NCBI GenBank assembly: GCA_035717165.1
Contig: DASTIX010000014.1
Span: 503-64,502, forward strand
Reading direction: 5' to 3'
DNA length: 64,000 nucleotides
Origin: Candidatus Dormiibacterota bacterium
GTDB lineage: Bacteria > Chloroflexota > Dormibacteria > Dormibacterales > Dormibacteraceae
Part shown: piece after piece, positions 1 through 64,000 of the stretch
How positions within the stretch are numbered: the stretch's first letter is position 1
How the letters are laid out: the number at the start of each line of letters is the position of its first letter
Made by a program: the position numbers and the translations under genes
Notes under the pieces: model-generated
Databases searched by the model: none
Told to the model about the DNA's origin: nothing
What the model saw: the letters and a program-made list of their open reading frames with translations, nothing else

Positions 1-290
1 CCGCCGCTGCTGCTGGCATGCGTCGTTGCGCCACCACTTGCGCCGCCCGACCCACTGCCACCGCCGTTACCGCCTCCGCTGCCGCCCGTCCCGCCACCGC
101 CGTGCGTCTGCTCATGTCGCGTCGTAGGGCTGTCCTGGCGCTGAGCGACTGCGGATGCACTCGTGTGGTCCCGTGCCTTGCCCTGACCGTGACCGTTGTC
201 CGCGGCCAGAGCCGGTGACGTGCGAGCCAGCATGAGGAGGAGTCCGGCCATCAGGATGAAACCGTTTACCAGCAGGCGACGTGCAAGCAC
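1..290 (-). CDS. partial secreted Gly/Ser/Asn-rich protein (3' end runs off the left edge)
   Basis: Own translation of the minus strand; absent from the ORF track because it is truncated. GTG 290..288 gives VLARRLLVNGFILMAGLLLMLARTSPALA/ADNGHGQGKARDH...THGGGGTGGSGGGNGGGSGSGGASGG, open to nt 1. The N-terminus looks like a signal peptide. TTG 326 is an alternative start. Confidence 0.35.
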   Translation of the reverse strand, partial: MLARRLLVNGFILMAGLLLMLARTSPALAADNGHGQGKARDHTSASAVAQRQDSPTTRHEQTHGGGGTGGSGGGNGGGSGSGGASGGATTHASSSG

Positions 291-452
291 GGGCCGGCTG
301 GCGAGGTAATCGCCGAACGCTTCCAAATGCCCACCTCCACGTGGAAATGAGCGAAATGCCTCGCCGCAGTCCTGGACACGGACCCCGCAGCCTCGGGGAT
401 ATGTCGCAGAACGCCCCGCTCAGCGTTCCCTAGTAGGGCAATCCGCTTCGAA

Positions 453-1790
453 ATGGAAACGCAAACTTCATCAGTTCTAACCATGCGCGCGGCGACCAAC
501 AAGGAAGCCGTCGCTGCGTACGTCGAGGAAGTGCTCGCCGGCACAGGCTGGGAGCTAACAGGCGTTCACCGCCGAGGGACACGCCTCGAGCCGCCCGACT
601 CCTACTGGTCGCTGCTGAGCATCGACATTAATAAGGAAGATGAGGAGCGCGAGCTGCGGCTCGTGGCGAAGGGCGCTCTCAACCCGGAGGGCTGGGAGAG
701 ACTGAGCGCCCGGCTTGAGCGACTGGGCGCCGGCGGGCGCGTCGATCCACTCAACGGCGTCGGCACGCCTCGGCTATTTCCAGAGACACAGCACGCGTAC
801 TGGTTCTATCCCTTCGACCCGTCGATGCCGAACCTCGCGCTCGCCAACGACCCCGTTCGCGTCGCGTCGGTGCTCCTCGGAGTCGACAACACGTCGGACA
901 TTCTCGAAGCCTCGCGCAAACTGACGATCGAGCGCGTGCGCTATATGCCCGAGATCGTCGGCATCCTCCGCTACACACTCGACGTGCCGGGCCTCCCGGC
1001 GAGGATCTTCGGCAAGGTCCAACCCGGCGGCCGCGGACTGCGGGCGATCAACGTCGTCCAGGGGCTCTGGCGGACAGCCGTGAAGTATCCGGGCTACCTG
1101 AATCTTCCGCGACCGCTTGGTTACGTCGAGGAGATGGGAATGATGCTCGAGGAGGCGGTCAAAGGGCGCGCCGTCAGCGGCAAGCGGACGAGCGCGGAAT
1201 TCGAGATGTGCGGAACCGCCGCGGCCGAAGCCATCGCGGTCATCCACGAGTCAGATGTGACGACGGACATCAGGATCGACATCGAGCGTGAGGTCGCGCG
1301 CCTCGAACGCGTGATGGAGCAGTTCATGTACGTGCTGCCCGAGGGCCACTTTCTCCTCAAGGACTTGATCGCGCACATGCGCGAGCGCATCCGCAAGACG
1401 ACGGAAGAAGCGATCCTGCCGACGCACGGTGATCTCAAGTACGACCAGTTCCTGTTCCACAACGACACCTTCACGCTCCTCGACTTTGACTATTTCGCGA
1501 TGGCGGAGACGAGTTACGACCTGGGCAAGTTCTGCGGCTACCTGGTGCCGTCGCAGCCGCAGGACTGGTCGCAATCGGCTGCCGCTGAAGACGTGCGTGA
1601 CATCTTCATTCGTCGATATCGCGAGCTGCGGCCGCACGCCACGTTGCAGCGCTTTCAGGTGTACGAGGCGCTGAGCCTTGCGCTGCGCGCAATGGCGTAC
1701 ATGTGGACGCAGCTGCCGGGCTGGGAGCAGGGCGCCGAGTCGTTTCTCGTCCTGGCCTACGAGCGCCTGAAGAGCCGGCTGCCCGAATAG
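453..1790 (+). CDS. phosphotransferase (APH/choline-kinase-like kinase fold) family protein
   Basis: 445-aa ORF from ATG. Brenner-type catalytic motif HGDLKYDQF is followed by LLDFDY (metal-binding DFD). Confidence 0.7.
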   Translation: METQTSSVLTMRAATNKEAVAAYVEEVLAGTGWELTGVHRRGTRLEPPDSYWSLLSIDINKEDEERELRLVAKGALNPEGWERLSARLERLGAGGRVDPLNGVGTPRLFPETQHAYWFYPFDPSMPNLALANDPVRVASVLLGVDNTSDILEASRKLTIERVRYMPEIVGILRYTLDVPGLPARIFGKVQPGGRGLRAINVVQGLWRTAVKYPGYLNLPRPLGYVEEMGMMLEEAVKGRAVSGKRTSAEFEMCGTAAAEAIAVIHESDVTTDIRIDIEREVARLERVMEQFMYVLPEGHFLLKDLIAHMRERIRKTTEEAILPTHGDLKYDQFLFHNDTFTLLDFDYFAMAETSYDLGKFCGYLVPSQPQDWSQSAAAEDVRDIFIRRYRELRPHATLQRFQVYEALSLALRAMAYMWTQLPGWEQGAESFLVLAYERLKSRLPE

Positions 1791-1844
1791 TCGTCGCCGC
1801 CGGTCGCTCGGGGCGATCTTTACATCGCTTTACCTCATCCTCTT

Positions 1845-2501
1845 GTGCCGCGAGGGCAGCGAAGCCCAGACTTGGCAGCCTCGCCGATGCGTTTGGCTTC
1901 ATGGCTCGGGGGACTCGTAGTGGTCGGCGCGATCTTCTTGACCGCCGGCGCCGTGGCGAATGCGCATCACCGCGCGATCGCTCCGCGCGCCTTGGCGGCG
2001 TCGCACCAGACGGCCGTCGGGCTCACGGCTTACGACGAGCTTGACCCCGGCGCGGCTCCGCCGCAGCTGATCTCGCCAAGTCCAAGCCCTCCGCCTCCGG
2101 CGCCAGCACCGGCAGCGCCGCCCGCGCGTGCCGCGATCGTCATCGGTTCGACACAGCAGGCGCTGATCAACCAGGACCGGGCACGCAACGGCCTTGCGCC
2201 GTTGACGTGGAGCAGCTGCCTCTACAGCGTCGCGCGCGCGCAGGCCGCTCACCTCGCGCAGCCAGGTGTGACCTTCGCGCATTACGGCGGCGTGTACCAG
2301 GACCTCAACTGCCGCCTCGGTCCGCAGACGGGTGAGAACATCGGGTGGTGGTCGTTGGGCGTGAACGACACGCAGCTCAACACCATGTTCATGAACAGCG
2401 CGGAGCACCGCGCCAACATCCTCGGCCCCTACCACTACGTGGCGACCGCATGGGCGGTGGGGGCGAACGGTTACGGCTACATAGCCGTGGAGTTCGGCTA
2501 A
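1845..2501 (+). CDS. secreted CAP/SCP (YkwD-like) domain protein
   Basis: Signal anchor MRLASWLGGLVVVGAIFLTAGAVANA and a Pro/Ala linker precede a CAP-like core (ALINQDRARNGLAPLTW...ENIGWW...MFMNSAEHRANILGPYHYVATAW). ATG 1887 is an alternative start to GTG 1845. Confidence 0.75.
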   Translation: MPRGQRSPDLAASPMRLASWLGGLVVVGAIFLTAGAVANAHHRAIAPRALAASHQTAVGLTAYDELDPGAAPPQLISPSPSPPPPAPAPAAPPARAAIVIGSTQQALINQDRARNGLAPLTWSSCLYSVARAQAAHLAQPGVTFAHYGGVYQDLNCRLGPQTGENIGWWSLGVNDTQLNTMFMNSAEHRANILGPYHYVATAWAVGANGYGYIAVEFG

Positions 2502-2508
2502 ACCTTTT

Positions 2509-2570
2509 CCGGATAGGCGCGCCTATCGGGCGTTTGGGCCGCGCGTCGTACCCGATTAGCCGGCCAAACC
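2509..2570. repeat. 60-nt element copy A: 16-bp perfect palindrome GATAGGCGCGCCTATC (2512-2527), a variable GC-rich middle, then GCCAAACC (2563-2570)
   Basis: Read directly from the sequence. A second copy of identical length and ends lies at 12981-13040. This copy sits between the CAP-gene stop (2501) and the PBP start (2681). Confidence 0.6.
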
Positions 2571-2680
2571 GAGGTTCCCAGACCGCCGAGTAACCCGTTT
2601 TAACTCGGCGTTCTTAACTCGAAGCGCTCGGAACTGGCGTCAGTTCGGCCATGTGAGCGCTCGGAGGAGGAGCGCGAAGG

Positions 2681-4771
2681 GTGGCTACTCGACCGGCCGC
2701 AGGTGGCGGCCGACCTTCGCTTTGGACCCAGCCGATCGCATGGCTGTGGGCCAAGCGCGTGTGGATCGCATCGATCGTAGGTGTCCTGCTGGTCGGCTCG
2801 ACCCTGTACGTGCTGTGGGCCATCAAGGATCTGCCCGACCCGAGCCAGAACGTGCTCGCCGCGGGCGATGTGATCGTGCTCGATCGCAACGGCAAGCTGA
2901 TCGAGGACTGGAGTCCCGCCGGTCATTACCACGTGACTCTTGCCCTCGACCAGATGGGTCCATATGCGCCAAAGGCGGTGCTCGCCGCCGAGGACCGCAG
3001 CTTCTACACGCACGGTGCGGTGGATCCGACGTCGATCGCGCGCGCCGCGTGGGTCGACGTTTCGTCGGGTGGCGTCAACCAGGGCGGAAGCACCATCACC
3101 CAGCAGCTGGTGAAGATCCAGCTGCTGACGCCGCAGCGATCCTTCCAGCGGAAGATCCAGGAGGTCGTGCTCGCCATCGCGCTCGAGCAGCGCTATTCCA
3201 AGGATCAGATCCTCACGATGTATCTCAACCGCGTCTACTTCGGTCACGGCGCATATGGCGTCGGCGCCGCGGCGCGCACATATTTCAATAAGGACGCGAA
3301 GGACCTCTCGCCCGCGCAGGCGGCGTTTCTCGCGGGTCTCATCCAGGCGCCGTCGCTTTACGACCCGGTCCTGCACTACGACCTCGCACACGAGCGGGAG
3401 CAGTACGTCCTCCAGGGAATGGTGACCACCGGGGCTATGAGCCAGGCGGAAGCTGACAAGGCAGCCCAGGAAGACGTCAAGTCCGAGATGCAGATCCAGC
3501 CGTCCGCACGGCAGAGCCTCGCGCCGCACTTCGTCGATTACGTCCTTCAGCAGCTCGAGTCGATGTTCGGTGCGGCAGAGGTGCAGCAGGGCGGGATCGT
3601 CGTCCACACGACGCTCGACCTGAACATCCAGAAGATCGCGCAGGACGCGATCACGAACGGCGTCAAGGACCTGAAGCCGTACAACGTGAACAACGCCGCG
3701 CTGCTCGCCGCAGATCCGAAGAACGGCGAGATCCTCGCCTGGGTCGGTTCCGCCGACTACGGCAACGATGCGATCGGCGGCCAGTTCAATGTGGTTCTGT
3801 CACCGCGGCAGCCCGGCTCGTCGTTCAAGCCGTACGTCTATGAGGCCGCGCTGCGCGACCACAAGATCACATGGGCGACGGTCCTTCACGACTCACTGAC
3901 CAACTTCAACGGCTACATGCCGCGCGACTTCGACAACGGCGGATTTGGAAACATCCCCGCGAGCAAGGCGATCCTCTACTCACGCAACATCCCCGCGGTC
4001 CAGGTTGGTCAGATGGAAGGAATGAACAACGTCATCGACCTGGCGCACGCGATGGGAATCAAAAGTAAGCTGCAGCCCTACCTCTCAACGGCTATCGGGG
4101 CGAGTGACGTGACTCTCTACGAGCACGTCCAGGGTTATCAAACGTTCGCGAACCAGGGTCAGCGAATCGACCTCCGCGCTTTCACCGAGGTCGACGATTC
4201 GAGCGGTCACCCGGCGTTCAAATACGAGAACCCGACGAGCAACACGGTTCTGACACAAGCGGAGGCGTACCTCATGAACGACGTCCTCAAGCGCTATCAG
4301 ACGACCTGGGGCTTCGGCTGGAACCGGCAGATGGCGTCCAAGACCGGGACTAGCGACAACGGTAATGGGGGCATTCCCGACTCGTGGATCATGGCCTACA
4401 ACCCCGACATCGTCACGGGCGTCTGGGTCGGCAACACCGCGCCCAACGGCGGGGGCGGGCTGATCCACGCCTACGGGGAGAACGTCGGCCTGACCATCAT
4501 GAAGCGATTCATCAACCCGCTGCCTTCGAACATGCGCGACTGGTACACGAAGCCGGCGGGCGTTCAGCAGGGTTGCGGCAGCGACAACCTCGACCCGTTC
4601 CTGCCCGGCGCTTGCACGACGCAGGCGTCGCCCTCGTCGTCGGCAAGCCCATCGGCTGCACCCTCGGCCAGCCCATCGGCGATCCCGTCGGTGCTGCCTT
4701 CGGTCCTGCCGTCGGCATCGCCGTCGGCCCAGCCGTCGCCTTCACCGTCACCAAAACCATCGCCGAGTTGA
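2681..4771 (+). CDS. class A penicillin-binding protein (GT51 transglycosylase + transpeptidase), PBP1A family
   Basis: N-terminal TM segment. GT51 motifs EDRSFYTHGAVD and GGSTITQQLVK. Transpeptidase motifs SSFK (SxxK), SRN (SxN) and KTGTS. C-terminal Ser/Pro/Ala low-complexity tail. Confidence 0.9.
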   Translation: MATRPAAGGGRPSLWTQPIAWLWAKRVWIASIVGVLLVGSTLYVLWAIKDLPDPSQNVLAAGDVIVLDRNGKLIEDWSPAGHYHVTLALDQMGPYAPKAVLAAEDRSFYTHGAVDPTSIARAAWVDVSSGGVNQGGSTITQQLVKIQLLTPQRSFQRKIQEVVLAIALEQRYSKDQILTMYLNRVYFGHGAYGVGAAARTYFNKDAKDLSPAQAAFLAGLIQAPSLYDPVLHYDLAHEREQYVLQGMVTTGAMSQAEADKAAQEDVKSEMQIQPSARQSLAPHFVDYVLQQLESMFGAAEVQQGGIVVHTTLDLNIQKIAQDAITNGVKDLKPYNVNNAALLAADPKNGEILAWVGSADYGNDAIGGQFNVVLSPRQPGSSFKPYVYEAALRDHKITWATVLHDSLTNFNGYMPRDFDNGGFGNIPASKAILYSRNIPAVQVGQMEGMNNVIDLAHAMGIKSKLQPYLSTAIGASDVTLYEHVQGYQTFANQGQRIDLRAFTEVDDSSGHPAFKYENPTSNTVLTQAEAYLMNDVLKRYQTTWGFGWNRQMASKTGTSDNGNGGIPDSWIMAYNPDIVTGVWVGNTAPNGGGGLIHAYGENVGLTIMKRFINPLPSNMRDWYTKPAGVQQGCGSDNLDPFLPGACTTQASPSSSASPSAAPSASPSAIPSVLPSVLPSASPSAQPSPSPSPKPSPS

Positions 4772-6327
4772 TGTTGGCGATGAAACCATCGGAGTCGCCG
4801 TTCCTCGACAGCGTCGAACGTCGCCGTCCGGGCACTTCGCTGCGCAGCTACGTGATGAGGACGCTGCCCGAGAGCTCGCCCATCATCGTGGCCAACCGCG
4901 CGCCGCACGAGCCGCGGCCCGAGGGGGGGTTCACGCGCGGCGCCGGCGGCGTGATCACGGCGCTGCTGACGCTCGCGGAGGTTGCGGCCGCGGATTGGGT
5001 CGCGGTGGCGCGCACCGAAAGTGAGCGCGCTCTGATCGAGCAGCACGGCGCCGACTGGAACGCGCCGCTGATCCGCAACGAGACGCGTTTGCACTACGCG
5101 ACGCCGACGGCCGAGCAGTACGAGCAGTACTACTCCGTCATCTCCAACCCCGTGCTGTGGTTCGTCCAGCACTACCTGTGGGACCTCGCCAACCAACCGG
5201 TGATCAACGGCCGCATCCACCGCGCGTGGAAGAACGGCTACGTCGAGGTCAACAAGCAGGTGGCGCGTCGGGTCGTCGACGTCGCGCGCGGTCTGCCCGG
5301 CCGGCCGCTGGTCATGGTTCACGACTACCAGCTCTATCTCGTGCCGAAATTGGTGCGGGAGCAGCTGCACGGCGCGATCATCCAGCACTTCGTGCACATA
5401 CCCTGGCCGACGCCGCAGTACTGGAAGGTGCTGCCGCGCGAGATGCGCGACGCGATCCTGCGGGGGCTGCTCGGCTGCGACATCGTCGGCTTCCAGACCA
5501 GCCTCGACGTGCGCAACTTCCTCATGACGTGCGAGGAGAATGCCGGCCTCGCGGTCGACGAACGCGAGAAGGCCGTGCTCGTCGATGGCCGCGTCGTCTA
5601 CGCGCGTGCCTACCCGATATCGATCGACGTCGCCAGCACCACGCGTCTCTCGTACTCGCACGGTGTGATGGTCGAGGAGCGCAAGCTTCGCGACTGGCGA
5701 CCCGAGCACCTGATCGTGCGCATCGATCGCACCGATCCCTCGAAGAACATCGTGCGGGGTTTTCTCGCCTACGAAAAGCTGCTCGCCCATCACGCCGAGC
5801 TCAAGGGCCGGGTGCAGTTCTGGGCTTTTCTGCAGCCGTCCCGTCAGGACGTGGCCGCTTATCGCAACTACGTGCGCAAGGTGCGGCAGACCGTCCAGCG
5901 CATCAACGCGCAGTACGGCGCGCAGGGCTGGCTTCCGATCCGCCTCGAGCTCGGTGAGAGCGTGCGCAAGGCGATGGCGGCGATGCGCAACTTCGATGTG
6001 CTCGTCGTCAATTCCGTCTACGACGGCCTCAACCTCGTTTCCAAAGAAGGAGCGCTCGTGAACCGCACGGACGGCGTGATCGTTCTCTCCGAGAACGTCG
6101 GCTCACACGAAGAGCTTCAGCCGCACGTGCTCTCCGTCAACCCCTTCGACATCGAGGCGACCGCCAACGCCATGCACCAGGCGATCGTGATGGGCATGGA
6201 CGAAAAGCGGCGCCGCAACGAGGGTGCACGCGAGGTGATCCGCACCAACGACATCGCGCGCTGGATCACGCGCCAGGTCCAGGACATTCGCGACCTCGCC
6301 TCGCAGCCGGGACTCCGAGCCGGCTAA
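4771..6327 (+). CDS. otsA: alpha,alpha-trehalose-phosphate synthase (GT20)
   Basis: IIVANRAPHEP..GGV, WFVQHYLWD, VHDYQLYLVP and FVHIPWP are typical of GT20. ATG 4771 shares its A with the PBP stop TGA (TGATG). The longer ORF from 4384 overlaps the PBP tail and is rejected. Confidence 0.85.
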   Translation: MLAMKPSESPFLDSVERRRPGTSLRSYVMRTLPESSPIIVANRAPHEPRPEGGFTRGAGGVITALLTLAEVAAADWVAVARTESERALIEQHGADWNAPLIRNETRLHYATPTAEQYEQYYSVISNPVLWFVQHYLWDLANQPVINGRIHRAWKNGYVEVNKQVARRVVDVARGLPGRPLVMVHDYQLYLVPKLVREQLHGAIIQHFVHIPWPTPQYWKVLPREMRDAILRGLLGCDIVGFQTSLDVRNFLMTCEENAGLAVDEREKAVLVDGRVVYARAYPISIDVASTTRLSYSHGVMVEERKLRDWRPEHLIVRIDRTDPSKNIVRGFLAYEKLLAHHAELKGRVQFWAFLQPSRQDVAAYRNYVRKVRQTVQRINAQYGAQGWLPIRLELGESVRKAMAAMRNFDVLVVNSVYDGLNLVSKEGALVNRTDGVIVLSENVGSHEELQPHVLSVNPFDIEATANAMHQAIVMGMDEKRRRNEGAREVIRTNDIARWITRQVQDIRDLASQPGLRAG

Positions 6328-6395
6328 GACCCGCGTCAGTCCGGACTATCACTGCATCCGCGTCGCGCGGACCCGCAGTTAGTCCGGACTATCGC
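6328..6395. repeat. two ~25-nt direct repeats (6328-6352, 6370-6395), each containing the 10-bp palindrome AGTCCGGACT
   Basis: GACCCGCGTCAGTCCGGACTATCAC versus GACCCGCAGTTAGTCCGGACTATCGC. Located between the convergent otsA and yggT stops. The two copies can pair into a long hairpin, so a bidirectional terminator role is plausible. Confidence 0.5.
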
Positions 6396-6409
6396 GCAAA
6401 GGCCAGTGG

Positions 6410-6862
6410 CTAATATCCCCGCGGGCGCAGGCCGCCGGAGCGGTGCGCCACGGTGACGTTGCGGTAGAAGATGATCGCGATCAGGCGACCGACCGCCCAA
6501 CCGATCAACGCGTAGACGATGACCGCAAGCACCACCGACATCTCGAGCTGCGACTGATCGGTGCCGATCGTCGGCAGGATGTTCTTGAACGGCGCGAGGA
6601 AGAACGAGGTCACGTTGTAGACCCAGTTCGCAAACCCCGCGGTCGGGTTGGCACCGAGAAGCTTGAGCAGCAGGCGGATGATCAGCAAACCATCGATCAC
6701 GCCGAACACCAGGTAGACGAGCTGCACGGCACGCCAACCTGGGTTGAAGGTGCTCACGACCTCCGACTCCGAAGGCGGGATCGGTCCCTCGCTCACTGTC
6801 CGGTGCTCATAGACGCGGCCCGTCTCGGGGTCGCGTTCGACATCCATATCTCTTCGTTCCAC
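6410..6862 (-). CDS. yggT: YggT family membrane protein
   Basis: 150-aa ORF. RAVQLVYLVFGVIDGLLIIRLLLKLLGANP...FLAPFKNILP resembles the YGGT repeat architecture. Confidence 0.75.
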   Translation of the reverse strand: MERRDMDVERDPETGRVYEHRTVSEGPIPPSESEVVSTFNPGWRAVQLVYLVFGVIDGLLIIRLLLKLLGANPTAGFANWVYNVTSFFLAPFKNILPTIGTDQSQLEMSVVLAVIVYALIGWAVGRLIAIIFYRNVTVAHRSGGLRPRGY

Positions 6863-6904
6863 GGTTAACCCCCTCGGTTAAAAGAGATGAAGCAGACCTG
6901 AAAT

Positions 6905-6938
6905 GAAAAACGCCCGGGGTCGAATCGACACCCGGGCG
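6905..6938 (-). terminator. intrinsic terminator downstream of the DUF1906-type gene
   Basis: 8-bp GC stem CGCCCGGG/CCCGGGCG (6911-6918 / 6931-6938). On the minus strand it is followed by TTTTTC (6905-6910). Confidence 0.5.
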
Positions 6939-6971
6939 CGAACACAGGGGGAGATGTCTACAGAGTGAGCG

Positions 6972-8939
6972 TCACGGGTACCAGAGCGGCAGGGTGGCGA
7001 GCGCCTCATCGGAGTCGATGTTCGGGTTCGGGCTGTTGACGTCGATCTGGTACTGCCACGCCGCCACGGCGTCGGGGCAGCCCGTGTCGTAGGGAGACCA
7101 ACCCGGCGCGTTCGACTTCGACCAGCCGCCGTCCTCGAGCGAGGGCTCGAACGACCAGATGAAGGATCCGGTGGCGATCTGGGCCTGCTGGCTCTGCGCC
7201 TGGCACCATGCGGTCGCAAACTCGCTGCCGGAGGTCCCGTTGCCGTAATAGACGGGGACGTAGCCGGCGGTCGTGATGGTGTCGAACCAACCGCGGACGA
7301 AGTCGGCATCGACGGCGCCGCTGCAGTACGGGCCGGAAGGCTCGATGTCGATCGCGAGAACCCGGCCTTTGGGAATGCTCAAGGCCTGCGCCGCTGCGAT
7401 CGCGGCCTGCGCGTAACCGGTGGCCGTGTCGTAGCCTGCGACGTTGGAGCAGTCGAAGTCGTTGTAGATGGGAAGGATCGCCATGTGCTGGTCGTGCGCC
7501 AGCGCGACCTCGGCCGAGCTGATGGCGGGGCACACGGTCGTCGTCAGGTAGCGTCCCCAGAAATCAGGCGTGCCGACGCTCGACGCGACGCCGGGAAAGA
7601 TCTCGCCGGTCGGGTCGCCGGTGAAGGCCTTGCACGAGTCGACGCCCCACAGCAGCCGGGTCGGCTGCATGGCGGTCGACTGCGCCTGCACGTTGACCAG
7701 CGTCGTTGGCCCGCTCAACTTCTGGACGAGCTGCAGGACCTTGGCTTCGGTCCGCGCCGCCGGGACCGCGCCGACGACGGCGGTGAACTGCGGCGTGCTG
7801 GCCGACGTCATGGCCACGTCCGCGCTGCACGAGGCGGCTTTGCAGGGTGCCGCGACCAGGTGGCCGGACGCGTCGAGGATCCCCAGGCTCCACGGCGTGT
7901 TCGTCAGGTCGACGTTGGTGGTCGCGTCGAGGTGGATGATGCCTCCGGCCTGATACGTGGAGCTGCCCGTCAGCCCGACCGACAGCCAGGTCACCGAGAG
8001 CGGGTCTGACGTCGCCGGGCCGACGTGGGCGACGAATGCACGGCTTCCGCTCGCGGGCTCGCTGACCGACACGCTGCAGTTGGTGCCCCTGCTGCAGAAG
8101 GTGATGGGCGTGTTGGTGTCGGCGTCGAGTAGCTGGATCGAGTACCCGAACTGGTCGACGGGCACGGTCGAGGTCGCGGTGAGCGTCGCGATCTTGCCCG
8201 GTCCGACCGCCGCCTGGGTCGAGGCCAGAGTGACGCCGAGCCAGCCGACCGAGACCGCGTCCGAGGCGGTGGCCGAGCCGTCCGGCACACTGCCGGTCGG
8301 CGAACCGACGACGTAGGCCTTGAACCGGTGCACACCGGCGCCGGCCGAGTACCCCACGCTGCACTCGGTCCCCTGCGAGCAAGATCCGACCAACGTGCTC
8401 GTGGTCGTATCGAAGATCTCGAGCGCTCCTCCGCCTTTGATCGCGCCGGCCGCCGCGTTCGCGGTCAGCACGACGCTGCCTCCGGAGACGGTCGCGGGTG
8501 CGCTCGAGGCGAGCGTCAGAGTTGGGACGGCGGGCGCCGGCCGGATGGTCGCTACGGGGACGCTGGGTTCGACGGATGGATTGGTGGCCGGCGCGACGGC
8601 TGAGGTCGGGTCACTACACGCTGCGGGCGTGCTCAAGGCCGAGCTCGACGGACATGGCTGCGCGCCGTCCGGAGTCGAGGCGGTCCCGGGAGCGAGGTCG
8701 GCCGTGCCATCGCTCGTCAGGCACGACGCGCCCATGCCCGACGAGGGACATGGCTGGGCGCCGTCGGGGAGCGTGACCTGGAGGGCGTTTTCTGCCCCTG
8801 CCTGCGGCGAGCAGGCGCCCGCGCCCGTGCTGCAGTTGTTCACGGTGGCCGCTCTGGCTGTGGTCGGGCCGGCCATGAGCGGGCCAACCGCCATCGCAAG
8901 CGCGACAACAAACAACGCCTTGGAGCGAAGCGAGAACAC
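6972..8939 (-). CDS. secreted protein: signal peptide, three Ig-like repeat modules, C-terminal DUF1906 (glycoside-hydrolase-like) domain
   Basis: Signal peptide MFSLRSKALFVVALAMAVGPLMAGPTTARA. Three ~85-aa modules end in ...F.A.VG. The C-terminus (LLWGVDSC...FWGRYL...AILPIYNDFD...LAIDIEP...YVPVYYGNG) matches my memory of DUF1906. Confidence 0.7.
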   Translation of the reverse strand: MFSLRSKALFVVALAMAVGPLMAGPTTARAATVNNCSTGAGACSPQAGAENALQVTLPDGAQPCPSSGMGASCLTSDGTADLAPGTASTPDGAQPCPSSSALSTPAACSDPTSAVAPATNPSVEPSVPVATIRPAPAVPTLTLASSAPATVSGGSVVLTANAAAGAIKGGGALEIFDTTTSTLVGSCSQGTECSVGYSAGAGVHRFKAYVVGSPTGSVPDGSATASDAVSVGWLGVTLASTQAAVGPGKIATLTATSTVPVDQFGYSIQLLDADTNTPITFCSRGTNCSVSVSEPASGSRAFVAHVGPATSDPLSVTWLSVGLTGSSTYQAGGIIHLDATTNVDLTNTPWSLGILDASGHLVAAPCKAASCSADVAMTSASTPQFTAVVGAVPAARTEAKVLQLVQKLSGPTTLVNVQAQSTAMQPTRLLWGVDSCKAFTGDPTGEIFPGVASSVGTPDFWGRYLTTTVCPAISSAEVALAHDQHMAILPIYNDFDCSNVAGYDTATGYAQAAIAAAQALSIPKGRVLAIDIEPSGPYCSGAVDADFVRGWFDTITTAGYVPVYYGNGTSGSEFATAWCQAQSQQAQIATGSFIWSFEPSLEDGGWSKSNAPGWSPYDTGCPDAVAAWQYQIDVNSPNPNIDSDEALATLPLWYP

Positions 8940-9090
8940 TGGTACCCCCTGTGCGCGCGGCCAAAGGCAGCGCTAGTCGTCGGGGGCAACCTACGGAGGG
9001 CGCGGCAGCGCGCCGGAGGCGGGTGAGTTAAATAGCCTGAAGGCTTGTCAAAAGGCGACAAACGGCAGGAAAAGGGGCCGTTTTACAGCT

Positions 9091-9118
9091 GAAGCAGCCC
9101 GGGGCAGTGGGCTGCTTC
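9091..9118. terminator. 10-bp inverted repeat GAAGCAGCCC/GGGCTGCTTC, possible terminator
   Basis: Hairpin read from the sequence, lying between two minus-strand genes. No clear T-tract on either strand. Confidence 0.3.
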
Positions 9119-9133
9119 TATCGATAGAACGTC

Positions 9134-9421
9134 CTAGGGGCCCGCGTGAACCGCGCCGAGAACGTTGCCATACATGACGCCCAGCGCCAGCAGGCCAAGC
9201 AAGGAAAGAAGGACGAGCACGAAGGTGCGGGCGCAAGCGTCTACCAGCCAGGACTGGTCGCTTGCGTCTTGGTCGGACTCGGCGACCCCAAGTCGCTGCC
9301 GGTAGAGGCCTGCCCTCACCGAGAGCCCGATGGTCAGGATCAGGACGATCAAAAGAACCACCATGGCATTGGCGGAGCGGACGCCGAGCGGGTCAGCGTC
9401 CGCGCCATCCAGACAACGCAT
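9134..9421 (-). CDS. small two-TM membrane protein (hypothetical)
   Basis: C-terminal 95 codons of ORF 9134..9985, from ATG 9421: MRCLDG...MVVLLIVLILTIGLSV...FVLVLLSLLGLLALGVMYG. The upstream part of that ORF is antisense to the 9507 gene. Confidence 0.35.
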   Translation of the reverse strand: MRCLDGADADPLGVRSANAMVVLLIVLILTIGLSVRAGLYRQRLGVAESDQDASDQSWLVDACARTFVLVLLSLLGLLALGVMYGNVLGAVHAGP

Positions 9422-9506
9422 CGGGCGGTCAATGTGAACAATTCGTAAGGTTCTGTCGGAGGGTCCGGCCGGCCAATACTCCCGTCCGGGGGCGCGTTCT
9501 TTTGGC

Positions 9507-10415
9507 GTGGAAGTCCCGCTGCTGCTGCAGTTTTCGATTGCGCTCTTCACGGGCATGGTCGCCGCGACGTTCGTCCCGCCTGTGCGGCGAGCGATCCCCA
9601 GACCGGTCGAGATCGTCCTGTGGGTCGCCTTCGTCAGCGTGTGCGTCCTCGGCGTCGCCAGCATCACCGATCGCAACGCTCGCGAGCTGAGCACGTCTGC
9701 GATCTGGGGTGCCGACCAGATCTTCAACACCACCATCGGGTTGATGCTCGGTGGAGTCGGCGGCTGGATCGTCGACCACCGGTTCCCGATCGCCAGCTGG
9801 CTCGTGATCATCGCCGGCACGGACATCTTCGCCCTCATGTTCATTCGCTCGGCGCGCAGCGCCCAGCGATGGCAGCCGCGAGTCCGGCTTCGCGAGTGGA
9901 TGGAAATCCCCGTGGCGGTGGCGCCCACCGCTGCAAGCCAGTCCGCCGCGGCCGGCGATCCGCTGGCCGGCGTCAATCGCCGCATCGCGGCATGGGGCGC
10001 GATCGCAGGGACCGCAGTGCTCGCCGGGCTCGTCGAGATGGCGATCTGGATGCGCGACGTAGTGGTCCCGCACCACGCCGGACGGCTGGCTCAGGCCGCT
10101 GCCGCGGGCAGGGTCGAGTCGCGCGCGCGACTGGACTCGCTGCGCGACGCGACAGCACACCTTCAATATGCGGCCCGTTCGTGGTACTCCGCGGCGGGCG
10201 AACCCGTCATCAGTGATCTCGCAGCGCGCACCGCGCGCGCGGCCAAGCGCAGCCTGAAGCCGGTCGCGCTCCGGCCCGGCGAGATCATCGACATCCAGGC
10301 GCTCTTGGGCGCCCAATCTATCGGCTGGTACGGACCTCTCACGACCGGACCGATGCTGCCACCGGGGGAAAACGATGCCGCTGAACCACCACGATCCGAT
10401 CGTCTGGCCTCGTAG
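9507..10415 (+). CDS. hypothetical polytopic membrane protein with a soluble C-terminal half
   Basis: 302-aa ORF with about 4 hydrophobic segments in the first 120 aa. No family recognised. Confidence 0.5.
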   Translation: MEVPLLLQFSIALFTGMVAATFVPPVRRAIPRPVEIVLWVAFVSVCVLGVASITDRNARELSTSAIWGADQIFNTTIGLMLGGVGGWIVDHRFPIASWLVIIAGTDIFALMFIRSARSAQRWQPRVRLREWMEIPVAVAPTAASQSAAAGDPLAGVNRRIAAWGAIAGTAVLAGLVEMAIWMRDVVVPHHAGRLAQAAAAGRVESRARLDSLRDATAHLQYAARSWYSAAGEPVISDLAARTARAAKRSLKPVALRPGEIIDIQALLGAQSIGWYGPLTTGPMLPPGENDAAEPPRSDRLAS

Positions 10416-10425
10416 AGGTAACGGC

Positions 10426-12453
10426 ATGCGGCGGCGCGCCAGCGCCCCGCAGGTTCTGACCCAGGGGAGGTTCTCACGGCCCGCGGGATGGCTCGTGCGC
10501 CTGTTCATCCTGCTTGCGATCGCGGTGCCGAGCCTGATCATCACGTCGCCGGGTTACGTCGCGTTTGCGGACAAGCTGCCTGACCCGAGCCAGGTGACCA
10601 CAGGCGTCGCCGAGGACACCTTGATCTATGCCTCGGACAACAAGACGCTGCTCGCGGACCTGCACCCGCCCGGCTATCAGAACTACTACGAGTCGCTGTC
10701 CGACATGGGCACGCTTCTCCCGGAAGCGGTGATCTCGATCGAGGACCGCAACTTCTACAACGAGCCCGGCATCGACCCGCAGGGCATCATGCGCGCGGGC
10801 ATCGTCGACTACCAGACAGGGTCGCCCACCGAGGGCGCCTCGACGATCACCCAGCAGCTCGTCAAGCTGCGGCTGGTCGGTAACCAGACGTCGATCGACC
10901 GCAAGATGCGCGAGGCGCTTCTCGCCTTTGAGCTCGAGCGCAAGTACACCAAGGACCAGATCCTCGAGTGGTACCTGAACAGCGTGTTCTTCGCGAACAC
11001 CGCGTGGGGTACGGCAGCGGCGTCGAAGATCTATTTCCACAAGCAGACGAAAGACCTCGACCTGGCGCAGGCGTCGATGCTTGCCGGCGTCATCCGCGGT
11101 CCGACGATCTACAACCCGCTCGTCAACTGGACGTCGGCCAAAGCGCGGCAGCAGCAGGTGCTGAACGCGATGATCCGTGACGACAAGATCACGGCCAGCG
11201 ACGCGGCGCAGGCGTTCTCCGAGGACATCTCGCCGCCGACCCACATGTTCATGCCGACCAACTCGATCGTGTACCCGGCGTTCGTCAGCTACGTCACGTC
11301 GCAGCTGATCCAGCAGTTCGGCAAGACCGCGACGTATGAAGGCGGCCTGCGTGTCATCACGACGCTGAACCCGACGCTGCAGAACATCGGTCAGAGCATC
11401 GTCAGCAATGTCATCGCGTCTCTCGCGTACCGGCGTGTGACGCAGGGCGCGCTCGTCGCGCTCGACCCCACATCGGGGGGAATCCTGGTGATGGTCGGAT
11501 CAGCGAATCCCAATGCGTACGGCGGTCAGTACAACCTCGCGGTGTGGCCTCCACGCAACCCGGGCTCGTCGATGAAGATCTACACGTACACGGCCGCCAT
11601 CGCGAGCGGCAAGTACACGATGACGACGCCCATCCAGGACAGTGCCATCGCCATTCCTGACGGCAACAGCGTGTGGAAGCCGCAGAACTACGACGGCAAG
11701 TTCCACGGCACGTGCCAGCTGCAGGTCTGCATGGGCAACTCGCTCAACCTCCCGGCCGTCAAGGTCGAGCTCGGTGTCGGCGTGTCGAACGTCGTGGACA
11801 TGGCCCGCGCCATGGGCGCGCCGCCCTACCAGCTGCACGGGACCGACGCCAACGGCTTTCCGATCTACACCGACAACGACCCCGACACCAACTTCGGCCC
11901 GTCGCTGACGCTTGGGGGCTACGGCGAAACGCCGCTGCAGATGGCGACCGGCGCATCCGTGCTCGCGACGCAGGGCATTCTTCGCATGCCTTATGCGATC
12001 AACGTCGTGACGAAGAACGACCACATCGTCTACACCCATCCCTACGACCCGGGCAAGCAGGTCATCGACCCGCGAGTGGCCTACATCATGGAACAGGTCA
12101 TGTCCAACGACAACAACCGCGCCATGATCTTCGGCCGCAACTCGCTGCTCACGCTCCCCGGCCGCACTGTTGGCGTGAAGACCGGTACGTCCGACTCCTT
12201 CGCGGACGCCTGGACCGTCGGCTACACGCCGCACCTCGTAGCGGCGGTGTGGGGCGGCAACGCCAACTGGAACCTGAAGATGACGCTCAACTCGGACAGC
12301 TACTACATCGCGGCGCCCATGTGGCATCCGTTCATGCAGCAGGCGCTCGACGCGATGGGCATGGGCAACGAGTGGTACAGCGAGCCGGCCGGGCTCATCA
12401 ACCAGAGCTGCAAGGGCCAGATGGCGTACTACCTGCCGGGAACGCACTGCTAA
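10426..12453 (+). CDS. class A penicillin-binding protein (second PBP1A paralogue)
   Basis: ATG 10426 lies just after the stop of the previous gene. TM segment present. GT51 motifs EDRNFYNEPGID and GASTITQQLVK. Transpeptidase motifs SSMK, SLN and KTGTS. Confidence 0.9.
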   Translation: MRRRASAPQVLTQGRFSRPAGWLVRLFILLAIAVPSLIITSPGYVAFADKLPDPSQVTTGVAEDTLIYASDNKTLLADLHPPGYQNYYESLSDMGTLLPEAVISIEDRNFYNEPGIDPQGIMRAGIVDYQTGSPTEGASTITQQLVKLRLVGNQTSIDRKMREALLAFELERKYTKDQILEWYLNSVFFANTAWGTAAASKIYFHKQTKDLDLAQASMLAGVIRGPTIYNPLVNWTSAKARQQQVLNAMIRDDKITASDAAQAFSEDISPPTHMFMPTNSIVYPAFVSYVTSQLIQQFGKTATYEGGLRVITTLNPTLQNIGQSIVSNVIASLAYRRVTQGALVALDPTSGGILVMVGSANPNAYGGQYNLAVWPPRNPGSSMKIYTYTAAIASGKYTMTTPIQDSAIAIPDGNSVWKPQNYDGKFHGTCQLQVCMGNSLNLPAVKVELGVGVSNVVDMARAMGAPPYQLHGTDANGFPIYTDNDPDTNFGPSLTLGGYGETPLQMATGASVLATQGILRMPYAINVVTKNDHIVYTHPYDPGKQVIDPRVAYIMEQVMSNDNNRAMIFGRNSLLTLPGRTVGVKTGTSDSFADAWTVGYTPHLVAAVWGGNANWNLKMTLNSDSYYIAAPMWHPFMQQALDAMGMGNEWYSEPAGLINQSCKGQMAYYLPGTHC

Positions 12454-12693
12454 ACAGGCGGTGATGCAGGCGCGGTTCGACAAGACGGGGCGGCGTTTGG
12501 CCGACACCGGCTACGGGTGTGGATGCCAGCAGTGCGCCGATACAAACGCGCCGCGGTACGAACGTCGCGGGCCGGACCGCGCCGGCGGTCACTGGAGCCG
12601 ATTGCGTCGAAGCGTCGCGCGGCTGATGTCGAAGAGATACGAAAGGGCTGCCGGTTGAGCTCTACCTGTCGACGACATCTCCGCAACGCAATC

Positions 12694-12927
12694 TCAGCCC
12701 CAATAAGTCGGCGCCAGCTTTCCCTGCCACCCGCAGTTGACACACACAACATCGCCCCCCGGCGCTGAAGGCGGCAGCCCGAGCGGCCGCTGCATAGTTA
12801 CAAGGTGCGTTGAGCCACAACGCGGACACCGCTCCCGCCCCTCGCCCGACTTCTCCTCTTCCGGCGTGAGGCCGCGCGGGCGAATATCCTCATGCTCCTG
12901 CGCGCGGCGCCTGGCGTTCCGGCCCAC
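12694..12927 (-). CDS. small zinc-ribbon protein (hypothetical)
   Basis: 77-aa ORF with CPRCG...CVNCG. Confidence 0.4.
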   Translation of the reverse strand: MGRNARRRAQEHEDIRPRGLTPEEEKSGEGRERCPRCGSTHLVTMQRPLGLPPSAPGGDVVCVNCGWQGKLAPTYWG

Positions 12928-12980
12928 TTGAGTGAGAGCAGCCTACGGCGGACGGTTAGTGCAGCGAACAGAAAACCCCT

Positions 12981-13040
12981 GGATAGGCGCGCCAATCCGG
13001 GGTTATCGAGGCCTCGGACGCCTGATATGCGAGCCAAACC
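12981..13040. repeat. 60-nt element copy B: GGATAGGCGCGCCAATCC (12981-12998), internal palindrome CGAGGCCTCG, then GCCAAACC (13033-13040)
   Basis: Same orientation, same 60-nt length and same terminal motifs as 2511-2570. Confidence 0.6.
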
Positions 13041-13106
13041 AGTTCGTTCGGTGCGCGTGACCGACGGACGACGATCGATCGCTCGAGTAGCGTCCCTGCT
13101 GCCGTG

Positions 13107-13146
13107 GAAAAGAAACGAAGAGGGCTAGCGGTTGGGCGCTAGCCCT
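13107..13146 (-). terminator. intrinsic terminator of the ECF sigma gene
   Basis: 10-bp stem AGGGCTAGCG/CGCTAGCCCT (13121-13130 / 13137-13146) overlaps the stop codon. On the minus strand it is followed by CTTCGTTTCTTTTC. Confidence 0.55.
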
Positions 13147-13774
13147 CGACGGCAAACCCTCTTTCGGCGGGAGTCGTTGGCTCGTCGTACGCGGCCTGGG
13201 GCCCGTACGAGTGCTTGAGCATCAACCGCAGCCGCTCTTTCGCGACCGCAAGTCTCGACGCGACGGTCCGCTCGGGGATGCCGAGCGCCTGCGCGATCGC
13301 GCGGTTGGTGTAGCCGGGGTAGTGGCGCAGCACGATCGCCGCCGCCTGCTTGGGCGGGAGCTTGGCGAGCGCCGTCGCCAGGTCTCGGTGCTCGACGACC
13401 TCTTGCGGATCGGGAGCCAGGCCAGGCCGGCCGAGACGTCGAATCACCTCACCGACCTCGCGCAGACGCATCTTCCGCTGGTACGAAACCGCGGCGTTGA
13501 TCGCAATCCGATGCACCCAGGCTTCCGCCGGGGCTATCGGCTGCCAGGTGGCCCACTTCTTGTAGGCACGCTCGAAGGCGTCCTGGGCACAGTCTTCCGC
13601 TGCCGCTCGATCGCCGAGCATCGCGGTCAACGTGCCGAGGATTTTTCCGTACGAGGCCTGATACAGGCGCTCGAAGTCCGCTTCGTTGCCGGCCCGATAC
13701 GTAGTCGTAGTCGTTTCCTGCGATTCACCGACGTTTGCAGCAGCGATGGGTTCCGCCATATTCCGTTCCTTCAC
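13139..13774 (-). CDS. RNA polymerase ECF-type sigma-70 factor
   Basis: Region 2 AEDCAQDAFERAYKKW...WVHRIAINA. Region 4 LPPKQAAAIVLRHYPGYTNRAIAQALGIPERTVASRL. ATG 13759, preceded by GAAGGAA, is a likely alternative start. Confidence 0.9.
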   Translation of the reverse strand: MKERNMAEPIAAANVGESQETTTTTYRAGNEADFERLYQASYGKILGTLTAMLGDRAAAEDCAQDAFERAYKKWATWQPIAPAEAWVHRIAINAAVSYQRKMRLREVGEVIRRLGRPGLAPDPQEVVEHRDLATALAKLPPKQAAAIVLRHYPGYTNRAIAQALGIPERTVASRLAVAKERLRLMLKHSYGPQAAYDEPTTPAERGFAVEG

Positions 13775-13806
13775 CCCCCTGAGATCAGTGAGTCGAACTC
13801 ACCTGG

Positions 13807-13835
13807 CGTCTACTGTCCCCCAGGAGGGCCGTTCC
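13807..13835 (-). promoter_or_regulatory. candidate ECF-type promoter GGAAC-N17-GTAGACG
   Basis: On the minus strand: GGAAC (13835-13831), a 17-nt spacer, then GTAGACG (13813-13807), about 35 nt upstream of GTG 13774. Confidence 0.3.
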
Positions 13836-13884
13836 GGTCGCCGTACAGACGGCCGGATTTTGGCTAACGCACTTGCAGTACTAG

Positions 13885-15414
13885 GTGTCCGTACGCCCCG
13901 CGACGTTTTCAACTTGGATGAATCCCGGGGCAGAGTCGAATAGCGGCTACGCGGTCGACCTCCTTGCCACCCTAGCAAGCGGATTGGGAGTCGACTCGCG
14001 CGAAAGCGGGCGCAAGGCGCTCGAGGTGGTGCGTGCGCGCGCGCCCGAGCTCATCGTCGTGTCGGAGCAGACCGGCGAAGACCTCGTCTCGACGTCCGCC
14101 GGTTTCATCGAGATGCTCCTCGCGGCGCTCCGCACCGATGTCGAGATGCCGTGGCCCGACTTCGAGCGCCGAGCGCGCGATTACGGCAGACTTCGCGCCG
14201 CGCAGGGTCTCCCCCTCGAATCGTTGATCGATGTGCTCGCGGTCTATCGCCGCGCCACCATCGAGCTCCTATCCCGACCCATCCAGGGCAAGCCGCACTA
14301 CGACGAGATCATCTCGCTCGCACAGGGCAGGCTCGAGGACGTGACGGAGCGCCTGACGACGGCGATCGCGCGTGGGTACCTCGACCACATCGACGAGGAA
14401 CACCGCGCGCGGGAAAGTGAGATGTACGGGCTCGCGGCGATCGTCACCGCGATGAGCCGCTCACTCGACCTGACGGAGACGGCGGAGGTCGCGCTCGTGG
14501 AAGCGCTCGCCGCCTTACGGCTGACGACGGGTGGGCTGTGGTTGCGCGAACGCTCGGCATACAAGCTCGTCCACATCGTCGGACTCGACGACGATCAGGT
14601 CGAGGACTTCAGTCGCCAGGTCGGGCCGCACGTCAAGGCGTCGGCGTCGGCGGTGGGACGGTCGGAGTCGCAGGTCGACCGCGTCTCCGGCCCGCAGTGG
14701 AACGCGCTGCGTGCGCAGCTGCGCGTGCGCGGCCGCACGGTGGGCGTGATGAGCGTGGGCACGATGGTCGACCGGGTTTTCAATGCGTCCGACCTCCTGT
14801 TCATGGCTGCGGTCGCCGACCAGGTTGCGATCGCCATCGACCGCGCACGCCAGTTCGCGAGCGAGGCGCGCACCGATCACCTCACCGGTCTGGCGAATCG
14901 ACGCGAGTTCGAGCGCGTGATGGAGCGTGAGGTCGCGCTCGCCGACCGCCACAACCGGCGGCTGTCGCTGATGATGATCGACCTCGACAACCTCAAGCGC
15001 ATCAATGACAAGCTCGGCCACAGCGCCGGCGACGGAGCGCTGAAGCTCGTCGCGCAGCAGTTGCAGCGCGTCGTGCGCGCGTCCGACCTGTGCGCACGCG
15101 TGGGCGGCGACGAGTTCGGTGTGGCGATGCCCGAGACAGACCTCGAGCGGGCGCGCGACGTCGCGACTCGTTTGCGGCGCGCGGTCGAACACGCCGCGCT
15201 GAGCATGCGTGCGCCCGAGCATGTCGAGGTCAGTGTCGGAATCGCGGCGTGGCGGCCGGGTCAGGACTGGCAGGCCGTCTATCAGGCCGCGGACGCCGAC
15301 CTCTACGAGGACAAACGGCGGCGCAAGACCGTACGGCGCTGGCAGCAAGAGGACCAGCCGTCGCCGATCAGGATTCTGGGCCGCGCCGGCCGGCGAAAAG
15401 TCTCCGGCGCCTAA
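13885..15414 (+). CDS. GAF-domain diguanylate cyclase (GGDEF)
   Basis: DHLTGLANRREF...MIDLDNLKRINDKLGHSAGD...RASDLCARVGGDEFGV. Both the GGDEF motif and an RxxD I-site are present. Confidence 0.9.
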   Translation: MSVRPATFSTWMNPGAESNSGYAVDLLATLASGLGVDSRESGRKALEVVRARAPELIVVSEQTGEDLVSTSAGFIEMLLAALRTDVEMPWPDFERRARDYGRLRAAQGLPLESLIDVLAVYRRATIELLSRPIQGKPHYDEIISLAQGRLEDVTERLTTAIARGYLDHIDEEHRARESEMYGLAAIVTAMSRSLDLTETAEVALVEALAALRLTTGGLWLRERSAYKLVHIVGLDDDQVEDFSRQVGPHVKASASAVGRSESQVDRVSGPQWNALRAQLRVRGRTVGVMSVGTMVDRVFNASDLLFMAAVADQVAIAIDRARQFASEARTDHLTGLANRREFERVMEREVALADRHNRRLSLMMIDLDNLKRINDKLGHSAGDGALKLVAQQLQRVVRASDLCARVGGDEFGVAMPETDLERARDVATRLRRAVEHAALSMRAPEHVEVSVGIAAWRPGQDWQAVYQAADADLYEDKRRRKTVRRWQQEDQPSPIRILGRAGRRKVSGA

Positions 15415-16050
15415 CTACTCGACGAGCGCAAGCTCGCGCGCCTTGACGATCGCCTCGAGCTTCGAGTGCACACCCAGCTTGCTGCCGAGGCTGCGGATGT
15501 GCGTTCGCACCGTGGTGTAGCTGATGCCGAGCTTGTCCGCGATGTCCCGGCTGGACGTGCCCTCGGCCATCAGTCGGAGCACCTCTTTCTCACGCGGGGT
15601 CAGGCGTTCGAGCTGAGTTTCGACCTCGCGCCTGCTGTTGAGCAGCTGCGCGATGCTGCGAGGAGTAAACAGCGATCCGCCCTGGGCGACTGTGCGGATG
15701 GCGTCGACGACCTCCTGCGCCGCGCGCGACTTGTGGATGAACGCGCTTGCGCCGGCCTCCAGCGCCGCGAATCGTGCCGCGTCGCTGTCCTCGCGCGTCA
15801 GGAAGATCAGCTTGGTCTCTGGGCGCATCTGGCGGATTCCTGCGGCAGCGTCGGCGCCGGTGCCGTCGGTGAGGCGAAAGTCGATCAGAACAAGGTCAGG
15901 CTTCAGCTCCGCCGCGCGCGCGATCGACTCGGCGACCGAACCGGAGTGGCCGACCACCTTCATGTCGTCCTGGTCGTTGATGAGGGCGGCCAGGCCCTCG
16001 GCCACGACCTGGTGGTCCTCGATGATCATGACGCGCGTCTGATTGCTCAC
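15415..16050 (-). CDS. NarL/FixJ-family response regulator (REC + LuxR HTH)
   Basis: REC segment RVMIIEDHQVVAEGL...DLVLIDFRLTDG. HTH segment LTPREKEVLRLMAEGTSSRDIADKLGISYTTVRTHI. GTG 16050 overlaps the kinase stop as GTGA. ATG 16029 is an alternative start. Confidence 0.9.
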   Translation of the reverse strand: MSNQTRVMIIEDHQVVAEGLAALINDQDDMKVVGHSGSVAESIARAAELKPDLVLIDFRLTDGTGADAAAGIRQMRPETKLIFLTREDSDAARFAALEAGASAFIHKSRAAQEVVDAIRTVAQGGSLFTPRSIAQLLNSRREVETQLERLTPREKEVLRLMAEGTSSRDIADKLGISYTTVRTHIRSLGSKLGVHSKLEAIVKARELALVE

Positions 16051-17855
16051 GCTTGTGATTTCGATTCTGACAGCGGGATCCAGAATTCGACCGTCGTACC
16101 GAGCCCAGGCTCGCTCTGAATCTTGTTCCATCCGCCGGCCAGCAGCGCCCTTTCATTGAGCGCGAGGAGGCCGAGGTGGCCCGGCAGGCGGTCGCGCTCC
16201 GCGACCACAAAGCCGCGGCCGTTGTCCTGGATGATCCCGTGCACGCCGTCATCCAGCACCGTCAGCGAGACCCGCACCTGGGTCGCGGCGGCGTGCTTCT
16301 CGACGTTGGTGATCGCCTCGGTGACCTGCCGGTAGAGCATCGACCGGAACTCGAACGACAGGTCGTCGGGCAGATCGAGCTCGAGCTCGACCTCCGCGCC
16401 GGTCATCGTCTTGAGCATGCGCACACGGTCGCGAATGGTCTCGACAAAGCCTCCGGGCATCTCTAGCGCCGGCGGCCGCACCTCGAACAGCAGGCGGCGC
16501 AACGCATCCTCGGTCTGCGCCAGGAGGAGCTCGGCCTCTGTCAGCAGAGTTGCGTAGTCACCGTTGGGGACTCGCAGTCTCTGCAGCTGCAGCTCGACCG
16601 CCGTCAGCTTCTGCAGCGCGTCATCGTGCAGGTCGCCGGCGAAACGTTTGCGCGCCTTTTCGACCGCCGTCGAAACGTTTCTCAGCAGCATCTGTCGCGC
16701 GGCGTCGACCTTCTCGAGGCGCTCGGCCGTTTTCTTCAGGTCCGCGTCCGTGTAGCGAAGCTGCCATACGAGGCCGGCTGCCAGACCCGCCTTTTGCAGG
16801 ACCCACGTGTCCTCACGAGAGAACCCCTCCGGGCGCCGCGAGTCATACGCGGCGACAAGGCCAAGTCTCTCGTCCCCTGCGCGCCACGGCACCGCGATTG
16901 CGCTGTCGACCTTGAGAGTGTCGAGCACGAAGAAATCGTCCGTGGCCTCGTCGCTGCGCGACGCGCGGAACATCAGGTCGTGGAAGACGACCCTGCTGGC
17001 GAGGTCGTCACGGTCGGGCGCGCAGGGCACCGCAACCAGGCCGCTGAGAAACAGGTCGTCGACGCCGTAGGCGCCACGGATCGGGACCAGCATTCCCTCC
17101 TCGTTGCGTTTCCAGAACAGGACCTTGCGCGCCGCCACGAGCTCGGCGATGCTGCGGGTAAGGCGCCGGTAGAAGTCGGTGAGGCCGTGCGGCGTACGCG
17201 CGTGGCGGCTGACAGCAAGGAGAGCGTCGACCGCCGCCTCGTGCGCCCGCTCGACCCGCTCGGCGCTCCGCGCCCTCTCGTCGTTGATCAGGCGCTGGCG
17301 CTCGCTCCGGTCGAGGTCGGCACGCAGGTTGACGAGTGTGTCGACCATCTCCTGCCGGCGCTCGTGCATCCGGGCGATACCGATCGCGGCCCCGACACTC
17401 CGGACGAGGACGTCGTACGCCTGCAGCTGTACGACGCTGTAGCCCGCCGGGCTCGCGATGCCGAACATGCCGAACGACTCGCCTCCGGCGTCCAGCGTCC
17501 TCGCGCACGTGGACCGGATCACCGGCCTCGCGATCGGACCCGGACCATCGACGCCGGTCCATGCGGTCGCGGCCGGAGGCCCGGTGGTGGCGCCCGCCAT
17601 CGCAAAGACCCGCTCGATCTCCGCGTCGCTGAGCTGGTCCGCCACCGTGCGAGCCTTGGAGAAGACGCGCTTGGTGTCGCCCGACTCGTCGAGCACGGCG
17701 ATGAAAGCGACGGTGGAGTTGGTCAGATCGAGACCCAGGCGGAGCGCGGCTTCGGCGACGTCGGGGACTGTCTTGAAACGGGACAGTTCCGCGCCCGCGG
17801 CCGAGAAAGCTTCGAGAAGATCACCGTGGACGTTCTCGACTCCGACGGTTTTCAT
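16047..17855 (-). CDS. GAF-domain sensor histidine kinase (HisKA_3 / HATPase_c)
   Basis: 602-aa ORF. H-box FAGDLHDDALQKL. ATPase region QDNGRGF...GHLGLLALNERALLAGG. The long N-terminal region is GAF-like. Confidence 0.9.
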   Translation of the reverse strand: MKTVGVENVHGDLLEAFSAAGAELSRFKTVPDVAEAALRLGLDLTNSTVAFIAVLDESGDTKRVFSKARTVADQLSDAEIERVFAMAGATTGPPAATAWTGVDGPGPIARPVIRSTCARTLDAGGESFGMFGIASPAGYSVVQLQAYDVLVRSVGAAIGIARMHERRQEMVDTLVNLRADLDRSERQRLINDERARSAERVERAHEAAVDALLAVSRHARTPHGLTDFYRRLTRSIAELVAARKVLFWKRNEEGMLVPIRGAYGVDDLFLSGLVAVPCAPDRDDLASRVVFHDLMFRASRSDEATDDFFVLDTLKVDSAIAVPWRAGDERLGLVAAYDSRRPEGFSREDTWVLQKAGLAAGLVWQLRYTDADLKKTAERLEKVDAARQMLLRNVSTAVEKARKRFAGDLHDDALQKLTAVELQLQRLRVPNGDYATLLTEAELLLAQTEDALRRLLFEVRPPALEMPGGFVETIRDRVRMLKTMTGAEVELELDLPDDLSFEFRSMLYRQVTEAITNVEKHAAATQVRVSLTVLDDGVHGIIQDNGRGFVVAERDRLPGHLGLLALNERALLAGGWNKIQSEPGLGTTVEFWIPLSESKSQA

Positions 17856-18034
17856 GCGCTACCCCCCTGTTTGCCGGCTAACAGGATTTTACTTCTCTCG
17901 TCCCGGTGCAAGCAAAACGTCTTCGCAGGTCTTCGCATGGTACCCGTAGGTACTGGCTTCCGAGGGGGCGTTCAAGAGTCGAAGGGAGCGGCCGACTGGT
18001 TGCTTCAGTCGGGCTCCCAAACCAAGGGAGCGGG

Positions 18035-18330
18035 TCAAATGGATGCCGTCGAGCGAGCTTCAGTGCGGGCGTACTCAGCCAGCCGGTTGCGTTTTCTTTT
18101 CGCGATGGTTTCTCGACGAGCTTTCCAGATGGTGAACGGCTCGGCGAGCCACGCCATCGTCAGGCCGTTCATCGTGCTGGCCGCCAGGGCGCTCGGTCCT
18201 GGCCCGACCCGGCTCCGGCTCGTCAAGCTGGCGCACAACCTCAGCCACACCGCGACGGTCGTCGAGCTTCCACTGCCGGAGCACGATGGCGAGCTGGGCC
18301 CCGCTCAGCCGACTCGGCGCGCGGCGTAGG
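18035..18330 (-). pseudogene. possible gene remnant (coding-like third-position GC in two minus-strand frames, no usable start)
   Basis: Frame a (...LSGAQLAIVLRQWKLDDRRGVAEVVRQLDEP...) and frame b (MNGLTMAWLAEPFTIWKARRETIAKRKRNRLAEY...) each show runs of G/C-ending codons. No ATG/GTG/TTG lies upstream of frame a before 18284. Confidence 0.2.
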
Positions 18331-18427
18331 CTCGTCTTAGGCGCGTTTCCGCCGCCGGTTTCCGGCCAAAAGCCGAAATCGTCGCCAGGCGTGAGTACTC
18401 CGCTTGTGGGAGGCGTTTCTGCTACAG

Positions 18428-18634
18428 ATGAACGACTTCGACAAGTTCCTGGAGCTCAAGCTGCGGCAAATGCTGGACCCGGTCGTCGCCACCGACGCGC
18501 CGATGCGGGGCAGCCGCCGGCGGAGGGCGCGCCGACCGGTCCTGACCGTTGAGGTCCCGACCGTCGAGTTCGGCGAGATGACCTCCGGCGAGACGGTCGT
18601 GGTGCCGATTCCGGTCGCCACGCCGCAGCTCTAA
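18428..18634 (+). CDS. small hypothetical protein; N-terminus paralogous to the sigma-partner protein at 58652
   Basis: MNDFDKFLELKLRQMLDPVVATDAPMRG aligns with MIDIERELEDTLHRVLDPITARPIPHRR. GGGAGG lies about 14 nt upstream of ATG 18428. Confidence 0.4.
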   Translation: MNDFDKFLELKLRQMLDPVVATDAPMRGSRRRRARRPVLTVEVPTVEFGEMTSGETVVVPIPVATPQL

Positions 18635-18660
18635 CCCAAGAACCCCTTCCTTCCTCTCGC

Positions 18661-18686
18661 GAGGCCGAGCCGTGAGGCTCGGCCTC
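18661..18686 (+). terminator. GC hairpin GAGGCCGAGCC-GTGA-GGCTCGGCCTC followed by a T/C-rich tract
   Basis: Perfect 11-bp stem, 27 nt after the stop at 18634, preceded by CCCTTCCTTCCTCTCG. The same element occurs at 59199-59248. Confidence 0.55.
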
Positions 18687-18730
18687 TCTTCGTGCAAGTC
18701 GAAGCCGTGAGGCTCGGCCTCTTCGTGTAA
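18668..18730 (+). repeat. direct duplication of the 3' half of the terminator element (18668-18697 and 18703-18730)
   Basis: AGCCGTGAGGCTCGGCCTCTCTTCGTGCAA versus AGCCGTGAGGCTCGGCCTCTTCGTGTAA. Confidence 0.6.
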
Positions 18731-18761
18731 CCGCCGCAGCCGATAGGGTGTTTAAGACCCG

Positions 18762-19697
18762 ATGAGCCGCGCGGCAGCCGTACTCCAGACTTCAGCCGTT
18801 TCGCGCCCCGACGCGGCGGCGCTGGCGGCCGGCCTGTTCACCGTCACCCTCTGGGGGTCGGCGTTCGTGGGCATCCGCGCCGCGGGCGGGGCGCTGTCGC
18901 CGGGGTCGCTGGCGCTGGGCCGGCTGCTCGTCAGCTGCATCCTGCTGGGAGCGGTCGCGGCCATCCGTCGTGATCCGGTGCCGTCGCGGCGCGACGTGGT
19001 GGCGATCGCGATCTATGGCGTCCTATGGCTTGCGATCTACAGCGTGAGCCTGAACGCCGCCGAACGCATCGTCGATGCCGGCACCGCGGCGCTGCTGATC
19101 AACACCGGCCCGATCGTCGTCGCGGTTCTGGCCGGGATGTTTCTCCGCGAAGGATTTCCGCACCGCCTGTTTCTGGGGTGCGCGATCGCTTTTGCCGGCT
19201 GTGTCGCGATCGGATTCGCCACCACCCAGACGAGGAGCGGTGCAGGTCTTGGGATCGCGTTGCTGGGACTGGCCGTGCTCGCGTATTCGACGGCGATCGT
19301 GGTGCAGAAGCCGGTGCTTGCGCGAGTGCCCTCGTTCCAGGTGACCTGGATCGGCGTCGTCGCCGCGACCATCGCCTGCCTTCCGTTTGCGCCGTCCCTC
19401 GTCTCAGAGCTGCCCAGGGCCGGCGCGGGCGCCATCGCATGGACGGCGTACCTCGGCGCCTTCCCGACCGCGATCGGATTCGCGAGCTGGGGCTTCGCCC
19501 TCCATCGGACCAAAGCCGGACAGCTGGGCACGCTCACGTACCTCGCTCCCGTGATCGCGGTGTTGCTCGGATGGGTGATGCTCGGCGAAACGCCAGCCTG
19601 GCTTGGGTTGATCGGTGGCGCGGTCGCGCTTGGCGGCGTTTACTACGCGCGGCGCTCGCCGGCGAAGGTGAAACCCAGGGCAGTATCCTCGGGATAG
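18762..19697 (+). CDS. EamA/DMT-family transporter
   Basis: 311-aa ORF with about 10 TM segments and a two-EamA-repeat appearance. Confidence 0.8.
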   Translation: MSRAAAVLQTSAVSRPDAAALAAGLFTVTLWGSAFVGIRAAGGALSPGSLALGRLLVSCILLGAVAAIRRDPVPSRRDVVAIAIYGVLWLAIYSVSLNAAERIVDAGTAALLINTGPIVVAVLAGMFLREGFPHRLFLGCAIAFAGCVAIGFATTQTRSGAGLGIALLGLAVLAYSTAIVVQKPVLARVPSFQVTWIGVVAATIACLPFAPSLVSELPRAGAGAIAWTAYLGAFPTAIGFASWGFALHRTKAGQLGTLTYLAPVIAVLLGWVMLGETPAWLGLIGGAVALGGVYYARRSPAKVKPRAVSSG

Positions 19698-20924
19698 ATG
19701 CCACGTGTGGTCATCGTGGGGGGTGGCGGTACAGGCGACGCTTGCGCTTTTGCTCTGCGCAAGCGCGGGTTCGACGGCGAAATCGTCATCCTCAGCGCCG
19801 ACCAGGACCGGCCCTACGACCGACCCTATCTGTCGAAGGAGTTCCTGCGTGGAGAGGTCGACGTGCCGAAGGTGTTCCTCCACGATGACGGCGCGTATGC
19901 GACAGAGCGCATCGAGCTCCGCCTTGAACAGCGCGTCACCGGAGGTTCGCTCGACGGCCGCCGCCTGACGCTCGCGGGCGCCGACGACGTTCGCTTCGAC
20001 GTTCTGGTCCTCGGCCTCGGCGGCACGCCGCGTCGCCTGCCGGGTGTTCCCGAGGCCGCCAACGTGCGCACACTCCGCTCGCTGCGCGACAGCGCGCATC
20101 TTCGCGAGGCCGTGCAGGGCGCCAACCGCGTGCTGCTCGTCGGCGCCGGGTTCATCGGTGCCGAGGTCGCGGCCTCATCACGACAGCTGGGCAAGGAGGT
20201 GCTGCTGCTCGAAGCGGCGCCCGTCCCGCTGCAGCGTGCGCTTGGCGCGGACGTCGGCACGATCTACGCCGACATCCACCGCCGTCACGGTGTCGACATC
20301 CGCACCGGCACCACGGTGAAGGAATGGCATACCGACCAGCGCGGCGTCGCCGCAGTGACGCTGTCCGACGGCAAGCGTGAAGAGGTCGACCTGGTGCTCC
20401 TCGCCGTGGGGATCGAGCCGAACCTCGAGCTGCCGAAAGCCCTCGGAATGCAGGTCGAAGGCGGCGGAGTCAAGGTGGACGAGTCTCTGCGCGCTGCGCC
20501 GAACGTGTACGTCGGCGGCGATATCGCGTTCCATCACCACCCCGTGCTCGAGCGTTCGATCCGGGTCGAGCACTGGGAGGTCGCCAAGGGCCAGGGCCGC
20601 GGCATTGCGGCGTCCATCACGGATGGTCCCACGCCGTACAAGAAGCTTCCGTATTTCTGGTCCGACCAGTACGACGTCAACCTCGAGTACCGCGGCAATG
20701 CCTCGGGTGAGGACAAGGCCGTCTGGCGAGGAGACCGCGACGGCTTGAAGTTCACGGTCTTCTATGTCCGCAACGGCGTCGTCGAAGCGGTGCTGTCCAT
20801 GAACGACAGCAAGACGAACGAGGCAGGCGGCAGGCTGATCGAAAGCCGGGCGCACGTCGATCCCAAGGCGCTCGAAGACCAGGGCGTCGACCTGCTGGAG
20901 CTGGTGCCGACTCCCAGCGCCTGA
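19698..20924 (+). CDS. FAD-dependent pyridine nucleotide-disulfide oxidoreductase (ferredoxin-reductase-like)
   Basis: VVIVGGGGTGDACA and LLVGAGFIGAEVA dinucleotide folds, plus the C-terminal reductase domain. The start directly abuts the previous stop. Confidence 0.85.
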   Translation: MPRVVIVGGGGTGDACAFALRKRGFDGEIVILSADQDRPYDRPYLSKEFLRGEVDVPKVFLHDDGAYATERIELRLEQRVTGGSLDGRRLTLAGADDVRFDVLVLGLGGTPRRLPGVPEAANVRTLRSLRDSAHLREAVQGANRVLLVGAGFIGAEVAASSRQLGKEVLLLEAAPVPLQRALGADVGTIYADIHRRHGVDIRTGTTVKEWHTDQRGVAAVTLSDGKREEVDLVLLAVGIEPNLELPKALGMQVEGGGVKVDESLRAAPNVYVGGDIAFHHHPVLERSIRVEHWEVAKGQGRGIAASITDGPTPYKKLPYFWSDQYDVNLEYRGNASGEDKAVWRGDRDGLKFTVFYVRNGVVEAVLSMNDSKTNEAGGRLIESRAHVDPKALEDQGVDLLELVPTPSA

Positions 20925-20927
20925 GCC

Positions 20928-21371
20928 TCAGGCGACCGGCTGATTCTCCTCGGGGAGAAGCCACGGCAAAGCCTCGCTCAGCGGTCTGACGAGAGCCTTG
21001 TGCTGGTCCTTGCTGATCGAGCTTGCCGCGACGAGGCCCAGCGCGGCCATGAACGCGGCGTCCTCGGCCTTATGCCCGACGTCGCCATGCTCTGCCTTCC
21101 AGCTGATCAGCGCGCCGCCGGACTCGGTGAGACCAAAGAGGTTGCGGCGCACCTCATCCCACGCCGGGCCACGCCCCGACTTTTCGATCGCTTGCAGGGC
21201 AGCCTTCTCGGCGTCGTGGATCTGGTCGAGGCCGTGCAATCGCGCATGCCGGTCCCAGCCCTGCGCCGCGCGTTCGACCCCCGACGGCGACAGCACGCGA
21301 ATGTCGTCGATCAAGCGCTGCAGCGTCTGCTGATGTTCGGGGAATCCGTAGCCCTCGGCGTCGATGCTCAT
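20928..21371 (-). CDS. hypothetical protein (last gene of the 28.4-20.9 kb operon)
   Basis: ATG 21371 (MSIDAEGYGFPEHQQ...), 17 nt after the DoxX stop. The upstream part of ORF 20928..21815 is Arg-rich and overlaps DoxX. Confidence 0.45.
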   Translation of the reverse strand: MSIDAEGYGFPEHQQTLQRLIDDIRVLSPSGVERAAQGWDRHARLHGLDQIHDAEKAALQAIEKSGRGPAWDEVRRNLFGLTESGGALISWKAEHGDVGHKAEDAAFMAALGLVAASSISKDQHKALVRPLSEALPWLLPEENQPVA

Positions 21372-21388
21372 CTGCGTCCAAAGAAAGG

Positions 21389-21826
21389 CTAACGCAACCA
21401 AGCGGGCATCCAGCCGAAGCGCCCGAGAGCGTAGGGCCCTGGCCCCGAGACGACCACCTGCGCCGTGGCGAGCAAGCCGAGGTAGTAGAGCCACCGGAAG
21501 CCGTCGTCGGTGACGGCGAACGCGACGGTGAGCGCGAGGCCGGCGGCGAGAAGTGTTCCGAGGATGGCGGCCCATCGCGTTGCGAGCCCGAGGAGGAGAA
21601 GCACTGCGACGAGCGTCTCTCCGGCCGTTTCCGCGAGCGCAAATGGGAACCAGTTCGGAGCGATGACGGTCACGAGCAGCTCGTGAAGGCCAGGAATCGG
21701 ATTCGCTTTCGCCATCGAGTCCATCACGCCGCGCATCCAGCCGACGCCCTGCCACTTCTGGCTCGCGAAGTAGAGCCAGTAGATCCCGACCACGACTCGG
21801 AAGAGGCTCGGCCACGCTTCACTCAT
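21389..21826 (-). CDS. DoxX-family membrane protein
   Basis: From ATG 21826: MSEAWPSLFRVVVGIYWLYFASQKW...ETLVAVLLLLGLATRWAAILG. Four TM segments. Overlaps the upstream stop by 8 nt. Confidence 0.75.
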   Translation of the reverse strand: MSEAWPSLFRVVVGIYWLYFASQKWQGVGWMRGVMDSMAKANPIPGLHELLVTVIAPNWFPFALAETAGETLVAVLLLLGLATRWAAILGTLLAAGLALTVAFAVTDDGFRWLYYLGLLATAQVVVSGPGPYALGRFGWMPAWLR

Positions 21827-22682
21827 GACTATTGACCGCCACCACCAGGAGATTCTCCAGCGGGTCGGCGGCGAGCGCGACGGCGGCCGCGCCGGTCGCC
21901 CAGTGATGGACTGACGAACCCTGGACCGCGAGCGTCTCGCGGTCACCGTGCGCTGCGACGAAGATCGTCGACTGCGACGCCAGCACCTGGTCGGGGTCGC
22001 GGGGCCGGACGAGGGTGGTGAACGTGCCGCGCACGACGTCGTAGGAATACACCGCGCCGCGGTCGCTGTCCTCGGACTCGCCTTCGGCGGCGACCAGTAG
22101 GGAGTCGTTTGGGCCGGGCGCGAGCCAGAAAGGATGCACCGGCGCCGGCAGCGGGACCTGTTTCGAGCCGTCCGCGGTCATGAGCAGCGAGCGCTGATAG
22201 TCGGCCGTCCACATCGTCGTGCCCGCCAGCGCGATGCCGAACGCGCTGCCCGCGGCGACGGCAACGTCACCGCTGGTGTCGATGGCGAGCGCAGCGGGAT
22301 GCTGCGGTGCTTTGTCGTACGCGAGGATGCGCCCGGCTGCCGGCTCGAGCTCGACTATCTGTCCGAGGTCGTAGAGGCTCACGTAAAGCCGGCCGAGGTG
22401 CATCAGCAGTCCGAATGGGGCACCGCCGGTGTGCGACTTCCATCGCACCTTCAAGTCGGGAAGGCTCACCGCGTACACGTCGCCGGGCGCGCTGTCCGCC
22501 ACGTATGCCGTGCGTCCGTCATCGGAAAGCGTGACGGCGACGGGATCGGCCCCGACAGCCAGGCTCGACTTCAAGGAACCATCACGCAACGACAAAAGCA
22601 CGAGGCCGGTCTGCGGATACGTGGGACCCGCGGTCTGCGTCGCCCCGCACGCGGCGAGCGTGACGAGCAGAACCGCCGCTAC
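21819..22682 (-). CDS. beta-propeller (YncE/YVTN-like) lipoprotein; start codon unresolved
   Basis: RHRSRATRAQVAAVLLVTLAACG carries a lipobox. Repeats such as YVADSAPGDVYAVSL and GRLYVSLYDLGQIVEL follow. The only in-frame canonical start upstream of the signal peptide is GTG 22853. Confidence 0.6.
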   Translation of the reverse strand, partial: VAAVLLVTLAACGATQTAGPTYPQTGLVLLSLRDGSLKSSLAVGADPVAVTLSDDGRTAYVADSAPGDVYAVSLPDLKVRWKSHTGGAPFGLLMHLGRLYVSLYDLGQIVELEPAAGRILAYDKAPQHPAALAIDTSGDVAVAAGSAFGIALAGTTMWTADYQRSLLMTADGSKQVPLPAPVHPFWLAPGPNDSLLVAAEGESEDSDRGAVYSYDVVRGTFTTLVRPRDPDQVLASQSTIFVAAHGDRETLAVQGSSVHHWATGAAAVALAADPLENLLVVAVNSHE

Positions 22683-24001
22683 TTGAGCGCGCGTAGCACG
22701 GGATCGGTGGCGAGCTGGAACGCTCGAGCCGCGGGTCGCATGTGCAGACGGTTGAGGCGGTGCTGGATCGCTCCCTTGAGAATCGCGGCGCGGAGCTTGT
22801 GCTCGGAGAAGTCGGTGTTGAACAGAAGGCGGTTGTGCCGAACCTTGTGCCACTCGCCGCGCATGCGGCGCTCGCGTACGCGGTCGTAGAAACCCGTACC
22901 CGGAAGGGGATACGCGATCGTGTAGCTCACGTAGTCGAGTGGAAGGCTCGACGAGAAGTTGATGCTGCGGATGAGCGAGTCGGTCGTCTCGCCGATGTAG
23001 CCGACCATGAAGAACCCCGCTGCCTTGATGCCCGCGGCCACGCAAGCTTCGACGGCCGCGCGCGCCTGGTCCGGGGTGATGCCCTTCTTCATCTCTTTGA
23101 GCACGCGCTCATCGCCCGACTCGATGCCGAAGAAGATGCGTTTGCAGCCCGCGCGGTGCATCTGCTCGAAGAGCGCCTGGTCGACGTGGGTGACGCGACT
23201 GAGGCATTCCCACGTCAAGGGAAGGTGCGCGTCCTCGATCGCTTTGGCGAGCTCCATCGTGCGCTTGTAGTTCAGCGTGAAGAGGTCGTCGGACATCCAT
23301 ATGTGGTCATAACCGAGCTCGGCGATCTCGCGCATCTCGTCGACGACGGATTCGACCGGCCTCGCGCTGAACAGATCACCGAACACGGATTTGTGGCAGA
23401 AGTCGCAACGGAATGGACACCCGCGAGTCGACATCAATGGCGTGGTCGCGTCCTTCCAGTGCTTGCGCCAGTACGCGATGTAGTCGTCGTTGGGCACGTC
23501 GCCGCGATACGGCAAAGGCAGGTTCGACATGTCCTTCGAGCGATGGCGGGCCGTGCTTCTGATCACCTCGCCGTCGCGCTTGAACAGGACCCCGGGGATC
23601 TCTTCCCAGCGCCTGTCGTCGAGGTGCTCCATGATCGACACGATCGTCTCCTCGCCCTCGCCGACGGCCACGATGTCGAAGTCGTCGACGAAAGTCTCTG
23701 GCTCGCCCGATGGATATGGTCCGCCGACGACAGTGAGCGCTTTGTCGCGGACCTGCGCGGCGAGCGAGAGCGCCTCGTCCTGCATCGTGATCATGCAGTA
23801 GATCCCGATGACCCTCGGCTTCAGGCGCTCGATCTCTTCGAGCACCTGGTGGCGCTCGAGGAACGTGTGGTCGATGTGGCGAACCGAGTAGCCGGCACGT
23901 CGGAGTGAAGCGCTGAGGTACATGAGGCCGAGAGACGGCATGATCCAGTGCCTTCCCTGGCGTGGAGCCCGCTGCGGATACACGAGCACGACGTCGGTCA
24001 T
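22679..24001 (-). CDS. B12-binding-domain radical SAM protein (class B)
   Basis: ATG 24001 overlaps the upstream TGA as ATGA. N-terminal cobalamin-binding-like Rossmann region (VVLVYP...VIGIYCMIT...VVGGPYPS). CX3CX2C cluster RGCPFRCDFCHK. Confidence 0.85.
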   Translation of the reverse strand: MTDVVLVYPQRAPRQGRHWIMPSLGLMYLSASLRRAGYSVRHIDHTFLERHQVLEEIERLKPRVIGIYCMITMQDEALSLAAQVRDKALTVVGGPYPSGEPETFVDDFDIVAVGEGEETIVSIMEHLDDRRWEEIPGVLFKRDGEVIRSTARHRSKDMSNLPLPYRGDVPNDDYIAYWRKHWKDATTPLMSTRGCPFRCDFCHKSVFGDLFSARPVESVVDEMREIAELGYDHIWMSDDLFTLNYKRTMELAKAIEDAHLPLTWECLSRVTHVDQALFEQMHRAGCKRIFFGIESGDERVLKEMKKGITPDQARAAVEACVAAGIKAAGFFMVGYIGETTDSLIRSINFSSSLPLDYVSYTIAYPLPGTGFYDRVRERRMRGEWHKVRHNRLLFNTDFSEHKLRAAILKGAIQHRLNRLHMRPAARAFQLATDPVLRALK

Positions 24002-27000
24002 TGGGCCGCCTCCAACGTGATGGTGTAGTGCACGCCGGTAAAGACGCCGTCGGAGATGTAGTCCAGCCCGGCCCAATTGAAAGCGGGCGGGGCCTGCTCG
24101 CGACCCGCGTACAGCGTTGCGTCAGGGATGGCGGGAAGCGACCACTCGGTGCCGAGGCTGTTGGATCGGAGTCGCGCCCACGCGCCGGTGATCGGCGTCC
24201 AGCTCGGGAACTGCCTGCCGATCAGCGTCGCCTGATTGGCGGCCGCCAGATCGTCGAATTCCGCCGACTGCTCGTTGAGGACGGCGACCTGCGTGTAGCC
24301 GGGCGCCAGCCAGACCGTCCGGACGTCTATCGAAACTCCCGTCGCCTCGATCGTGTACGTCACCGCGATCGCTCCCCGCGAGGCGATCGGCTCGAAGCGA
24401 TAGGCATGCGCATTGTCACCGCCGATCTCGTCGAGCTGGAAGGTGCGCTGCCATCGATTTGAAGCGATCTGCACGTCGCTGCTCGTCCGTGAGTACACCC
24501 AGCCGTCGGGGTAATGCACGATCGGGACGCCAAAGCCCATGCCCTCACCGGTCGCCGTTGGGCCGAGGGTGACGCCCTTGGCGAGCGGCGCGGTCTTGCC
24601 CTGCGCGACGTTCTGCAGGCTCAGCGCCGGGCGCAAGCGGTACACGTACACCGGCTTGCCATCCGTCACCTGGTACGCGTCCTGCCGGCCGATCGAGGCA
24701 AACGGATCGGTCGCTCGGCCACGCGCCAGGTCAGGAAAGACCACGGTCGCGCGGTAGTAGCCGATGTCTTCGAGCGCCAGAGCGGTCACGTCGTGCGCGC
24801 GAAGCCATGTGACGGCATCGGCCTGGCCGGCGGGAAGCGACCGAGAGCCGATGACTTGGGACGGTGGCTTGCCGCTGTAATACGCGACCACCGGCGAGTC
24901 CGTGAGGAGCACGCCCGGCGTGCCGTGAGCGGAGCGTCCCGCGGCGATCAGGCCCGTGTTGATGTTGCCGAAGCTGGTGAACACCGGAATGAACGCGACG
25001 GCGAGCAGCGCGGTCGCGCCGACCGCGGCCAGACGCACCACCGCCGAATAGCGATCGAGCGCCGCCGCGGCGAGCAGCGCGAACGCCGGCAGCGCGGGAT
25101 AGAGGTAGCGGTGGCTTCCGGTATACACGCCCAGCGCGACCAATCCGAAGACGGCCCCGAGGTAGACGATCGCCGGCGCGTAGACGAATCGCCATGAGGC
25201 AACCGGCTGCCGCCGCCACGCGAACACGGCTCCAATGGCGCCAAAGACGAACAACGGCAGCGCGGCGAGCCCGAAGCTCGAGCCGAGCTCGAGCACGCGG
25301 GAAAGGTTGCTGGTAGCGATGCTGCCACGAGCGGTCGCGGACATCACTTCGAGCGTGCCGCGCGCGACGGAGTGGCTGGCGGGTGCGAATCCGAGCTGCA
25401 GAAAAACGAGAATGCCGACCGCCGGCACCGCCCACGCGACGGCGGCGCGCGAACGGGTCGTAGCGCGCGCTCGCACCGCTTCGATCACCGCGAACGCGAG
25501 CACTGCGGCGATGAAGATCCACGCCTTCGTCGACGTCACGACGGCGAGCGAGGCGACCAGCGCCGCGACTTTCATCCGGCCGCGCACGGCCGCGAGGGCG
25601 GCGCCGGTGATCAACGCGGTGACCATCGGCTCGACCACCGCGGATCCGGATGTGAAGAGGAACACCGGGTTGAGGACCAGGAGGGCCGTGGCCATCTGCG
25701 CCTGGCGGCGGTTCGGCGCCATCGCGTACACGCATGCCGCGGTGATCACGGCGAAGAGAGCGCTCATCACCTTGAGCGCGCCGATCTGCCAGAGGCCGAA
25801 GACGTGCAGCACTCCCGCCGCGAGCACGTGATAGCCGGGCAGCCAGGTGTCCTCCATGCCGAACAGTGGATCGTGGAGGTGACCGGTGGAAGCGAGGTTT
25901 GCCGCGAGCAGCCAGTGCCCATAGCCGTCCTCGAACGGCTCGGGCATCTGCGCCGCGACCAGCAGCACGAGCGCGGCCGCGCCGACCAACGCTGCCGCCG
26001 GCCAGGCGGCCTGCACGCGCGCGAGCGCCCGGCGTCCAAGGCGGCGCAGCGTCAGCACCTCGAGGAAATCCACGGCGCTGAGTGCGGCCACCACGGCAAA
26101 GCCGGTTGCGAACATCGCAGCGTACGCCGCGATCAACGCCTGACCCAGGACCAGCGCCGCCGGCACGAGCGCCAGGCACGCGAGTGCGGCACCTGCCTCG
26201 AGCAGCGCCCGAGGGTCGCCGACGAGCACGTAGGCCTGATCACGCCATTCCTGACCCCGGCGGACGATCCGGTACTTGGGCGTGCGCACGAAAACTCCGC
26301 CCGGCCGGAAGGCGCGAATCAGAGCGATCAGCGTGTTCAGTGACATGCCCGCGCCGACGACCTGGCAGAGAAGCGCGGGAGCACCGGTCCACCATCGCCG
26401 CCCTCGCCGGGTCTGCGCCGCCATGAAACCGACCCACGGCGTGACGCCGACGAGGATCGCGACGCTCGACGATCCCGCGACGTACCAGGGCAGAGGAATC
26501 GCGTGCGAGCCGAAGGCGATCAGCACCAGCGGGTAGCAGGCGAGCTGCAGGAGCATCACCGGCCCCACCCCGTAAGCGAGGAGATGCATCGTCGCCTGGA
26601 ACTTGACCGCAGGCCGCAGATTGCTGCGCAGAACCGAGCGGAGCAACAGGAAAGCAACCTGGAAGCTGCCGGTCGCCCATCGCGACTGCTGGCGCCGGTA
26701 CGCATCGATCGACACCGGCAGCTCTTCGGGTACGACGAGGTCGTCGACGTAAGCGGCCTTCCATCCGCGGAGCTGCGCGCGATAGCTGAGGTCGAGGTCC
26801 TCGGTGAGCGTCCGTGCGCTCCAACCGCCGGCATCTTCGATCGCTTGCCGGCGCCACACCCCCGCCGTGCCGGTGAAGTTGGTCAGGTAACCGGCGTGGG
26901 ACCGAACGGCCTGCTCGACCAGAAAGTGGAAGTCGATCGCCATCGCCTGGAGACGGGTGAAGAGCGAGTAGTTCTCGTCGAGATGGCCCCAGCGCGCCTG

Positions 27001-27510
27001 GGCGAATGCGACGCGGGAATCGTCGAAGCGGCCCATGATGCGGCGAAGAAAGTCGCGGGGCGGTGCGAAGTCCGCATCGAAGATGGCGATGAACGGCGCT
27101 TCGCTTTTCTCGAGCCCGTATGCCAGCGCGCCCGCCTTGAATCCCTCGCGCGACGTTCGCCGGAGGTGATCGATGCCAATGCCCTGGCGTCGCCAGTGCC
27201 GGACGCGGCGCGCGATGATCGACGTCGTCTCGTCGTCGGAGTCGTCGAGCACCTGCACCTCGATTCGGTCGCGCGGCCAATCCATCGAGCACACCGCGTC
27301 GATCACACGCTCGGCGACGTAGCGCTCGTTGAAGATCGGAATCTGCACGCACACATGCGCGGCGACGTCGTCGATGGCTTCGGGCGGCGCAGCGAAACCG
27401 ATGCAGGGGCGGCGCAGCGCGCGCAGCGTGAGGTACAGAAGGTTCAGACCGAATATGAAGAGCAGCCCGCTCGTGCCGGCCAGGATTGCGACCGAGATGG
27501 CGCGGATCAA
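23998..27510 (-). CDS. 1170-aa fusion: processive family-2 glycosyltransferase + TM block + GT-C (ArnT/PMT-like) module + C-terminal extracytoplasmic domain
   Basis: GT2 motifs QIPIFNE, VLDDSDD, IFDADF, TEDLDLS and QQSRW (aa 56-278). Hydrophobic block aa 285-480. PFEDGYGHW...LPGYHVL... polytopic region aa 505-850. Soluble region aa 860-1170. TTG 27510 overlaps the upstream TGA as TTGA. The Arg-rich extension to 28296 is rejected. Confidence 0.8.
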   Translation of the reverse strand: MIRAISVAILAGTSGLLFIFGLNLLYLTLRALRRPCIGFAAPPEAIDDVAAHVCVQIPIFNERYVAERVIDAVCSMDWPRDRIEVQVLDDSDDETTSIIARRVRHWRRQGIGIDHLRRTSREGFKAGALAYGLEKSEAPFIAIFDADFAPPRDFLRRIMGRFDDSRVAFAQARWGHLDENYSLFTRLQAMAIDFHFLVEQAVRSHAGYLTNFTGTAGVWRRQAIEDAGGWSARTLTEDLDLSYRAQLRGWKAAYVDDLVVPEELPVSIDAYRRQQSRWATGSFQVAFLLLRSVLRSNLRPAVKFQATMHLLAYGVGPVMLLQLACYPLVLIAFGSHAIPLPWYVAGSSSVAILVGVTPWVGFMAAQTRRGRRWWTGAPALLCQVVGAGMSLNTLIALIRAFRPGGVFVRTPKYRIVRRGQEWRDQAYVLVGDPRALLEAGAALACLALVPAALVLGQALIAAYAAMFATGFAVVAALSAVDFLEVLTLRRLGRRALARVQAAWPAAALVGAAALVLLVAAQMPEPFEDGYGHWLLAANLASTGHLHDPLFGMEDTWLPGYHVLAAGVLHVFGLWQIGALKVMSALFAVITAACVYAMAPNRRQAQMATALLVLNPVFLFTSGSAVVEPMVTALITGAALAAVRGRMKVAALVASLAVVTSTKAWIFIAAVLAFAVIEAVRARATTRSRAAVAWAVPAVGILVFLQLGFAPASHSVARGTLEVMSATARGSIATSNLSRVLELGSSFGLAALPLFVFGAIGAVFAWRRQPVASWRFVYAPAIVYLGAVFGLVALGVYTGSHRYLYPALPAFALLAAAALDRYSAVVRLAAVGATALLAVAFIPVFTSFGNINTGLIAAGRSAHGTPGVLLTDSPVVAYYSGKPPSQVIGSRSLPAGQADAVTWLRAHDVTALALEDIGYYRATVVFPDLARGRATDPFASIGRQDAYQVTDGKPVYVYRLRPALSLQNVAQGKTAPLAKGVTLGPTATGEGMGFGVPIVHYPDGWVYSRTSSDVQIASNRWQRTFQLDEIGGDNAHAYRFEPIASRGAIAVTYTIEATGVSIDVRTVWLAPGYTQVAVLNEQSAEFDDLAAANQATLIGRQFPSWTPITGAWARLRSNSLGTEWSLPAIPDATLYAGREQAPPAFNWAGLDYISDGVFTGVHYTITLEAAQ

Positions 27511-28430
27511 CTCTCGTCGAACAAGGTGTAAGGCCGCATCGTCGCGCGCACGAAGGCGACGCGAGCGAGGGCACCGGGGCGGTTGCGCCGAGTCCACTGC
27601 ATGTATCGCCACGCGGCGCGGCCCATCCACTCGGCGGGACGGTCGAGGAGGGATGGATAGAGGAACGAGGGCGCGTGCCGATGGACGTCGACCTTCAGCC
27701 GCTGCTGTTTGGCGGCGAGCTGCGGAAAGTGGTGGAGCAGCGGCTGGTTCGCGGCGACGAGCTCGTGCAACGCGTCCATGCCGAAGACGGGCTCCGAGAC
27801 GAGCAGCTCGAAGGCCATGTCCTCGTCCTGACGCTCGAGCGGCAGGCACTGGGAGCGTTCGAGAATCAGATTCGCGGTCATGAGCCGCGGCGCCACCGGC
27901 CGGCGGGTGAGGTCGTCGACGGGCTTGGACCGATGGCGCATCGCGTGCAGCACGCCGAGCAAATTGACCGCGACGTATGCGAGGTGGCGATGCCCGTCGT
28001 CGACGATCAGGTTGAGGTCGACGTCGTCGGAGGCGCGAAAGCCGCCGCTCGCCAGCGAGCCGGCGATCGACACGTGGCGGATGAACGGCGCGACGGCGAC
28101 GAGCATGCGCACGAAGCGGACGGTCATGCGCACGTAGGCGGGCGAGTCGTTGCGGTGCGAGCCCGCGCGCTCGCTGATCGCGCCCACCTGGTCGAGCGCA
28201 TCGCGATCGACGACCAGGCCGCCGGCGATCGTCAGCTCCGGATCGGCGGCGACGATCCACCTCGCCTCGGATTCCGAGATCGCCCCGGCCAAGCACAGCT
28301 GTCCAAGGCGGGCGGGCGATACCGCGTAGCCTCGGCGCCGAAGCAGCGCGACCGTCCGTCGAACTCGATCGTCGACTGTGCTCGAGCGCGCGTCGAGGTA
28401 ACCGACGGCCATGGGCTGGGATACGGCCAA
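27507..28430 (-). CDS. nucleotidyltransferase-fold (Pol-beta superfamily) protein
   Basis: 307-aa ORF. IAGSLASGGFRASDDVDLNLIV fits the G-S-x(10)-D-x-D minimal NTase motif. Confidence 0.55.
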   Translation of the reverse strand: MAVSQPMAVGYLDARSSTVDDRVRRTVALLRRRGYAVSPARLGQLCLAGAISESEARWIVAADPELTIAGGLVVDRDALDQVGAISERAGSHRNDSPAYVRMTVRFVRMLVAVAPFIRHVSIAGSLASGGFRASDDVDLNLIVDDGHRHLAYVAVNLLGVLHAMRHRSKPVDDLTRRPVAPRLMTANLILERSQCLPLERQDEDMAFELLVSEPVFGMDALHELVAANQPLLHHFPQLAAKQQRLKVDVHRHAPSFLYPSLLDRPAEWMGRAAWRYMQWTRRNRPGALARVAFVRATMRPYTLFDES

Positions 28431-28484
28431 GGGTTACGTGCCATCATCGAGGCAAACGCAAGCCAGCACAAGCGGAGGAATCCG

Positions 28485-30137
28485 ATGACCGCCGACGGAC
28501 ATTTCCAGGTCCCCCAGCCCACCAACGAACCGGTCCGCTCGTACGCGCCGGGCGACCCGCACCGCAAGACGCTCAAATCGAGGCTCGCCGAGCTCACCGA
28601 CGCCAAGACCGAGGTGCCGATGCAGATCGGAGGCGAGCGCCGGTGGGGCGCTTCGCGAGGCACGATTCAGTCGCCGCACCGGCACGAGCTGGCGATCGCC
28701 GAATACGCGGTCGGCGGCACGAAGGACATCGACGACGCCATCCACGCCGCCCTGTCGGCTCGCAAGATGTGGGCGGCCACCTCGTACCACGAGCGCGCGG
28801 CCATCCTGCTGCGTGCCGCTTCGCTGCTGGCCGGGCCGTGGCGAGACACGATCAACGCCGCGACGATGCTCGGCCAGTCCAAGACCGTGCACCAGGCCGA
28901 GATCGACGCGGCCTGTGAGTCGGTCGACTTCTGGCGCTACAACGCCTTCTTCGGCGACCAGCTGCTTCGCAACCAGCCGTACAACGACGCGACTGCGTGG
29001 AACCGCCTCGAGTACCGGCCGCTCGAGGGCTTCATCTTCGCCGTCAGCCCGTTCAACTTCACATCGATCGCGGCCAACCTTCCCACCGCCCCAGTGCTGA
29101 TGGGCAACACGGTTGTCTTCAAGCCGGCGACGCAGACGCTGCTGGTCACGCACTTCCTGATGGAGCTCTGGCGCGAGGCCGGTCTTCCCGACGGCGTGAT
29201 CAACATGGTCAGCGGAAGCGCATCCGAGATCTCGAACAAAGTCCTGAACCACCCCGAGCTCGCCGGCATCCACTTCACCGGCTCGACCGAGGTGTTCCAG
29301 GGCATGTGGCGCGAGGTCGGCCAGAACATCGACCGGTACCGCACCTATCCGCGGCTCGTCGGCGAGACCGGCGGCAAGGACTTCGTGCTCGCGCACGACT
29401 CCGCGGACACCGACGCTCTCCGTACGGCTCTCGTGCGCGGGGCGTTCGAGTACCAGGGCCAGAAGTGCTCCGCCGCATCGCGCGCGTACATCCCGCAGTC
29501 GATGTGGAAGGCGATGAAGTCGGAACTCGTCGATCTTGTCGACGCTATCCCGCAGGGCGACGTTGCGGATTTCCGCAACTTCATGGGCGCGGTCATCGAT
29601 CAGCGCGCATACCAGAACCATATGACCGCCATCGAGTTCGCCAAGAAGGAGCAGTCGGCCAAGGTGATCGCGGGCGGCAAGGGCGACGACAGCGTCGGGT
29701 GGTTCATCCGCCCGACCGTGATCGAGACGACCGATCCCAACTTCAAGCTGATGAAAGAGGAATTGTTCGGGCCGATCCTCACGGTCTATCCGTACGCAGA
29801 CGGCAAGTACGAAGAGACGCTCGACCTGTGCGACCGGACCAGCCCGTACGGGCTCACGGGAGCGATCTTCGCCCGCGACCGCCAGGCTATCCGCAAGGCA
29901 TCGGAGAAGCTGGTCAACGCGGCGGGCAACTTCTACATCAACGACAAACCGACCGGCGCAGTCGTCGGCCTTCAGCCGTTTGGCGGGGCGCGCGCGTCGG
30001 GCACCAACGACAAGGCGGGATCATTCCTCAACCTGATCCGCTGGGTCAGCCCGCGCATCATCAAGGAGACCTACGCGCCGCCGACCGTGCACACCTATCC
30101 GTTCATGGAAGACGACCACGAGCGAGGCGCGATCTAG
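28485..30137 (+). CDS. pruA: L-glutamate gamma-semialdehyde (1-pyrroline-5-carboxylate) dehydrogenase
   Basis: ATG 28485 (MTADGHFQVPQPTNEPVRSYAPG...). Aldehyde dehydrogenase motifs VGETGGKDF and EYQGQKCSAASR. About 550 aa. Confidence 0.9.
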   Translation: MTADGHFQVPQPTNEPVRSYAPGDPHRKTLKSRLAELTDAKTEVPMQIGGERRWGASRGTIQSPHRHELAIAEYAVGGTKDIDDAIHAALSARKMWAATSYHERAAILLRAASLLAGPWRDTINAATMLGQSKTVHQAEIDAACESVDFWRYNAFFGDQLLRNQPYNDATAWNRLEYRPLEGFIFAVSPFNFTSIAANLPTAPVLMGNTVVFKPATQTLLVTHFLMELWREAGLPDGVINMVSGSASEISNKVLNHPELAGIHFTGSTEVFQGMWREVGQNIDRYRTYPRLVGETGGKDFVLAHDSADTDALRTALVRGAFEYQGQKCSAASRAYIPQSMWKAMKSELVDLVDAIPQGDVADFRNFMGAVIDQRAYQNHMTAIEFAKKEQSAKVIAGGKGDDSVGWFIRPTVIETTDPNFKLMKEELFGPILTVYPYADGKYEETLDLCDRTSPYGLTGAIFARDRQAIRKASEKLVNAAGNFYINDKPTGAVVGLQPFGGARASGTNDKAGSFLNLIRWVSPRIIKETYAPPTVHTYPFMEDDHERGAI

Positions 30138-30213
30138 CCCGCCTCCGGTCAGATACGAGGTCGATGGGGCGGTCGTCACCGTCACCATCGACCGGTCGGA
30201 AGTCCGCAACGCG

Positions 30214-30900
30214 GTGGACCCCGCAACCGCGGTCAAGCTGAGGGACGCGTTCGCTCGCTTCGATGCGGATGAGTCGCTCTCTGTCGCCGTGCTGACGGGA
30301 GCGGACGGAACGTTCTGCGCCGGGTTCGATCTCAAGGCGCTGGCCGAGGGCGAGTCCTATCGCGTCAACCATGCCGGCGAAGGCCCGATGGGCCCGACCC
30401 GGATGCTGCTCACGAAGCCGGTGATCGCGGCGATCGAAGGCTACGCGGTGGGTGGAGGCATGGAGCTCGCGCTGTGGTGCGACCTGCGTGTGTGTGCGCG
30501 TGATGCGACCCTCGGGATGTTCAACCGGCGCTTTGGCGTCCCGACGATCGATGTCGGCACCGTGCGTCTGCCGCGCATGATCGGTCAGGGCCGCGCCCTC
30601 GACCTTCTGCTCACCGGTCGCGCGGTGACGGCCGACGAGGCGCTTCAGATCGGGCTCGTGGAAAGAGTCGTGGAACGGGGCCACGCGCTGCGCGGCGCGC
30701 AGGGGATGGCGCGTGACCTTGCGAAGTTCCCCCAGGGTGCGCTGCGCGCAGACCGGCGCAGCGTGCTTCAGCAGTGGGCGATGTCGCTGGACGACGCGGC
30801 GGATGCCGAATATCGCGGTGGCGACGAAGTCATTGCTTCGGGCGAAGCTCGAGAGGGCGCGCGTCGATTTGCGGAAGGGTCAGGTCGGCACGGCTCCTGA
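30214..30900 (+). CDS. enoyl-CoA hydratase/isomerase (crotonase) family protein; true start probably upstream
   Basis: AIEGYAVGGGMELALWCDLRV. The conserved N-terminal strand VRYEVDGAVVTVTIDRSEVRNA is in frame at 30148-30213, where no ATG/GTG/TTG exists. Confidence 0.8.
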   Translation: MDPATAVKLRDAFARFDADESLSVAVLTGADGTFCAGFDLKALAEGESYRVNHAGEGPMGPTRMLLTKPVIAAIEGYAVGGGMELALWCDLRVCARDATLGMFNRRFGVPTIDVGTVRLPRMIGQGRALDLLLTGRAVTADEALQIGLVERVVERGHALRGAQGMARDLAKFPQGALRADRRSVLQQWAMSLDDAADAEYRGGDEVIASGEAREGARRFAEGSGRHGS

Positions 30901-31975
30901 GCGCGGCCGCTGAAAGCAGCGCGAGCGCACCGAGCTCGGCAACGATCACAGGCCATGGACCCCAGAACGGTTCGCCCTCCACGGCGATGACGCCGGCCAG
31001 GACGTAGATCCAGTTCCATCGCGGCGCGTCGGCCCGCAGCACGAAACACCCGGCGAGCCCGAGCATCGCGAGGTCGTCGAGGTGCACGTAGGGCGTCGCC
31101 AGCATCCCGCCGACGAGAGCGCACGCGTAGGTCCACTCGATGCCGCGGCCCCTCAGCCGGTAGATGACCAGCATGGTCCAAGCGGCGATGAGGATCTGTG
31201 CGGGCCGGAAGCCAAGGGTCAAGGCCTGGTTGACCGGGACGTTCGACGCGAAGCTCAAGCGATCGACGTACGCGCTGACGCCGCCCGGTCCGAGCGCGAT
31301 GACCGAGACGAGCGCGAGCGCGCCGAGGGCGATGGCGCTCGCGGCGAACGCGCGGTACTGACCGGCCGCCACCAGCGCCAGCGGCAAGAGAAACGCCAGC
31401 TGTGGCTTGAAGACCATCGCGCCGAGGGCGATGCCGGCCCACCATTGATGGCCCGCTCGCAACAACGCATATGACACCGCGACACCTGCGGCTACGAGCA
31501 ATCCGGGCTGGCCGAGCTGCAGGCCGTAGATCACGGGAAGCCATCCCACCGCGGCGAGTAGATAGATGACGCGCGCGCGACCAGCCACCGGCGCGGCCCA
31601 GAACCAGGTGGCGCACAGGGCCGCGACGAGCAACGCGCTCCACGTCCAGTAAGCGACCGGGTAGGGAAGCGGTGTCAGGGGCAGGGCGAGCCACGCGACC
31701 GGCGGCGGGCTGATGTAGCGGGCCAGCTCGGCGACGGTGATGCCCGATCCCATCGCGTTGAGCTCGGCCTGCTGGAGGTGAAGGTCGTAGATCGACGGCC
31801 AGCCGTGTACCAGGCCGATCCGGGCCGCGGCGAGGTAGAAGGTGAAATCGTTGTGGAAGTGGTCCGCGGCGTAGGCGGCGGCCCACTGGTAGAGGTCGAA
31901 GGCGGCAAACAGCACCGCGGCTGCAGCCCCGGCGGCTATGCCGAGGTTCTCCCACCGCCGGGAAGCCGAAGTCAC
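30830..31975 (-). CDS. GT87 / DUF2029-type polytopic glycosyltransferase
   Basis: 381-aa ORF with about 10 TM segments. N-terminal HFHNDFTFYLAAARIGLVHGWPSIYD is typical of DUF2029 mannosyltransferase-like proteins. Confidence 0.7.
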   Translation of the reverse strand: MTSASRRWENLGIAAGAAAAVLFAAFDLYQWAAAYAADHFHNDFTFYLAAARIGLVHGWPSIYDLHLQQAELNAMGSGITVAELARYISPPPVAWLALPLTPLPYPVAYWTWSALLVAALCATWFWAAPVAGRARVIYLLAAVGWLPVIYGLQLGQPGLLVAAGVAVSYALLRAGHQWWAGIALGAMVFKPQLAFLLPLALVAAGQYRAFAASAIALGALALVSVIALGPGGVSAYVDRLSFASNVPVNQALTLGFRPAQILIAAWTMLVIYRLRGRGIEWTYACALVGGMLATPYVHLDDLAMLGLAGCFVLRADAPRWNWIYVLAGVIAVEGEPFWGPWPVIVAELGALALLSAAALRSRADLTLPQIDARPLELRPKQ

Positions 31976-31999
31976 TGCGGCAGGTTACCGTTTAGGCCC

Positions 32000-32536
32000 G
32001 TGATCCCCGCCGGTTTCGAGTCCCGCACGATCGAGCTCGGCGACGGCATGAAGCTCCACCTCCGGCCGATCGTGGCCGAGGACGAGCCGCTGCTTCATGA
32101 GGCCGTTGCGTCGATGTCGGAGCGGACCGTCTACTTCCGGTTCTTCTCCCCGATCAAGCGGATGTCGGACGCGATGGCTCATCGCCTCGCAGTGGTCGAC
32201 TATCACGACCGCTTCGCCCTGGTCGCCGCGACCCACCGGCCGACCGGCAAAGAGAGGATCGTCGGGGTAGCCCGCTACGACCGCGCCCACGACACGGACG
32301 TGGCGGAGGTGGCCGTCGCCGTGATCGACGAGTTCCAGCGACATGGGCTTGGCAGCGTGCTGCTCAGTGAGCTCGCGCGTGTCGCGCGGGCGCACGGAAT
32401 CGTGACGTTCCAGCTCATCGTGCTGCCCGAGAACCGCGAGATGCTGGGCTTGCTGCGCAAGCTCGGCTGGATCCATCACGCCAGGCTCAACGGCGGTGTC
32501 TACGAGATCTCCTTCGATCTGCCGGACCTCGCATGA
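32000..32536 (+). CDS. GNAT-family N-acetyltransferase
   Basis: LRPIVAEDEPLL...AVAVIDEFQRHGLGSVLLSELARVA. GTG 32000 or ATG 32048 as start. Confidence 0.8.
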   Translation: MIPAGFESRTIELGDGMKLHLRPIVAEDEPLLHEAVASMSERTVYFRFFSPIKRMSDAMAHRLAVVDYHDRFALVAATHRPTGKERIVGVARYDRAHDTDVAEVAVAVIDEFQRHGLGSVLLSELARVARAHGIVTFQLIVLPENREMLGLLRKLGWIHHARLNGGVYEISFDLPDLA

Positions 32537-33159
32537 TCGACTCGGAGCTGATCGCGTTCGCCGGGGTCTCGCTCCTTCTAGCGATCACGCCCGGTCCCGA
32601 TATGGCGGTGGTGACCAAGAACGCCCTGGCGCACGGCCGGCGCGGCGTTCTGCTGACCACGAGCGGCATCGCGCTCGCTCTCGTGATCTGGGTGACGGCG
32701 ACCGCGGTCGGTCTGTCGGCGCTGCTTCGTACTTCGGGCGAAGTGCTGCTGCTGCTGAAGATCGTGGGCGCGCTTTACCTCGCCTACCTCGGCGTGCGCA
32801 CTCTGCTCGAGTCACGCGATCGCCCCGCCGATCTGCTCGCAGGCGTGCCCGCAGCCGCCCCTGCACACGCGGTGTTCCGCCAGGGATTCTTCTCGGCGAT
32901 CAGCAACCCCAAGCTCGGGGTGTTCTTCGTGACGTTCCTGCCGCAGTTCGTGCTTCCGGGCCAGGCAGTGCTGCCCCGATTGCTCGAGCTTGGAGTCATC
33001 TTTGCGGTCATCGGCTGGACCTGGATGAACGTCTACGGCTTCTTTGTGACGCGCCTTCGCGCGGTCATCACCGCACCTCGGGTGCGGCAGTGGATGCAGC
33101 GCGTGACCGGCGTCGTGCTCCTGGGCTTCGGCGCGCGGCTCGCGCTGGAGCGCGTCTAG
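32533..33159 (+). CDS. LysE/RhtB-family amino-acid exporter
   Basis: 208-aa ORF with 5-6 TM segments. ATG overlaps the GNAT stop as ATGA. Confidence 0.8.
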   Translation: MIDSELIAFAGVSLLLAITPGPDMAVVTKNALAHGRRGVLLTTSGIALALVIWVTATAVGLSALLRTSGEVLLLLKIVGALYLAYLGVRTLLESRDRPADLLAGVPAAAPAHAVFRQGFFSAISNPKLGVFFVTFLPQFVLPGQAVLPRLLELGVIFAVIGWTWMNVYGFFVTRLRAVITAPRVRQWMQRVTGVVLLGFGARLALERV

Positions 33160-33929
33160 CCACCCCACACGAACTCTGTGCACAGGTAGTCGATCGCCTG
33201 GCCCTCGGGCATGCCGTTCGGAAAGTTCTTCACGTCGCTCGGGTTGAGCGCGAAGATCGCGACGGTCACGCCGTTCCTGGCGGCCGCGATCACGGCAAAC
33301 CGCACCTTGACCGCGGTTTGTGATGCACCGACGAAGCTCGCCGAATAGATCTCGCCGATGCCGTCCTGGTCGCCGACGTGCGCGCCCTTGAGCGGGCCGA
33401 CGACGGTCACGTCCTGGAACTGCGTCGACGGCAGCGACGACACCGTGTTCTGCAGAGCCTGATTGGTGTTGCTGCCACTCGAGCCGGCGACGGAAACGTA
33501 ACCGGCCTTCGTCCCGAGCACGATGCTGCCCGCGTCCTGCGACCGCACGGTCCATTCGGACGAGTAGTTGACCTGGAACTTGTAGGCCGAGCTTCGATAG
33601 GACGCCTCCTCGGCGAGAGGCGTGACGAATTTCGGCGAGCAGTTGGACGTGCAGGTCGAGTGGCTTCCTGACGCAAACTGCGCGACCGCGATGCCGCCGA
33701 TGATCACCGCAGCGACGATCAGGACTACCACCAGGCCTCCGGCGATGAGCGCCGGCCCGAGACGGTACTGGCCGCGTGGTGGAGATGGCGCGGATGGGTA
33801 GCGATACATCGGTGGCGCGGACACGGCCTGGGCGGCGACGGGCGTTCCGCACCGTCCGCAGTAGACAGCGCCGGGCGCGAGCGGCGCTCCACACCTCCCG
33901 CAGTAGCGCGCGGCCTGGGGATACGCCAT
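33156..33929 (-). CDS. zinc-ribbon / single-TM / extracytoplasmic-domain protein (hypothetical)
   Basis: From ATG 33929: MAYPQAARYCGRCGAPLAPGAVYCGRCG, a Pro-rich linker, the TM segment LIAGGLVVVLIVAAVIIGGIAVA, then a ~190-aa beta-rich domain. Confidence 0.6.
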   Translation of the reverse strand: MAYPQAARYCGRCGAPLAPGAVYCGRCGTPVAAQAVSAPPMYRYPSAPSPPRGQYRLGPALIAGGLVVVLIVAAVIIGGIAVAQFASGSHSTCTSNCSPKFVTPLAEEASYRSSAYKFQVNYSSEWTVRSQDAGSIVLGTKAGYVSVAGSSGSNTNQALQNTVSSLPSTQFQDVTVVGPLKGAHVGDQDGIGEIYSASFVGASQTAVKVRFAVIAAARNGVTVAIFALNPSDVKNFPNGMPEGQAIDYLCTEFVWGG

Positions 33930-35059
33930 CAAACTGTCCCCGCGAGCTTCGACCGGACCTTCGGCGCGGCTGATCGCGCAGCGCCGCAGGCGGGGCAGAA
34001 CGCCATCGCCGGCACGATGCGATGACACTCCGGACAGATCGAGTCCGGACCGATCTCATGCTCGGCGCCCTCGATGAGGAGTGCATCGTGGATGACCAGG
34101 CGGACGAAGAGAAGAAGGACCAGCGCTGCGACCACGAGGATTCCGAAGTCAAGCACCTGGTCCTGCACGACGAAGGCGAGGAGCGCCAGCAACAGCTGTA
34201 CGCCGAATCCAACCGCGAGCGCGGCCGGGACTCGCGAGTACCAGGGGCGCCCGGTCCGCCGGCGGTCGAAACGTCTGGACCAGATCGCCGATGCGATCGT
34301 CGCCGTCGTACAGGCGTTGATCAGCATCACGAGCAGACCGGCACGTGTCAGCCGGATGGCCCAATCGATCTCCGAGCCGTTTCCGACCAGCGGCTGCGTC
34401 AACAGCGGCCAAAGCTGCGTCAGCGTGCGGGAAAGCGTGAGGCCGAGCGCGGAGGCCGCACCGAAAATGAGGCCGTCGAGAGGCTCGCGAAACTGCGGCC
34501 TGAACCGATACAGCAACATCGGCCCCGCCAGCATCAACGCCTGGTCGACGATTGGGATCACGATGACGGCGAGCAGGAACGCGCCTCCCCGGTCGCCGGT
34601 CATCAGCCGGTCCGCGAGCGAACCGCCGAACGCATAGGCCGACACGAACCCAAGCAACGCGCCCGCGACCATCGTCGCGCCGAGCACCGTCCACGGCTCT
34701 TCCTCGTAGACCTCGACCTCGTAGAGGTAGATGAGGTAAAGGACCGGCAGGACCAGGACCGCGGCGGCGGTCGCCGGGGCGAAGAGATGGAGGGCCGCAA
34801 GGAACAGCACCACCGCCCCACCGACGATCAAGCCGATTCGAAAAGGCGCGCCGCGACGATGGGGTAGGTGAGGGAAGAGCGTCGTGACGATCGAGAGGTG
34901 TGCGACGTGCTCGGTCGGCGACGCCGCAAAAGAGTCCGTCCTGCGCTTGCTGCCCGCAGCGAGGTGCGCGCCGCAGTGCCCGCAGAAATCACCGACCGGC
35001 ACGACCGAACCACAGTGCGGGCAGGTGACGAGCGGCGGTCCTTCCACCGGCTCGCTCAC
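33929..35059 (-). CDS. PrsW-like polytopic membrane protein with N- and C-terminal zinc ribbons
   Basis: GTG 35059 overlaps the sedolisin stop as GTGA. CPHCGSVVPVGDFCGHCG at the N-terminus and CPECHRIVPAMAFCPACG at the C-terminus. EVYEEEPW and DGLIFGAASALG resemble PrsW motifs. Confidence 0.6.
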   Translation of the reverse strand: MSEPVEGPPLVTCPHCGSVVPVGDFCGHCGAHLAAGSKRRTDSFAASPTEHVAHLSIVTTLFPHLPHRRGAPFRIGLIVGGAVVLFLAALHLFAPATAAAVLVLPVLYLIYLYEVEVYEEEPWTVLGATMVAGALLGFVSAYAFGGSLADRLMTGDRGGAFLLAVIVIPIVDQALMLAGPMLLYRFRPQFREPLDGLIFGAASALGLTLSRTLTQLWPLLTQPLVGNGSEIDWAIRLTRAGLLVMLINACTTATIASAIWSRRFDRRRTGRPWYSRVPAALAVGFGVQLLLALLAFVVQDQVLDFGILVVAALVLLLFVRLVIHDALLIEGAEHEIGPDSICPECHRIVPAMAFCPACGAARSAAPKVRSKLAGTV

Positions 35060-36627
35060 GAGCCGCCGCCCTTGACGTACCGGATCCACGCCTCGTCGAG
35101 GGCTGCGCCGTCCATGCTGCCCCATCCGGTCGCGAAGTCCCACCCTGTGCCGGCGTCGTAGAAGAGGTTGTTGCCGGCCGCGATGTCGTGAAATGGCCGC
35201 GGGCTGAGCTTCGTGCCGTTCTCGCCCATCCAGTAGATCGCGGGATTGGCGAAGCCCGCTTCGCGTAGCCCTTTCTGCTTCAGGTCCTGGTTGATCAGCG
35301 CCACCGTCCCGGCCCACAGCGGAGTGGCCGCGGACGTGCCGCCCGCCTGGTCGTCGTGCCCCCGGAAGATGATGTGGAAGCCCGTCGACGGATCCGCGTC
35401 CGCGGCTACATCCGGAACCTGTCGTTCTCCATGCGCACCCGGCTGCGCTTCGTTCCGCTGGTAATCGGGCGTCCCGTAGAACTGGCTCGCGCCGCCGCCG
35501 CTGCCGCTCTGGTCGATCGGGCTGCCCCAGGCGTACTCCTGGAAGTACCCGCCCTGCGACGACTGGAACACCGACGTCCCACCGACCGCCGTGACGGTCG
35601 GCAGGGTCGAGGGAAAGCTCGCGGCGGCGGACTGATCCAGGCCGCACGTGTAGGCGCCGCTGTCCCCGCTGGCGACCAGATGCGTCATCCGCTGCGCGAC
35701 GGCGCGGTCCTCGATCGCGGCGTAGGTGTTGCGCACGCCGCCTGGAGTGTCTGTCTCGCACGAGCCGAGACTCTCCGAGATGATCGACCCGAGGTGATCG
35801 GTGACCATCTGGTCGAACGCGCGGTCCGTGTGCCCGAAATCGGCAGCCGAGAAATAGACGACCAGCTTGGCGGAGGGCGCCACCGAATGCGCGATCTCCA
35901 GGTCGAGCACCGTCTCGCCGGCGGGCTTCTCGGGCGTGCCCCAGCTCGGATCGCGCTTGGTCGTGAGCAGCGGCTCGAAGGCGGGGAGGCCAAACTTCGA
36001 AGCGAATCTGTCGAGGTCGCTCGTGTTGGGCATGTCGTCGATCTCAGGCAAGAGGATCGTCTGACCGCTGCCGTCCAGGCCTGCGTCGCGAAGCGGCTTG
36101 AGATCGTAGAAGCTCATGACGTCGACCGGTATCAGGCCTCCCGCCCTTATCGCGTAGCGCTGCAGGCGCGGATAGTCGTCCAGCCCGCTCACTCCGACGC
36201 TCACCGCGGCGATGGCGGGCGGCATCCGCGGTGGGGCGAGAGCCGCGTAAAAGGTTCGACCGTCGGGAAGGCGGTAGTCATGGATCTCGATCCCGAGCAG
36301 CTCCGCTGCGGCCGACGCCGGCCCGTCGGCAAGGATGAGGCTCGACGGTGGACGCGACCACGCGTGCATCCCTCCGAGCTCGAGCGCGTCGACGGCGGCA
36401 GCGATCGACTGGTCGCTCGGACGAGGCGAGCGCAGGCCGAAATCAAGGCTGACCGTAACGCTCGTACCGGCCGGACCTAGATCGGTCGACCGCTGAATCG
36501 CGCTGATCAGCGTGGGCGGAGGCTTGGAGATGGCGATGACGTCGTGGCGTGGCCCGGTCGAAGGCGAGGCGGCGCACGCGGAGGCGGCCGCGATGGTGAC
36601 GGCGAGGGCCACGGCCCGAAATTTCAT
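35056..36627 (-). CDS. S53 (sedolisin/kumamolisin-like) serine peptidase with propeptide
   Basis: Signal peptide MKFRAVALAVTIAAASAC. ETVLDLEIAHSVAP, VASGDSGAY and the catalytic Ser motif GGTSAATPLWAG. Confidence 0.85.
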   Translation of the reverse strand: MKFRAVALAVTIAAASACAASPSTGPRHDVIAISKPPPTLISAIQRSTDLGPAGTSVTVSLDFGLRSPRPSDQSIAAAVDALELGGMHAWSRPPSSLILADGPASAAAELLGIEIHDYRLPDGRTFYAALAPPRMPPAIAAVSVGVSGLDDYPRLQRYAIRAGGLIPVDVMSFYDLKPLRDAGLDGSGQTILLPEIDDMPNTSDLDRFASKFGLPAFEPLLTTKRDPSWGTPEKPAGETVLDLEIAHSVAPSAKLVVYFSAADFGHTDRAFDQMVTDHLGSIISESLGSCETDTPGGVRNTYAAIEDRAVAQRMTHLVASGDSGAYTCGLDQSAAASFPSTLPTVTAVGGTSVFQSSQGGYFQEYAWGSPIDQSGSGGGASQFYGTPDYQRNEAQPGAHGERQVPDVAADADPSTGFHIIFRGHDDQAGGTSAATPLWAGTVALINQDLKQKGLREAGFANPAIYWMGENGTKLSPRPFHDIAAGNNLFYDAGTGWDFATGWGSMDGAALDEAWIRYVKGGGS

Positions 36628-37505
36628 GGGACGGTAGCTTCCCAGACCTCGGCCTCGTATACCACCTCAAACCCGAGCTTGAGGTACACGTCATAGGCTC
36701 GCATCGGGTTGAGCGCGTCGACATACAGCGAGACGTGACGAGCGCCACACCGCTGCAGTCGGTGGAGCTCTTCCGCGACGAGCCAAGCCGCGAGGCCATG
36801 GCGTCGATGCTCAGGGACGGTGCCGACTGAGCTCACGAGACCCAGCGGCTGCGGCCTGGAGTCATCTGGAAGATCGTCCATCTCCGCGAGCGTGATGGCG
36901 GCGGGCTCGCGGCCTTGCGACGTCACGGCCATCAGGCAGAGCTCGGGAGCCTTGCCTGCCACGATCTCGGCTTCGGAACGCGGTGCCGATCGCCAGTGAT
37001 CGGCGAACGAGCGGTTGAACGTGTCGGCCCATGTACCGGGCGCCGCACCGGCCGCGTCGATCAGCTCGTAGCCCAGCGACGGCTCGACGCTCGGCAATAC
37101 GCCGGTCAAAGATCGGTCCATGCGCCACCACGGGCGTACCGCCTCGAGCCCCAGCTCGCGAAGGCCCGCGCCGTGTCCCTTCGCCGCCATCGTGTGTATG
37201 ACGGTCGCGCCGGCCGCTCGCGCGTACTGAACGCCCCACGCAACCATATCCGCATAGGCACCGCCGCGGCCCGCTGCATAGATGTCGGCGAGCACGCCAT
37301 CCGGCGATGGGCGGGCAGTCACGAACACTGCGCCTTCGAGATGTCCATCGGCTTCGATGACGCGCGAGCTGGCGTCCCAGTCGAAACGCGCCAGTCGCGA
37401 TCGCGTGCGTTCTTCGCTCGGCGCGGAATCCTGCCGCCGCACTTCCACCTCGTGGCGCCAAACGTCGACGATCTGATGCACGTCCCCCAGGCGTCCAGGT
37501 CTCAA
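36624..37505 (-). CDS. double-GNAT acetyltransferase (MshD-like architecture)
   Basis: 293-aa ORF with two acetyltransferase-like halves. The C-terminal half carries HRRHGLAAWLVAE. TTG 37505 overlaps the CDF stop. The stop overlaps the sedolisin ATG as ATGA. Confidence 0.65.
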   Translation of the reverse strand: MRPGRLGDVHQIVDVWRHEVEVRRQDSAPSEERTRSRLARFDWDASSRVIEADGHLEGAVFVTARPSPDGVLADIYAAGRGGAYADMVAWGVQYARAAGATVIHTMAAKGHGAGLRELGLEAVRPWWRMDRSLTGVLPSVEPSLGYELIDAAGAAPGTWADTFNRSFADHWRSAPRSEAEIVAGKAPELCLMAVTSQGREPAAITLAEMDDLPDDSRPQPLGLVSSVGTVPEHRRHGLAAWLVAEELHRLQRCGARHVSLYVDALNPMRAYDVYLKLGFEVVYEAEVWEATVP

Positions 37506-38926
37506 GCGGTTACGCGTGTGACTACCTCGTGGACCTCGGGAACGCGGTTGAGGATCATCTCCTCGAGCTGACTCTCGACGTCGTGCGCGTGCTCGAGCGT
37601 CATGTCGCCGGCGACCTCCGCGACGACATGCGCGTGGATGCGGTTGCGCCTGTCGCTGAGCTCGACGTCGACGAGCCGCTTGACGTCGGGATGCGACTCC
37701 ACCACCTCCCGCACGCGCTCCGCCAGTTGCGTCCGGCGCGACGTGACGTCCTCGCCCGGGACGACTTCGGGCTCGATCGGCTCGAGGTGAATGTCGATGC
37801 GACCGACCTCAGGAAGCTCGGCCTTGATCGACCGTTCCAGGTCGCGACTCGTGTTGCTTGCGTTGGCAAGCTGCAGCTCGCCGGGCAGCTTGGCGTGCAT
37901 CGTGAGGTGGAGTGACCCGTCCGCCTCGCGTTCGACGGTGACGTTGTGAAGATCGCGCACGCCGCCGTTGCGCGCGGCGGCGGCATGTATCCGCTCCACG
38001 ATGTCGAATTGCCGCTGCTCTCCCTGCACCGAGACGGCGAGATCGAGATCGGGGAGAACCGATCGAGCGCGAGTCTTGACGTCGTCGACCAGCGCGCCCG
38101 CCGCCTCCACCGAGAGCATGCGGCCGGTCGTGATGCTGGCGTCGCCGATGAGAGTGGGACCGGATCTCCGAACCCTGACTGAGCGGACGTCGCGCACACC
38201 GTCGACCTTACGAATCGCGTCGCGCAGCTCCTTCTCGGCGCCGGCCGGTGCGCGGTCTATGAGGATGTCGCCTGACCGCCACGCAAGCAGACCGGCCGCC
38301 CGGCCTACGATCCCGGCGACCAGAAGCGCGGCAACCGAGTCGGCCCACGTGAGTCCGAACCGCACACCGACCAGACCCGCGAGTACACCAAGCGTGGCGA
38401 GGACGTCGGACAGGCGGTTGGTGGCGTCGGCGAGCATCGCCTCGCTCGAAGCCATCCGGCCGACGCGCAGCAACACGGCCGCACGGCCGGACTCGATGAC
38501 GAGCGTGGCGATAAGGAGCGCAAACGCGTAACCCGCCGCATCCACTGGCGGTCCGCCGAAAACCAGGCGGCGGACAGCCTCGAACACGATCAGGACGGCG
38601 GTGACGATGAGCAGAATCCCCTCGGCGAAAGCGGCCAGGTTCTCGGTGCGGCCGTGGCCGTAGGGGTGCTCGGTGTCCGCGGGCTTGCGCGACGTGCGGA
38701 CGGCGACCAGCGTGAACACGCTCGCGGCCAGGTCGAGAAACGAATGCGCAGCCTCGCTGAGGATGCCGAGGCTCCCGGTCAGGAGTCCGACGACGAGCTT
38801 GGCCAAGACCAGGACGACGCCGACGCCGACCGAGGCGATGGCGACGAGCTCCGGGCGGCGGCCGAAACGTGTCACGGCGCCCACTTTAAAGGCACGTTTA
38901 ACCGTCGCCGGGAGCGTGGTAAGCAC
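37502..38926 (-). CDS. cation diffusion facilitator transporter with three tandem C-terminal cytoplasmic domains
   Basis: TM core with LSEAAHSFLDLAAS and HPYGHGRTE. aa 231-474 contain three ~80-aa ZT_dimer-like repeats. Confidence 0.8.
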   Translation of the reverse strand: MLTTLPATVKRAFKVGAVTRFGRRPELVAIASVGVGVVLVLAKLVVGLLTGSLGILSEAAHSFLDLAASVFTLVAVRTSRKPADTEHPYGHGRTENLAAFAEGILLIVTAVLIVFEAVRRLVFGGPPVDAAGYAFALLIATLVIESGRAAVLLRVGRMASSEAMLADATNRLSDVLATLGVLAGLVGVRFGLTWADSVAALLVAGIVGRAAGLLAWRSGDILIDRAPAGAEKELRDAIRKVDGVRDVRSVRVRRSGPTLIGDASITTGRMLSVEAAGALVDDVKTRARSVLPDLDLAVSVQGEQRQFDIVERIHAAAARNGGVRDLHNVTVEREADGSLHLTMHAKLPGELQLANASNTSRDLERSIKAELPEVGRIDIHLEPIEPEVVPGEDVTSRRTQLAERVREVVESHPDVKRLVDVELSDRRNRIHAHVVAEVAGDMTLEHAHDVESQLEEMILNRVPEVHEVVTRVTA

Positions 38927-38949
38927 CTCATGAAAATTCCCTACAGGAG

Positions 38950-39444
38950 GTGCGTGGCAAGTTGAGCATCACGTGGTGGAGTCCAAACTCGGACGTGCGC
39001 AGTGCGGCCCGGGCGATGGACCGTCTGATCGAGCAGTTCTTCGGAGAGCAGACGCCCGACAGCAACGCTTCCTCGGCCCCGCCGACCTACTACCTGCCGG
39101 TCGACATCTTCGAAAGCGATACGGCGTACACGCTCGTCACATCGGTGCCAGGTTTCAAGGAAAGCCAGGTCGAGGTCACGTTCGACGACGGGATCCTCTC
39201 GATCAAGGCGAAGGCCGACGAGCACAGAGCGCCGGGCCGCTGGCTCCGACAGGAGCGACCGTACGGCTCGTTCGTCCGGCGGCTCGAAGTGCCGCAGCAG
39301 GTCGAGACGGGCAAGATCAGCGCCCACTTCGACAATGGCGAGCTAACGATCACGATCCCGAAGACGGCCAAGCCGAAGCCGGTAAAGATCGAGATCGGCA
39401 CCGGAGGCAAGCCGGTCGACAAGCAGATCGCGGCGAAGGCGTAA
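38950..39444 (+). CDS. Hsp20/alpha-crystallin small heat-shock protein
   Basis: PVDIFESDTAYTLVTSVPGFKESQVEVTFDDGILSIKA...FDNGELTITIPK. AGGAGG at 38945-38950. TTG 38962 is perhaps the real start. Confidence 0.85.
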   Translation: MRGKLSITWWSPNSDVRSAARAMDRLIEQFFGEQTPDSNASSAPPTYYLPVDIFESDTAYTLVTSVPGFKESQVEVTFDDGILSIKAKADEHRAPGRWLRQERPYGSFVRRLEVPQQVETGKISAHFDNGELTITIPKTAKPKPVKIEIGTGGKPVDKQIAAKA

Positions 39445-39457
39445 GTCCGCTTCGAAG

Positions 39458-39482
39458 AGCGCGCCCCGCAACGGGGCGCGCT
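39458..39482. terminator. bidirectional-type GC hairpin AGCGCGCCCC-GCAAC-GGGGCGCGCT followed by TTCTCT
   Basis: Perfect 10-bp stem between the convergent hsp20 stop (39444) and K+ channel stop (39513). Confidence 0.6.
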
Positions 39483-39512
39483 TTCTCTATGAAGCTTGTG
39501 CCGGCAGAACGC

Positions 39513-40517
39513 TCAGCGAAGTTTCGATGCGCTCGCGAAGAGCTGGTCTTCGGTGCCGAGGGCGATCACGAGGTCGCCCTCGTCGAGCCTGGCGTCCGGT
39601 GGCGGATTGACGTTGACGCTGCCGTCGGGTTTGCGGACGGCGAGGACCTTGGCCGCGTCTGACGCGAGGAGCCCGGCCTGCTCGAGCGTCTTGCCGATCG
39701 CCTTGGTCTGCGCGACCACCATCATCTCCTCGACGCCGATGCCGGCCTCGCCGTGGTGCAGCGTGTCGAGAACGTCGACCATCGCCGGCCGGATCGCGAG
39801 CTCAGCCATGCGGTGGCCGGCCATCACGTAAGGCGAGATCGTTCGCGTCGCGCCCGCGAGCTCCAAGCGACGGATGGAATCGGGCCTTCCCGCGCGGGCG
39901 ACGATGTACAGCTTCGGATTGAACGCGCGCGCGGCGAGCACGATGTAGACCGCGCGCTCGTCCGAATCGACCGCGGAGACGAGTCCGCGAGCGCGCTCGA
40001 TGCCCGCCTGCTTGAGGACCTCCTCCTTCGACGCGTCGCCCTCGATGTGAAGCCGTCCCTCGGCGCGAATCCGCTCGAGCGCCTCCTCGGTCTGGTCGAT
40101 CACGACGTAGGGAACCTTGTGGTCCTCGAACTCGGCGACGACCTGCGTGCCGATGCGGCCGTAGCCGCAGATGATGAAGTGGTCGCGCAAAGCGTCGAGG
40201 TCTCGCTGCAACTGTCGCTCTCTCCGATACCTGCCGAATGCATTGTCCGCCAGAGTCTCGGCGAACACACCGAAGCCGTAGAGCATGGTGCCCACGCCGA
40301 CGACGATGAGGACGGAGCTGAACAGCCGCCCGACGGTGCCCTGTGGGTGTACCTCGCCATACCCGACGGTGCTGATCGTGATGATGGTCATGTAGAAGGC
40401 GTCTTCGATGCTCCATCCGTTGATGAGCATGTAGCCGCCGACACCGACCACAAGGACGACGGCGAGCATGATGGCGGCGAGGCGAAAACGGCGGAGCGGA
40501 TGCTCCATTCGCCTCAT
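39513..40517 (-). CDS. two-TM potassium channel with RCK/TrkA-N and TrkA-C domains
   Basis: Selectivity filter TISTVGYGE. RCK Rossmann motif HFIICGYGRIGTQV. Confidence 0.9.
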   Translation of the reverse strand: MRRMEHPLRRFRLAAIMLAVVLVVGVGGYMLINGWSIEDAFYMTIITISTVGYGEVHPQGTVGRLFSSVLIVVGVGTMLYGFGVFAETLADNAFGRYRRERQLQRDLDALRDHFIICGYGRIGTQVVAEFEDHKVPYVVIDQTEEALERIRAEGRLHIEGDASKEEVLKQAGIERARGLVSAVDSDERAVYIVLAARAFNPKLYIVARAGRPDSIRRLELAGATRTISPYVMAGHRMAELAIRPAMVDVLDTLHHGEAGIGVEEMMVVAQTKAIGKTLEQAGLLASDAAKVLAVRKPDGSVNVNPPPDARLDEGDLVIALGTEDQLFASASKLR

Positions 40518-40529
40518 CGCGACAGCGCT

Positions 40530-41942
40530 CTAACCGCCTCCGCCCGGACCTTCGAGACCTGGCTTGGTCATCTTGCCGAGATCGAGCACCTTGTTCAGCT
40601 CGCGCTCGCTGACGCCGCGCCCGCGCGCCAGCTGCCGGATCGAGCGGCCGGTGCGGATCGACTCCTTCGCCAGCTTCGCGGCTTCGTCGTAGCCGATCAC
40701 GGGATTGAGCGCGGTCGCAAGCATGGGGCTGCGCTCGACGAGCTCGGGTCCGCGGTCGGTCGCCTGCAGGCCTTCGACGCAGCGCTCGGAAAAGTTGCGC
40801 GTTGCGGCAGCGAGCAGGGTGATCGACTCCAGGATCGCCTGGGCTGCCACCGGCATCATGACGTTGAGCTCGAAGAAGCTTCCGCTCTGCGCCGAGACGA
40901 GCACCGTCGTGTCGTTGCCGTAAACGCGCGCGATGACCATGAGCAGCGACTCGATGATCACGGGGTTGACCTTGCCCGGCATGATGCTCGACCCGGGCTG
41001 GGTTTCAGGAAGGCGCAGCTCACCCAGGCCTGCGATGGGGCCGGTTCCCATCAGGCGAATGTCGGAGCCGATCTTCCAGAGGCTGGTGGCGATCGTGCGC
41101 AATCCGCCATGAGCAGCAAGAAGGGCGTCGAGCGTCGCCTGCGCGTGGAAGTGATTGTTGGTCTCCCTGACCGCCACGCCGGTCGCTTTGGCGAGCCGAG
41201 CGGCGGTCGCTTTCGCGTACTGCGGATGTGAGTTGATGCCCGTGCCAACCGCTGTGCCTCCCAGCGGCACGCGCGCAAGCTCTTCGATCGCACCTTCAGC
41301 ACGGCGAATCGATTCCTCGGCCTGGCCGGCGTAACCCCTGAACTCCTGACCGAGACGAATTGGGGTGGCGTCCTGCAGGTGCGTGCGGCCCGTCTTGACG
41401 AGGGGCCAGAACTCCTTGCTCTTCGCGTCCAGCGCGCGCTCGAGCCGCTGCAGCGCTGGGATGAGCTCGTCTTTGATCGCCATCGCGGCCGCGAGCTGGA
41501 TCGCAGTCGGGATCACGTCGTTCGACGACTGGCACAGGTTGACGTGGTCGTTGGGATGAACCAGCTTGGAGCCGCGCTCGCCGCCGAGGATCTCGGTGGC
41601 GCGATTGGCGATGACCTCGTTGGCGTTGGTGTTGGTCGACGTCCCCGAACCGGTCTGGTAGACGTCGATCGGAAACTGATCGTCGAGCTTGCCGTCGATG
41701 ACCTCTTGCGCGGCCGCGGCGATCGCGCGTGCGCGGCGCCGGGGGAGGAGGCCGAGGTCGCGGTTGGTCTGAGCAGCGGCGCGTTTGACCACGCCGAGCG
41801 CACGGATGAACCGGCGCGGCATCGGATCGCCGGAGATCGGGAAGTTCAGGACGGCGCGCTGGGTCGAGGCGCCGTAGTACGCGTCGGCGGGCACCTCCAT
41901 CTCGCCCATGGAATCCTTCTCGATTCGCGTTCGCCTAGCCAA
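40530..41942 (-). CDS. fumC: class II fumarate hydratase
   Basis: RIEKDSMGEMEVPADAYYG, QTGSGTSTNTNANEVIANRA, and the signature GSSIMPGKVNP. TTG 41942 gives 470 aa. ATG 41909 is an alternative start. The 1083-aa ORF extension is rejected. Confidence 0.9.
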   Translation of the reverse strand: MARRTRIEKDSMGEMEVPADAYYGASTQRAVLNFPISGDPMPRRFIRALGVVKRAAAQTNRDLGLLPRRRARAIAAAAQEVIDGKLDDQFPIDVYQTGSGTSTNTNANEVIANRATEILGGERGSKLVHPNDHVNLCQSSNDVIPTAIQLAAAMAIKDELIPALQRLERALDAKSKEFWPLVKTGRTHLQDATPIRLGQEFRGYAGQAEESIRRAEGAIEELARVPLGGTAVGTGINSHPQYAKATAARLAKATGVAVRETNNHFHAQATLDALLAAHGGLRTIATSLWKIGSDIRLMGTGPIAGLGELRLPETQPGSSIMPGKVNPVIIESLLMVIARVYGNDTTVLVSAQSGSFFELNVMMPVAAQAILESITLLAAATRNFSERCVEGLQATDRGPELVERSPMLATALNPVIGYDEAAKLAKESIRTGRSIRQLARGRGVSERELNKVLDLGKMTKPGLEGPGGGG

Positions 41943-41969
41943 CGAAGGTGATTCTAAAGTTCCGTTCAA

Positions 41970-42869
41970 ATGCGTCTGGCGGCGCTCGACATCGGCTCCA
42001 ACACCATCCACGTCCTGGTCGCGGACGTCGTTCGCGGCAAGCTCGTCGACGTCGGTCACTACGTGCAGGAGCCGGAGCTCGGTCCGCAGGTCGCCAAGCG
42101 CGGCGCGATCGGCAGCCGGGCACGCGTGGCGCTGCGGGCGCTGCGCACGGTCATCACCGAAGCGCGGCAGCACGGCTACGACGAGTTGATCGCCTGCGCG
42201 ACGGAGGCGGTGCGGCAGGCGCGAGACGGGCCGGATTTCGTGAAACAGGCGAGCGCGGCGATCGGTGCGCCGGTTCGAATCATCTCGGCCAAACGCGAGG
42301 CGGAGCTCAGCTTTCTCGGGGCGGCCAGCCGGCACGCGATCCGGCGCGAGTGGGCGCTCGTCGACATGGGCGGCGCGTCCACCGAGATCGTGATCGCCGA
42401 GGGCCACATGATGCTGAAGTCGACGAGCCTGCCCATCGGCTCCGGCGTGCTGGCGTCGACCTACCTCGCCGACCCTCCCAAGCCGGAGCAGCGCGCACGC
42501 CTGCGCAAGGCGGCGCTGCGCGAGCTCGGAGCGGCGCCGGACGGAGACGTCGAACGGCTCGTCGCTACTGGCGGCACCGCCTCCAACCTGCCCTCGATCC
42601 TGGCGCGGCGCAATCCGCCCATGGTCCTGACCACCGCCGACCTGCTGACCTGCGAGGGCCGGCTCGACGGCCACCGCGCGAGCCATCTCGCCGCCCGATA
42701 CGGGCTGCCGGCCAGCCGGATCAAGGCGCTCCGTGCCGGCATCGAAGCTCTGCTTCTCCTCCTCGACTGGTACGGCCTGGCGCTGCTTCACGTCAGCCAC
42801 GAAGGCCTGCGCCACGGAATGCAGCTCGCATACCTGGAACGAGGAGAGGATTGGTGGCGGGACGGGTAA
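41970..42869 (+). CDS. Ppx/GppA-family phosphatase
   Basis: MRLAALDIGSNTIHVLVADV...VDMGGASTEIV, an ASKHA-fold Ppx/GppA N-terminal pattern. Confidence 0.8.
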   Translation: MRLAALDIGSNTIHVLVADVVRGKLVDVGHYVQEPELGPQVAKRGAIGSRARVALRALRTVITEARQHGYDELIACATEAVRQARDGPDFVKQASAAIGAPVRIISAKREAELSFLGAASRHAIRREWALVDMGGASTEIVIAEGHMMLKSTSLPIGSGVLASTYLADPPKPEQRARLRKAALRELGAAPDGDVERLVATGGTASNLPSILARRNPPMVLTTADLLTCEGRLDGHRASHLAARYGLPASRIKALRAGIEALLLLLDWYGLALLHVSHEGLRHGMQLAYLERGEDWWRDG

Positions 42870-42878
42870 ATTGAACTC

Positions 42879-43847
42879 GTGGAACACGTCAGCGAGACCG
42901 GTGGGAGGCTGCGGCTGGCCCTCGGCCTGACGCTCGCGATCCTCCTGGTGGAGTTCGCGGGCGGACTGCTGTCTCATTCGCTGGCCCTTCTGTCCGATGC
43001 CGGTCATGTGCTGACCGACGTCTTCGCGCTCGGCCTCGCGTGGTTCGCGGTCGAGCAATCGCGACGCCCCGCCGACCAGCGTCGGAGCTATGGCTACCAG
43101 CGTGTCGGGATACTGGCGGCGCTTCTCAACTCTGTGACGCTGGTCGTGATCGTCATCGCGATCGCCGTCGAGGCCGTTCGCCGATTGATGGCGCCCGAAC
43201 CCGTGCACGGTGGAACGGTCATCGCCACGGCGCTGGCCGCGATCGCGATCAACGCCTTCGTGATCCTCACGCTGCGCAGCAGCGGCCGCAACCTCAACCT
43301 CCGGGCGGCGCTCCTCCATGTGACCGGTGACGTTGCCGCATCGGCAGGCGTCGTGGTGGCGGGCATCGTCATTCTGCTGACCGGCTGGCTCTACATCGAC
43401 CCGATCCTTTCCCTCGCGATCGCATCGCTCATCGCCTACGGCGCTTGGGGCATCGTGCGCGAGACGGTCAACCTGCTGATGGAGGGCACTCCGCGTGCGG
43501 TCGACGTGGCGGCCGTGACCAAGCAGATCACGAAGACGCCGAAGGTGATGGGCGTGCACGACCTCCACGTCTGGGCGCTGGCCCCGGACCAGCTCGCGCT
43601 CAGCTGTCATGTCGTGGTCGACGACATCTCGCTCGCGGATGCCGAGCATGTCGTGCGTGACCTTGAGCACCGGTTGTGCGACGGCTTCGCCATCGGGCAC
43701 ACGACGATCCAGGTCGAGAGCTGCCACCCCTGCGGCGAGATCCATCACGGACCGGGTGAGCACAACCACCCGCACGAGCACCCGGTGTTTATCTCTGAGA
43801 GACCAGCGCCTCCTCGCGCTGCAGGATCCTCCGCGCCACCGCTATAG
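42879..43847 (+). CDS. CzcD-type cation diffusion facilitator transporter
   Basis: HSLALLSDAGHVLTDV, LHVTGDVAAS, and the His-rich tail HHGPGEHNHPHEH. Confidence 0.9.
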   Translation: MEHVSETGGRLRLALGLTLAILLVEFAGGLLSHSLALLSDAGHVLTDVFALGLAWFAVEQSRRPADQRRSYGYQRVGILAALLNSVTLVVIVIAIAVEAVRRLMAPEPVHGGTVIATALAAIAINAFVILTLRSSGRNLNLRAALLHVTGDVAASAGVVVAGIVILLTGWLYIDPILSLAIASLIAYGAWGIVRETVNLLMEGTPRAVDVAAVTKQITKTPKVMGVHDLHVWALAPDQLALSCHVVVDDISLADAEHVVRDLEHRLCDGFAIGHTTIQVESCHPCGEIHHGPGEHNHPHEHPVFISERPAPPRAAGSSAPPL

Positions 43848-45498
43848 CCGACGCGTACGTGGAGTCCATGCCTCGGTAGCTGAGCCCGCGTGCGCCCAGG
43901 GTGCGCGCCTGCGTGTACGGCGTGTCGGATGCGTAGTGGACGATCCCGAGGTCGAAATGCGCCTGCGCCATGTTGACGCTTTCATTCACGGGATATCGAT
44001 CGGGCTGGCCGATCTCATAACCCGCGTCGAGGTAGGGACCGGCCTCCATCTCGACAACCGTGTAGCGGCCCTGGTAGTAGAAGTCGAGATAGTCGCGGTT
44101 CTGCAGGAACGTTCCGCGCACCGTGACCGCGCGTTGATTGTCGAGCGCCGATCCATACACCAGGTTCGGCTGCACGTCGGCCGCGGTGAAGCAGTTGTCC
44201 AGCCAGTACGTGTTTCCGGAGTGCTCGTTGTAGACGACGTTCGGAATCATCACGTCGCCGACGTCTGCGTTCAACGTCGCCGCTTTACCCAGCACGTACA
44301 CGCCGGCGACCCACGTGGCCTGCTCCGCCACCTGGCGCAGGATGTGGTACGCGGCCTCGCCGAGCGGGTAGTCGACGTTGAGGATGCACGCGTCGGATTC
44401 GCGCAGCTTTGCGGCGTCGACCACGCCCACGCGGGGATCGATCGCCGATGCGTCGAGCTTGGAGAGCATGAAGACCTGCGCCGCCGAGTCGACGCCAGTG
44501 CCGACCGCCGGAATGTGCCGCACGCCGTTGGCGGCCTCGAGCTCGGCGCGCCATTTGCGCAGCCGGTCGCGCTCGGGGTGCGCATCGAACACCTGCCGCG
44601 CGCCGTAGTACAGCCAGTTCTGCCGCGAAGCGCGGCTGTGGCCGGCCTCGAGCTTCCGCCGTTCGTCGTCGAGGTCGCGGTCGTTGCGGCCGATCCAGTC
44701 GACGATCTCGTTCTCGATCTGCATCGCGACGCCGGTCAGCACGTTGACCAGGCTGTGAGCGTTGGACGACACGAAGTAGACAGGCGCGTCGCGCGCGCCG
44801 AGCTGGTCCATCGCGCCTGCAATCGGAAGCCACCAGCGACTGGCGTTGCGGGCGAAGCCGAGGTGACTGCCACCGATCAGCCGAAGCACGATGCGGCACT
44901 CCTCGCGTTTGATCGCGGCAATGTTGGAGTCGAAGCTGTCGCCCCATGCGTCGCGCAGGCGGCGCCAGTCGTCTGACGTTGCGCCGGCCGCATGGCGTGC
45001 GTCCTCATCGGTCAGCGGCACGTCCTGGAGCGAGCGATGCAGCTTGTTCCACTCGATCTGGAAGGCCACGAGCGTGGGCACCAGGTCGTCGATGTCCGAG
45101 GAAGACGCGATGAGCACGGCGAGGGTGTCCTTCCCGTCGTTGTACCAGCGGCGGCGCCGCGCCGGCGCCTTCACCGCCTCCCATTCGAGGATGTCGGCGC
45201 CCATCACCGCGCGGAAACCTTGCGGGCTCTGGCCCATCACGACGCGCCGGCAGCGGCTGATCGCGGCCGGCAGGCGGCGCACCGCGTACAGCAGCGCACC
45301 CATGTCGGACTGCGGCTGGGCGGCCAGGGGGTGAAGTACCGACCCCATACCGAGGTGGGCCTGAACGAGTGATTCGACCTTGATGTCGCCCGAGCTCTGG
45401 AGCATCGTCGTGTACGTACGCACGTACAGTTCGACGGCGTGCTTGCCCGACCAACCAGCATTGGGGCCCGCGCTCGGCGGCGCTTCCATGCCGCTCAC
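43789..45498 (-). CDS. conserved-looking hypothetical protein with a C-terminal nucleoside-phosphorylase-like domain (tentative)
   Basis: 569-aa ORF. C-terminal VDYPLGEAAYHIL...VYVLGKAATLNADVGDVMIPNVV...VVEMEAGPY resembles the PNP/UDP phosphorylase fold. The N-terminal ~350 aa are unrecognised. Confidence 0.55.
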   Translation of the reverse strand: MSGMEAPPSAGPNAGWSGKHAVELYVRTYTTMLQSSGDIKVESLVQAHLGMGSVLHPLAAQPQSDMGALLYAVRRLPAAISRCRRVVMGQSPQGFRAVMGADILEWEAVKAPARRRRWYNDGKDTLAVLIASSSDIDDLVPTLVAFQIEWNKLHRSLQDVPLTDEDARHAAGATSDDWRRLRDAWGDSFDSNIAAIKREECRIVLRLIGGSHLGFARNASRWWLPIAGAMDQLGARDAPVYFVSSNAHSLVNVLTGVAMQIENEIVDWIGRNDRDLDDERRKLEAGHSRASRQNWLYYGARQVFDAHPERDRLRKWRAELEAANGVRHIPAVGTGVDSAAQVFMLSKLDASAIDPRVGVVDAAKLRESDACILNVDYPLGEAAYHILRQVAEQATWVAGVYVLGKAATLNADVGDVMIPNVVYNEHSGNTYWLDNCFTAADVQPNLVYGSALDNQRAVTVRGTFLQNRDYLDFYYQGRYTVVEMEAGPYLDAGYEIGQPDRYPVNESVNMAQAHFDLGIVHYASDTPYTQARTLGARGLSYRGMDSTYASAIAVARRILQREEALVSQR

Positions 45499-45530
45499 TC
45501 TAGCCTTCGAGCCGACTTACAAAACCATGA

Positions 45531-45559
45531 GGAACCTCGGAGCCTGTTCGGTGCGTAAT
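45531..45559 (+). promoter_or_regulatory. candidate ECF-like promoter GGAAC-N18-CGTAAT
   Basis: GGAAC 45531-45535 and CGTAAT 45554-45559. ATG 45567 lies 7 nt downstream, so the transcript could be leaderless. Confidence 0.3.
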
Positions 45560-46301
45560 GGTTGACATGAAGAGCCTGTTCACAGCCCGCATCCTCCGCG
45601 TCGCCGGTCTCGCCACGGGCGCGGTGGCCGTCGGCATCGCCGCCATCGCAGTCACCGCGTCCGCATCCGGCATGTCGTTCAGCTTCAATCGCGCTTCCAA
45701 TAACTCGGCCGCTCAGTCCGCCGGAACGGCGGTCGACGCGACCTCATCGTCGAGCGTGTGCTCGACCTTCATGCAGCACTTCGCGACGAACATCGGCAAG
45801 TCGCAGTCGCAGATCAACTCCGCGTTCCAGAAAGCGGTCGCCGACACGCTGGCCGACGAGGTCAAGTCCGGCCAGATCACGCAGAGCCAGGCCGACGCGA
45901 TCAAGGCCAAGCTCGCCAACCAGACGCCGTGCACGCTTCCGACCGTGCGCGCGCATGGCGGCGACAAGAGTGCGATCGGCGCCTATATGCAGCAGTACCT
46001 CGCCGCCGCGGCGTCCGCGCTGGGCATCTCCCAGTCGCAGCTCACGACCGATCTGAAATCTGGTCAGTCGCTGTCGCAGATCGCGTCGGCGCAGCACGTT
46101 TCCGAGGCGGATTTCCGCACCAAGCTGATCGCCAATCTGACGCCGACCCTCGACCAGGCCGTGGCCGACAAGAAGATCACGCCGGCGCAGGAGCAGATGA
46201 TCATCGGCCGGCTGCAGACGGGTCCGCTGCCGCTGTGGAATCTGCCGGCGCACAAGCCGAGGGCGACCGCACCGACGACCGCGAGCCCGAGCCCCGCCTG
46301 A
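45558..46301 (+). CDS. secreted helical-repeat protein (hypothetical)
   Basis: Signal peptide MKSLFTARILRVAGLATGAVAVGIAAIAVTASASG from ATG 45567. Repeated SQSQ.../Q-rich amphipathic segments. Confidence 0.55.
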   Translation: MVDMKSLFTARILRVAGLATGAVAVGIAAIAVTASASGMSFSFNRASNNSAAQSAGTAVDATSSSSVCSTFMQHFATNIGKSQSQINSAFQKAVADTLADEVKSGQITQSQADAIKAKLANQTPCTLPTVRAHGGDKSAIGAYMQQYLAAAASALGISQSQLTTDLKSGQSLSQIASAQHVSEADFRTKLIANLTPTLDQAVADKKITPAQEQMIIGRLQTGPLPLWNLPAHKPRATAPTTASPSPA

Positions 46302-46372
46302 TCTAAGAACCCGGACTGCCGGCAGTCGCGGGTTATTCCAAGCTCTGAATCCTGTGAGCGCCGGCACTCGCG

Positions 46373-46540
46373 CTAGTTAGGAGGGCGCTGCTCCAGAGCC
46401 CGCGCGATCCGCTCGGTCGCACGGGCGACGCGCACGAGCGAAACAACGCTGATCACGATCGCCGCGATGGCGAGAGCGACCCCGCCGAGGTAAAGCAACC
46501 CGAACAGCGCGACCAGTCCGTGGCCGAAGTCGGTCGACAC
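46373..46540 (-). CDS. possible 55-aa single-TM protein
   Basis: Own translation from GTG 46540: VSTDFGHGLVALFGLLYLGGVALAIAAIVISVVSLVRVARATERIARALEQRPPN. Below the ORF-track length cutoff. Confidence 0.25.
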   Translation of the reverse strand: MSTDFGHGLVALFGLLYLGGVALAIAAIVISVVSLVRVARATERIARALEQRPPN

Positions 46541-46675
46541 GCCGAGAGTCTAGTTCACGACCTCCGGTAGGATCGATGCGGACGGCGCGATGAGGCTCGC
46601 TCCTTGAATCGCCGGGGCCACACGATCTAGCGGCCCGGCTGATGGCCTCTACGAATCACTCGTGGAGGTAACCGC

Positions 46676-47839
46676 ATGGACACACTGACCACTGCCACCC
46701 TGGCGGCTCTGTTGATCCTCATGGCCTCGATGCTCAGTGTCGAGCTCGCGCTATCGGCGGCGATCATCGAGATCGTCCTCGGCGTCTTTGCCGGCAACGT
46801 CCTGCAGGTGACGACGAACGCGTGGATCGACTTTCTGGCCGGCTTCGCGGGCATCGTGCTGACGTTCCTGGCCGGAGCCGAGGTCGATCCTTCGATCCTT
46901 CGCAACAAGTGGCGTCAAGCGGTCGGGATCGGCGGTCTGTCGTTCGTCATCCCGTTCCTCGCCGCGGGCCTTTTCGCATATCTGGTCGGTCACTGGACCT
47001 TCAGGCAATCCGAGGTCGCCGGGGTGGCGCTGTCGACGACCTCGCTTGCGGTCGTCTATGCCGTGCTCGTGGAAACGGGCCTGAGCAGGACCGACATCGG
47101 CAAGATCATCATGGCCGCGACCTTCGTCACCGACCTTTGCACGGTGCTGGCTCTATCGGCGCTCTTCATCACGCCGAATCCATTTCTCGTCCTTTTCGTC
47201 GTGGTGTCGGTCGGCTGCATCGTGGCGATGGTCGTGCTCGAGCGCTGGTTCTTTGGGCGCTATGGCGACAGGGTCATCGAACCTGAGATCAAGGGCGCGT
47301 TCTTCGTCCTGTTTCTGCTCATGTGGGTCGCGCAGCTGGCGCACAGCCAGGCCGCGCTGCCCGCCTTTCTCCTCGGGCTCGCCGTCGCACCCGTGTTCCA
47401 GCGCAATGCGGAACAGCACAAACGGTTTCGCGTCGTCGCGTTCTCGTTCTTGACGCCGTTCTTCTTTCTGAAAGGTGGGCTGAGCGTCAACCTGTTTGCG
47501 CTTCTTGGCGCCATCCCGTTGCTGCTCGGATTCTTCGCAGTCAAGATTGCCGCGAAGTTCGCCGGCGTGCTTCCGGTCAGCCTGCGCTTTGTCCGCCCGC
47601 ACGCGATGTACACGACGCTGCTGATGAGCACGGGCCTGACGTTCGGCACCATCTCGTCGCTGTACGGATTGAATGCAGGCATCATCGACCGCGCCCAATT
47701 CTCGGTGCTGATCACGACCGTGATCCTTTCCGCGGTGGTGCCGACGTTCTTCGCGCAGCGATTCTTCTCGCCGCCGACGCATCCGCTGACGGCGGCAGAG
47801 ACGATCGACGTCGAGGACGAGGAGTTCGCGCCGGGTTAG
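46676..47839 (+). CDS. cation:proton antiporter (Na+/H+ exchanger, CPA family)
   Basis: 387-aa ORF with about 11 TM segments. GGAGG lies 8 nt upstream of the ATG. Confidence 0.8.
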   Translation: MDTLTTATLAALLILMASMLSVELALSAAIIEIVLGVFAGNVLQVTTNAWIDFLAGFAGIVLTFLAGAEVDPSILRNKWRQAVGIGGLSFVIPFLAAGLFAYLVGHWTFRQSEVAGVALSTTSLAVVYAVLVETGLSRTDIGKIIMAATFVTDLCTVLALSALFITPNPFLVLFVVVSVGCIVAMVVLERWFFGRYGDRVIEPEIKGAFFVLFLLMWVAQLAHSQAALPAFLLGLAVAPVFQRNAEQHKRFRVVAFSFLTPFFFLKGGLSVNLFALLGAIPLLLGFFAVKIAAKFAGVLPVSLRFVRPHAMYTTLLMSTGLTFGTISSLYGLNAGIIDRAQFSVLITTVILSAVVPTFFAQRFFSPPTHPLTAAETIDVEDEEFAPG

Positions 47840-47855
47840 ACCGCCGCGTTGCCTG

Positions 47856-48203
47856 TCAGAACGCGCCCCACACGCCTGCGTTGCGATATCCCTTGAGCAG
47901 CGCAATTCCGATGGCGAGCTGAACGGCGCCGATCACCGCCTGGAGAATCACGTACCAGGTGGGAGCAGTGCGCTGAAGGACGCCCGCGAGCTCGAGGACT
48001 GAGGCGGGAACGCGCAGGGCGCCGGCCAGGAACGCGACGACGATCAGCCAGAAAGTCCATCGCCACCGCCGCACCACGCCCGCTGCCAGGATGGCGATCA
48101 AAGCCAGGATCGCGACCAGGAACGACCCCTCGGTCAGAGGCCTCTGCGCCACCTGCCCATACACCGACGGCGCCCACAGCAAGATCGCGATCAGCGCGAC
48201 CAC
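47856..48203 (-). CDS. small four-TM membrane protein (hypothetical)
   Basis: 115-aa hydrophobic ORF. Confidence 0.45.
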   Translation of the reverse strand: MVALIAILLWAPSVYGQVAQRPLTEGSFLVAILALIAILAAGVVRRWRWTFWLIVVAFLAGALRVPASVLELAGVLQRTAPTWYVILQAVIGAVQLAIGIALLKGYRNAGVWGAF

Positions 48204-48247
48204 GACGGTCGCAAAGAAAGCGAGGACTACTCCCTGACTGCGGTTGA

Positions 48248-48619
48248 CTAGTTCAGCTCGTCCGGCGGAGCGCCGGTTCCCCCGAGCCTCCGCATCAGCT
48301 CTTCGAGCAGTTGCCGCGTCTCGGGATCCGCCATCAGCCGTTCCTGCATCTGCTCCGCCGAGCGCCGTATCTCAGGGTCCGCCATGAGGCGTTCCGACAT
48401 CGCCTGGAACCGTGTCGTCATGTCCTTCATCGCCGTCTCCTGCGCGACCTGGATCAGCACAGGCTGGCTTGCGGCGGCCGCGACGGCTTCGGCCTGGACG
48501 CGCACCATCTCGATGCCCTTGCATCCCAGGCATTCGCCCTTCAGCCCGCAGTGACAGAGCTGCGGACGCAGGCGGTCGAGCGCCGCGTGTAGTTCCGAGA
48601 GATCGACAGGCCCTGCCAC
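48248..48619 (-). CDS. hypothetical protein with a CHC..C..C cluster and a duplicated ERLMADPE(I/T)R motif
   Basis: 123-aa ORF. Motifs read directly from the translation. Confidence 0.45.
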   Translation of the reverse strand: MAGPVDLSELHAALDRLRPQLCHCGLKGECLGCKGIEMVRVQAEAVAAAASQPVLIQVAQETAMKDMTTRFQAMSERLMADPEIRRSAEQMQERLMADPETRQLLEELMRRLGGTGAPPDELN

Positions 48620-48629
48620 GGCAGCAAAT

Positions 48630-50201
48630 CTACGAGTCTTTCGATTTCCCCGCGTACATGGCTTCGATCTCGTCGCTGTAGTGCTCGGCGACGACCTTGC
48701 GCTTGACGTCGAGCTTCAGCGACAGCTCGCCCGAGTCCTCCGTGAAGTCGTGCTGGAGCAGCGTGAAGTACTTGATCGTCTCCCAGTGGCCCAGGCCTCC
48801 GTTGACCCGATCGACGAGATGCTGGACGCGCTGCTCCACGTCCACTCCCTGCGCCTTCGCCGCGTCCCAATCGGGAACGATCAACGCGGTTACGTAGGGC
48901 TTGCCCTCGCCGACGACGACGGCCCTCGCGATGAGCGGATCGCTTAGCAGCTCGTGCTCGATCTGCAGCGGTGCGATGTACTTGCCTCCGGCGGTCTTGA
49001 ACAGCGACTTCTTGCGGTCCGTGATGCGCAGAAATCCGTCGGCATCGATCTCCCCGATGTCGCCCGTATAGAACCAGCCGTCCTTCAGGACCTCCTCGGT
49101 CGCCTCCGGCTGTTTGTGGTACGCAAGCATGTTGCCGGGTCCCTTGACCATGATCTCGCCGTCGGGCGCGATCTTCAGCTCGACGCCGGGGAATGGCCTG
49201 CCGACCGTGAGGAACCGGTGCGCGTGGAGTGTGTTCGAGCACGCGCCCGCCGACGTCTCGGTCAGTCCCCAGCCGTTCAGGATGGGAACGCCAAGCGCCC
49301 AGAAGAACTCCTCGATCTCACGGGCCAATCCCGCACCGCCGCTGACAAAGAACCGAAGGTTGCCACCAGTCAGGGTGTTGCGAAGATTCTTCAGCACCAG
49401 GCGATCCGCGAGCCGGCGCTGCGCGCGCAGCACGGCCCCAGGGTGCTCGGCCCGAGAGAATCGCGTGCCCACGCCAAGGGCCCACTTGAAGATTGAGCGC
49501 CGTGTCGAACTGAGCGAGTGCACCCGCGCCATCACGGCCGCATACATCTTTTCGTAGACGCGCGGGACGCTGTTCATCACAGTCGGTTTGACGTCGGCGA
49601 TCTCCTCGGCAAGGTGGTCAGGCCCGCGGGAGATCCAGGCCTCCATGCCGAGGTACAGGCAGAGGAAGACGTCGTTGATCCTGCCGTACGAGTGCGCGTA
49701 AGGCAGCCAGGAGATGGAAGTGTCCCTCTCTGTAATCGGGTGGACGGCGGCCGCGGCGCGAATGATGTCGACCAGGTTGCGGTGCGCGAGCTCAACGCCC
49801 TTGGGTTCACCTGTCGTCCCGGACGTGTAGATGATGGTGCACATATGGTCCGGGGAGATCGCGGCCAGCCGGCGCGCGATTTCGTCGATGTGCTTCGGCT
49901 CAGCCTCGACCCACTGGGCCAGCTCGCCGTCCATCGTGACGGTGCGAGTGGGCGCAAGCTTGGCGGCAATGCCGGCGTCGCTGGCGATTCCGAACGTCGC
50001 CGCGCTGTTGTTGGCGATCGTGCGCACCGCCTCCTGGGAAACGTTTGGATAGACCGGGACGGTGATCGCTCCGATGCTCTGGATCGCATAGTCGCAGTAG
50101 ATCCACTCGATCCGGTTCTCCGACATCAGCAGAACGCAGTCGCCCGCCTTCACGCCCGCATCGATCAAGCCGGACGCGACCGCGAGGACATGCCGGCGCA
50201 T
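48630..50201 (-). CDS. long-chain acyl-CoA synthetase (AMP-forming); true start probably upstream near 50333
   Basis: IIYTSGTTGEPKGV and YTGDIGEIDADGFLRITDRKK. The conserved N-terminus TVGVLFRQFAKYGDRPLVHF...WQVFTWED is in frame upstream of ATG 50201 without any ATG/GTG/TTG. Confidence 0.85.
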   Translation of the reverse strand: MRRHVLAVASGLIDAGVKAGDCVLLMSENRIEWIYCDYAIQSIGAITVPVYPNVSQEAVRTIANNSAATFGIASDAGIAAKLAPTRTVTMDGELAQWVEAEPKHIDEIARRLAAISPDHMCTIIYTSGTTGEPKGVELAHRNLVDIIRAAAAVHPITERDTSISWLPYAHSYGRINDVFLCLYLGMEAWISRGPDHLAEEIADVKPTVMNSVPRVYEKMYAAVMARVHSLSSTRRSIFKWALGVGTRFSRAEHPGAVLRAQRRLADRLVLKNLRNTLTGGNLRFFVSGGAGLAREIEEFFWALGVPILNGWGLTETSAGACSNTLHAHRFLTVGRPFPGVELKIAPDGEIMVKGPGNMLAYHKQPEATEEVLKDGWFYTGDIGEIDADGFLRITDRKKSLFKTAGGKYIAPLQIEHELLSDPLIARAVVVGEGKPYVTALIVPDWDAAKAQGVDVEQRVQHLVDRVNGGLGHWETIKYFTLLQHDFTEDSGELSLKLDVKRKVVAEHYSDEIEAMYAGKSKDS

Positions 50202-50362
50202 GTCCTCCCAGGTGAAGACCTGCCACGGCCCGTTCCCGTCGCGAAAGTGGACGAGCGGCCGGTCACCGTACTTGGCGAACTGCCGGAAGAGAACGCCGAC
50301 CGTGGCGCGCTCGGGGATTGATTCGGGGTCGATGGCCGTTGAAGCGATCGCCCTTGAGCCCG

Positions 50363-50827
50363 TTACTTGACCGCCTTGATCGTCAGCGTAAGGGTGCCCG
50401 ACGGTACGGACACGGTGACCTTGTCGCCCTTCTTCTTTCCGACAAGCGCACGGCCGACTGGCGAGTCCACCGAGATCCGGCCCGCCGTCGGGTCGCTCTC
50501 CACTGCACCAACCAGGTGATAGGTCTCCGCCTCGCCGTCGGTGTCGACGACCTCGATGGTCGAGCCCGGACCGGCCACGCTCGAGTGGGTGTCCCGGATG
50601 ATCTGGGCCCGGCCGATCATCTCCTGCAGCTCGTAGATCCGGCTGTCGAGAAGCCCGACCTCTTCCTTCGCCTGCTCGTACTCGGGGTTGTCCTCGATGT
50701 CGCCCGGCTGGAATGCTTCCTTGAGGCGTTCGCCCGCCTCGCTGCGACGGCGCGTTGCGACCTCGAGATCTCGCTTGAGCTTCTCGAGACCCTCGGGCGT
50801 CAGCAGAACAGGTTCGGTGAGATCCAT
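50363..50827 (-). CDS. greA: transcription elongation factor GreA
   Basis: 154-aa ORF. Coiled-coil N-terminus LTPEGLEKLKRDLE...NPEYEQAKEE. C-terminal domain VSVPSGTLTLTI. Confidence 0.95.
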   Translation of the reverse strand: MDLTEPVLLTPEGLEKLKRDLEVATRRRSEAGERLKEAFQPGDIEDNPEYEQAKEEVGLLDSRIYELQEMIGRAQIIRDTHSSVAGPGSTIEVVDTDGEAETYHLVGAVESDPTAGRISVDSPVGRALVGKKKGDKVTVSVPSGTLTLTIKAVK

Positions 50828-50860
50828 AACCCAGCCCTTAATCGAATAATAGCCCGGCGT

Positions 50861-51172
50861 ATGGACCCTTCCGATCTCAGGGCCGAGCTCGCCGAACAGT
50901 TGGCGAATAGTACGCCAATCGACGCGGAAACGTTCAACGCGGCCTGCTTCATGCTGACCAGGGAGTTGGACAACCTCGAGTTCAGCGTGCCCGACGCCGC
51001 GCCTCTGGTCAGGCGCCTTCTGCGTGTCGCCGGACGAGTAGTGATCGACACGGCGATGGTCGATTCCTCACCCGAAACATGGGACAACACGCGCGAGATG
51101 GCGCTGGAGTGGATCGACGAGGCGCTGAAGGCGTTGGGCTACGAAGCCCGGCCGGTTGAAGACGCCGGCTAG
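50861..51172 (+). CDS. hypothetical protein
   Basis: ATG 50861 (MDPSDLRAELAEQL...), 103 aa. The longer ORF from 50318 is antisense to greA. Confidence 0.4.
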   Translation: MDPSDLRAELAEQLANSTPIDAETFNAACFMLTRELDNLEFSVPDAAPLVRRLLRVAGRVVIDTAMVDSSPETWDNTREMALEWIDEALKALGYEARPVEDAG

Positions 51173-53400
51173 TTGATCAGCCGCGCCGCGGGAGGCGCCG
51201 GCGAGTAGTTCGGGTTGAAGTCGATCCCGGCCTGGCCGCCACCGGACACCGTCGCCGTGTAGCAGATCACCTGCCCGGCGAGAGGTGAACGGTCCGACCC
51301 GTTGATCGTCCAGTTCGCGCCGGGCGTGTAGATCGTCCCGATGTACTGGGTGGACGCGCCACCGTTCAGCGACTCGTTGCATGTGTTCGAAGCGGGCGCG
51401 TAGATCACGATCCAGTTGTATTGGAGACCGGCGTACACGTAGGTCGCTCCCTGCGCGTTCTGGCTGAAGCACGACCCGTTGGGGAAGTAGAACTGCACGC
51501 CTCCTGGCGTCACCTCGGAGCCCTGGCACGGTGCGTTCGGATCACCCGGGTTGGGCGGAGGCTGGCAGTAGTTCTCGTTGGCGAGGTCGCCGCCGGTGTA
51601 GGGCGGATACTCGAGCGACATCGCTGCGTTCTCCTGCGACAGCAGGTTCGCCGGGGGCGGGCAGTTGCTGAAGCACTGCGGCGCGAGTTCGAGGTCCGGC
51701 GGGGTGCACAGGGGCGCATGCGTCTGTGAGTAGCAGTTGTAGGTGCCGGTCAGCTGGGTGTAGCTGATCTGGCAGACCGTCGCGGTCGGCGCGGTGCAGG
51801 TCCATCCGGCCTGCCCGTTGGGGCCGGGAAGAAGGTTGTTCGAGCCGCTCGGCCATGGGCCGACAGCCGTCGCCGGCGGATTGAGTCCCACATATCCCGG
51901 TGCGACGAACCGGCCCCAGAACCCGAAGTTGGTCTGGAAGTTGGTGACTCCGTCAGGACAGCCCAACGGGTCGATGTAGACGCCGTAGTACTGGGCGCCG
52001 GGGGCGTTCTGGGTGATGTTGACGGCGATACCCTGGTTGTTGCCGTCCAGCGTGCCCACCTGCTGGCAGGCGGATGGGGCGCTTTCTCGGCGACAGCCGG
52101 CCAGCGAGTTGCACGGGTTGGGGGATACCGCGCCATCTGTGAAGCGGTCGTAGCGAATCGATGTCAGCTCGACGCCCCACTGACCGCCGCCGCCCTGGTG
52201 CTTGATCCCCAATCCGGACGTCAACGTGACCGGCTGGATGTTGAACTGGCCCCAGCAGTTGGTTCCGTTCTGGTTCCAGAACTGCGGGTTCGCCAGCGCA
52301 GTGTTCGTCTTGTCGCTGTAGAGCGGCTCGTCCGGTGGACGCAGCTCGTTGGACAGCATGCTGCCCGTGGCGTCGGATGAGTACCCGTTGGTCCACGTGT
52401 AGACGCCCGGGTCGAGGAACGCGCAGCTGGCCGACCCACCGCTGAGGTGGAAGGTGTCGTACTGGCCGGGAAGCATCTCGGTCCACGTACCGCGGTTCCA
52501 CTGGTTGTAGCTCTGCGAATTGGGATAGCAGCTTCCTCCGCCGCAATCCGTCGTCGCTGCCCCGGCTAGGTACCCTGGGTCAGGAAGCGTCGGGGCGGGC
52601 ACGATTGCCGAGCCGAGCGTGTCACCCTGCTTGCAGCTACCGCCGGTCGTCGCGGGGTCGTAGGGCACGAAGCCGGCCGACCCGTTGTAGCAGTAATACT
52701 GCGCGATGCTGCAGTTCGAGCCCGCCGCGCCGTAGCAGTTGCCGGCCTCGTGGAGGTTCGAGTCGAGGCATGCGATCCCGTTGGTATACACGTCGCCGAG
52801 CACGGTCAGCTGCGCGCTACCGGTCAGGTCGGTGGCGCACTTGGCGGTGCTAAGGGTCAGAAGCGCAGGAGTCTGGCGCTGGTTGTTGACGATCGCGGTC
52901 GCGCTCGCGGTGATGGGGATCGCTTTTGCTCCGCCGAAGATCTGCATGAAAGCCAACGGCAGCTGATGCGCCGTATCGAACTCGAACTCATAGCCGTTGA
53001 CCGTGGTGTTGGTGGCGGTCACGGTAAGGGTGTATCCCTGCGGCCAGGTGTAGGTGTAGATGTCCTGCTGCACGCCGTAAGGGCCGACGAAGTTCGGACC
53101 CTGATGCGCTGGCGCCGGGGTGGCCCCATAAAGCCGCAGGTCGTTCTCATAGACCTGGACACCGTTCAGAGCGTGGCTGAGGTCGTTGAAGTTCTCGAAC
53201 CAGTCGCCGGACGCGAGCGCGGCCGCGTCGACGGCGGCCTGCTGGTCGCGGCGGTCGACGTAGGCGCGTCCCGAGTCGATCGCAAGCCCGAGCATGCCGA
53301 ACATCACAAGGATCAGCAGCGCGATCAGGACGATCGCCTGGCCCTGCTGAAGATTCGGGCGAGTACTTCTAGCGGCTGTATTCAGCACGGTAGACCGCAT
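51169..53400 (-). CDS. tadG: TadG-like (Tad_N / TadE-G family) large secreted Cys-rich protein
   Basis: N-terminus QQGQAIVLIALLILVMFGMLGLAIDSGRAYVDRRDQQAAVDAAALA. The remaining ~690 aa are Gly/Asn/Pro/Thr-rich with about 25 Cys counted by eye. Confidence 0.7.
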   Translation of the reverse strand: MRSTVLNTAARSTRPNLQQGQAIVLIALLILVMFGMLGLAIDSGRAYVDRRDQQAAVDAAALASGDWFENFNDLSHALNGVQVYENDLRLYGATPAPAHQGPNFVGPYGVQQDIYTYTWPQGYTLTVTATNTTVNGYEFEFDTAHQLPLAFMQIFGGAKAIPITASATAIVNNQRQTPALLTLSTAKCATDLTGSAQLTVLGDVYTNGIACLDSNLHEAGNCYGAAGSNCSIAQYYCYNGSAGFVPYDPATTGGSCKQGDTLGSAIVPAPTLPDPGYLAGAATTDCGGGSCYPNSQSYNQWNRGTWTEMLPGQYDTFHLSGGSASCAFLDPGVYTWTNGYSSDATGSMLSNELRPPDEPLYSDKTNTALANPQFWNQNGTNCWGQFNIQPVTLTSGLGIKHQGGGGQWGVELTSIRYDRFTDGAVSPNPCNSLAGCRRESAPSACQQVGTLDGNNQGIAVNITQNAPGAQYYGVYIDPLGCPDGVTNFQTNFGFWGRFVAPGYVGLNPPATAVGPWPSGSNNLLPGPNGQAGWTCTAPTATVCQISYTQLTGTYNCYSQTHAPLCTPPDLELAPQCFSNCPPPANLLSQENAAMSLEYPPYTGGDLANENYCQPPPNPGDPNAPCQGSEVTPGGVQFYFPNGSCFSQNAQGATYVYAGLQYNWIVIYAPASNTCNESLNGGASTQYIGTIYTPGANWTINGSDRSPLAGQVICYTATVSGGGQAGIDFNPNYSPAPPAARLIN

Positions 53401-53992
53401 ATGCAGTGATGACGACGCGGTTGCCGATCACTTGCTGGATGAGTGGAGTCATGGGCTGGAACGAATACCAGATCGTGACCTTGATCGGGTCGTTGGCGCC
53501 GGCCAGCTGGACCGAATTACAGAGTGGGTTGCCGCTTGGGTCGGGATAGGTGCCGAGACCCCCGGCCGGGCCGTTGGGGTGGCCATTGCCAGCGGTGCTC
53601 GGGTCGGTGATGAAGATCCAGCCTGTGTTGGGGGCCGGCAGCTGAGGCGAGCCTGATGCGATGCCGTTGTTCGGCAGCGGCCCATTCGGACAGGCCGGAT
53701 AGTTTGCGAGGTTCATGATCACGGCGTGTCCCTGCACCGCCGTGGCGACGTCCGAGTCGGACGGATAGCAGTGAATGTAGGTTGGGGGCGCGCATCCGTT
53801 GCCGTTGGCGTCGATGTAGTACGAGGCCCGAACTGCGACTCTCGCGCCTTCGTTGGCGGCCTGCTGCAGGGTGATGTACAGGTACAACCCGCGGCCGAAG
53901 TCGATGATGCCGAACGTCAGCAGCAGAATGACCGGCGCGATGATCGCGAACTCAGTGAGTCCCTGTGACCGCTGGCTGCGCGCGTATCTCAT
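53369..53992 (-). CDS. tadE: TadE-like pseudopilin
   Basis: From ATG 53992: MRYARSQRSQGLTEFAIIAPVILLLTFGIIDFGRGLY...QQAANEGARVA. Confidence 0.8.
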   Translation of the reverse strand: MRYARSQRSQGLTEFAIIAPVILLLTFGIIDFGRGLYLYITLQQAANEGARVAVRASYYIDANGNGCAPPTYIHCYPSDSDVATAVQGHAVIMNLANYPACPNGPLPNNGIASGSPQLPAPNTGWIFITDPSTAGNGHPNGPAGGLGTYPDPSGNPLCNSVQLAGANDPIKVTIWYSFQPMTPLIQQVIGNRVVITAYAVYRAEYSR

Positions 53993-54012
53993 CAGCCGCT
54001 CGAAGAGCTCGT

Positions 54013-54594
54013 TCACGGCTTGCCCTGAATCGTGAAATGTTCGTTGTAGGCGAGATCGATGCCGTTGCCGAACAAGCTCTGGATCAGCGGCGTGATGAGC
54101 TGGAATCGCATGAGGATGGCGACGTTGATGTCGCCGAGCCTCCATGAGTTGTCGGATGGATGAGAAGGCTCAGAGCCGTACAGGTTGCCGTTCGGATCCG
54201 TGTAGCAGATGTACACGTTGACGGTCTGCGGCGTGGTCGGGTACGCGGACTGCGGGTACGGCTTGTCGAAGGCCGGGTTGCTGTCGGTCGGCGCGAGGCA
54301 GCCGATCGTGGTCACCTGGTTGATCTGGCTGTCCTGGAACCCGGCGCCGTACAGTGCCTGCCTGACCGCCAGCATCACGTCGGCGTCATCGAGGTACGGG
54401 TTGTAGCGGCCGCCGGTGTTGTACCAGGCACCGTGGCGCGCTCCCTCGCGCGCTGCTCCCTGAAGGCTGACCGAGTAGTAGAAAGCACGGGACAGGTCGA
54501 TCAGGCCCATCGCGAGCAACAGAAGGACCGTCGAGGAGATTGCGAACTCCACCAGGGACTGGCCGCGAGACTTGCGGCGGCGTGCTTCAGGCAC
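54013..54594 (-). CDS. tadE: TadE-like pseudopilin
   Basis: RGQSLVEFAISSTVLLLLAMGLIDLSRAFYYSVSLQGAAREGARHG. Confidence 0.8.
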   Translation of the reverse strand: MPEARRRKSRGQSLVEFAISSTVLLLLAMGLIDLSRAFYYSVSLQGAAREGARHGAWYNTGGRYNPYLDDADVMLAVRQALYGAGFQDSQINQVTTIGCLAPTDSNPAFDKPYPQSAYPTTPQTVNVYICYTDPNGNLYGSEPSHPSDNSWRLGDINVAILMRFQLITPLIQSLFGNGIDLAYNEHFTIQGKP

Positions 54595-54667
54595 TTTGGC
54601 CCCGACATTTAAGCAACCGGGAAAGCATTCTGTTGGGCTCTAACGCAGAAAAAGGTGATTTCGCGCG

Positions 54668-55810
54668 CTAAAAGAGCAAGGAATCTGTAAGCGCGCGCTT
54701 CGGTGGCGCCTGACGACGAACCAGCTTTCGTTCCAGCCGCGCTCGTCGGCCGGCCAGCTCCGGCGCCGCCTCTGGCATGCGGCGAGCGGCGTCCTCGACG
54801 ACCTCCAGTGCGCGTTGCGGATCCCGGCGCCGCCACTCGAGAAGACGCGCCCGTGCGACCGACAAGCGGACGTCTTCGCGCTCGTTCGCCTCGAGCCAGT
54901 CCAGCAGCCGGTCGGCGCTGTTCACCGCACCTCGTCGAAGCAGGCGGCGCGAGATCAAGAGGCCCGCGGTCGCTGCCGCCTCGCCCTTCGCAAACGCCGT
55001 CGCGTTGCGCAGCGCTCGCCAGCCGTCGGCCCGTGCGCCGCGCCGCCAGCGATGGCGGCCGAGGGCGAGCCAGTCCTCGGCGTTCATGTCGACGTCCGCA
55101 CCCTCCAGGCGGTGGATGAGCCGCGAGTGAAGGTGCACCAGGCTGATGACGTCCAGGCGGTTGTGCTCGAGCGCCGCCTCGAGGAACTCCTTCGATCCGG
55201 CGCGGAGGTAATCGAAGTACGCGTCGGGCACGAGCGCGCTGGGCAGCGGATCGTCGCGTTCGTAGCCGAGCACGCGCTCTTCGACGGAGCGCAGGGTGCA
55301 GCTTTCGAGACGATGGCGGTAGAGCGCACGCACGAGAGTGAGGAGGTCGACGTGCTGGCCGTGGGTGAGCTCGCCCGGCATCCGCGCCATGACCCACCGC
55401 GTGCGCAGCACGGGAAGGTCGAATGAGCCGCCGTTGAATGTCGCGACCCCGCACGCGGGCTCGATCTCGTCGCGGAGTGCGTGGAGAAACGCGGACTCCA
55501 TCCCGGGTTCGGGAAGGAAGAACTGCGCAACGCGCAGACCGCAATCGATCGGCGTTGCGACCGCCGCGCAGAAGACGTAGGTCCCGGCCCCGCCGGTCAG
55601 ACCGGTCGTCTCGGTGTCGAGATACGCGTGATGGCCGGGATCGGGATCGAGCGGCGGCAGAGGGATCACGTCCTGCCGAACGGCCGCCGGGCCGAAGGGC
55701 GTGTCGATCTCCTCGAAGCCGCGCGGCAGCTCGTAGGTCTTCGGCTGTGGCCTCTGGCGCGGCGGGGCGCCTAGACGGGTAAGGCGCTCGCGGAGAGAAG
55801 CCTGAGGCAA
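54668..55810 (-). CDS. mrfB: YprB/MrfB-like RNase-H-fold exonuclease with a helical-repeat C-terminus
   Basis: AYLDTETTGL...VAQFFL...VATFNGGSFDLPVLRTRW. TTG 55810 is the only in-frame start near the helicase stop (40-nt overlap). The upstream ORF part is Arg-rich. Confidence 0.7.
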   Translation of the reverse strand: MPQASLRERLTRLGAPPRQRPQPKTYELPRGFEEIDTPFGPAAVRQDVIPLPPLDPDPGHHAYLDTETTGLTGGAGTYVFCAAVATPIDCGLRVAQFFLPEPGMESAFLHALRDEIEPACGVATFNGGSFDLPVLRTRWVMARMPGELTHGQHVDLLTLVRALYRHRLESCTLRSVEERVLGYERDDPLPSALVPDAYFDYLRAGSKEFLEAALEHNRLDVISLVHLHSRLIHRLEGADVDMNAEDWLALGRHRWRRGARADGWRALRNATAFAKGEAAATAGLLISRRLLRRGAVNSADRLLDWLEANEREDVRLSVARARLLEWRRRDPQRALEVVEDAARRMPEAAPELAGRRARLERKLVRRQAPPKRALTDSLLF

Positions 55811-58020
55811 GCGTCTTTCGCTCCTTCCACGAGATGCAGTGGTCCGATGCACGATGGACAGCCGGCGTCGCAGGGGCAGTCGCGCACGAGCTCGGCGGCC
55901 GCATCGAGCAGCTCGTGATGCAGCTCGTGCATGCGCGCCGAAAAACCGACTCCTCCCGGATAGACCTCGAACACCGTCACCGTCGGTCGCTGCGTGGTGA
56001 TCGAACGCACTTCGGCGACAGCGCCGAGGTCGCGCGGATCGCACATCAAACGCAGGCTGGCGACGTGGCGCAGAGAGTGCGCCATCCCCTGCAGCCCGGC
56101 CTCGAGTGTTTCGCGGCCAAGTGAATGCCAGAGATCGTCGTTGACCGTGATCCAGTAGCCGGTCGTGTGCAGCGTCTGCTCGGGTAGGTGGATCGGTCCC
56201 GCGCCGATGTTCTCGTGCGTGTGGAAACGAATCTTCTTGAACATCGAAGCGAGCGATGTGATCTTCACTTCGCCATGCGAGCGCGAGAGCGCATCGCCGT
56301 CGGGACCGGCGAACGTGTCCAGCACTTGCACCGTCACCGATGCGAGCGCGTCCGTGTAGTAGTCGACCTCGACCGGCCGGACGTACGCCTTCTTCTCGTC
56401 CCAGTCGAGCCGGTCCACGTGGTACTGCGCCCCCTCGTGCAGATACACGGCCTCCTCGTGCAGCAGCACTGGAGCGGTGAACTGGTCCATCTCGCCGATC
56501 ACCTGCGGGCGCGCCTGCGACGTGTCGATGATCACGACGTTGTCGGCGAGGATGCGTCGCAGGTGAACCTCTTCCGCGGGAAAGGCCTGGCGGCTCCAGA
56601 ACCATCGACCCGCCGAGCGTGTCGCGGATCCGTCCTCTTCGAAAAGACGCAGCAGCTCCTCGACGTCGGCCGAGCCAAGCTTCTCGCCGTCCATGAACGG
56701 CAGCTCGAAGAGCCCGGCCTGAAGATGCGCCGCGAGCAGCAGCAGGTTGTCCGGATCGATGAGACCTTCTTCGGGATCGGTGCCGAGGAAATACTCGGGA
56801 TGGCGGACGATGAACTGGTCGAGCGGTGAGCTCGACGCGACGAAGACCCCGACCGATCCGGATTTACGCCCGGCGCGGCCGAGCTGCTGCCATGTCGATG
56901 CGATCGTGCCGGGATACCCGACGAGGACTGCGCACTGCAGGCTGCCGATGTCGATGCCGAGCTCGAGCGCGTTGGTGCTGACCACGCCGGTGATCTCTCC
57001 GGTTCGCAGGCCCGCCTCGATCTCGCGCCGGTGCAGCGGCAGGTAGCCGGCGCGATAACCGCGGACGCGACGCGACGAGTCGAGTCGTGGATCGAGGTCC
57101 TGGCGGAGGTAGCTGAGCATCACCTCGACCTGCAGGCGGCTGCGGCAGAACACGATCGTCTGCACGCCACTGCGAATCCACGGAGCCGCGATGCGCCGCG
57201 CTTCGAGCATGGAGCTGCGCCGGATCCCGAGCTCGCGGTTGACGAGAGGCGGGTTGTAGAAGATGAGGCGGCGCTCGCCACGGGGCGCGCCACTTCTGTC
57301 GACCAGCGCGATGTTCTCTTCTTCGAGCAGACGCTGCGCAAGCTCGCGCGGATTGCGGATCGTCGCCGATGCGCAGATGAACGTCGGATGCGAACCGTAG
57401 AACTCACAGATTCTCTTCAAGCGCCGGATGACGTTGGCGACCTGGCTGCCGAACAACCCGCGGTACGTGTGGAGCTCGTCGATGACGACGAACTCGAGGC
57501 TCGAGAAAAGTCGGCGCCACCGCGTGTGGTGCGGCAGCAATCCGGTGTGCAGCATGTCGGGGTTCGTCATCACGATGTGCCCGCCCTCGCGGATCGCCGT
57601 GCGCCTGCCCGGCGGCGTGTCGCCGTCGTAGGTGTCGACGCGGACGTCGATCGGTAGGCCCGCCTTAAGAGCGCCCAGCTCTGCCAGCTGATCCTGCGCG
57701 AGCGCCTTAGTCGGAAAGAGGTACAGCGCCCGCTTCTGCGGGTCCTCCAGCAATCGCTGGAGAACCGGAAGGTTGTAGCAGAGCGTCTTGCCGCTCGCGG
57801 TGGGTGTGACTACGACGAGATGACGGCCGCGCCGCACAGCGCTGTACGCGTCCGCCTGATGCGAGTACAGTCGGTCGATGCCGCGCCGCTGCAGCGCGGC
57901 CGTGAGTTCGTGGCGCAGGTCGGCGGGGAGTGGCACAAAATCGGCGGCTGATGCCGGAATGACGCGGTCCAACGTTATGTCCCCTGCAAAGGCGTCAGTA
58001 GCGAACGCAGGTACGGACAT
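55771..58020 (-). CDS. mrfA: DEAD/DEAH-box helicase with a C-terminal DUF1998 Cys cluster (YprA/MrfA-like)
   Basis: TPTASGKT (Walker A), VIDELH, helicase C motifs, and C-terminal DCPCDAGCPSCIG. ATG 58020, 58044 or 58083 are all possible starts. Confidence 0.9.
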   Translation of the reverse strand: MSVPAFATDAFAGDITLDRVIPASAADFVPLPADLRHELTAALQRRGIDRLYSHQADAYSAVRRGRHLVVVTPTASGKTLCYNLPVLQRLLEDPQKRALYLFPTKALAQDQLAELGALKAGLPIDVRVDTYDGDTPPGRRTAIREGGHIVMTNPDMLHTGLLPHHTRWRRLFSSLEFVVIDELHTYRGLFGSQVANVIRRLKRICEFYGSHPTFICASATIRNPRELAQRLLEEENIALVDRSGAPRGERRLIFYNPPLVNRELGIRRSSMLEARRIAAPWIRSGVQTIVFCRSRLQVEVMLSYLRQDLDPRLDSSRRVRGYRAGYLPLHRREIEAGLRTGEITGVVSTNALELGIDIGSLQCAVLVGYPGTIASTWQQLGRAGRKSGSVGVFVASSSPLDQFIVRHPEYFLGTDPEEGLIDPDNLLLLAAHLQAGLFELPFMDGEKLGSADVEELLRLFEEDGSATRSAGRWFWSRQAFPAEEVHLRRILADNVVIIDTSQARPQVIGEMDQFTAPVLLHEEAVYLHEGAQYHVDRLDWDEKKAYVRPVEVDYYTDALASVTVQVLDTFAGPDGDALSRSHGEVKITSLASMFKKIRFHTHENIGAGPIHLPEQTLHTTGYWITVNDDLWHSLGRETLEAGLQGMAHSLRHVASLRLMCDPRDLGAVAEVRSITTQRPTVTVFEVYPGGVGFSARMHELHHELLDAAAELVRDCPCDAGCPSCIGPLHLVEGAKDACLRLLSASALPV

Positions 58021-58048
58021 TTGTTCGGGAGGGTAGACGAACATCAGT

Positions 58049-58603
58049 TTGGAGTCAAGCAGTGTGGAGCTCCCGGCCGGCATCCGGGACGAGGCGGCCG
58101 AGCACGCCTACACGCCTGGGTCCGCGGCTGACTTCGAGCGCCTGTACGTCAACACCTACCGCCGGATCCTCGGCACGCTGATCACCCTCGTCCGCGACAT
58201 CCCGACCGCCGAAGACTGCGCCCAGGAGACGTACGAACGCGCCTATCGCAACTGGTCGAGCTGGCGGCCGGACGCGCCCGCAGAGGCATGGCTGCACCGG
58301 ATCGCCATCAACGTGGCGATCTCAGATCGGCGCCACCAGCGAATTCGTCAGGCCGGCGAGCTGATCCGCCGGCTTGGGAAGCCCTCGGCCGGGCCGGACC
58401 CCGCAAACGTAGCCGAGCGATCGGTCCTGTTCGACGCCGTCCAGAAGCTGCCGACGAAGCAGGCCGCCGCCCTCGTTCTCCGCCACTACCACGGCTACAC
58501 CAACCGGGAGATCGCGGCGGCGCTGGGCGTTCCCGAGCAGACGGTCGCTTCGCGCCTGGCGACGGCTCGCAAGCAGCTTCAGGCCGTACTCGGCCGGCCG
58601 TGA
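58049..58603 (+). CDS. ECF-type sigma-70 factor (paralogue of 13139..13774)
   Basis: FERLYVNTYRRILGTL...AEDCAQETYERAYRNW...LPTKQAAALVLRHYHGYTNREIAAALGVPEQTVASRL is collinear with the first sigma factor. GTG 58064 is an alternative start. Confidence 0.9.
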   Translation: MESSSVELPAGIRDEAAEHAYTPGSAADFERLYVNTYRRILGTLITLVRDIPTAEDCAQETYERAYRNWSSWRPDAPAEAWLHRIAINVAISDRRHQRIRQAGELIRRLGKPSAGPDPANVAERSVLFDAVQKLPTKQAAALVLRHYHGYTNREIAAALGVPEQTVASRLATARKQLQAVLGRP

Positions 58604-58651
58604 TCCAACTTTGGTTGGTTGGCCGGGGTTCGACGTTATGACTTTTCGCAA

Positions 58652-59182
58652 ATGATCGACATCGAGCGGGAGCTGGAGGACACCCTGCATCGGGTCCTGG
58701 ACCCGATCACGGCGCGCCCCATCCCGCACCGGCGTGAGCTGTCTACTGGACGGGCGTTCCGAACTGTCGCGGGTGGGGCTGGGGCCGCACTGACATTGAA
58801 GGTCGCCGGCGCAGTGGCAGCTCTCGCCGCGGCCGTAACTCTGACGGGAGCCTCTTTGACCGGAAGCTTCAATCCGGTCGATTGGGGCCAGCAGGTGTCC
58901 GCAACAGTTGAGACCTGCAGGGACAACCTCAATTCCAGTGGCGCGCACGGCATCGGCGGTTGCGTGAGCGCGTTCGCCAGCCAGCACGGCAAAGCGGTGT
59001 CGAGCGCCGCGCAGCACCACGGCAGTGGAGCCGGCACTGGCAACGGCAGCACGAACGGCAACGCCAATGGCAAGAGCAACGGCAACGGTGGCGCCGGCAA
59101 CGGCAGCGGAAGTGGCAACAGCCATTCCAACAAGGGCAACACCAAGACGCAGACACGCACGACGCCGCCGCCGAAGAGCTAG
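58652..59182 (+). CDS. single-pass membrane protein downstream of the ECF sigma factor (candidate anti-sigma/partner) with a Gly/Asn/Ser tail
   Basis: MIDIERELEDTLHRVLDP..., the TM segment AGGAGAALTLKVAGAVAALAAAVTLTGA, and the tail GSGAGTGNGSTNGNANGKSNGNGGAGNGSGSGNS. TTG 58619 is an alternative start. Confidence 0.5.
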   Translation: MIDIERELEDTLHRVLDPITARPIPHRRELSTGRAFRTVAGGAGAALTLKVAGAVAALAAAVTLTGASLTGSFNPVDWGQQVSATVETCRDNLNSSGAHGIGGCVSAFASQHGKAVSSAAQHHGSGAGTGNGSTNGNANGKSNGNGGAGNGSGSGNSHSNKGNTKTQTRTTPPPKS

Positions 59183-59214
59183 GCGCTCTTTTTCTTCAGA
59201 CCCCTTCCTCTCGT

Positions 59215-59240
59215 GGGGCCGGGCCGAAAGGCTCGGCCTC
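59215..59240 (+). terminator. hairpin GGGGCCGGGCC-GAAA-GGCTCGGCCTC followed by CTACTTTTCT
   Basis: 11-bp stem (two G-U pairs in RNA) preceded by CCCCTTCCTCTCG. Homologous to the element at 18641-18693. It abuts the cysS stop. Confidence 0.55.
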
Positions 59241-60629
59241 CTACTTTTCTACGGGCCTGTCGGCGACCTGCACCCCCATCTCTTTGAGTCGCGCGCGCAG
59301 CTCGTCCGCGCGGGCGAAGTCTTTGGCCGCGCGCGCGCCGTCGCGCTGAGCGATAAGGTCTTCGGCGCCGGGCGGCAGCTCACGCGTACCTGGGGTGCGG
59401 TCGAGGTCGAGCGCGAGCACCCGGTCCCATGCGAGGAGGGTCGCGGCTTTCGCTGCAGGTTCCACGTCGGCACGCGCCAGCTCCGCGACAAGCGCCATCG
59501 CCGCGGGAAAGTCGAGGTCGTCCGCGATGGCCGCGCGAAACCGTGCGTCCCAATCCGCCGCGATGGCGTGCGACTCGCTCGACCATTCGGCGACCTTCTC
59601 GCGCAGCTGGCGCAGCGCCCTGTCCGCGCCCGTCAAACCTTCGAGGCTGAAGTTGAGCGGTGCTCGGTATTTCGCCTGCAGCGCGAGGTAGCGAAACGCG
59701 AGCGGATCGATGCCGCGCTCCTCGAGCTCGGTGACGCGGAAGAAATTGCCCGCGGATTTCGCCATGCGCGTGCCCGACAGCATCAAGAGGCCGCCGTGCA
59801 TCCAGATGCTCACGACCTGATGGCCCGTCGCCGCTTCCGACTGTGCGATCTCCGCCTCGTGGTGCGGAAAAACGTTGTCGGCTCCCCCCGTGTGGATGTC
59901 GAAACGATCGCCGAGCAGCGACAGCGACATCGCCGAGCACTCGATGTGCCAGCCGGGATACCCCGGTCCCCACGGGCTCGGCCAGACCTGGAGGCGATGT
60001 TCACCAGCTGCCTTCCACAGCGTGAAGTCGCCCGGGTGTCGCTTGCGAGGATCGGGTTCGCCGCGCACGCCGCTGAGAAGGCTCTCGGTCGTGTTGCCCG
60101 AAAGCCGGCCGTAGCGCGGAAAGGTGGTGATGTCGTAGTAGACGGTGCCGTCGACCTCGTACGCATTGCCTTTGGCGATCAGGCTCTCGATGATCTCGAT
60201 CATCTTGGGGACGTACTCGGTGGCACGCGGATAGACGTCCGCGCGGCGAATGTTCAGCCGATCGAGGTCGCCGAGGAATGCCTCGGTGTAGTGAGCGGCG
60301 ATCTCCTCCGGTGACTTCTTCTCCAGACGCGCGGCGACCAGCATCTTGTCTTCGCCTCGGTCGAACGTGTCGTCGGTGAGGTGACCGACGTCGGTGATGT
60401 TCATCACCTGCTCGACCTCGTAGCCGAGGTACTCGAGGGAGCGACGCAGAAGGTCCGGGATCATGAACGTGCGCAGGTTGCCTATGTGCGCGTAGCGATA
60501 GACCGTGGGTCCGCACGAGTAGACGCGGACCTTGCCGTCTTCCAGTGGGCGCAGCTGTTCCTTGCGGCGCGTGAAGGTGTTGTAGAGCCGTACCGGTGGC
60601 AGATCCATCTCCATCTCTATCTTGGTCAT
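59241..60629 (-). CDS. cysS: cysteine--tRNA ligase
   Basis: HIGH-type motif AHIGNLRT and KMSKS-type motif RMAKSAGN. 462 aa. Confidence 0.95.
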   Translation of the reverse strand: MTKIEMEMDLPPVRLYNTFTRRKEQLRPLEDGKVRVYSCGPTVYRYAHIGNLRTFMIPDLLRRSLEYLGYEVEQVMNITDVGHLTDDTFDRGEDKMLVAARLEKKSPEEIAAHYTEAFLGDLDRLNIRRADVYPRATEYVPKMIEIIESLIAKGNAYEVDGTVYYDITTFPRYGRLSGNTTESLLSGVRGEPDPRKRHPGDFTLWKAAGEHRLQVWPSPWGPGYPGWHIECSAMSLSLLGDRFDIHTGGADNVFPHHEAEIAQSEAATGHQVVSIWMHGGLLMLSGTRMAKSAGNFFRVTELEERGIDPLAFRYLALQAKYRAPLNFSLEGLTGADRALRQLREKVAEWSSESHAIAADWDARFRAAIADDLDFPAAMALVAELARADVEPAAKAATLLAWDRVLALDLDRTPGTRELPPGAEDLIAQRDGARAAKDFARADELRARLKEMGVQVADRPVEK

Positions 60630-60632
60630 TTA

Positions 60633-61625
60633 GTGCGCGCGATTCGGCTCGACGGTAGGACGGCCACGGTCGATGACATAAAAGGACGCGTGCTCGTCCA
60701 CGACCTCGGACCCAATCTGCGCAAGGGCGCCGTCCTCGGTGAGGGCGACCTCGAGCGGGTCCGCGCGGGTGGTGAGGTCCATCTCGTTGAGCTGGAATCG
60801 GGCGACCTGCACGAGGACGAGGCGGCGCGCCGGCTGGCGGTGGCGCTTGGAGGACCGGGCCTCGAGCCGACCAAGCCTGTGCAGAGCCAGGCCCGGCTGC
60901 TGTCTCGCCATCGCGGGCTGCTGCGCGTGCGGGCCGACGTGGTCGATGCGATCAATGCGCTCGGCTACATCTCCGCATTCACGCTCATGGATGGGCAGGC
61001 CGTGGCCGAAGGCGAAGAGGTGGCGGGCTGCAAAGTCACGCCGGTCGCTGTGCCGGGCGCGCTGATCGAGCAGGCCGAGCGCCTGTGTCGCGAGCGCGGT
61101 CCGGCCGTCGAGCTCTTGGCTTTTCGGCCGCTGAAGACGTTTGTCGTCGCGACAGAACGGCTCAAGCCCAAAGCGCGCGAGCTGTTCCGGGCCGCGGTCA
61201 CCTCGAAGCTCGGCTGGTACGGTGCGGAGGTCATCGCCGTGCGCGAGGTCGCGCGCACGAGCGGCGCCGTGTCCGCGGCTTATCACGAGGCGATGGACGA
61301 CGGAGCCGAGCTGGTGCTCTTCGCCGGCGCCTCGGCGATCGATCCCCTCGATCCCGCGTACGCGGAGCTCGAGGGTGCGGGCGGCAAGCTGCTGCAGCTC
61401 GGCGCGCCGATGCACCCGGGCAGCATGCTCTGGCTCGGCCGTCTCGACCACGCGGCAGTCGTCGGCGTGGCGTCGTGCGCGGGCTTCAGCCGCAACACCT
61501 CTCTCGATCTCCTGCTCCCATTTGTCTTCGCGTATGGGCGCGCGGACGCGGGCGACCTGCTCCGTCTCGGCCATGGAGGACTGATCGAGTCGGCGGCCGG
61601 GAGGCGCTTTCCCCCCTACTCGTGA
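60633..61625 (+). CDS. molybdopterin-binding (MoCF biosynthesis/MoeA-like) domain protein
   Basis: From GTG 60633: VRAIRLDGRTATVDDIKGRVLVHDLG...ELVLFAGASAIDPLDP...GAPMHPGSMLWLG. Only 3 nt from the divergent cysS ATG. Confidence 0.55.
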   Translation: MRAIRLDGRTATVDDIKGRVLVHDLGPNLRKGAVLGEGDLERVRAGGEVHLVELESGDLHEDEAARRLAVALGGPGLEPTKPVQSQARLLSRHRGLLRVRADVVDAINALGYISAFTLMDGQAVAEGEEVAGCKVTPVAVPGALIEQAERLCRERGPAVELLAFRPLKTFVVATERLKPKARELFRAAVTSKLGWYGAEVIAVREVARTSGAVSAAYHEAMDDGAELVLFAGASAIDPLDPAYAELEGAGGKLLQLGAPMHPGSMLWLGRLDHAAVVGVASCAGFSRNTSLDLLLPFVFAYGRADAGDLLRLGHGGLIESAAGRRFPPYS

Positions 61626-62008
61626 GCGATCTGCGGCATGGTCAGCTCCGGCCATCCGTCATCGCTCATCGCGTGGAGGAAGCGGTCGACTTCGGCCACG
61701 AGCGGCGCCAGGTGAACGCCGCGGTGCGCGGGCAGATATGGCTGCAGATAGCCGGCGCCGCTGCGCCATTTGTTGACCGCGCCGCGCCGGTTGTGGCGGG
61801 TGTAGTGCAGGCACCCGGCCGCGATCTGGATCAGCCCCTTGAAAAAACCCGACTCACGTCCCTTGCGATCGGGCGTCCACTCTTCCTCCCAGATTTCGTG
61901 GGCTTCCCAGTAAAGGCCGCTGTTGAACAGCTCGATGCCCCGCAATAATCGCGGCGTGGACGAGGCCCGCTCCGAGTATTCGCGCGTCAACCTGTCGTCC
62001 GACCCCAT
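61616..62008 (-). CDS. DUF309-domain protein
   Basis: GIELFNSGLYWEAHEIWEEEW...GLIQIAAGCLH. TTG 61945 is a possible shorter start. Confidence 0.7.
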   Translation of the reverse strand: MGSDDRLTREYSERASSTPRLLRGIELFNSGLYWEAHEIWEEEWTPDRKGRESGFFKGLIQIAAGCLHYTRHNRRGAVNKWRSGAGYLQPYLPAHRGVHLAPLVAEVDRFLHAMSDDGWPELTMPQIAHE

Positions 62009-63344
62009 CTATCGATACCTTCGCATCACGCGCGGCGGGCCGGATGGAGTGGCGGGCGACGCCTCCGAGCAGGATCTCATCGACGCCGCGTGGCTGCAGC
62101 GCCTGCGCCGCATCCATCAGCTGCAGAGCGCGTGGTGGGTTTTCGCGACTGCGGAGCACTCGCGGTTCCAGCACGCGCTCGGCGCGATGCACCTGGCGGG
62201 CGAGTGGACGCGGCATCTCTACCCTTCGCTGAAGGCGGTCGCGCCTGGCTTGCCGTCGCCGCAGCTCGTCGAGGAGACGATGCGGATGGCCGGCTTGCTG
62301 CACGACGTCGGTCACGGGCCCTTCGGCCATTTCTTCGACGAGAACTACCTCGACACGTGGCACATCGACCATGAGGTCATCGGCCGCGAGCTGATAACCG
62401 GAGCGCTTGCCGATCTGCTCGGCGAGCTCGGTGCGTCCCCCGCCGCGGACTTCGAACCCGGCGAGCGAATCGATCCTCGCTGGGTGGCCTACCTCATCTC
62501 TTCGCGCGAGCTCGGCACCTTCGATCCTCCCGATTGGGTTCGCCTGCTCCGACCGGCTCTCGTGGGCGCGTTCTCGGCCGACAACATGGACTACGTCCCT
62601 CGCGATTCCTATATATGTGGCGTGTCGGCCGGACCGGTCGACGTGCAGCGCATCGTCCATTACTCCTTCATCTCCGACCGCGGCCTGACCCTGCACTCGC
62701 ACGCCGCCGAGGCGCTCTACATGTTCCTCAACTCGCGCCTCTACCTCTATCACCAGGTGTACTTCCACCGAACCGTGCGGCGCATCGACCTGCAGCTGCG
62801 TGAGGTGTTTCGACCGACACTCGAGGTGTTGCTCGGCGGCAATCCGCTCGAGCATCTCGATCGCTATCTGACTCTGACGGAGTGGTCGCTGCTTTCCGAC
62901 GTGGATCGGTGGGCGCGCGGCGATGGAGACGGACAGCTACGTGAGCTCGGTCGCGCATGGGCCGACGTGGTCGCGCGGAAGCTCAAGTGGAAGCTGATCT
63001 ATCAGGGCCACACCGATGCGCGGGACATCCCGAACTTCGCCTTGACCGCCACGCGTGAGCAGTTCGCCGCGCAGATCCGCGCGCGGCTGCCAGCGTCGTT
63101 GCGAGGCATCGTGTTCGAGGTCGACGTCGCGGCGCAGGAGTCGCGCGCCTTCAACCCGATGACCGAGACGGCCGACATCCTCTTCTACGAGCCGCTCGAA
63201 GACCGTTACCGGCAGAGCCGCGTCCTCGACCTGTTCAAGCGCCTGCCGGTGCGGATGGCGCTGTTCCGGATTTTTGCCCATGACGAGGCGCACCGGGCCG
63301 AGCTGATCAAGGCAGCGAACGAAGTGCTCGGCCTCAGCGGCTAG
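61923..63344 (+). CDS. HD-domain metal-dependent (dNTP-triphosphohydrolase-like) phosphohydrolase
   Basis: LQRLRRIHQL...AEHSRFQHALGAMHLA...LLHDVGHGPFGHFFD. GTG 61956 is the latest plausible start. Confidence 0.8.
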   Translation: MNSSMPRNNRGVDEARSEYSRVNLSSDPIYRYLRITRGGPDGVAGDASEQDLIDAAWLQRLRRIHQLQSAWWVFATAEHSRFQHALGAMHLAGEWTRHLYPSLKAVAPGLPSPQLVEETMRMAGLLHDVGHGPFGHFFDENYLDTWHIDHEVIGRELITGALADLLGELGASPAADFEPGERIDPRWVAYLISSRELGTFDPPDWVRLLRPALVGAFSADNMDYVPRDSYICGVSAGPVDVQRIVHYSFISDRGLTLHSHAAEALYMFLNSRLYLYHQVYFHRTVRRIDLQLREVFRPTLEVLLGGNPLEHLDRYLTLTEWSLLSDVDRWARGDGDGQLRELGRAWADVVARKLKWKLIYQGHTDARDIPNFALTATREQFAAQIRARLPASLRGIVFEVDVAAQESRAFNPMTETADILFYEPLEDRYRQSRVLDLFKRLPVRMALFRIFAHDEAHRAELIKAANEVLGLSG

Positions 63345-63346
63345 CG

Positions 63347-64000
63347 GTGGTTCTCAAACCGGGCCTGCAAGGCATCGTCTTCGCACTGCCCGGGATGTTG
63401 CTGTCCGGCTTCTTCCTGATGATCGCGGTTGCCGGCGCGGCAACGGGGATGCCGGTGTCAGTTGCCCTGCCGGTGGCCGGCATCGCGGTTGTGTTGGGCG
63501 TGTTGTGGGTGCCGGTCATTGTCTATCTCGCCGGCACGCGCCTGACCGTGAGTGCGGACCAACTCGAGATGCGCCAGGCATTTGGCTTTCGGGTGAAGCG
63601 AATTCGGCGTACACAGATCGCCCGGGTCGACCGGTCCGACGCCAGCGTCGGCTCCGACGGTGGGGAATGGCCGGGAATCCCGGTCGCCTACTACGACATC
63701 ATCAGCCGCGGCGGCAAGCGATGGGCACGGCTGAGGACGTGGGTATGGTCGCGAAGCGAATGCGAGAGCCTTCGCTCCGAGTTGCATCACCCCGACAGCG
63801 GCTCGGCGACCGCTACGTCTTTCACCTGGCCGGAATCTCGTGTAGTCGGCGCCAGCCCTGCCGCGCCGATCGCCGTCCCGAGCCGTGGACCAGGGCCTCG
63901 AACGACGGGCTCTGTCGACGAGGGATTCGTGAGCTTCCTGCAGTCGGCGGGATGTGTCGTGCAAGGGGTGAGCATGCTCATCGGCTTCGGGGTCGCCGCG
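63347..64000 (+). CDS. partial membrane protein with a bacterial-PH-like segment (runs off the right edge)
   Basis: Own translation from GTG 63347: VVLKPGLQGIVFALPGMLLSGFFLMIAVAG...VVLGVLWVPVIVYLAGTRLTVSADQLEMRQAFGFRVKRIRRTQIARVD..., open to nt 64000. Confidence 0.4.
   Translation, partial: MVLKPGLQGIVFALPGMLLSGFFLMIAVAGAATGMPVSVALPVAGIAVVLGVLWVPVIVYLAGTRLTVSADQLEMRQAFGFRVKRIRRTQIARVDRSDASVGSDGGEWPGIPVAYYDIISRGGKRWARLRTWVWSRSECESLRSELHHPDSGSATATSFTWPESRVVGASPAAPIAVPSRGPGPRTTGSVDEGFVSFLQSAGCVVQGVSMLIGFGVAA

Follow-up and report, generated by a model that had tools for sequence, protein, structure and literature searches.

The 64,000-nucleotide stretch of Candidatus Dormiibacterota contig DASTIX010000014.1 analysed here (the window) carries five consecutive minus-strand genes that overlap at every junction (Table 1), and the coordinates as well as the TTGA, ATGA, GTGA and TGATG overlaps described in an earlier note were confirmed from the sequence. 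The genes encode a CDF-family transporter, a GNAT acetyltransferase, a sedolisin (peptidase S53), a PrsW-like membrane protein (gene 4) and a zinc-ribbon anchored protein (gene 5, ZnR5), and these domain assignments, also proposed earlier, hold by Pfam and PDB matches.

Table 1. Features of the five-gene locus in window coordinates. Junction counts are drawn from 80 Dormibacterota species genomes.
Feature	Position	Strand	Remark
CDF gene	37502-38926	minus	ORF read from sequence
GNAT gene	36624-37505	minus	TTG start
S53 gene	35056-36627	minus	ATG start
PrsW-like gene (gene 4)	33929-35059	minus	GTG start
ZnR5 gene (gene 5)	33156-33929	minus	ATG start
CDF/GNAT stop/start overlap TTGA	37502-37505	minus	4-nt overlap in 43/58 Dormibacterota relatives
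GNAT/S53 stop/start overlap ATGA	36624-36627	minus	4-nt overlap in 50/59 Dormibacterota relatives
S53/PrsW-like stop/start overlap GTGA	35056-35059	minus	found in 69/76 Dormibacterota relatives
PrsW-like/ZnR5 1-nt overlap TGATG	33927-33931	minus	1-nt overlap in 52/78 relatives
PrsW-like N-terminal cytoplasmic zinc ribbon C13, C16, C26, C29	34973-35023	minus	invariant in 39 family members
PrsW-like C-terminal cytoplasmic zinc ribbon C342, C345, C355, C358	33986-34036	minus	invariant, alignment A3
ZnR5 cytoplasmic zinc ribbon, residues 10-27	33849-33902	minus	
ZnR5 TM helix, residues 63-85	33675-33743	minus	
ZnR5 PsbP/Mog1-fold ectodomain, residues 93-257	33159-33653	minus	AlphaFold2, Foldseek

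According to crude gene calls, a 1- or 4-nt overlap is possible at about 4 of 26 other same-strand junctions in the window; being rare elsewhere in the window and conserved across Dormibacterota, the operon overlaps thus go beyond chance. The PrsW-like/ZnR5 junction is an exact abutment in a further 20 of the 78 Dormibacterota relatives, and the 4-nt overlap joining S53 to the PrsW-like gene recurs outside Dormibacterota in the distant loci L082, L083, L084 and L166. Homologue N-termini (alignments A1 and A2) back the internal starts chosen for genes 4 and 5. The CDF start at 38926 lies only 23 nt from a divergent Hsp20 ORF, and since homologues align from approximately residue 18, translation may really begin at GTG 38884 or 38875. 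The five genes most likely form one translationally coupled transcript in this genome, but they fall into two layers, a three-gene core (S53, PrsW-like and ZnR5; the trio) and the lineage-specific add-ons CDF and GNAT.

By its sequence, the S53 gene product is a pro-sedolisin with a full catalytic set. It contains the Pfam domains Peptidase_S8 and Pro-kuma_activ, with the prodomain at approximately residues 30-165, and matches kumamolisin (PDB 1t1e) with an E-value of 9e-44 and with E78, D82, D164 and S278 aligned. The catalytic residues E238, D242, D322 (oxyanion) and S432 are conserved in 100% of the module-linked S53s (144-149/144-149). A lipoprotein-like signal had been read at the N-terminus, and it is indeed of the lipoprotein type, with Cys18 as the cysteine; orthologues carry either a signal followed by the conserved Cys or a TM anchor.

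Gene 4 scored 45.7 bits with the Pfam PrsW-protease model (PF13367, cut-off 23.5) and 15.9 bits with the NCBIfam PrsW equivalog (cut-off 225). The AlphaFold2 model (pLDDT 91) has 8 TM helices, and its top PDB match in Foldseek, and the sole meaningful one, was APH-1 (5a63_C; probability 0.99, TM-score 0.57 over target, 18% identity, E-value 0.26). An hhalign alignment, with a probability of 85-92% and reaching the first two PrsW motifs only, placed D172-Q173..M176 on E75-E76..K79 of PrsW, turning EExxK into DQxxM, and R211 on PrsW E114, while the two PrsW histidines were mapped by family alignment and helix order. Throughout the S53-adjacent class, positions 173, 176, 211, 248 and 288 are Q, M, (S, A, T or R), (N, S or A) and Q, respectively, and a sister class keeps E, K, E, (Q or H) and H at these motif positions. 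The lost motifs indicate that the PrsW-like protein is a probable class A pseudoprotease of the PrsW/APH-1 fold, which fits the label of scaffold given to it previously. Both the inactive-looking and the active-looking class keep R320, H324, E330 and D195 unchanged; together with E114, E116, E121 and E192 of the window protein, these residues make up a cytoplasmic acidic/His cluster. Given this invariance, the protein may harbour a non-canonical catalytic centre. A catalytically intact PrsW paralogue lies beside the trio in five distant loci (L083, L087, L089, L091 and L166), and the ancestral mechanism may include intramembrane cleavage, which here may be supplied in trans.

Both termini of the PrsW-like protein carry a zinc ribbon. 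All four Cys of the N-terminal one are invariant in 39 family members sharing 27-72% identity with the window protein, and the C-terminal ribbon is paralogous to it by BLASTP. A third ribbon (Pfam Zn_Ribbon_1) lies at the N-terminus of the single-pass ZnR5, and the even number of TM helices and the positively charged 262-276 loop put all ribbons on the cytoplasmic side. The three C-x2-C-G ribbons reported earlier are thus present, although one of the six half-sites reads CxxCH. The cytoplasmic part of ZnR5 consists of the ~30-aa ribbon and a Pro-rich linker, and many separate ZnR5 homologues are without the ribbon. Its ectodomain, modelled by AlphaFold2 with a pLDDT of ~88, matched PsbP, Apa, LpqN, DcrB and Tsi3 in Foldseek with E-values down to 1.8e-5; PsbP/Mog1 is a protein-binding fold. 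Of 79 distant loci, 68 contain this domain according to an ectodomain HMM, either as part of a fusion or in an adjacent gene.

The trio was present in 80/80 Dormibacterota loci wherever the DNA reaches. Beyond this phylum, 69 metagenome loci forming 36 clusters (lineages) at 80% identity were analysed, 51 of them extending 1.5 kb or more upstream, and S53 accompanied the trio partners in 50 of these 51, lying directly upstream on the same strand in 47 and in another arrangement in three, with none in one locus. The 136 neighbour proteins of the distant loci matched 177 Pfam families, each in three proteins at most. Gene order was permuted to S53-ectodomain-PrsW in L083 and PrsW-ectodomain-S53 in L163, and L088 and L089 had S53-ectodomain pairs without a PrsW-like gene. 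Moreover, 34 of 115 full-length family representatives were two-part fusions of PrsW-like domain, TM segment and ectodomain, and a three-part fusion that also includes pro-S53 was found in 10 proteins, giving at least 44 fusion proteins in all. Linked in every related genome examined and fused elsewhere, the trio has the standing of a functional unit, which the earlier note had suggested for the five genes together, and these sequence comparisons identify it as a real evolutionary unit, a self-contained module widespread in soil bacteria. The note had not recognised the combination as a known system, and our literature search likewise found no publication describing S53, PrsW-like protein and ZnR5 together.

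The two upstream genes behave differently. The first encodes, as read from its domain matches, a cation efflux transporter of the CDF family whose cytoplasmic part has three ZT_dimer-type domains in tandem (Pfam Cation_efflux 5e-45; ZT_dimer in three stretches; TIGR01297 234 bits). The GNAT protein has an MshD-like two-domain length (293 aa), but of the double GNAT proposed earlier the C-terminal domain is statistically supported and the N-terminal half is not: Acetyltransf_1 (31.4 bits) covers residues 183-279, in the C-terminal half alone, the alignment with the best PDB match (7q3a_A) is limited to that half, and the MshD model reached only 35 bits (cut-off 163). Every Dormibacterota locus that extends far enough has CDF upstream of the trio, whereas GNAT is missing in 9 of ~68 loci (L006, L015, L025, L026, L034, L036, L060, L065 and L066), leaving a gap of 16-227 nt between CDF and S53, and neither gene adjoins the trio in any of the 36 distant lineages. 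Linkage in related genomes, proposed earlier as the point on which a functional unit would stand or fall, therefore fails for five genes and holds for three, and the idea of one obligatory five-gene system had to be abandoned. The Dormibacterota neighbourhood is syntenic as a whole (K+ channel, CDF, GNAT, trio, LysE), which makes co-occurrence of CDF and GNAT with the trio weak evidence. GNAT is dispensable to the locus and both genes are lineage-specific operon mates, most likely outside the mechanism, CDF probably being grouped with the upstream K+ channel in ion homeostasis; given the 4-nt coupling kept across Dormibacterota, a lineage-specific functional tie to the trio may nevertheless exist.

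With moderate confidence, we propose that the trio forms a membrane complex in which the sedolisin zymogen is held or regulated by two partners, an inactive scaffold of the PrsW fold and a docking domain of the PsbP type. After export, the zymogen would be fixed to the outer side of the cytoplasmic membrane, in this genome by a lipoprotein anchor N-terminal to the prodomain, and would assemble 1:1:1 with the PrsW-like protein and ZnR5. Having lost the canonical catalytic glutamates, lysine and histidines, the 8-TM PrsW-like protein would act as a non-catalytic scaffold or regulator, while the ZnR5 ectodomain would dock S53 or its substrate. S53 would then be the sole active protease, with zymogen holding, autoactivation, release or substrate access controlled by the pseudoprotease and the PsbP-like protein, and the conserved cytoplasmic face, comprising the three ribbons and the acidic/His cluster, could serve as the input side. 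We infer that regulation runs from the PrsW-like protein and ZnR5 onto S53.

Alternatively, the trio could operate as a PrsW-type cascade, in which an active PrsW-like protein serves as site-1 protease, ZnR5 is its anti-sigma-like substrate and S53 is the enzyme trimming the ectodomain stump, with the cytoplasmic zinc-ribbon fragment of ZnR5 released as a signal. In B. subtilis, such trimming is done by extracytoplasmic peptidases once PrsW has cut RsiW. Such a cascade would agree with the score above the Pfam PrsW threshold, the invariant H324, E330 and D195, the intact paralogues next to the trio in five distant loci, the ZnR5 layout of cytoplasmic domain, TM and ectodomain, which is that of a single-pass anti-sigma factor, and the view, in the passages concerned of Zhang 2012 (PMC3482391), that PrsW proteins with a fused Zn ribbon are probably peptidases acting in signalling. 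However, we consider it unlikely, as the whole S53-adjacent class has other residues in place of EExxK, the E114 equivalent and both His equivalents, and no sigma factor or other recurrent neighbour accompanies the trio in the 36 lineages, nor is there one in the window operon. In addition, ZnR5 would offer just a short ribbon and linker for release, the ribbon being missing in many homologues, and the stable fusion of supposed protease and substrate in at least 34 representatives is more in keeping with a partner than with a substrate. It is also quite improbable that all five genes constitute a single system for proteolysis or maturation that depends on metal or is regulated by it, as the earlier note had thought possible; in such a system CDF would supply or remove metal and GNAT would modify a component. 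The 4-nt overlaps joining CDF to GNAT and GNAT to S53 are kept in most Dormibacterota genomes, the ribbons and the acidic/His cluster could bind metal, and sedolisins (family S53) bind Ca2+. Nevertheless, every non-Dormibacterota trio locus is without CDF and GNAT, and GNAT is lost from nine Dormibacterota loci, so that a metal link is without support; K+ channel and LysE share the synteny, and CDFs move metal out of the cytoplasm, whereas the active protease is located outside it.

A PrsW-dependent export and release device such as that proposed for polymorphic toxins, with the PrsW-like protein as conduit or releasing peptidase and S53 as effector cargo, seems very improbable to us. The triple fusions do place secreted enzyme domains C-terminal to a PrsW-like domain, resembling the PrsW-toxin architecture in the corresponding passages of Iyer 2011 (PMC3239186) and Zhang 2012 (PMC3482391), but the catalytic residues of the PrsW-like protein are lost, what comes after the C-terminal ribbon is an ordinary TM segment, and separate S53s have Sec or lipoprotein signals of their own. 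Furthermore, the neighbours are unrelated housekeeping genes, immunity-like genes and variable C-terminal cassettes are absent, and Zn-ribbon PrsW versions are set apart from toxin-linked ones where Zhang 2012 (PMC3482391) treats them. Finally, there is hardly any chance that the genes have no functional relation and reflect inherited synteny in a slowly rearranging lineage. The entire Dormibacterota neighbourhood is conserved beyond the five genes, and inherited synteny is a possible explanation for CDF and GNAT; for the trio it is effectively refuted, since the flanks of the distant loci (50/51 with the trio) are unrelated and the trio persists under permuted gene order and as fusion proteins.

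The complex of pseudoprotease, docking protein and zymogen proposed here would have parallels in other systems. iRhom, an inactive intramembrane-protease relative with a cytoplasmic regulatory extension, controls how the prodomain-bearing extracellular protease ADAM17 matures and how active it is; folds, enzymes and kingdom are all unrelated to the trio, and the likeness is one of analogy only. In Staphylococcus aureus, SpbR, a proteolytically inactive membrane protein resembling CAAX proteases, physically binds the extracytoplasmic serine protease SpsB and inhibits it (PMC12260438). There a polytopic member of the CAAX/CPBP-PrsW superfamily regulates a membrane-anchored protease, as the PrsW-like protein would do in the trio. 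SpbR is, however, Abi/CPBP-type and not PrsW-type, is without zinc ribbons or a third PsbP-like subunit, and has an S26 signal peptidase as its partner instead of an S53 zymogen; there was no sign of fusion or translational coupling of the SpbR and SpsB genes. APH-1 has been described as a non-catalytic PrsW/CPBP superfamily member (Pei et al., 2011, as cited in PMC4602095), and its position with nicastrin in gamma-secretase, as a protease-complex scaffold beside a single-pass ectodomain protein, would be analogous to that of the PrsW-like protein, but APH-1 is eukaryotic, and gamma-secretase catalysis is by an intramembrane aspartyl protease and not by an extracytoplasmic serine-carboxyl protease.

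With canonical PrsW, the window protein shares superfamily, fold, polytopic membrane topology and the motifs YxYxxxxYxxEP and xxDGxxxG. It differs in reading DQxxM for EExxK, with R, S or A for E114 and N and Q for the histidines, and in having an extra N-terminal helix, a zinc ribbon at each end, no sigma/anti-sigma neighbour and an obligate linkage or fusion to a sedolisin and a PsbP-like protein. Zn-ribbon fusions to PrsW were noted previously in passages of Iyer 2011 (PMC3239186) and Zhang 2012 (PMC3482391), where PrsW-fused toxins have N-terminal PrsW followed by C-terminal extracytoplasmic domains, as in the trio fusions. These passages assume an active peptidase and leave S53 or PsbP-like partners unmentioned, whereas the active site of the window protein is degenerate and toxin/immunity logic is absent.

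Kumamolisin, sedolisin and TPP1 (MEROPS S53) have in common with the window S53 the Ser-Glu-Asp triad, the oxyanion Asp, the pro-kumamolisin activation domain and GWD..TG.GS. In contrast to these freely secreted or lysosomal enzymes, module S53s are kept at the membrane through a lipoprotein Cys, a TM anchor or fusion, and are always paired with two membrane partners. Close to the active site, the module S53s also have an additional pair of conserved Cys, in G-S-C-E and GAYxC.

All five minus-strand open reading frames described in the earlier note, as well as the four overlaps that it had reported between them, were confirmed by reading the sequence (see the table). For genes 4 and 5, which encode the PrsW-like protein and the membrane-anchored zinc-ribbon protein ZnR5, mechanical open reading frames extend further upstream than the starts chosen there, but it is those chosen starts that match the N-termini of dozens of homologues. 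Four consecutive overlaps are unusual, yet typical of operons; by comparison, about 4 of the 26 other same-strand junctions of the window could overlap by 1 or 4 nt, a rate that is approximate, as the GC3-based gene caller used was crude and mis-called the PrsW-like gene of the window. More telling is the conservation of the overlaps across the 80 species-level Dormibacterota genomes surveyed, where a 4-nt overlap was seen from CDF to GNAT in 43/58, from GNAT to S53 in 50/59 and from S53 to the PrsW-like gene in 69/76 cases, while the PrsW-like gene and ZnR5 overlap by 1 nt in 52 of 78 and abut in 20. It is these overlaps that argue for a probable co-transcription of the five genes. A search for RNA-seq or metatranscriptome runs containing the locus came back empty, and a scan for consensus promoters and terminators was uninformative, since its 0 promoter-like and 3 terminator-like sites equal the shuffled expectation.

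Coordinates of the five genes and their junctions in the window, and of intact PrsW paralogues in distant loci
Feature	Sequence	Coordinates	Strand	Overlap
CDF	window	37502-38926	minus	
GNAT	window	36624-37505	minus	
S53 sedolisin	window	35056-36627	minus	
PrsW-like	window	33929-35059	minus	
ZnR5	window	33156-33929	minus	
CDF/GNAT junction	window	37502-37505	minus	TTGA
GNAT/S53 junction	window	36624-36627	minus	ATGA
S53/PrsW-like junction	window	35056-35059	minus	GTGA
PrsW-like/ZnR5 junction	window	33927-33931	minus	TGATG
Intact ZnR-PrsW-ZnR paralogue	L083	5033-6214		
Intact ZnR-PrsW-ZnR paralogue	L087	4076-5185		
Intact ZnR-PrsW-ZnR paralogue	L089	2873-3994	minus	
Intact ZnR-PrsW-ZnR paralogue	L091	3914-5131		
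Intact ZnR-PrsW-ZnR paralogue	L166	6001-7176		

Profile searches agreed with the domain calls made earlier for the CDF, S53, PrsW-like and zinc-ribbon proteins, whereas the call of a double GNAT held for the C-terminal half only (31.4 bits vs a cut-off of 20.7), the N-terminal half giving no significant match. The GNAT was ruled out as MshD, the mycothiol synthase (35 bits vs 163). The CDF protein matched PF01545 Cation_efflux (5e-45), TIGR01297 (233.9 bits vs a cut-off of 82.35) and, in three stretches, PF16916 ZT_dimer, and reached no equivalog cut-off for metal specificity (FieF, MntE, ZitB and others). Its residues ~223-474 (window 37502-38230) hold three tandem cytoplasmic ZT_dimer-like domains where one is the usual number, CTD2 and CTD3 being weakly self-similar, and this 474-aa architecture is kept across the Dormibacterota orthologues.

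The nearest relatives are all found in metagenome-assembled genomes (MAGs) labelled Candidatus Dormibacterota or 'Chloroflexi bacterium CF_n', which places the window in this uncultured soil phylum. Among its members, S53, the PrsW-like gene and ZnR5 (hereafter the trio) occur together in 80/80 loci as far as the contigs extend, with CDF upstream of them in ~68 of the 80. GNAT is missing from nine loci, leaving a gap of 16-227 nt between CDF and S53, and the orientation of LysE flips among loci. Linkage within the phylum carries little information, since conservation extends to the entire region, from a TrkA-type K+ channel, sometimes followed by a divergent Hsp20, through CDF, GNAT and the trio to LysE.

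Relatives outside the lineage were obtained by an exhaustive family search of 1.84 billion representative proteins, which returned 760 PrsW-like family members (50%-identity clustering), including members from abundant uncultured soil phyla, many of them 590-700 aa or about 1000 aa long. Among 115 full-length representatives, 34 combine ZnR-PrsW-like-ZnR, a TM helix and a ZnR5-homologous ectodomain in one chain, and ten proteins, including P0327, P0336, P0375 and P0398-P0404, additionally carry a pro-sedolisin at the C-terminus. Distant genomic contexts were collected by four look-ups and a metagenome scan with a 7-sequence alignment, giving 69 non-Dormibacterota loci, 51 of which reach 1.5 kb or more upstream. 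Of these 51 loci, 47 have S53 directly upstream on the same strand, usually with a 4-nt overlap, and in three more it is rearranged, being fused (L081) or ordered as S53-ectodomain-PrsW (L083) or PrsW-ectodomain-S53 (L163); the sole locus without S53 is L147. Downstream, the distant PrsW-like genes either continue into a fused extension (218-297 aa, one TM helix) or are followed, with a 4-nt overlap, by a separate gene of ~265 aa; the ZnR5-ectodomain HMM matches 68 of 79 such segments. The distant loci form 36 clusters at 80% identity, whose 136 flanking proteins match 177 Pfam families with no family in more than three proteins; among these flanking proteins, neither CDF nor GNAT was found beside the trio. 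Since S53 and the ectodomain recur with unrelated flanks and CDF and GNAT never do, the trio is a conserved unit, to which CDF and GNAT are Dormibacterota-specific add-ons. Neighbours such as PknH_C, an LppX/LprAFG-type lipoprotein, DUF7157/DUF7159 and P450 hint at Actinomycetota as the distant lineages, and a fused homologue compared with the PLSDB plasmids gave no match and no annotated cultured host there. Family members bear automatic names (JGI among the sources) such as 'RsiW-degrading membrane proteinase PrsW', 'ribosomal protein L32', 'RNA polymerase subunit RPABC4/Spt4' and 'rRNA maturation endonuclease Nob1', a misnaming evidently triggered by the zinc ribbons.

The sedolisin of the trio appears fully equipped for catalysis, as E238, D242, D322 and S432 align to the triad and oxyanion Asp of kumamolisin (E78, D82, D164 and S278; E 9e-44) and are conserved in all 144-149 module-linked S53s. 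A pro-kumamolisin domain (PF09286, residues 69-151, 25.6 bits vs a cut-off of 23.5) is also found in the distant and fused homologues. The signal peptide of the S53 orthologues ends in a lipobox-type Cys, which is replaced by a TM anchor in other lineages. Because this tether lies on the N-terminal side of the prodomain, and the triple fusions keep the same order of ectodomain, prodomain and catalytic domain, autoprocessing would free the mature enzyme from the membrane. The S53 is not a mycosin (20 bits vs 279). Module S53s also share a pair of Cys, in GSCE and GAYxC, which kumamolisin lacks.

In contrast to S53, the PrsW-like protein appears to have lost its canonical catalytic residues. It matches PF13367 over residues 121-310 (45.7 bits vs a cut-off of 23.5), and its score with NF033739, the NCBIfam equivalog, is just 15.9 bits vs 225. 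An AlphaFold2 model from a 39-sequence alignment (pLDDT 91) contains eight long helices, which would place both zinc ribbons in the cytoplasm, and its only meaningful structural neighbour in the PDB is APH-1 of gamma-secretase (5a63_C, probability 0.99); a sequence search of the PDB gave spurious zinc-finger matches only. All eight Cys of the ribbons, arranged as two CxxC knuckles each and predicted to bind metal, are invariant in 39 diverse members. By hhalign to the sequence that we take to be B. subtilis PrsW (321 bits against NF033739), the EExxK motif E75-E76-S-L-K79 is replaced by D172-Q173-A-L-M176, and R211 aligns to the glutamate E114 of the second motif, GFxxxEN; this position is S, A or T in relatives and E in a sister class. 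Indeed, a site table of 190 family members at positions 173/176/211/248/288 separates two classes, the S53-adjacent one, including the window, with Q/M/(S,A,T,R)/(N,S,A)/Q and the sister class with E/K/E/(Q,H)/H, as in canonical PrsW (PMC4602095). PrsW further has histidines in TMH5 and an HxxxD motif in TMH6 (PMC4602095), and these His positions would correspond to N248 and Q288 (H or Q, and H, in the sister class), a placement made indirectly through the family alignment and helix order since hhalign stops at motif 2. Both classes keep the ribbons, STLFPxLP, YxYEVxVYEDEP, D195-G196 and R320/H324/E330, all at the cytoplasmic face. In five distant loci (see the table), a second paralogue of the intact class lies beside the trio and keeps the canonical E..K, GFxxxE and H, forming a putative enzyme-pseudoenzyme pair; no catalytically intact PrsW paralogue was found within the 64-kb window.

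In ZnR5, a ribbon and a Pro-rich linker precede the TM helix (residues 63-85), which is followed by an ectodomain. Its C10, C13, C24 and C27, a predicted zinc ribbon, are invariant in 30 orthologues, and the N-terminal ribbon varies between lineages. The ectodomain has no sequence-family match by profile search, and its model (pLDDT about 88) matches PsbP, Mog1, Apa, LpqN, DcrB and Tsi3, with 27 Foldseek matches in the PDB at E<=1e-3, PsbP first, and TM-scores of 0.55-0.60 over the target. This predicted PsbP/Mog1 fold is one used for protein-protein contacts. A ZAS-type anti-sigma factor was rejected as an identity for ZnR5, as the cytoplasmic part is too short and without HxxxCxxC, and no sigma gene is present. 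The ectodomain (window 33159-33653) carries a juxtamembrane extracytoplasmic Cx2-4C (C93-x3-C97 in the window) throughout the family, including the fusions, and Dormibacterota ZnR5 has a third invariant Cys, C250; the conserved Cys of the ectodomain and of the module S53s may be disulfides or a metal site.

The fusions are 1:1:1, the gene order can be permuted, and L088 and L089 contain S53-ectodomain pairs without a PrsW-like gene of their own; from this we infer that the trio works as a physical complex on the membrane, in which the PsbP-like ectodomain would contact S53. In these two distant loci, several S53 genes stand in arrays, each with a ZnR5-like ectodomain gene of its own behind it, beside a single PrsW-like gene, which points to the ectodomain protein as the direct partner of S53. 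Since the catalytic residues are complete in S53 and the canonical ones lost in the PrsW-like protein, the simplest model is an inactive scaffold or regulator that, together with a docking domain, would control the anchored S53 zymogen; the PrsW-like protein would have no activity of its own, control would be directed at S53, and the cytoplasmic face would take part in it. A more specific reading, which we put forward as speculative and rather unlikely, is that the trio is a previously unrecognised bacterial transmembrane protease switch, in which a dead PrsW/APH-1-fold protein couples a cytoplasmic input to activation or release of a sedolisin zymogen. The membrane-tethered zymogen would be held by the PsbP-like ectodomain, the zinc ribbons and the conserved acidic/His face would form the input side, possibly binding a metal or protein ligand, and the output would be autoactivation or release. 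Such a switch would have evolved from an active PrsW, of which an intact paralogue is still found beside the module in certain lineages.

Pure inherited synteny as an explanation of the linkage is excluded for the trio. The earlier note had suggested that the five co-expressed genes could be one metal-dependent or metal-regulated proteolytic or maturation module, and outside the lineage this functional unit survives as the trio but not as the five-gene set. A metal-linked system of all five genes is not borne out by the distant loci and is given low weight, as the trio occurs there without CDF and GNAT. A PrsW-type regulated-proteolysis cascade with ZnR5 as the substrate would fit the invariant H324, E330 and D195 and the intact PrsW paralogues accompanying some modules; however, the PrsW catalytic motifs are lost, the supposed protease is stably fused to its supposed substrate, and neither the operon of the window (profile search) nor the recurrent neighbours in the 36 lineages include a sigma or anti-sigma family, so that we consider this cascade improbable. 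A role in toxin export, as proposed for PrsW-fused toxins (PMC3239186; PMC3482391), is also unlikely, since the trio has Sec signals and a degenerate active site and comes without immunity genes or variable cassettes.

Judging from comparative genomics, the trio would be one of the systems in which a pseudoprotease from the CPBP/PrsW/APH-1 superfamily controls a protease. Control of real proteases by pseudoproteases is well established in eukaryotes (iRhoms, APH-1), and to our knowledge SpbR, from 2025, is the only bacterial pseudoprotease known to control a protease. The trio would hence be a second, independent bacterial case and far more widespread than SpbR. Both iRhom-ADAM17 and APH-1/nicastrin offer eukaryotic analogies, and the trio would be a prokaryotic counterpart of these scaffolds if the protease-switch reading is true. 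The bacterial precedent for an inactive membrane protein regulating an active protease is SpbR-SpsB, as SpbR, a CAAX-protease-like membrane protein without proteolytic activity, was shown experimentally to bind and inhibit the signal peptidase SpsB (PMC12260438); for the trio, fusions and linkage suggest a comparable association. Fusions of some PrsW domains to Zn ribbons were noted by Zhang et al. (2012; PMC3482391), who guessed them to be signalling peptidases. In full-text searches of the published literature, no paper linked PrsW to sedolisin, S53 or kumamolisin or dealt with PrsW pseudoproteases; each part of the trio is a known family, and its association, fusions and degenerate active site appear to be undescribed. 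The module is both widespread and well defined and lends itself to experiment, its natural two- and three-part fusions serving as ready-made constructs for structural and biochemical work. It gives context to three kinds of 'hypothetical' or misnamed proteins and calls for caution before these PrsW-like proteins are annotated as active proteases. The physiology of bacterial sedolisins is poorly understood, and the module provides a rare hint at their deployment on the cell surface.

Several minor observations concern the Dormibacterota neighbourhood. The opposite-strand Hsp20 gene (window 38950-39444) that separates the K+ channel from CDF is an insertion polymorphism: it is carried by the window and, among the compared loci L002-L078, by L017, L022, L023, L025, L028, L075 and L078, whereas most other Dormibacterota lack it and have the channel gene directly upstream of CDF in the same orientation. 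The annotated start of CDF (GTG 38926) and that of the divergent Hsp20 frame (38950) are 23 nt apart, CDF homologues align from residue ~18, and Hsp20 has an internal ATG (M23), so both genes probably start further in, which would leave a divergent promoter region of ~130 nt (window 38875-39016). In L046 (12029-12573), the LysE homologue downstream of the trio appears as two overlapping tblastn pieces, which may reflect a frameshift or a pseudogene. Ten loci whose genes are ordered as in Dormibacterota and which are 60-73% identical to the window (L002, L014, L040, L047, L049, L054, L056, L062, L066 and L074) sit in MAGs named Acidoferrum, Verrucomicrobiia, Eisenbacteria, Nitrosotalea/Nitrosopolaris (archaea), Gemmatimonadales and Sulfotelmatobacter, labels that are probably due to binning contamination or catalogue mislabelling. 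Finally, the 1083-aa mechanical open reading frame at window 40530-43781 (minus strand) is a composite, of which only the C-terminal ~470 aa resemble a class II fumarase/aspartase-type lyase, and its upstream part overlaps a plus-strand frame (41970-42869) that by eye has a Ppx/GppA-type phosphatase-like start.
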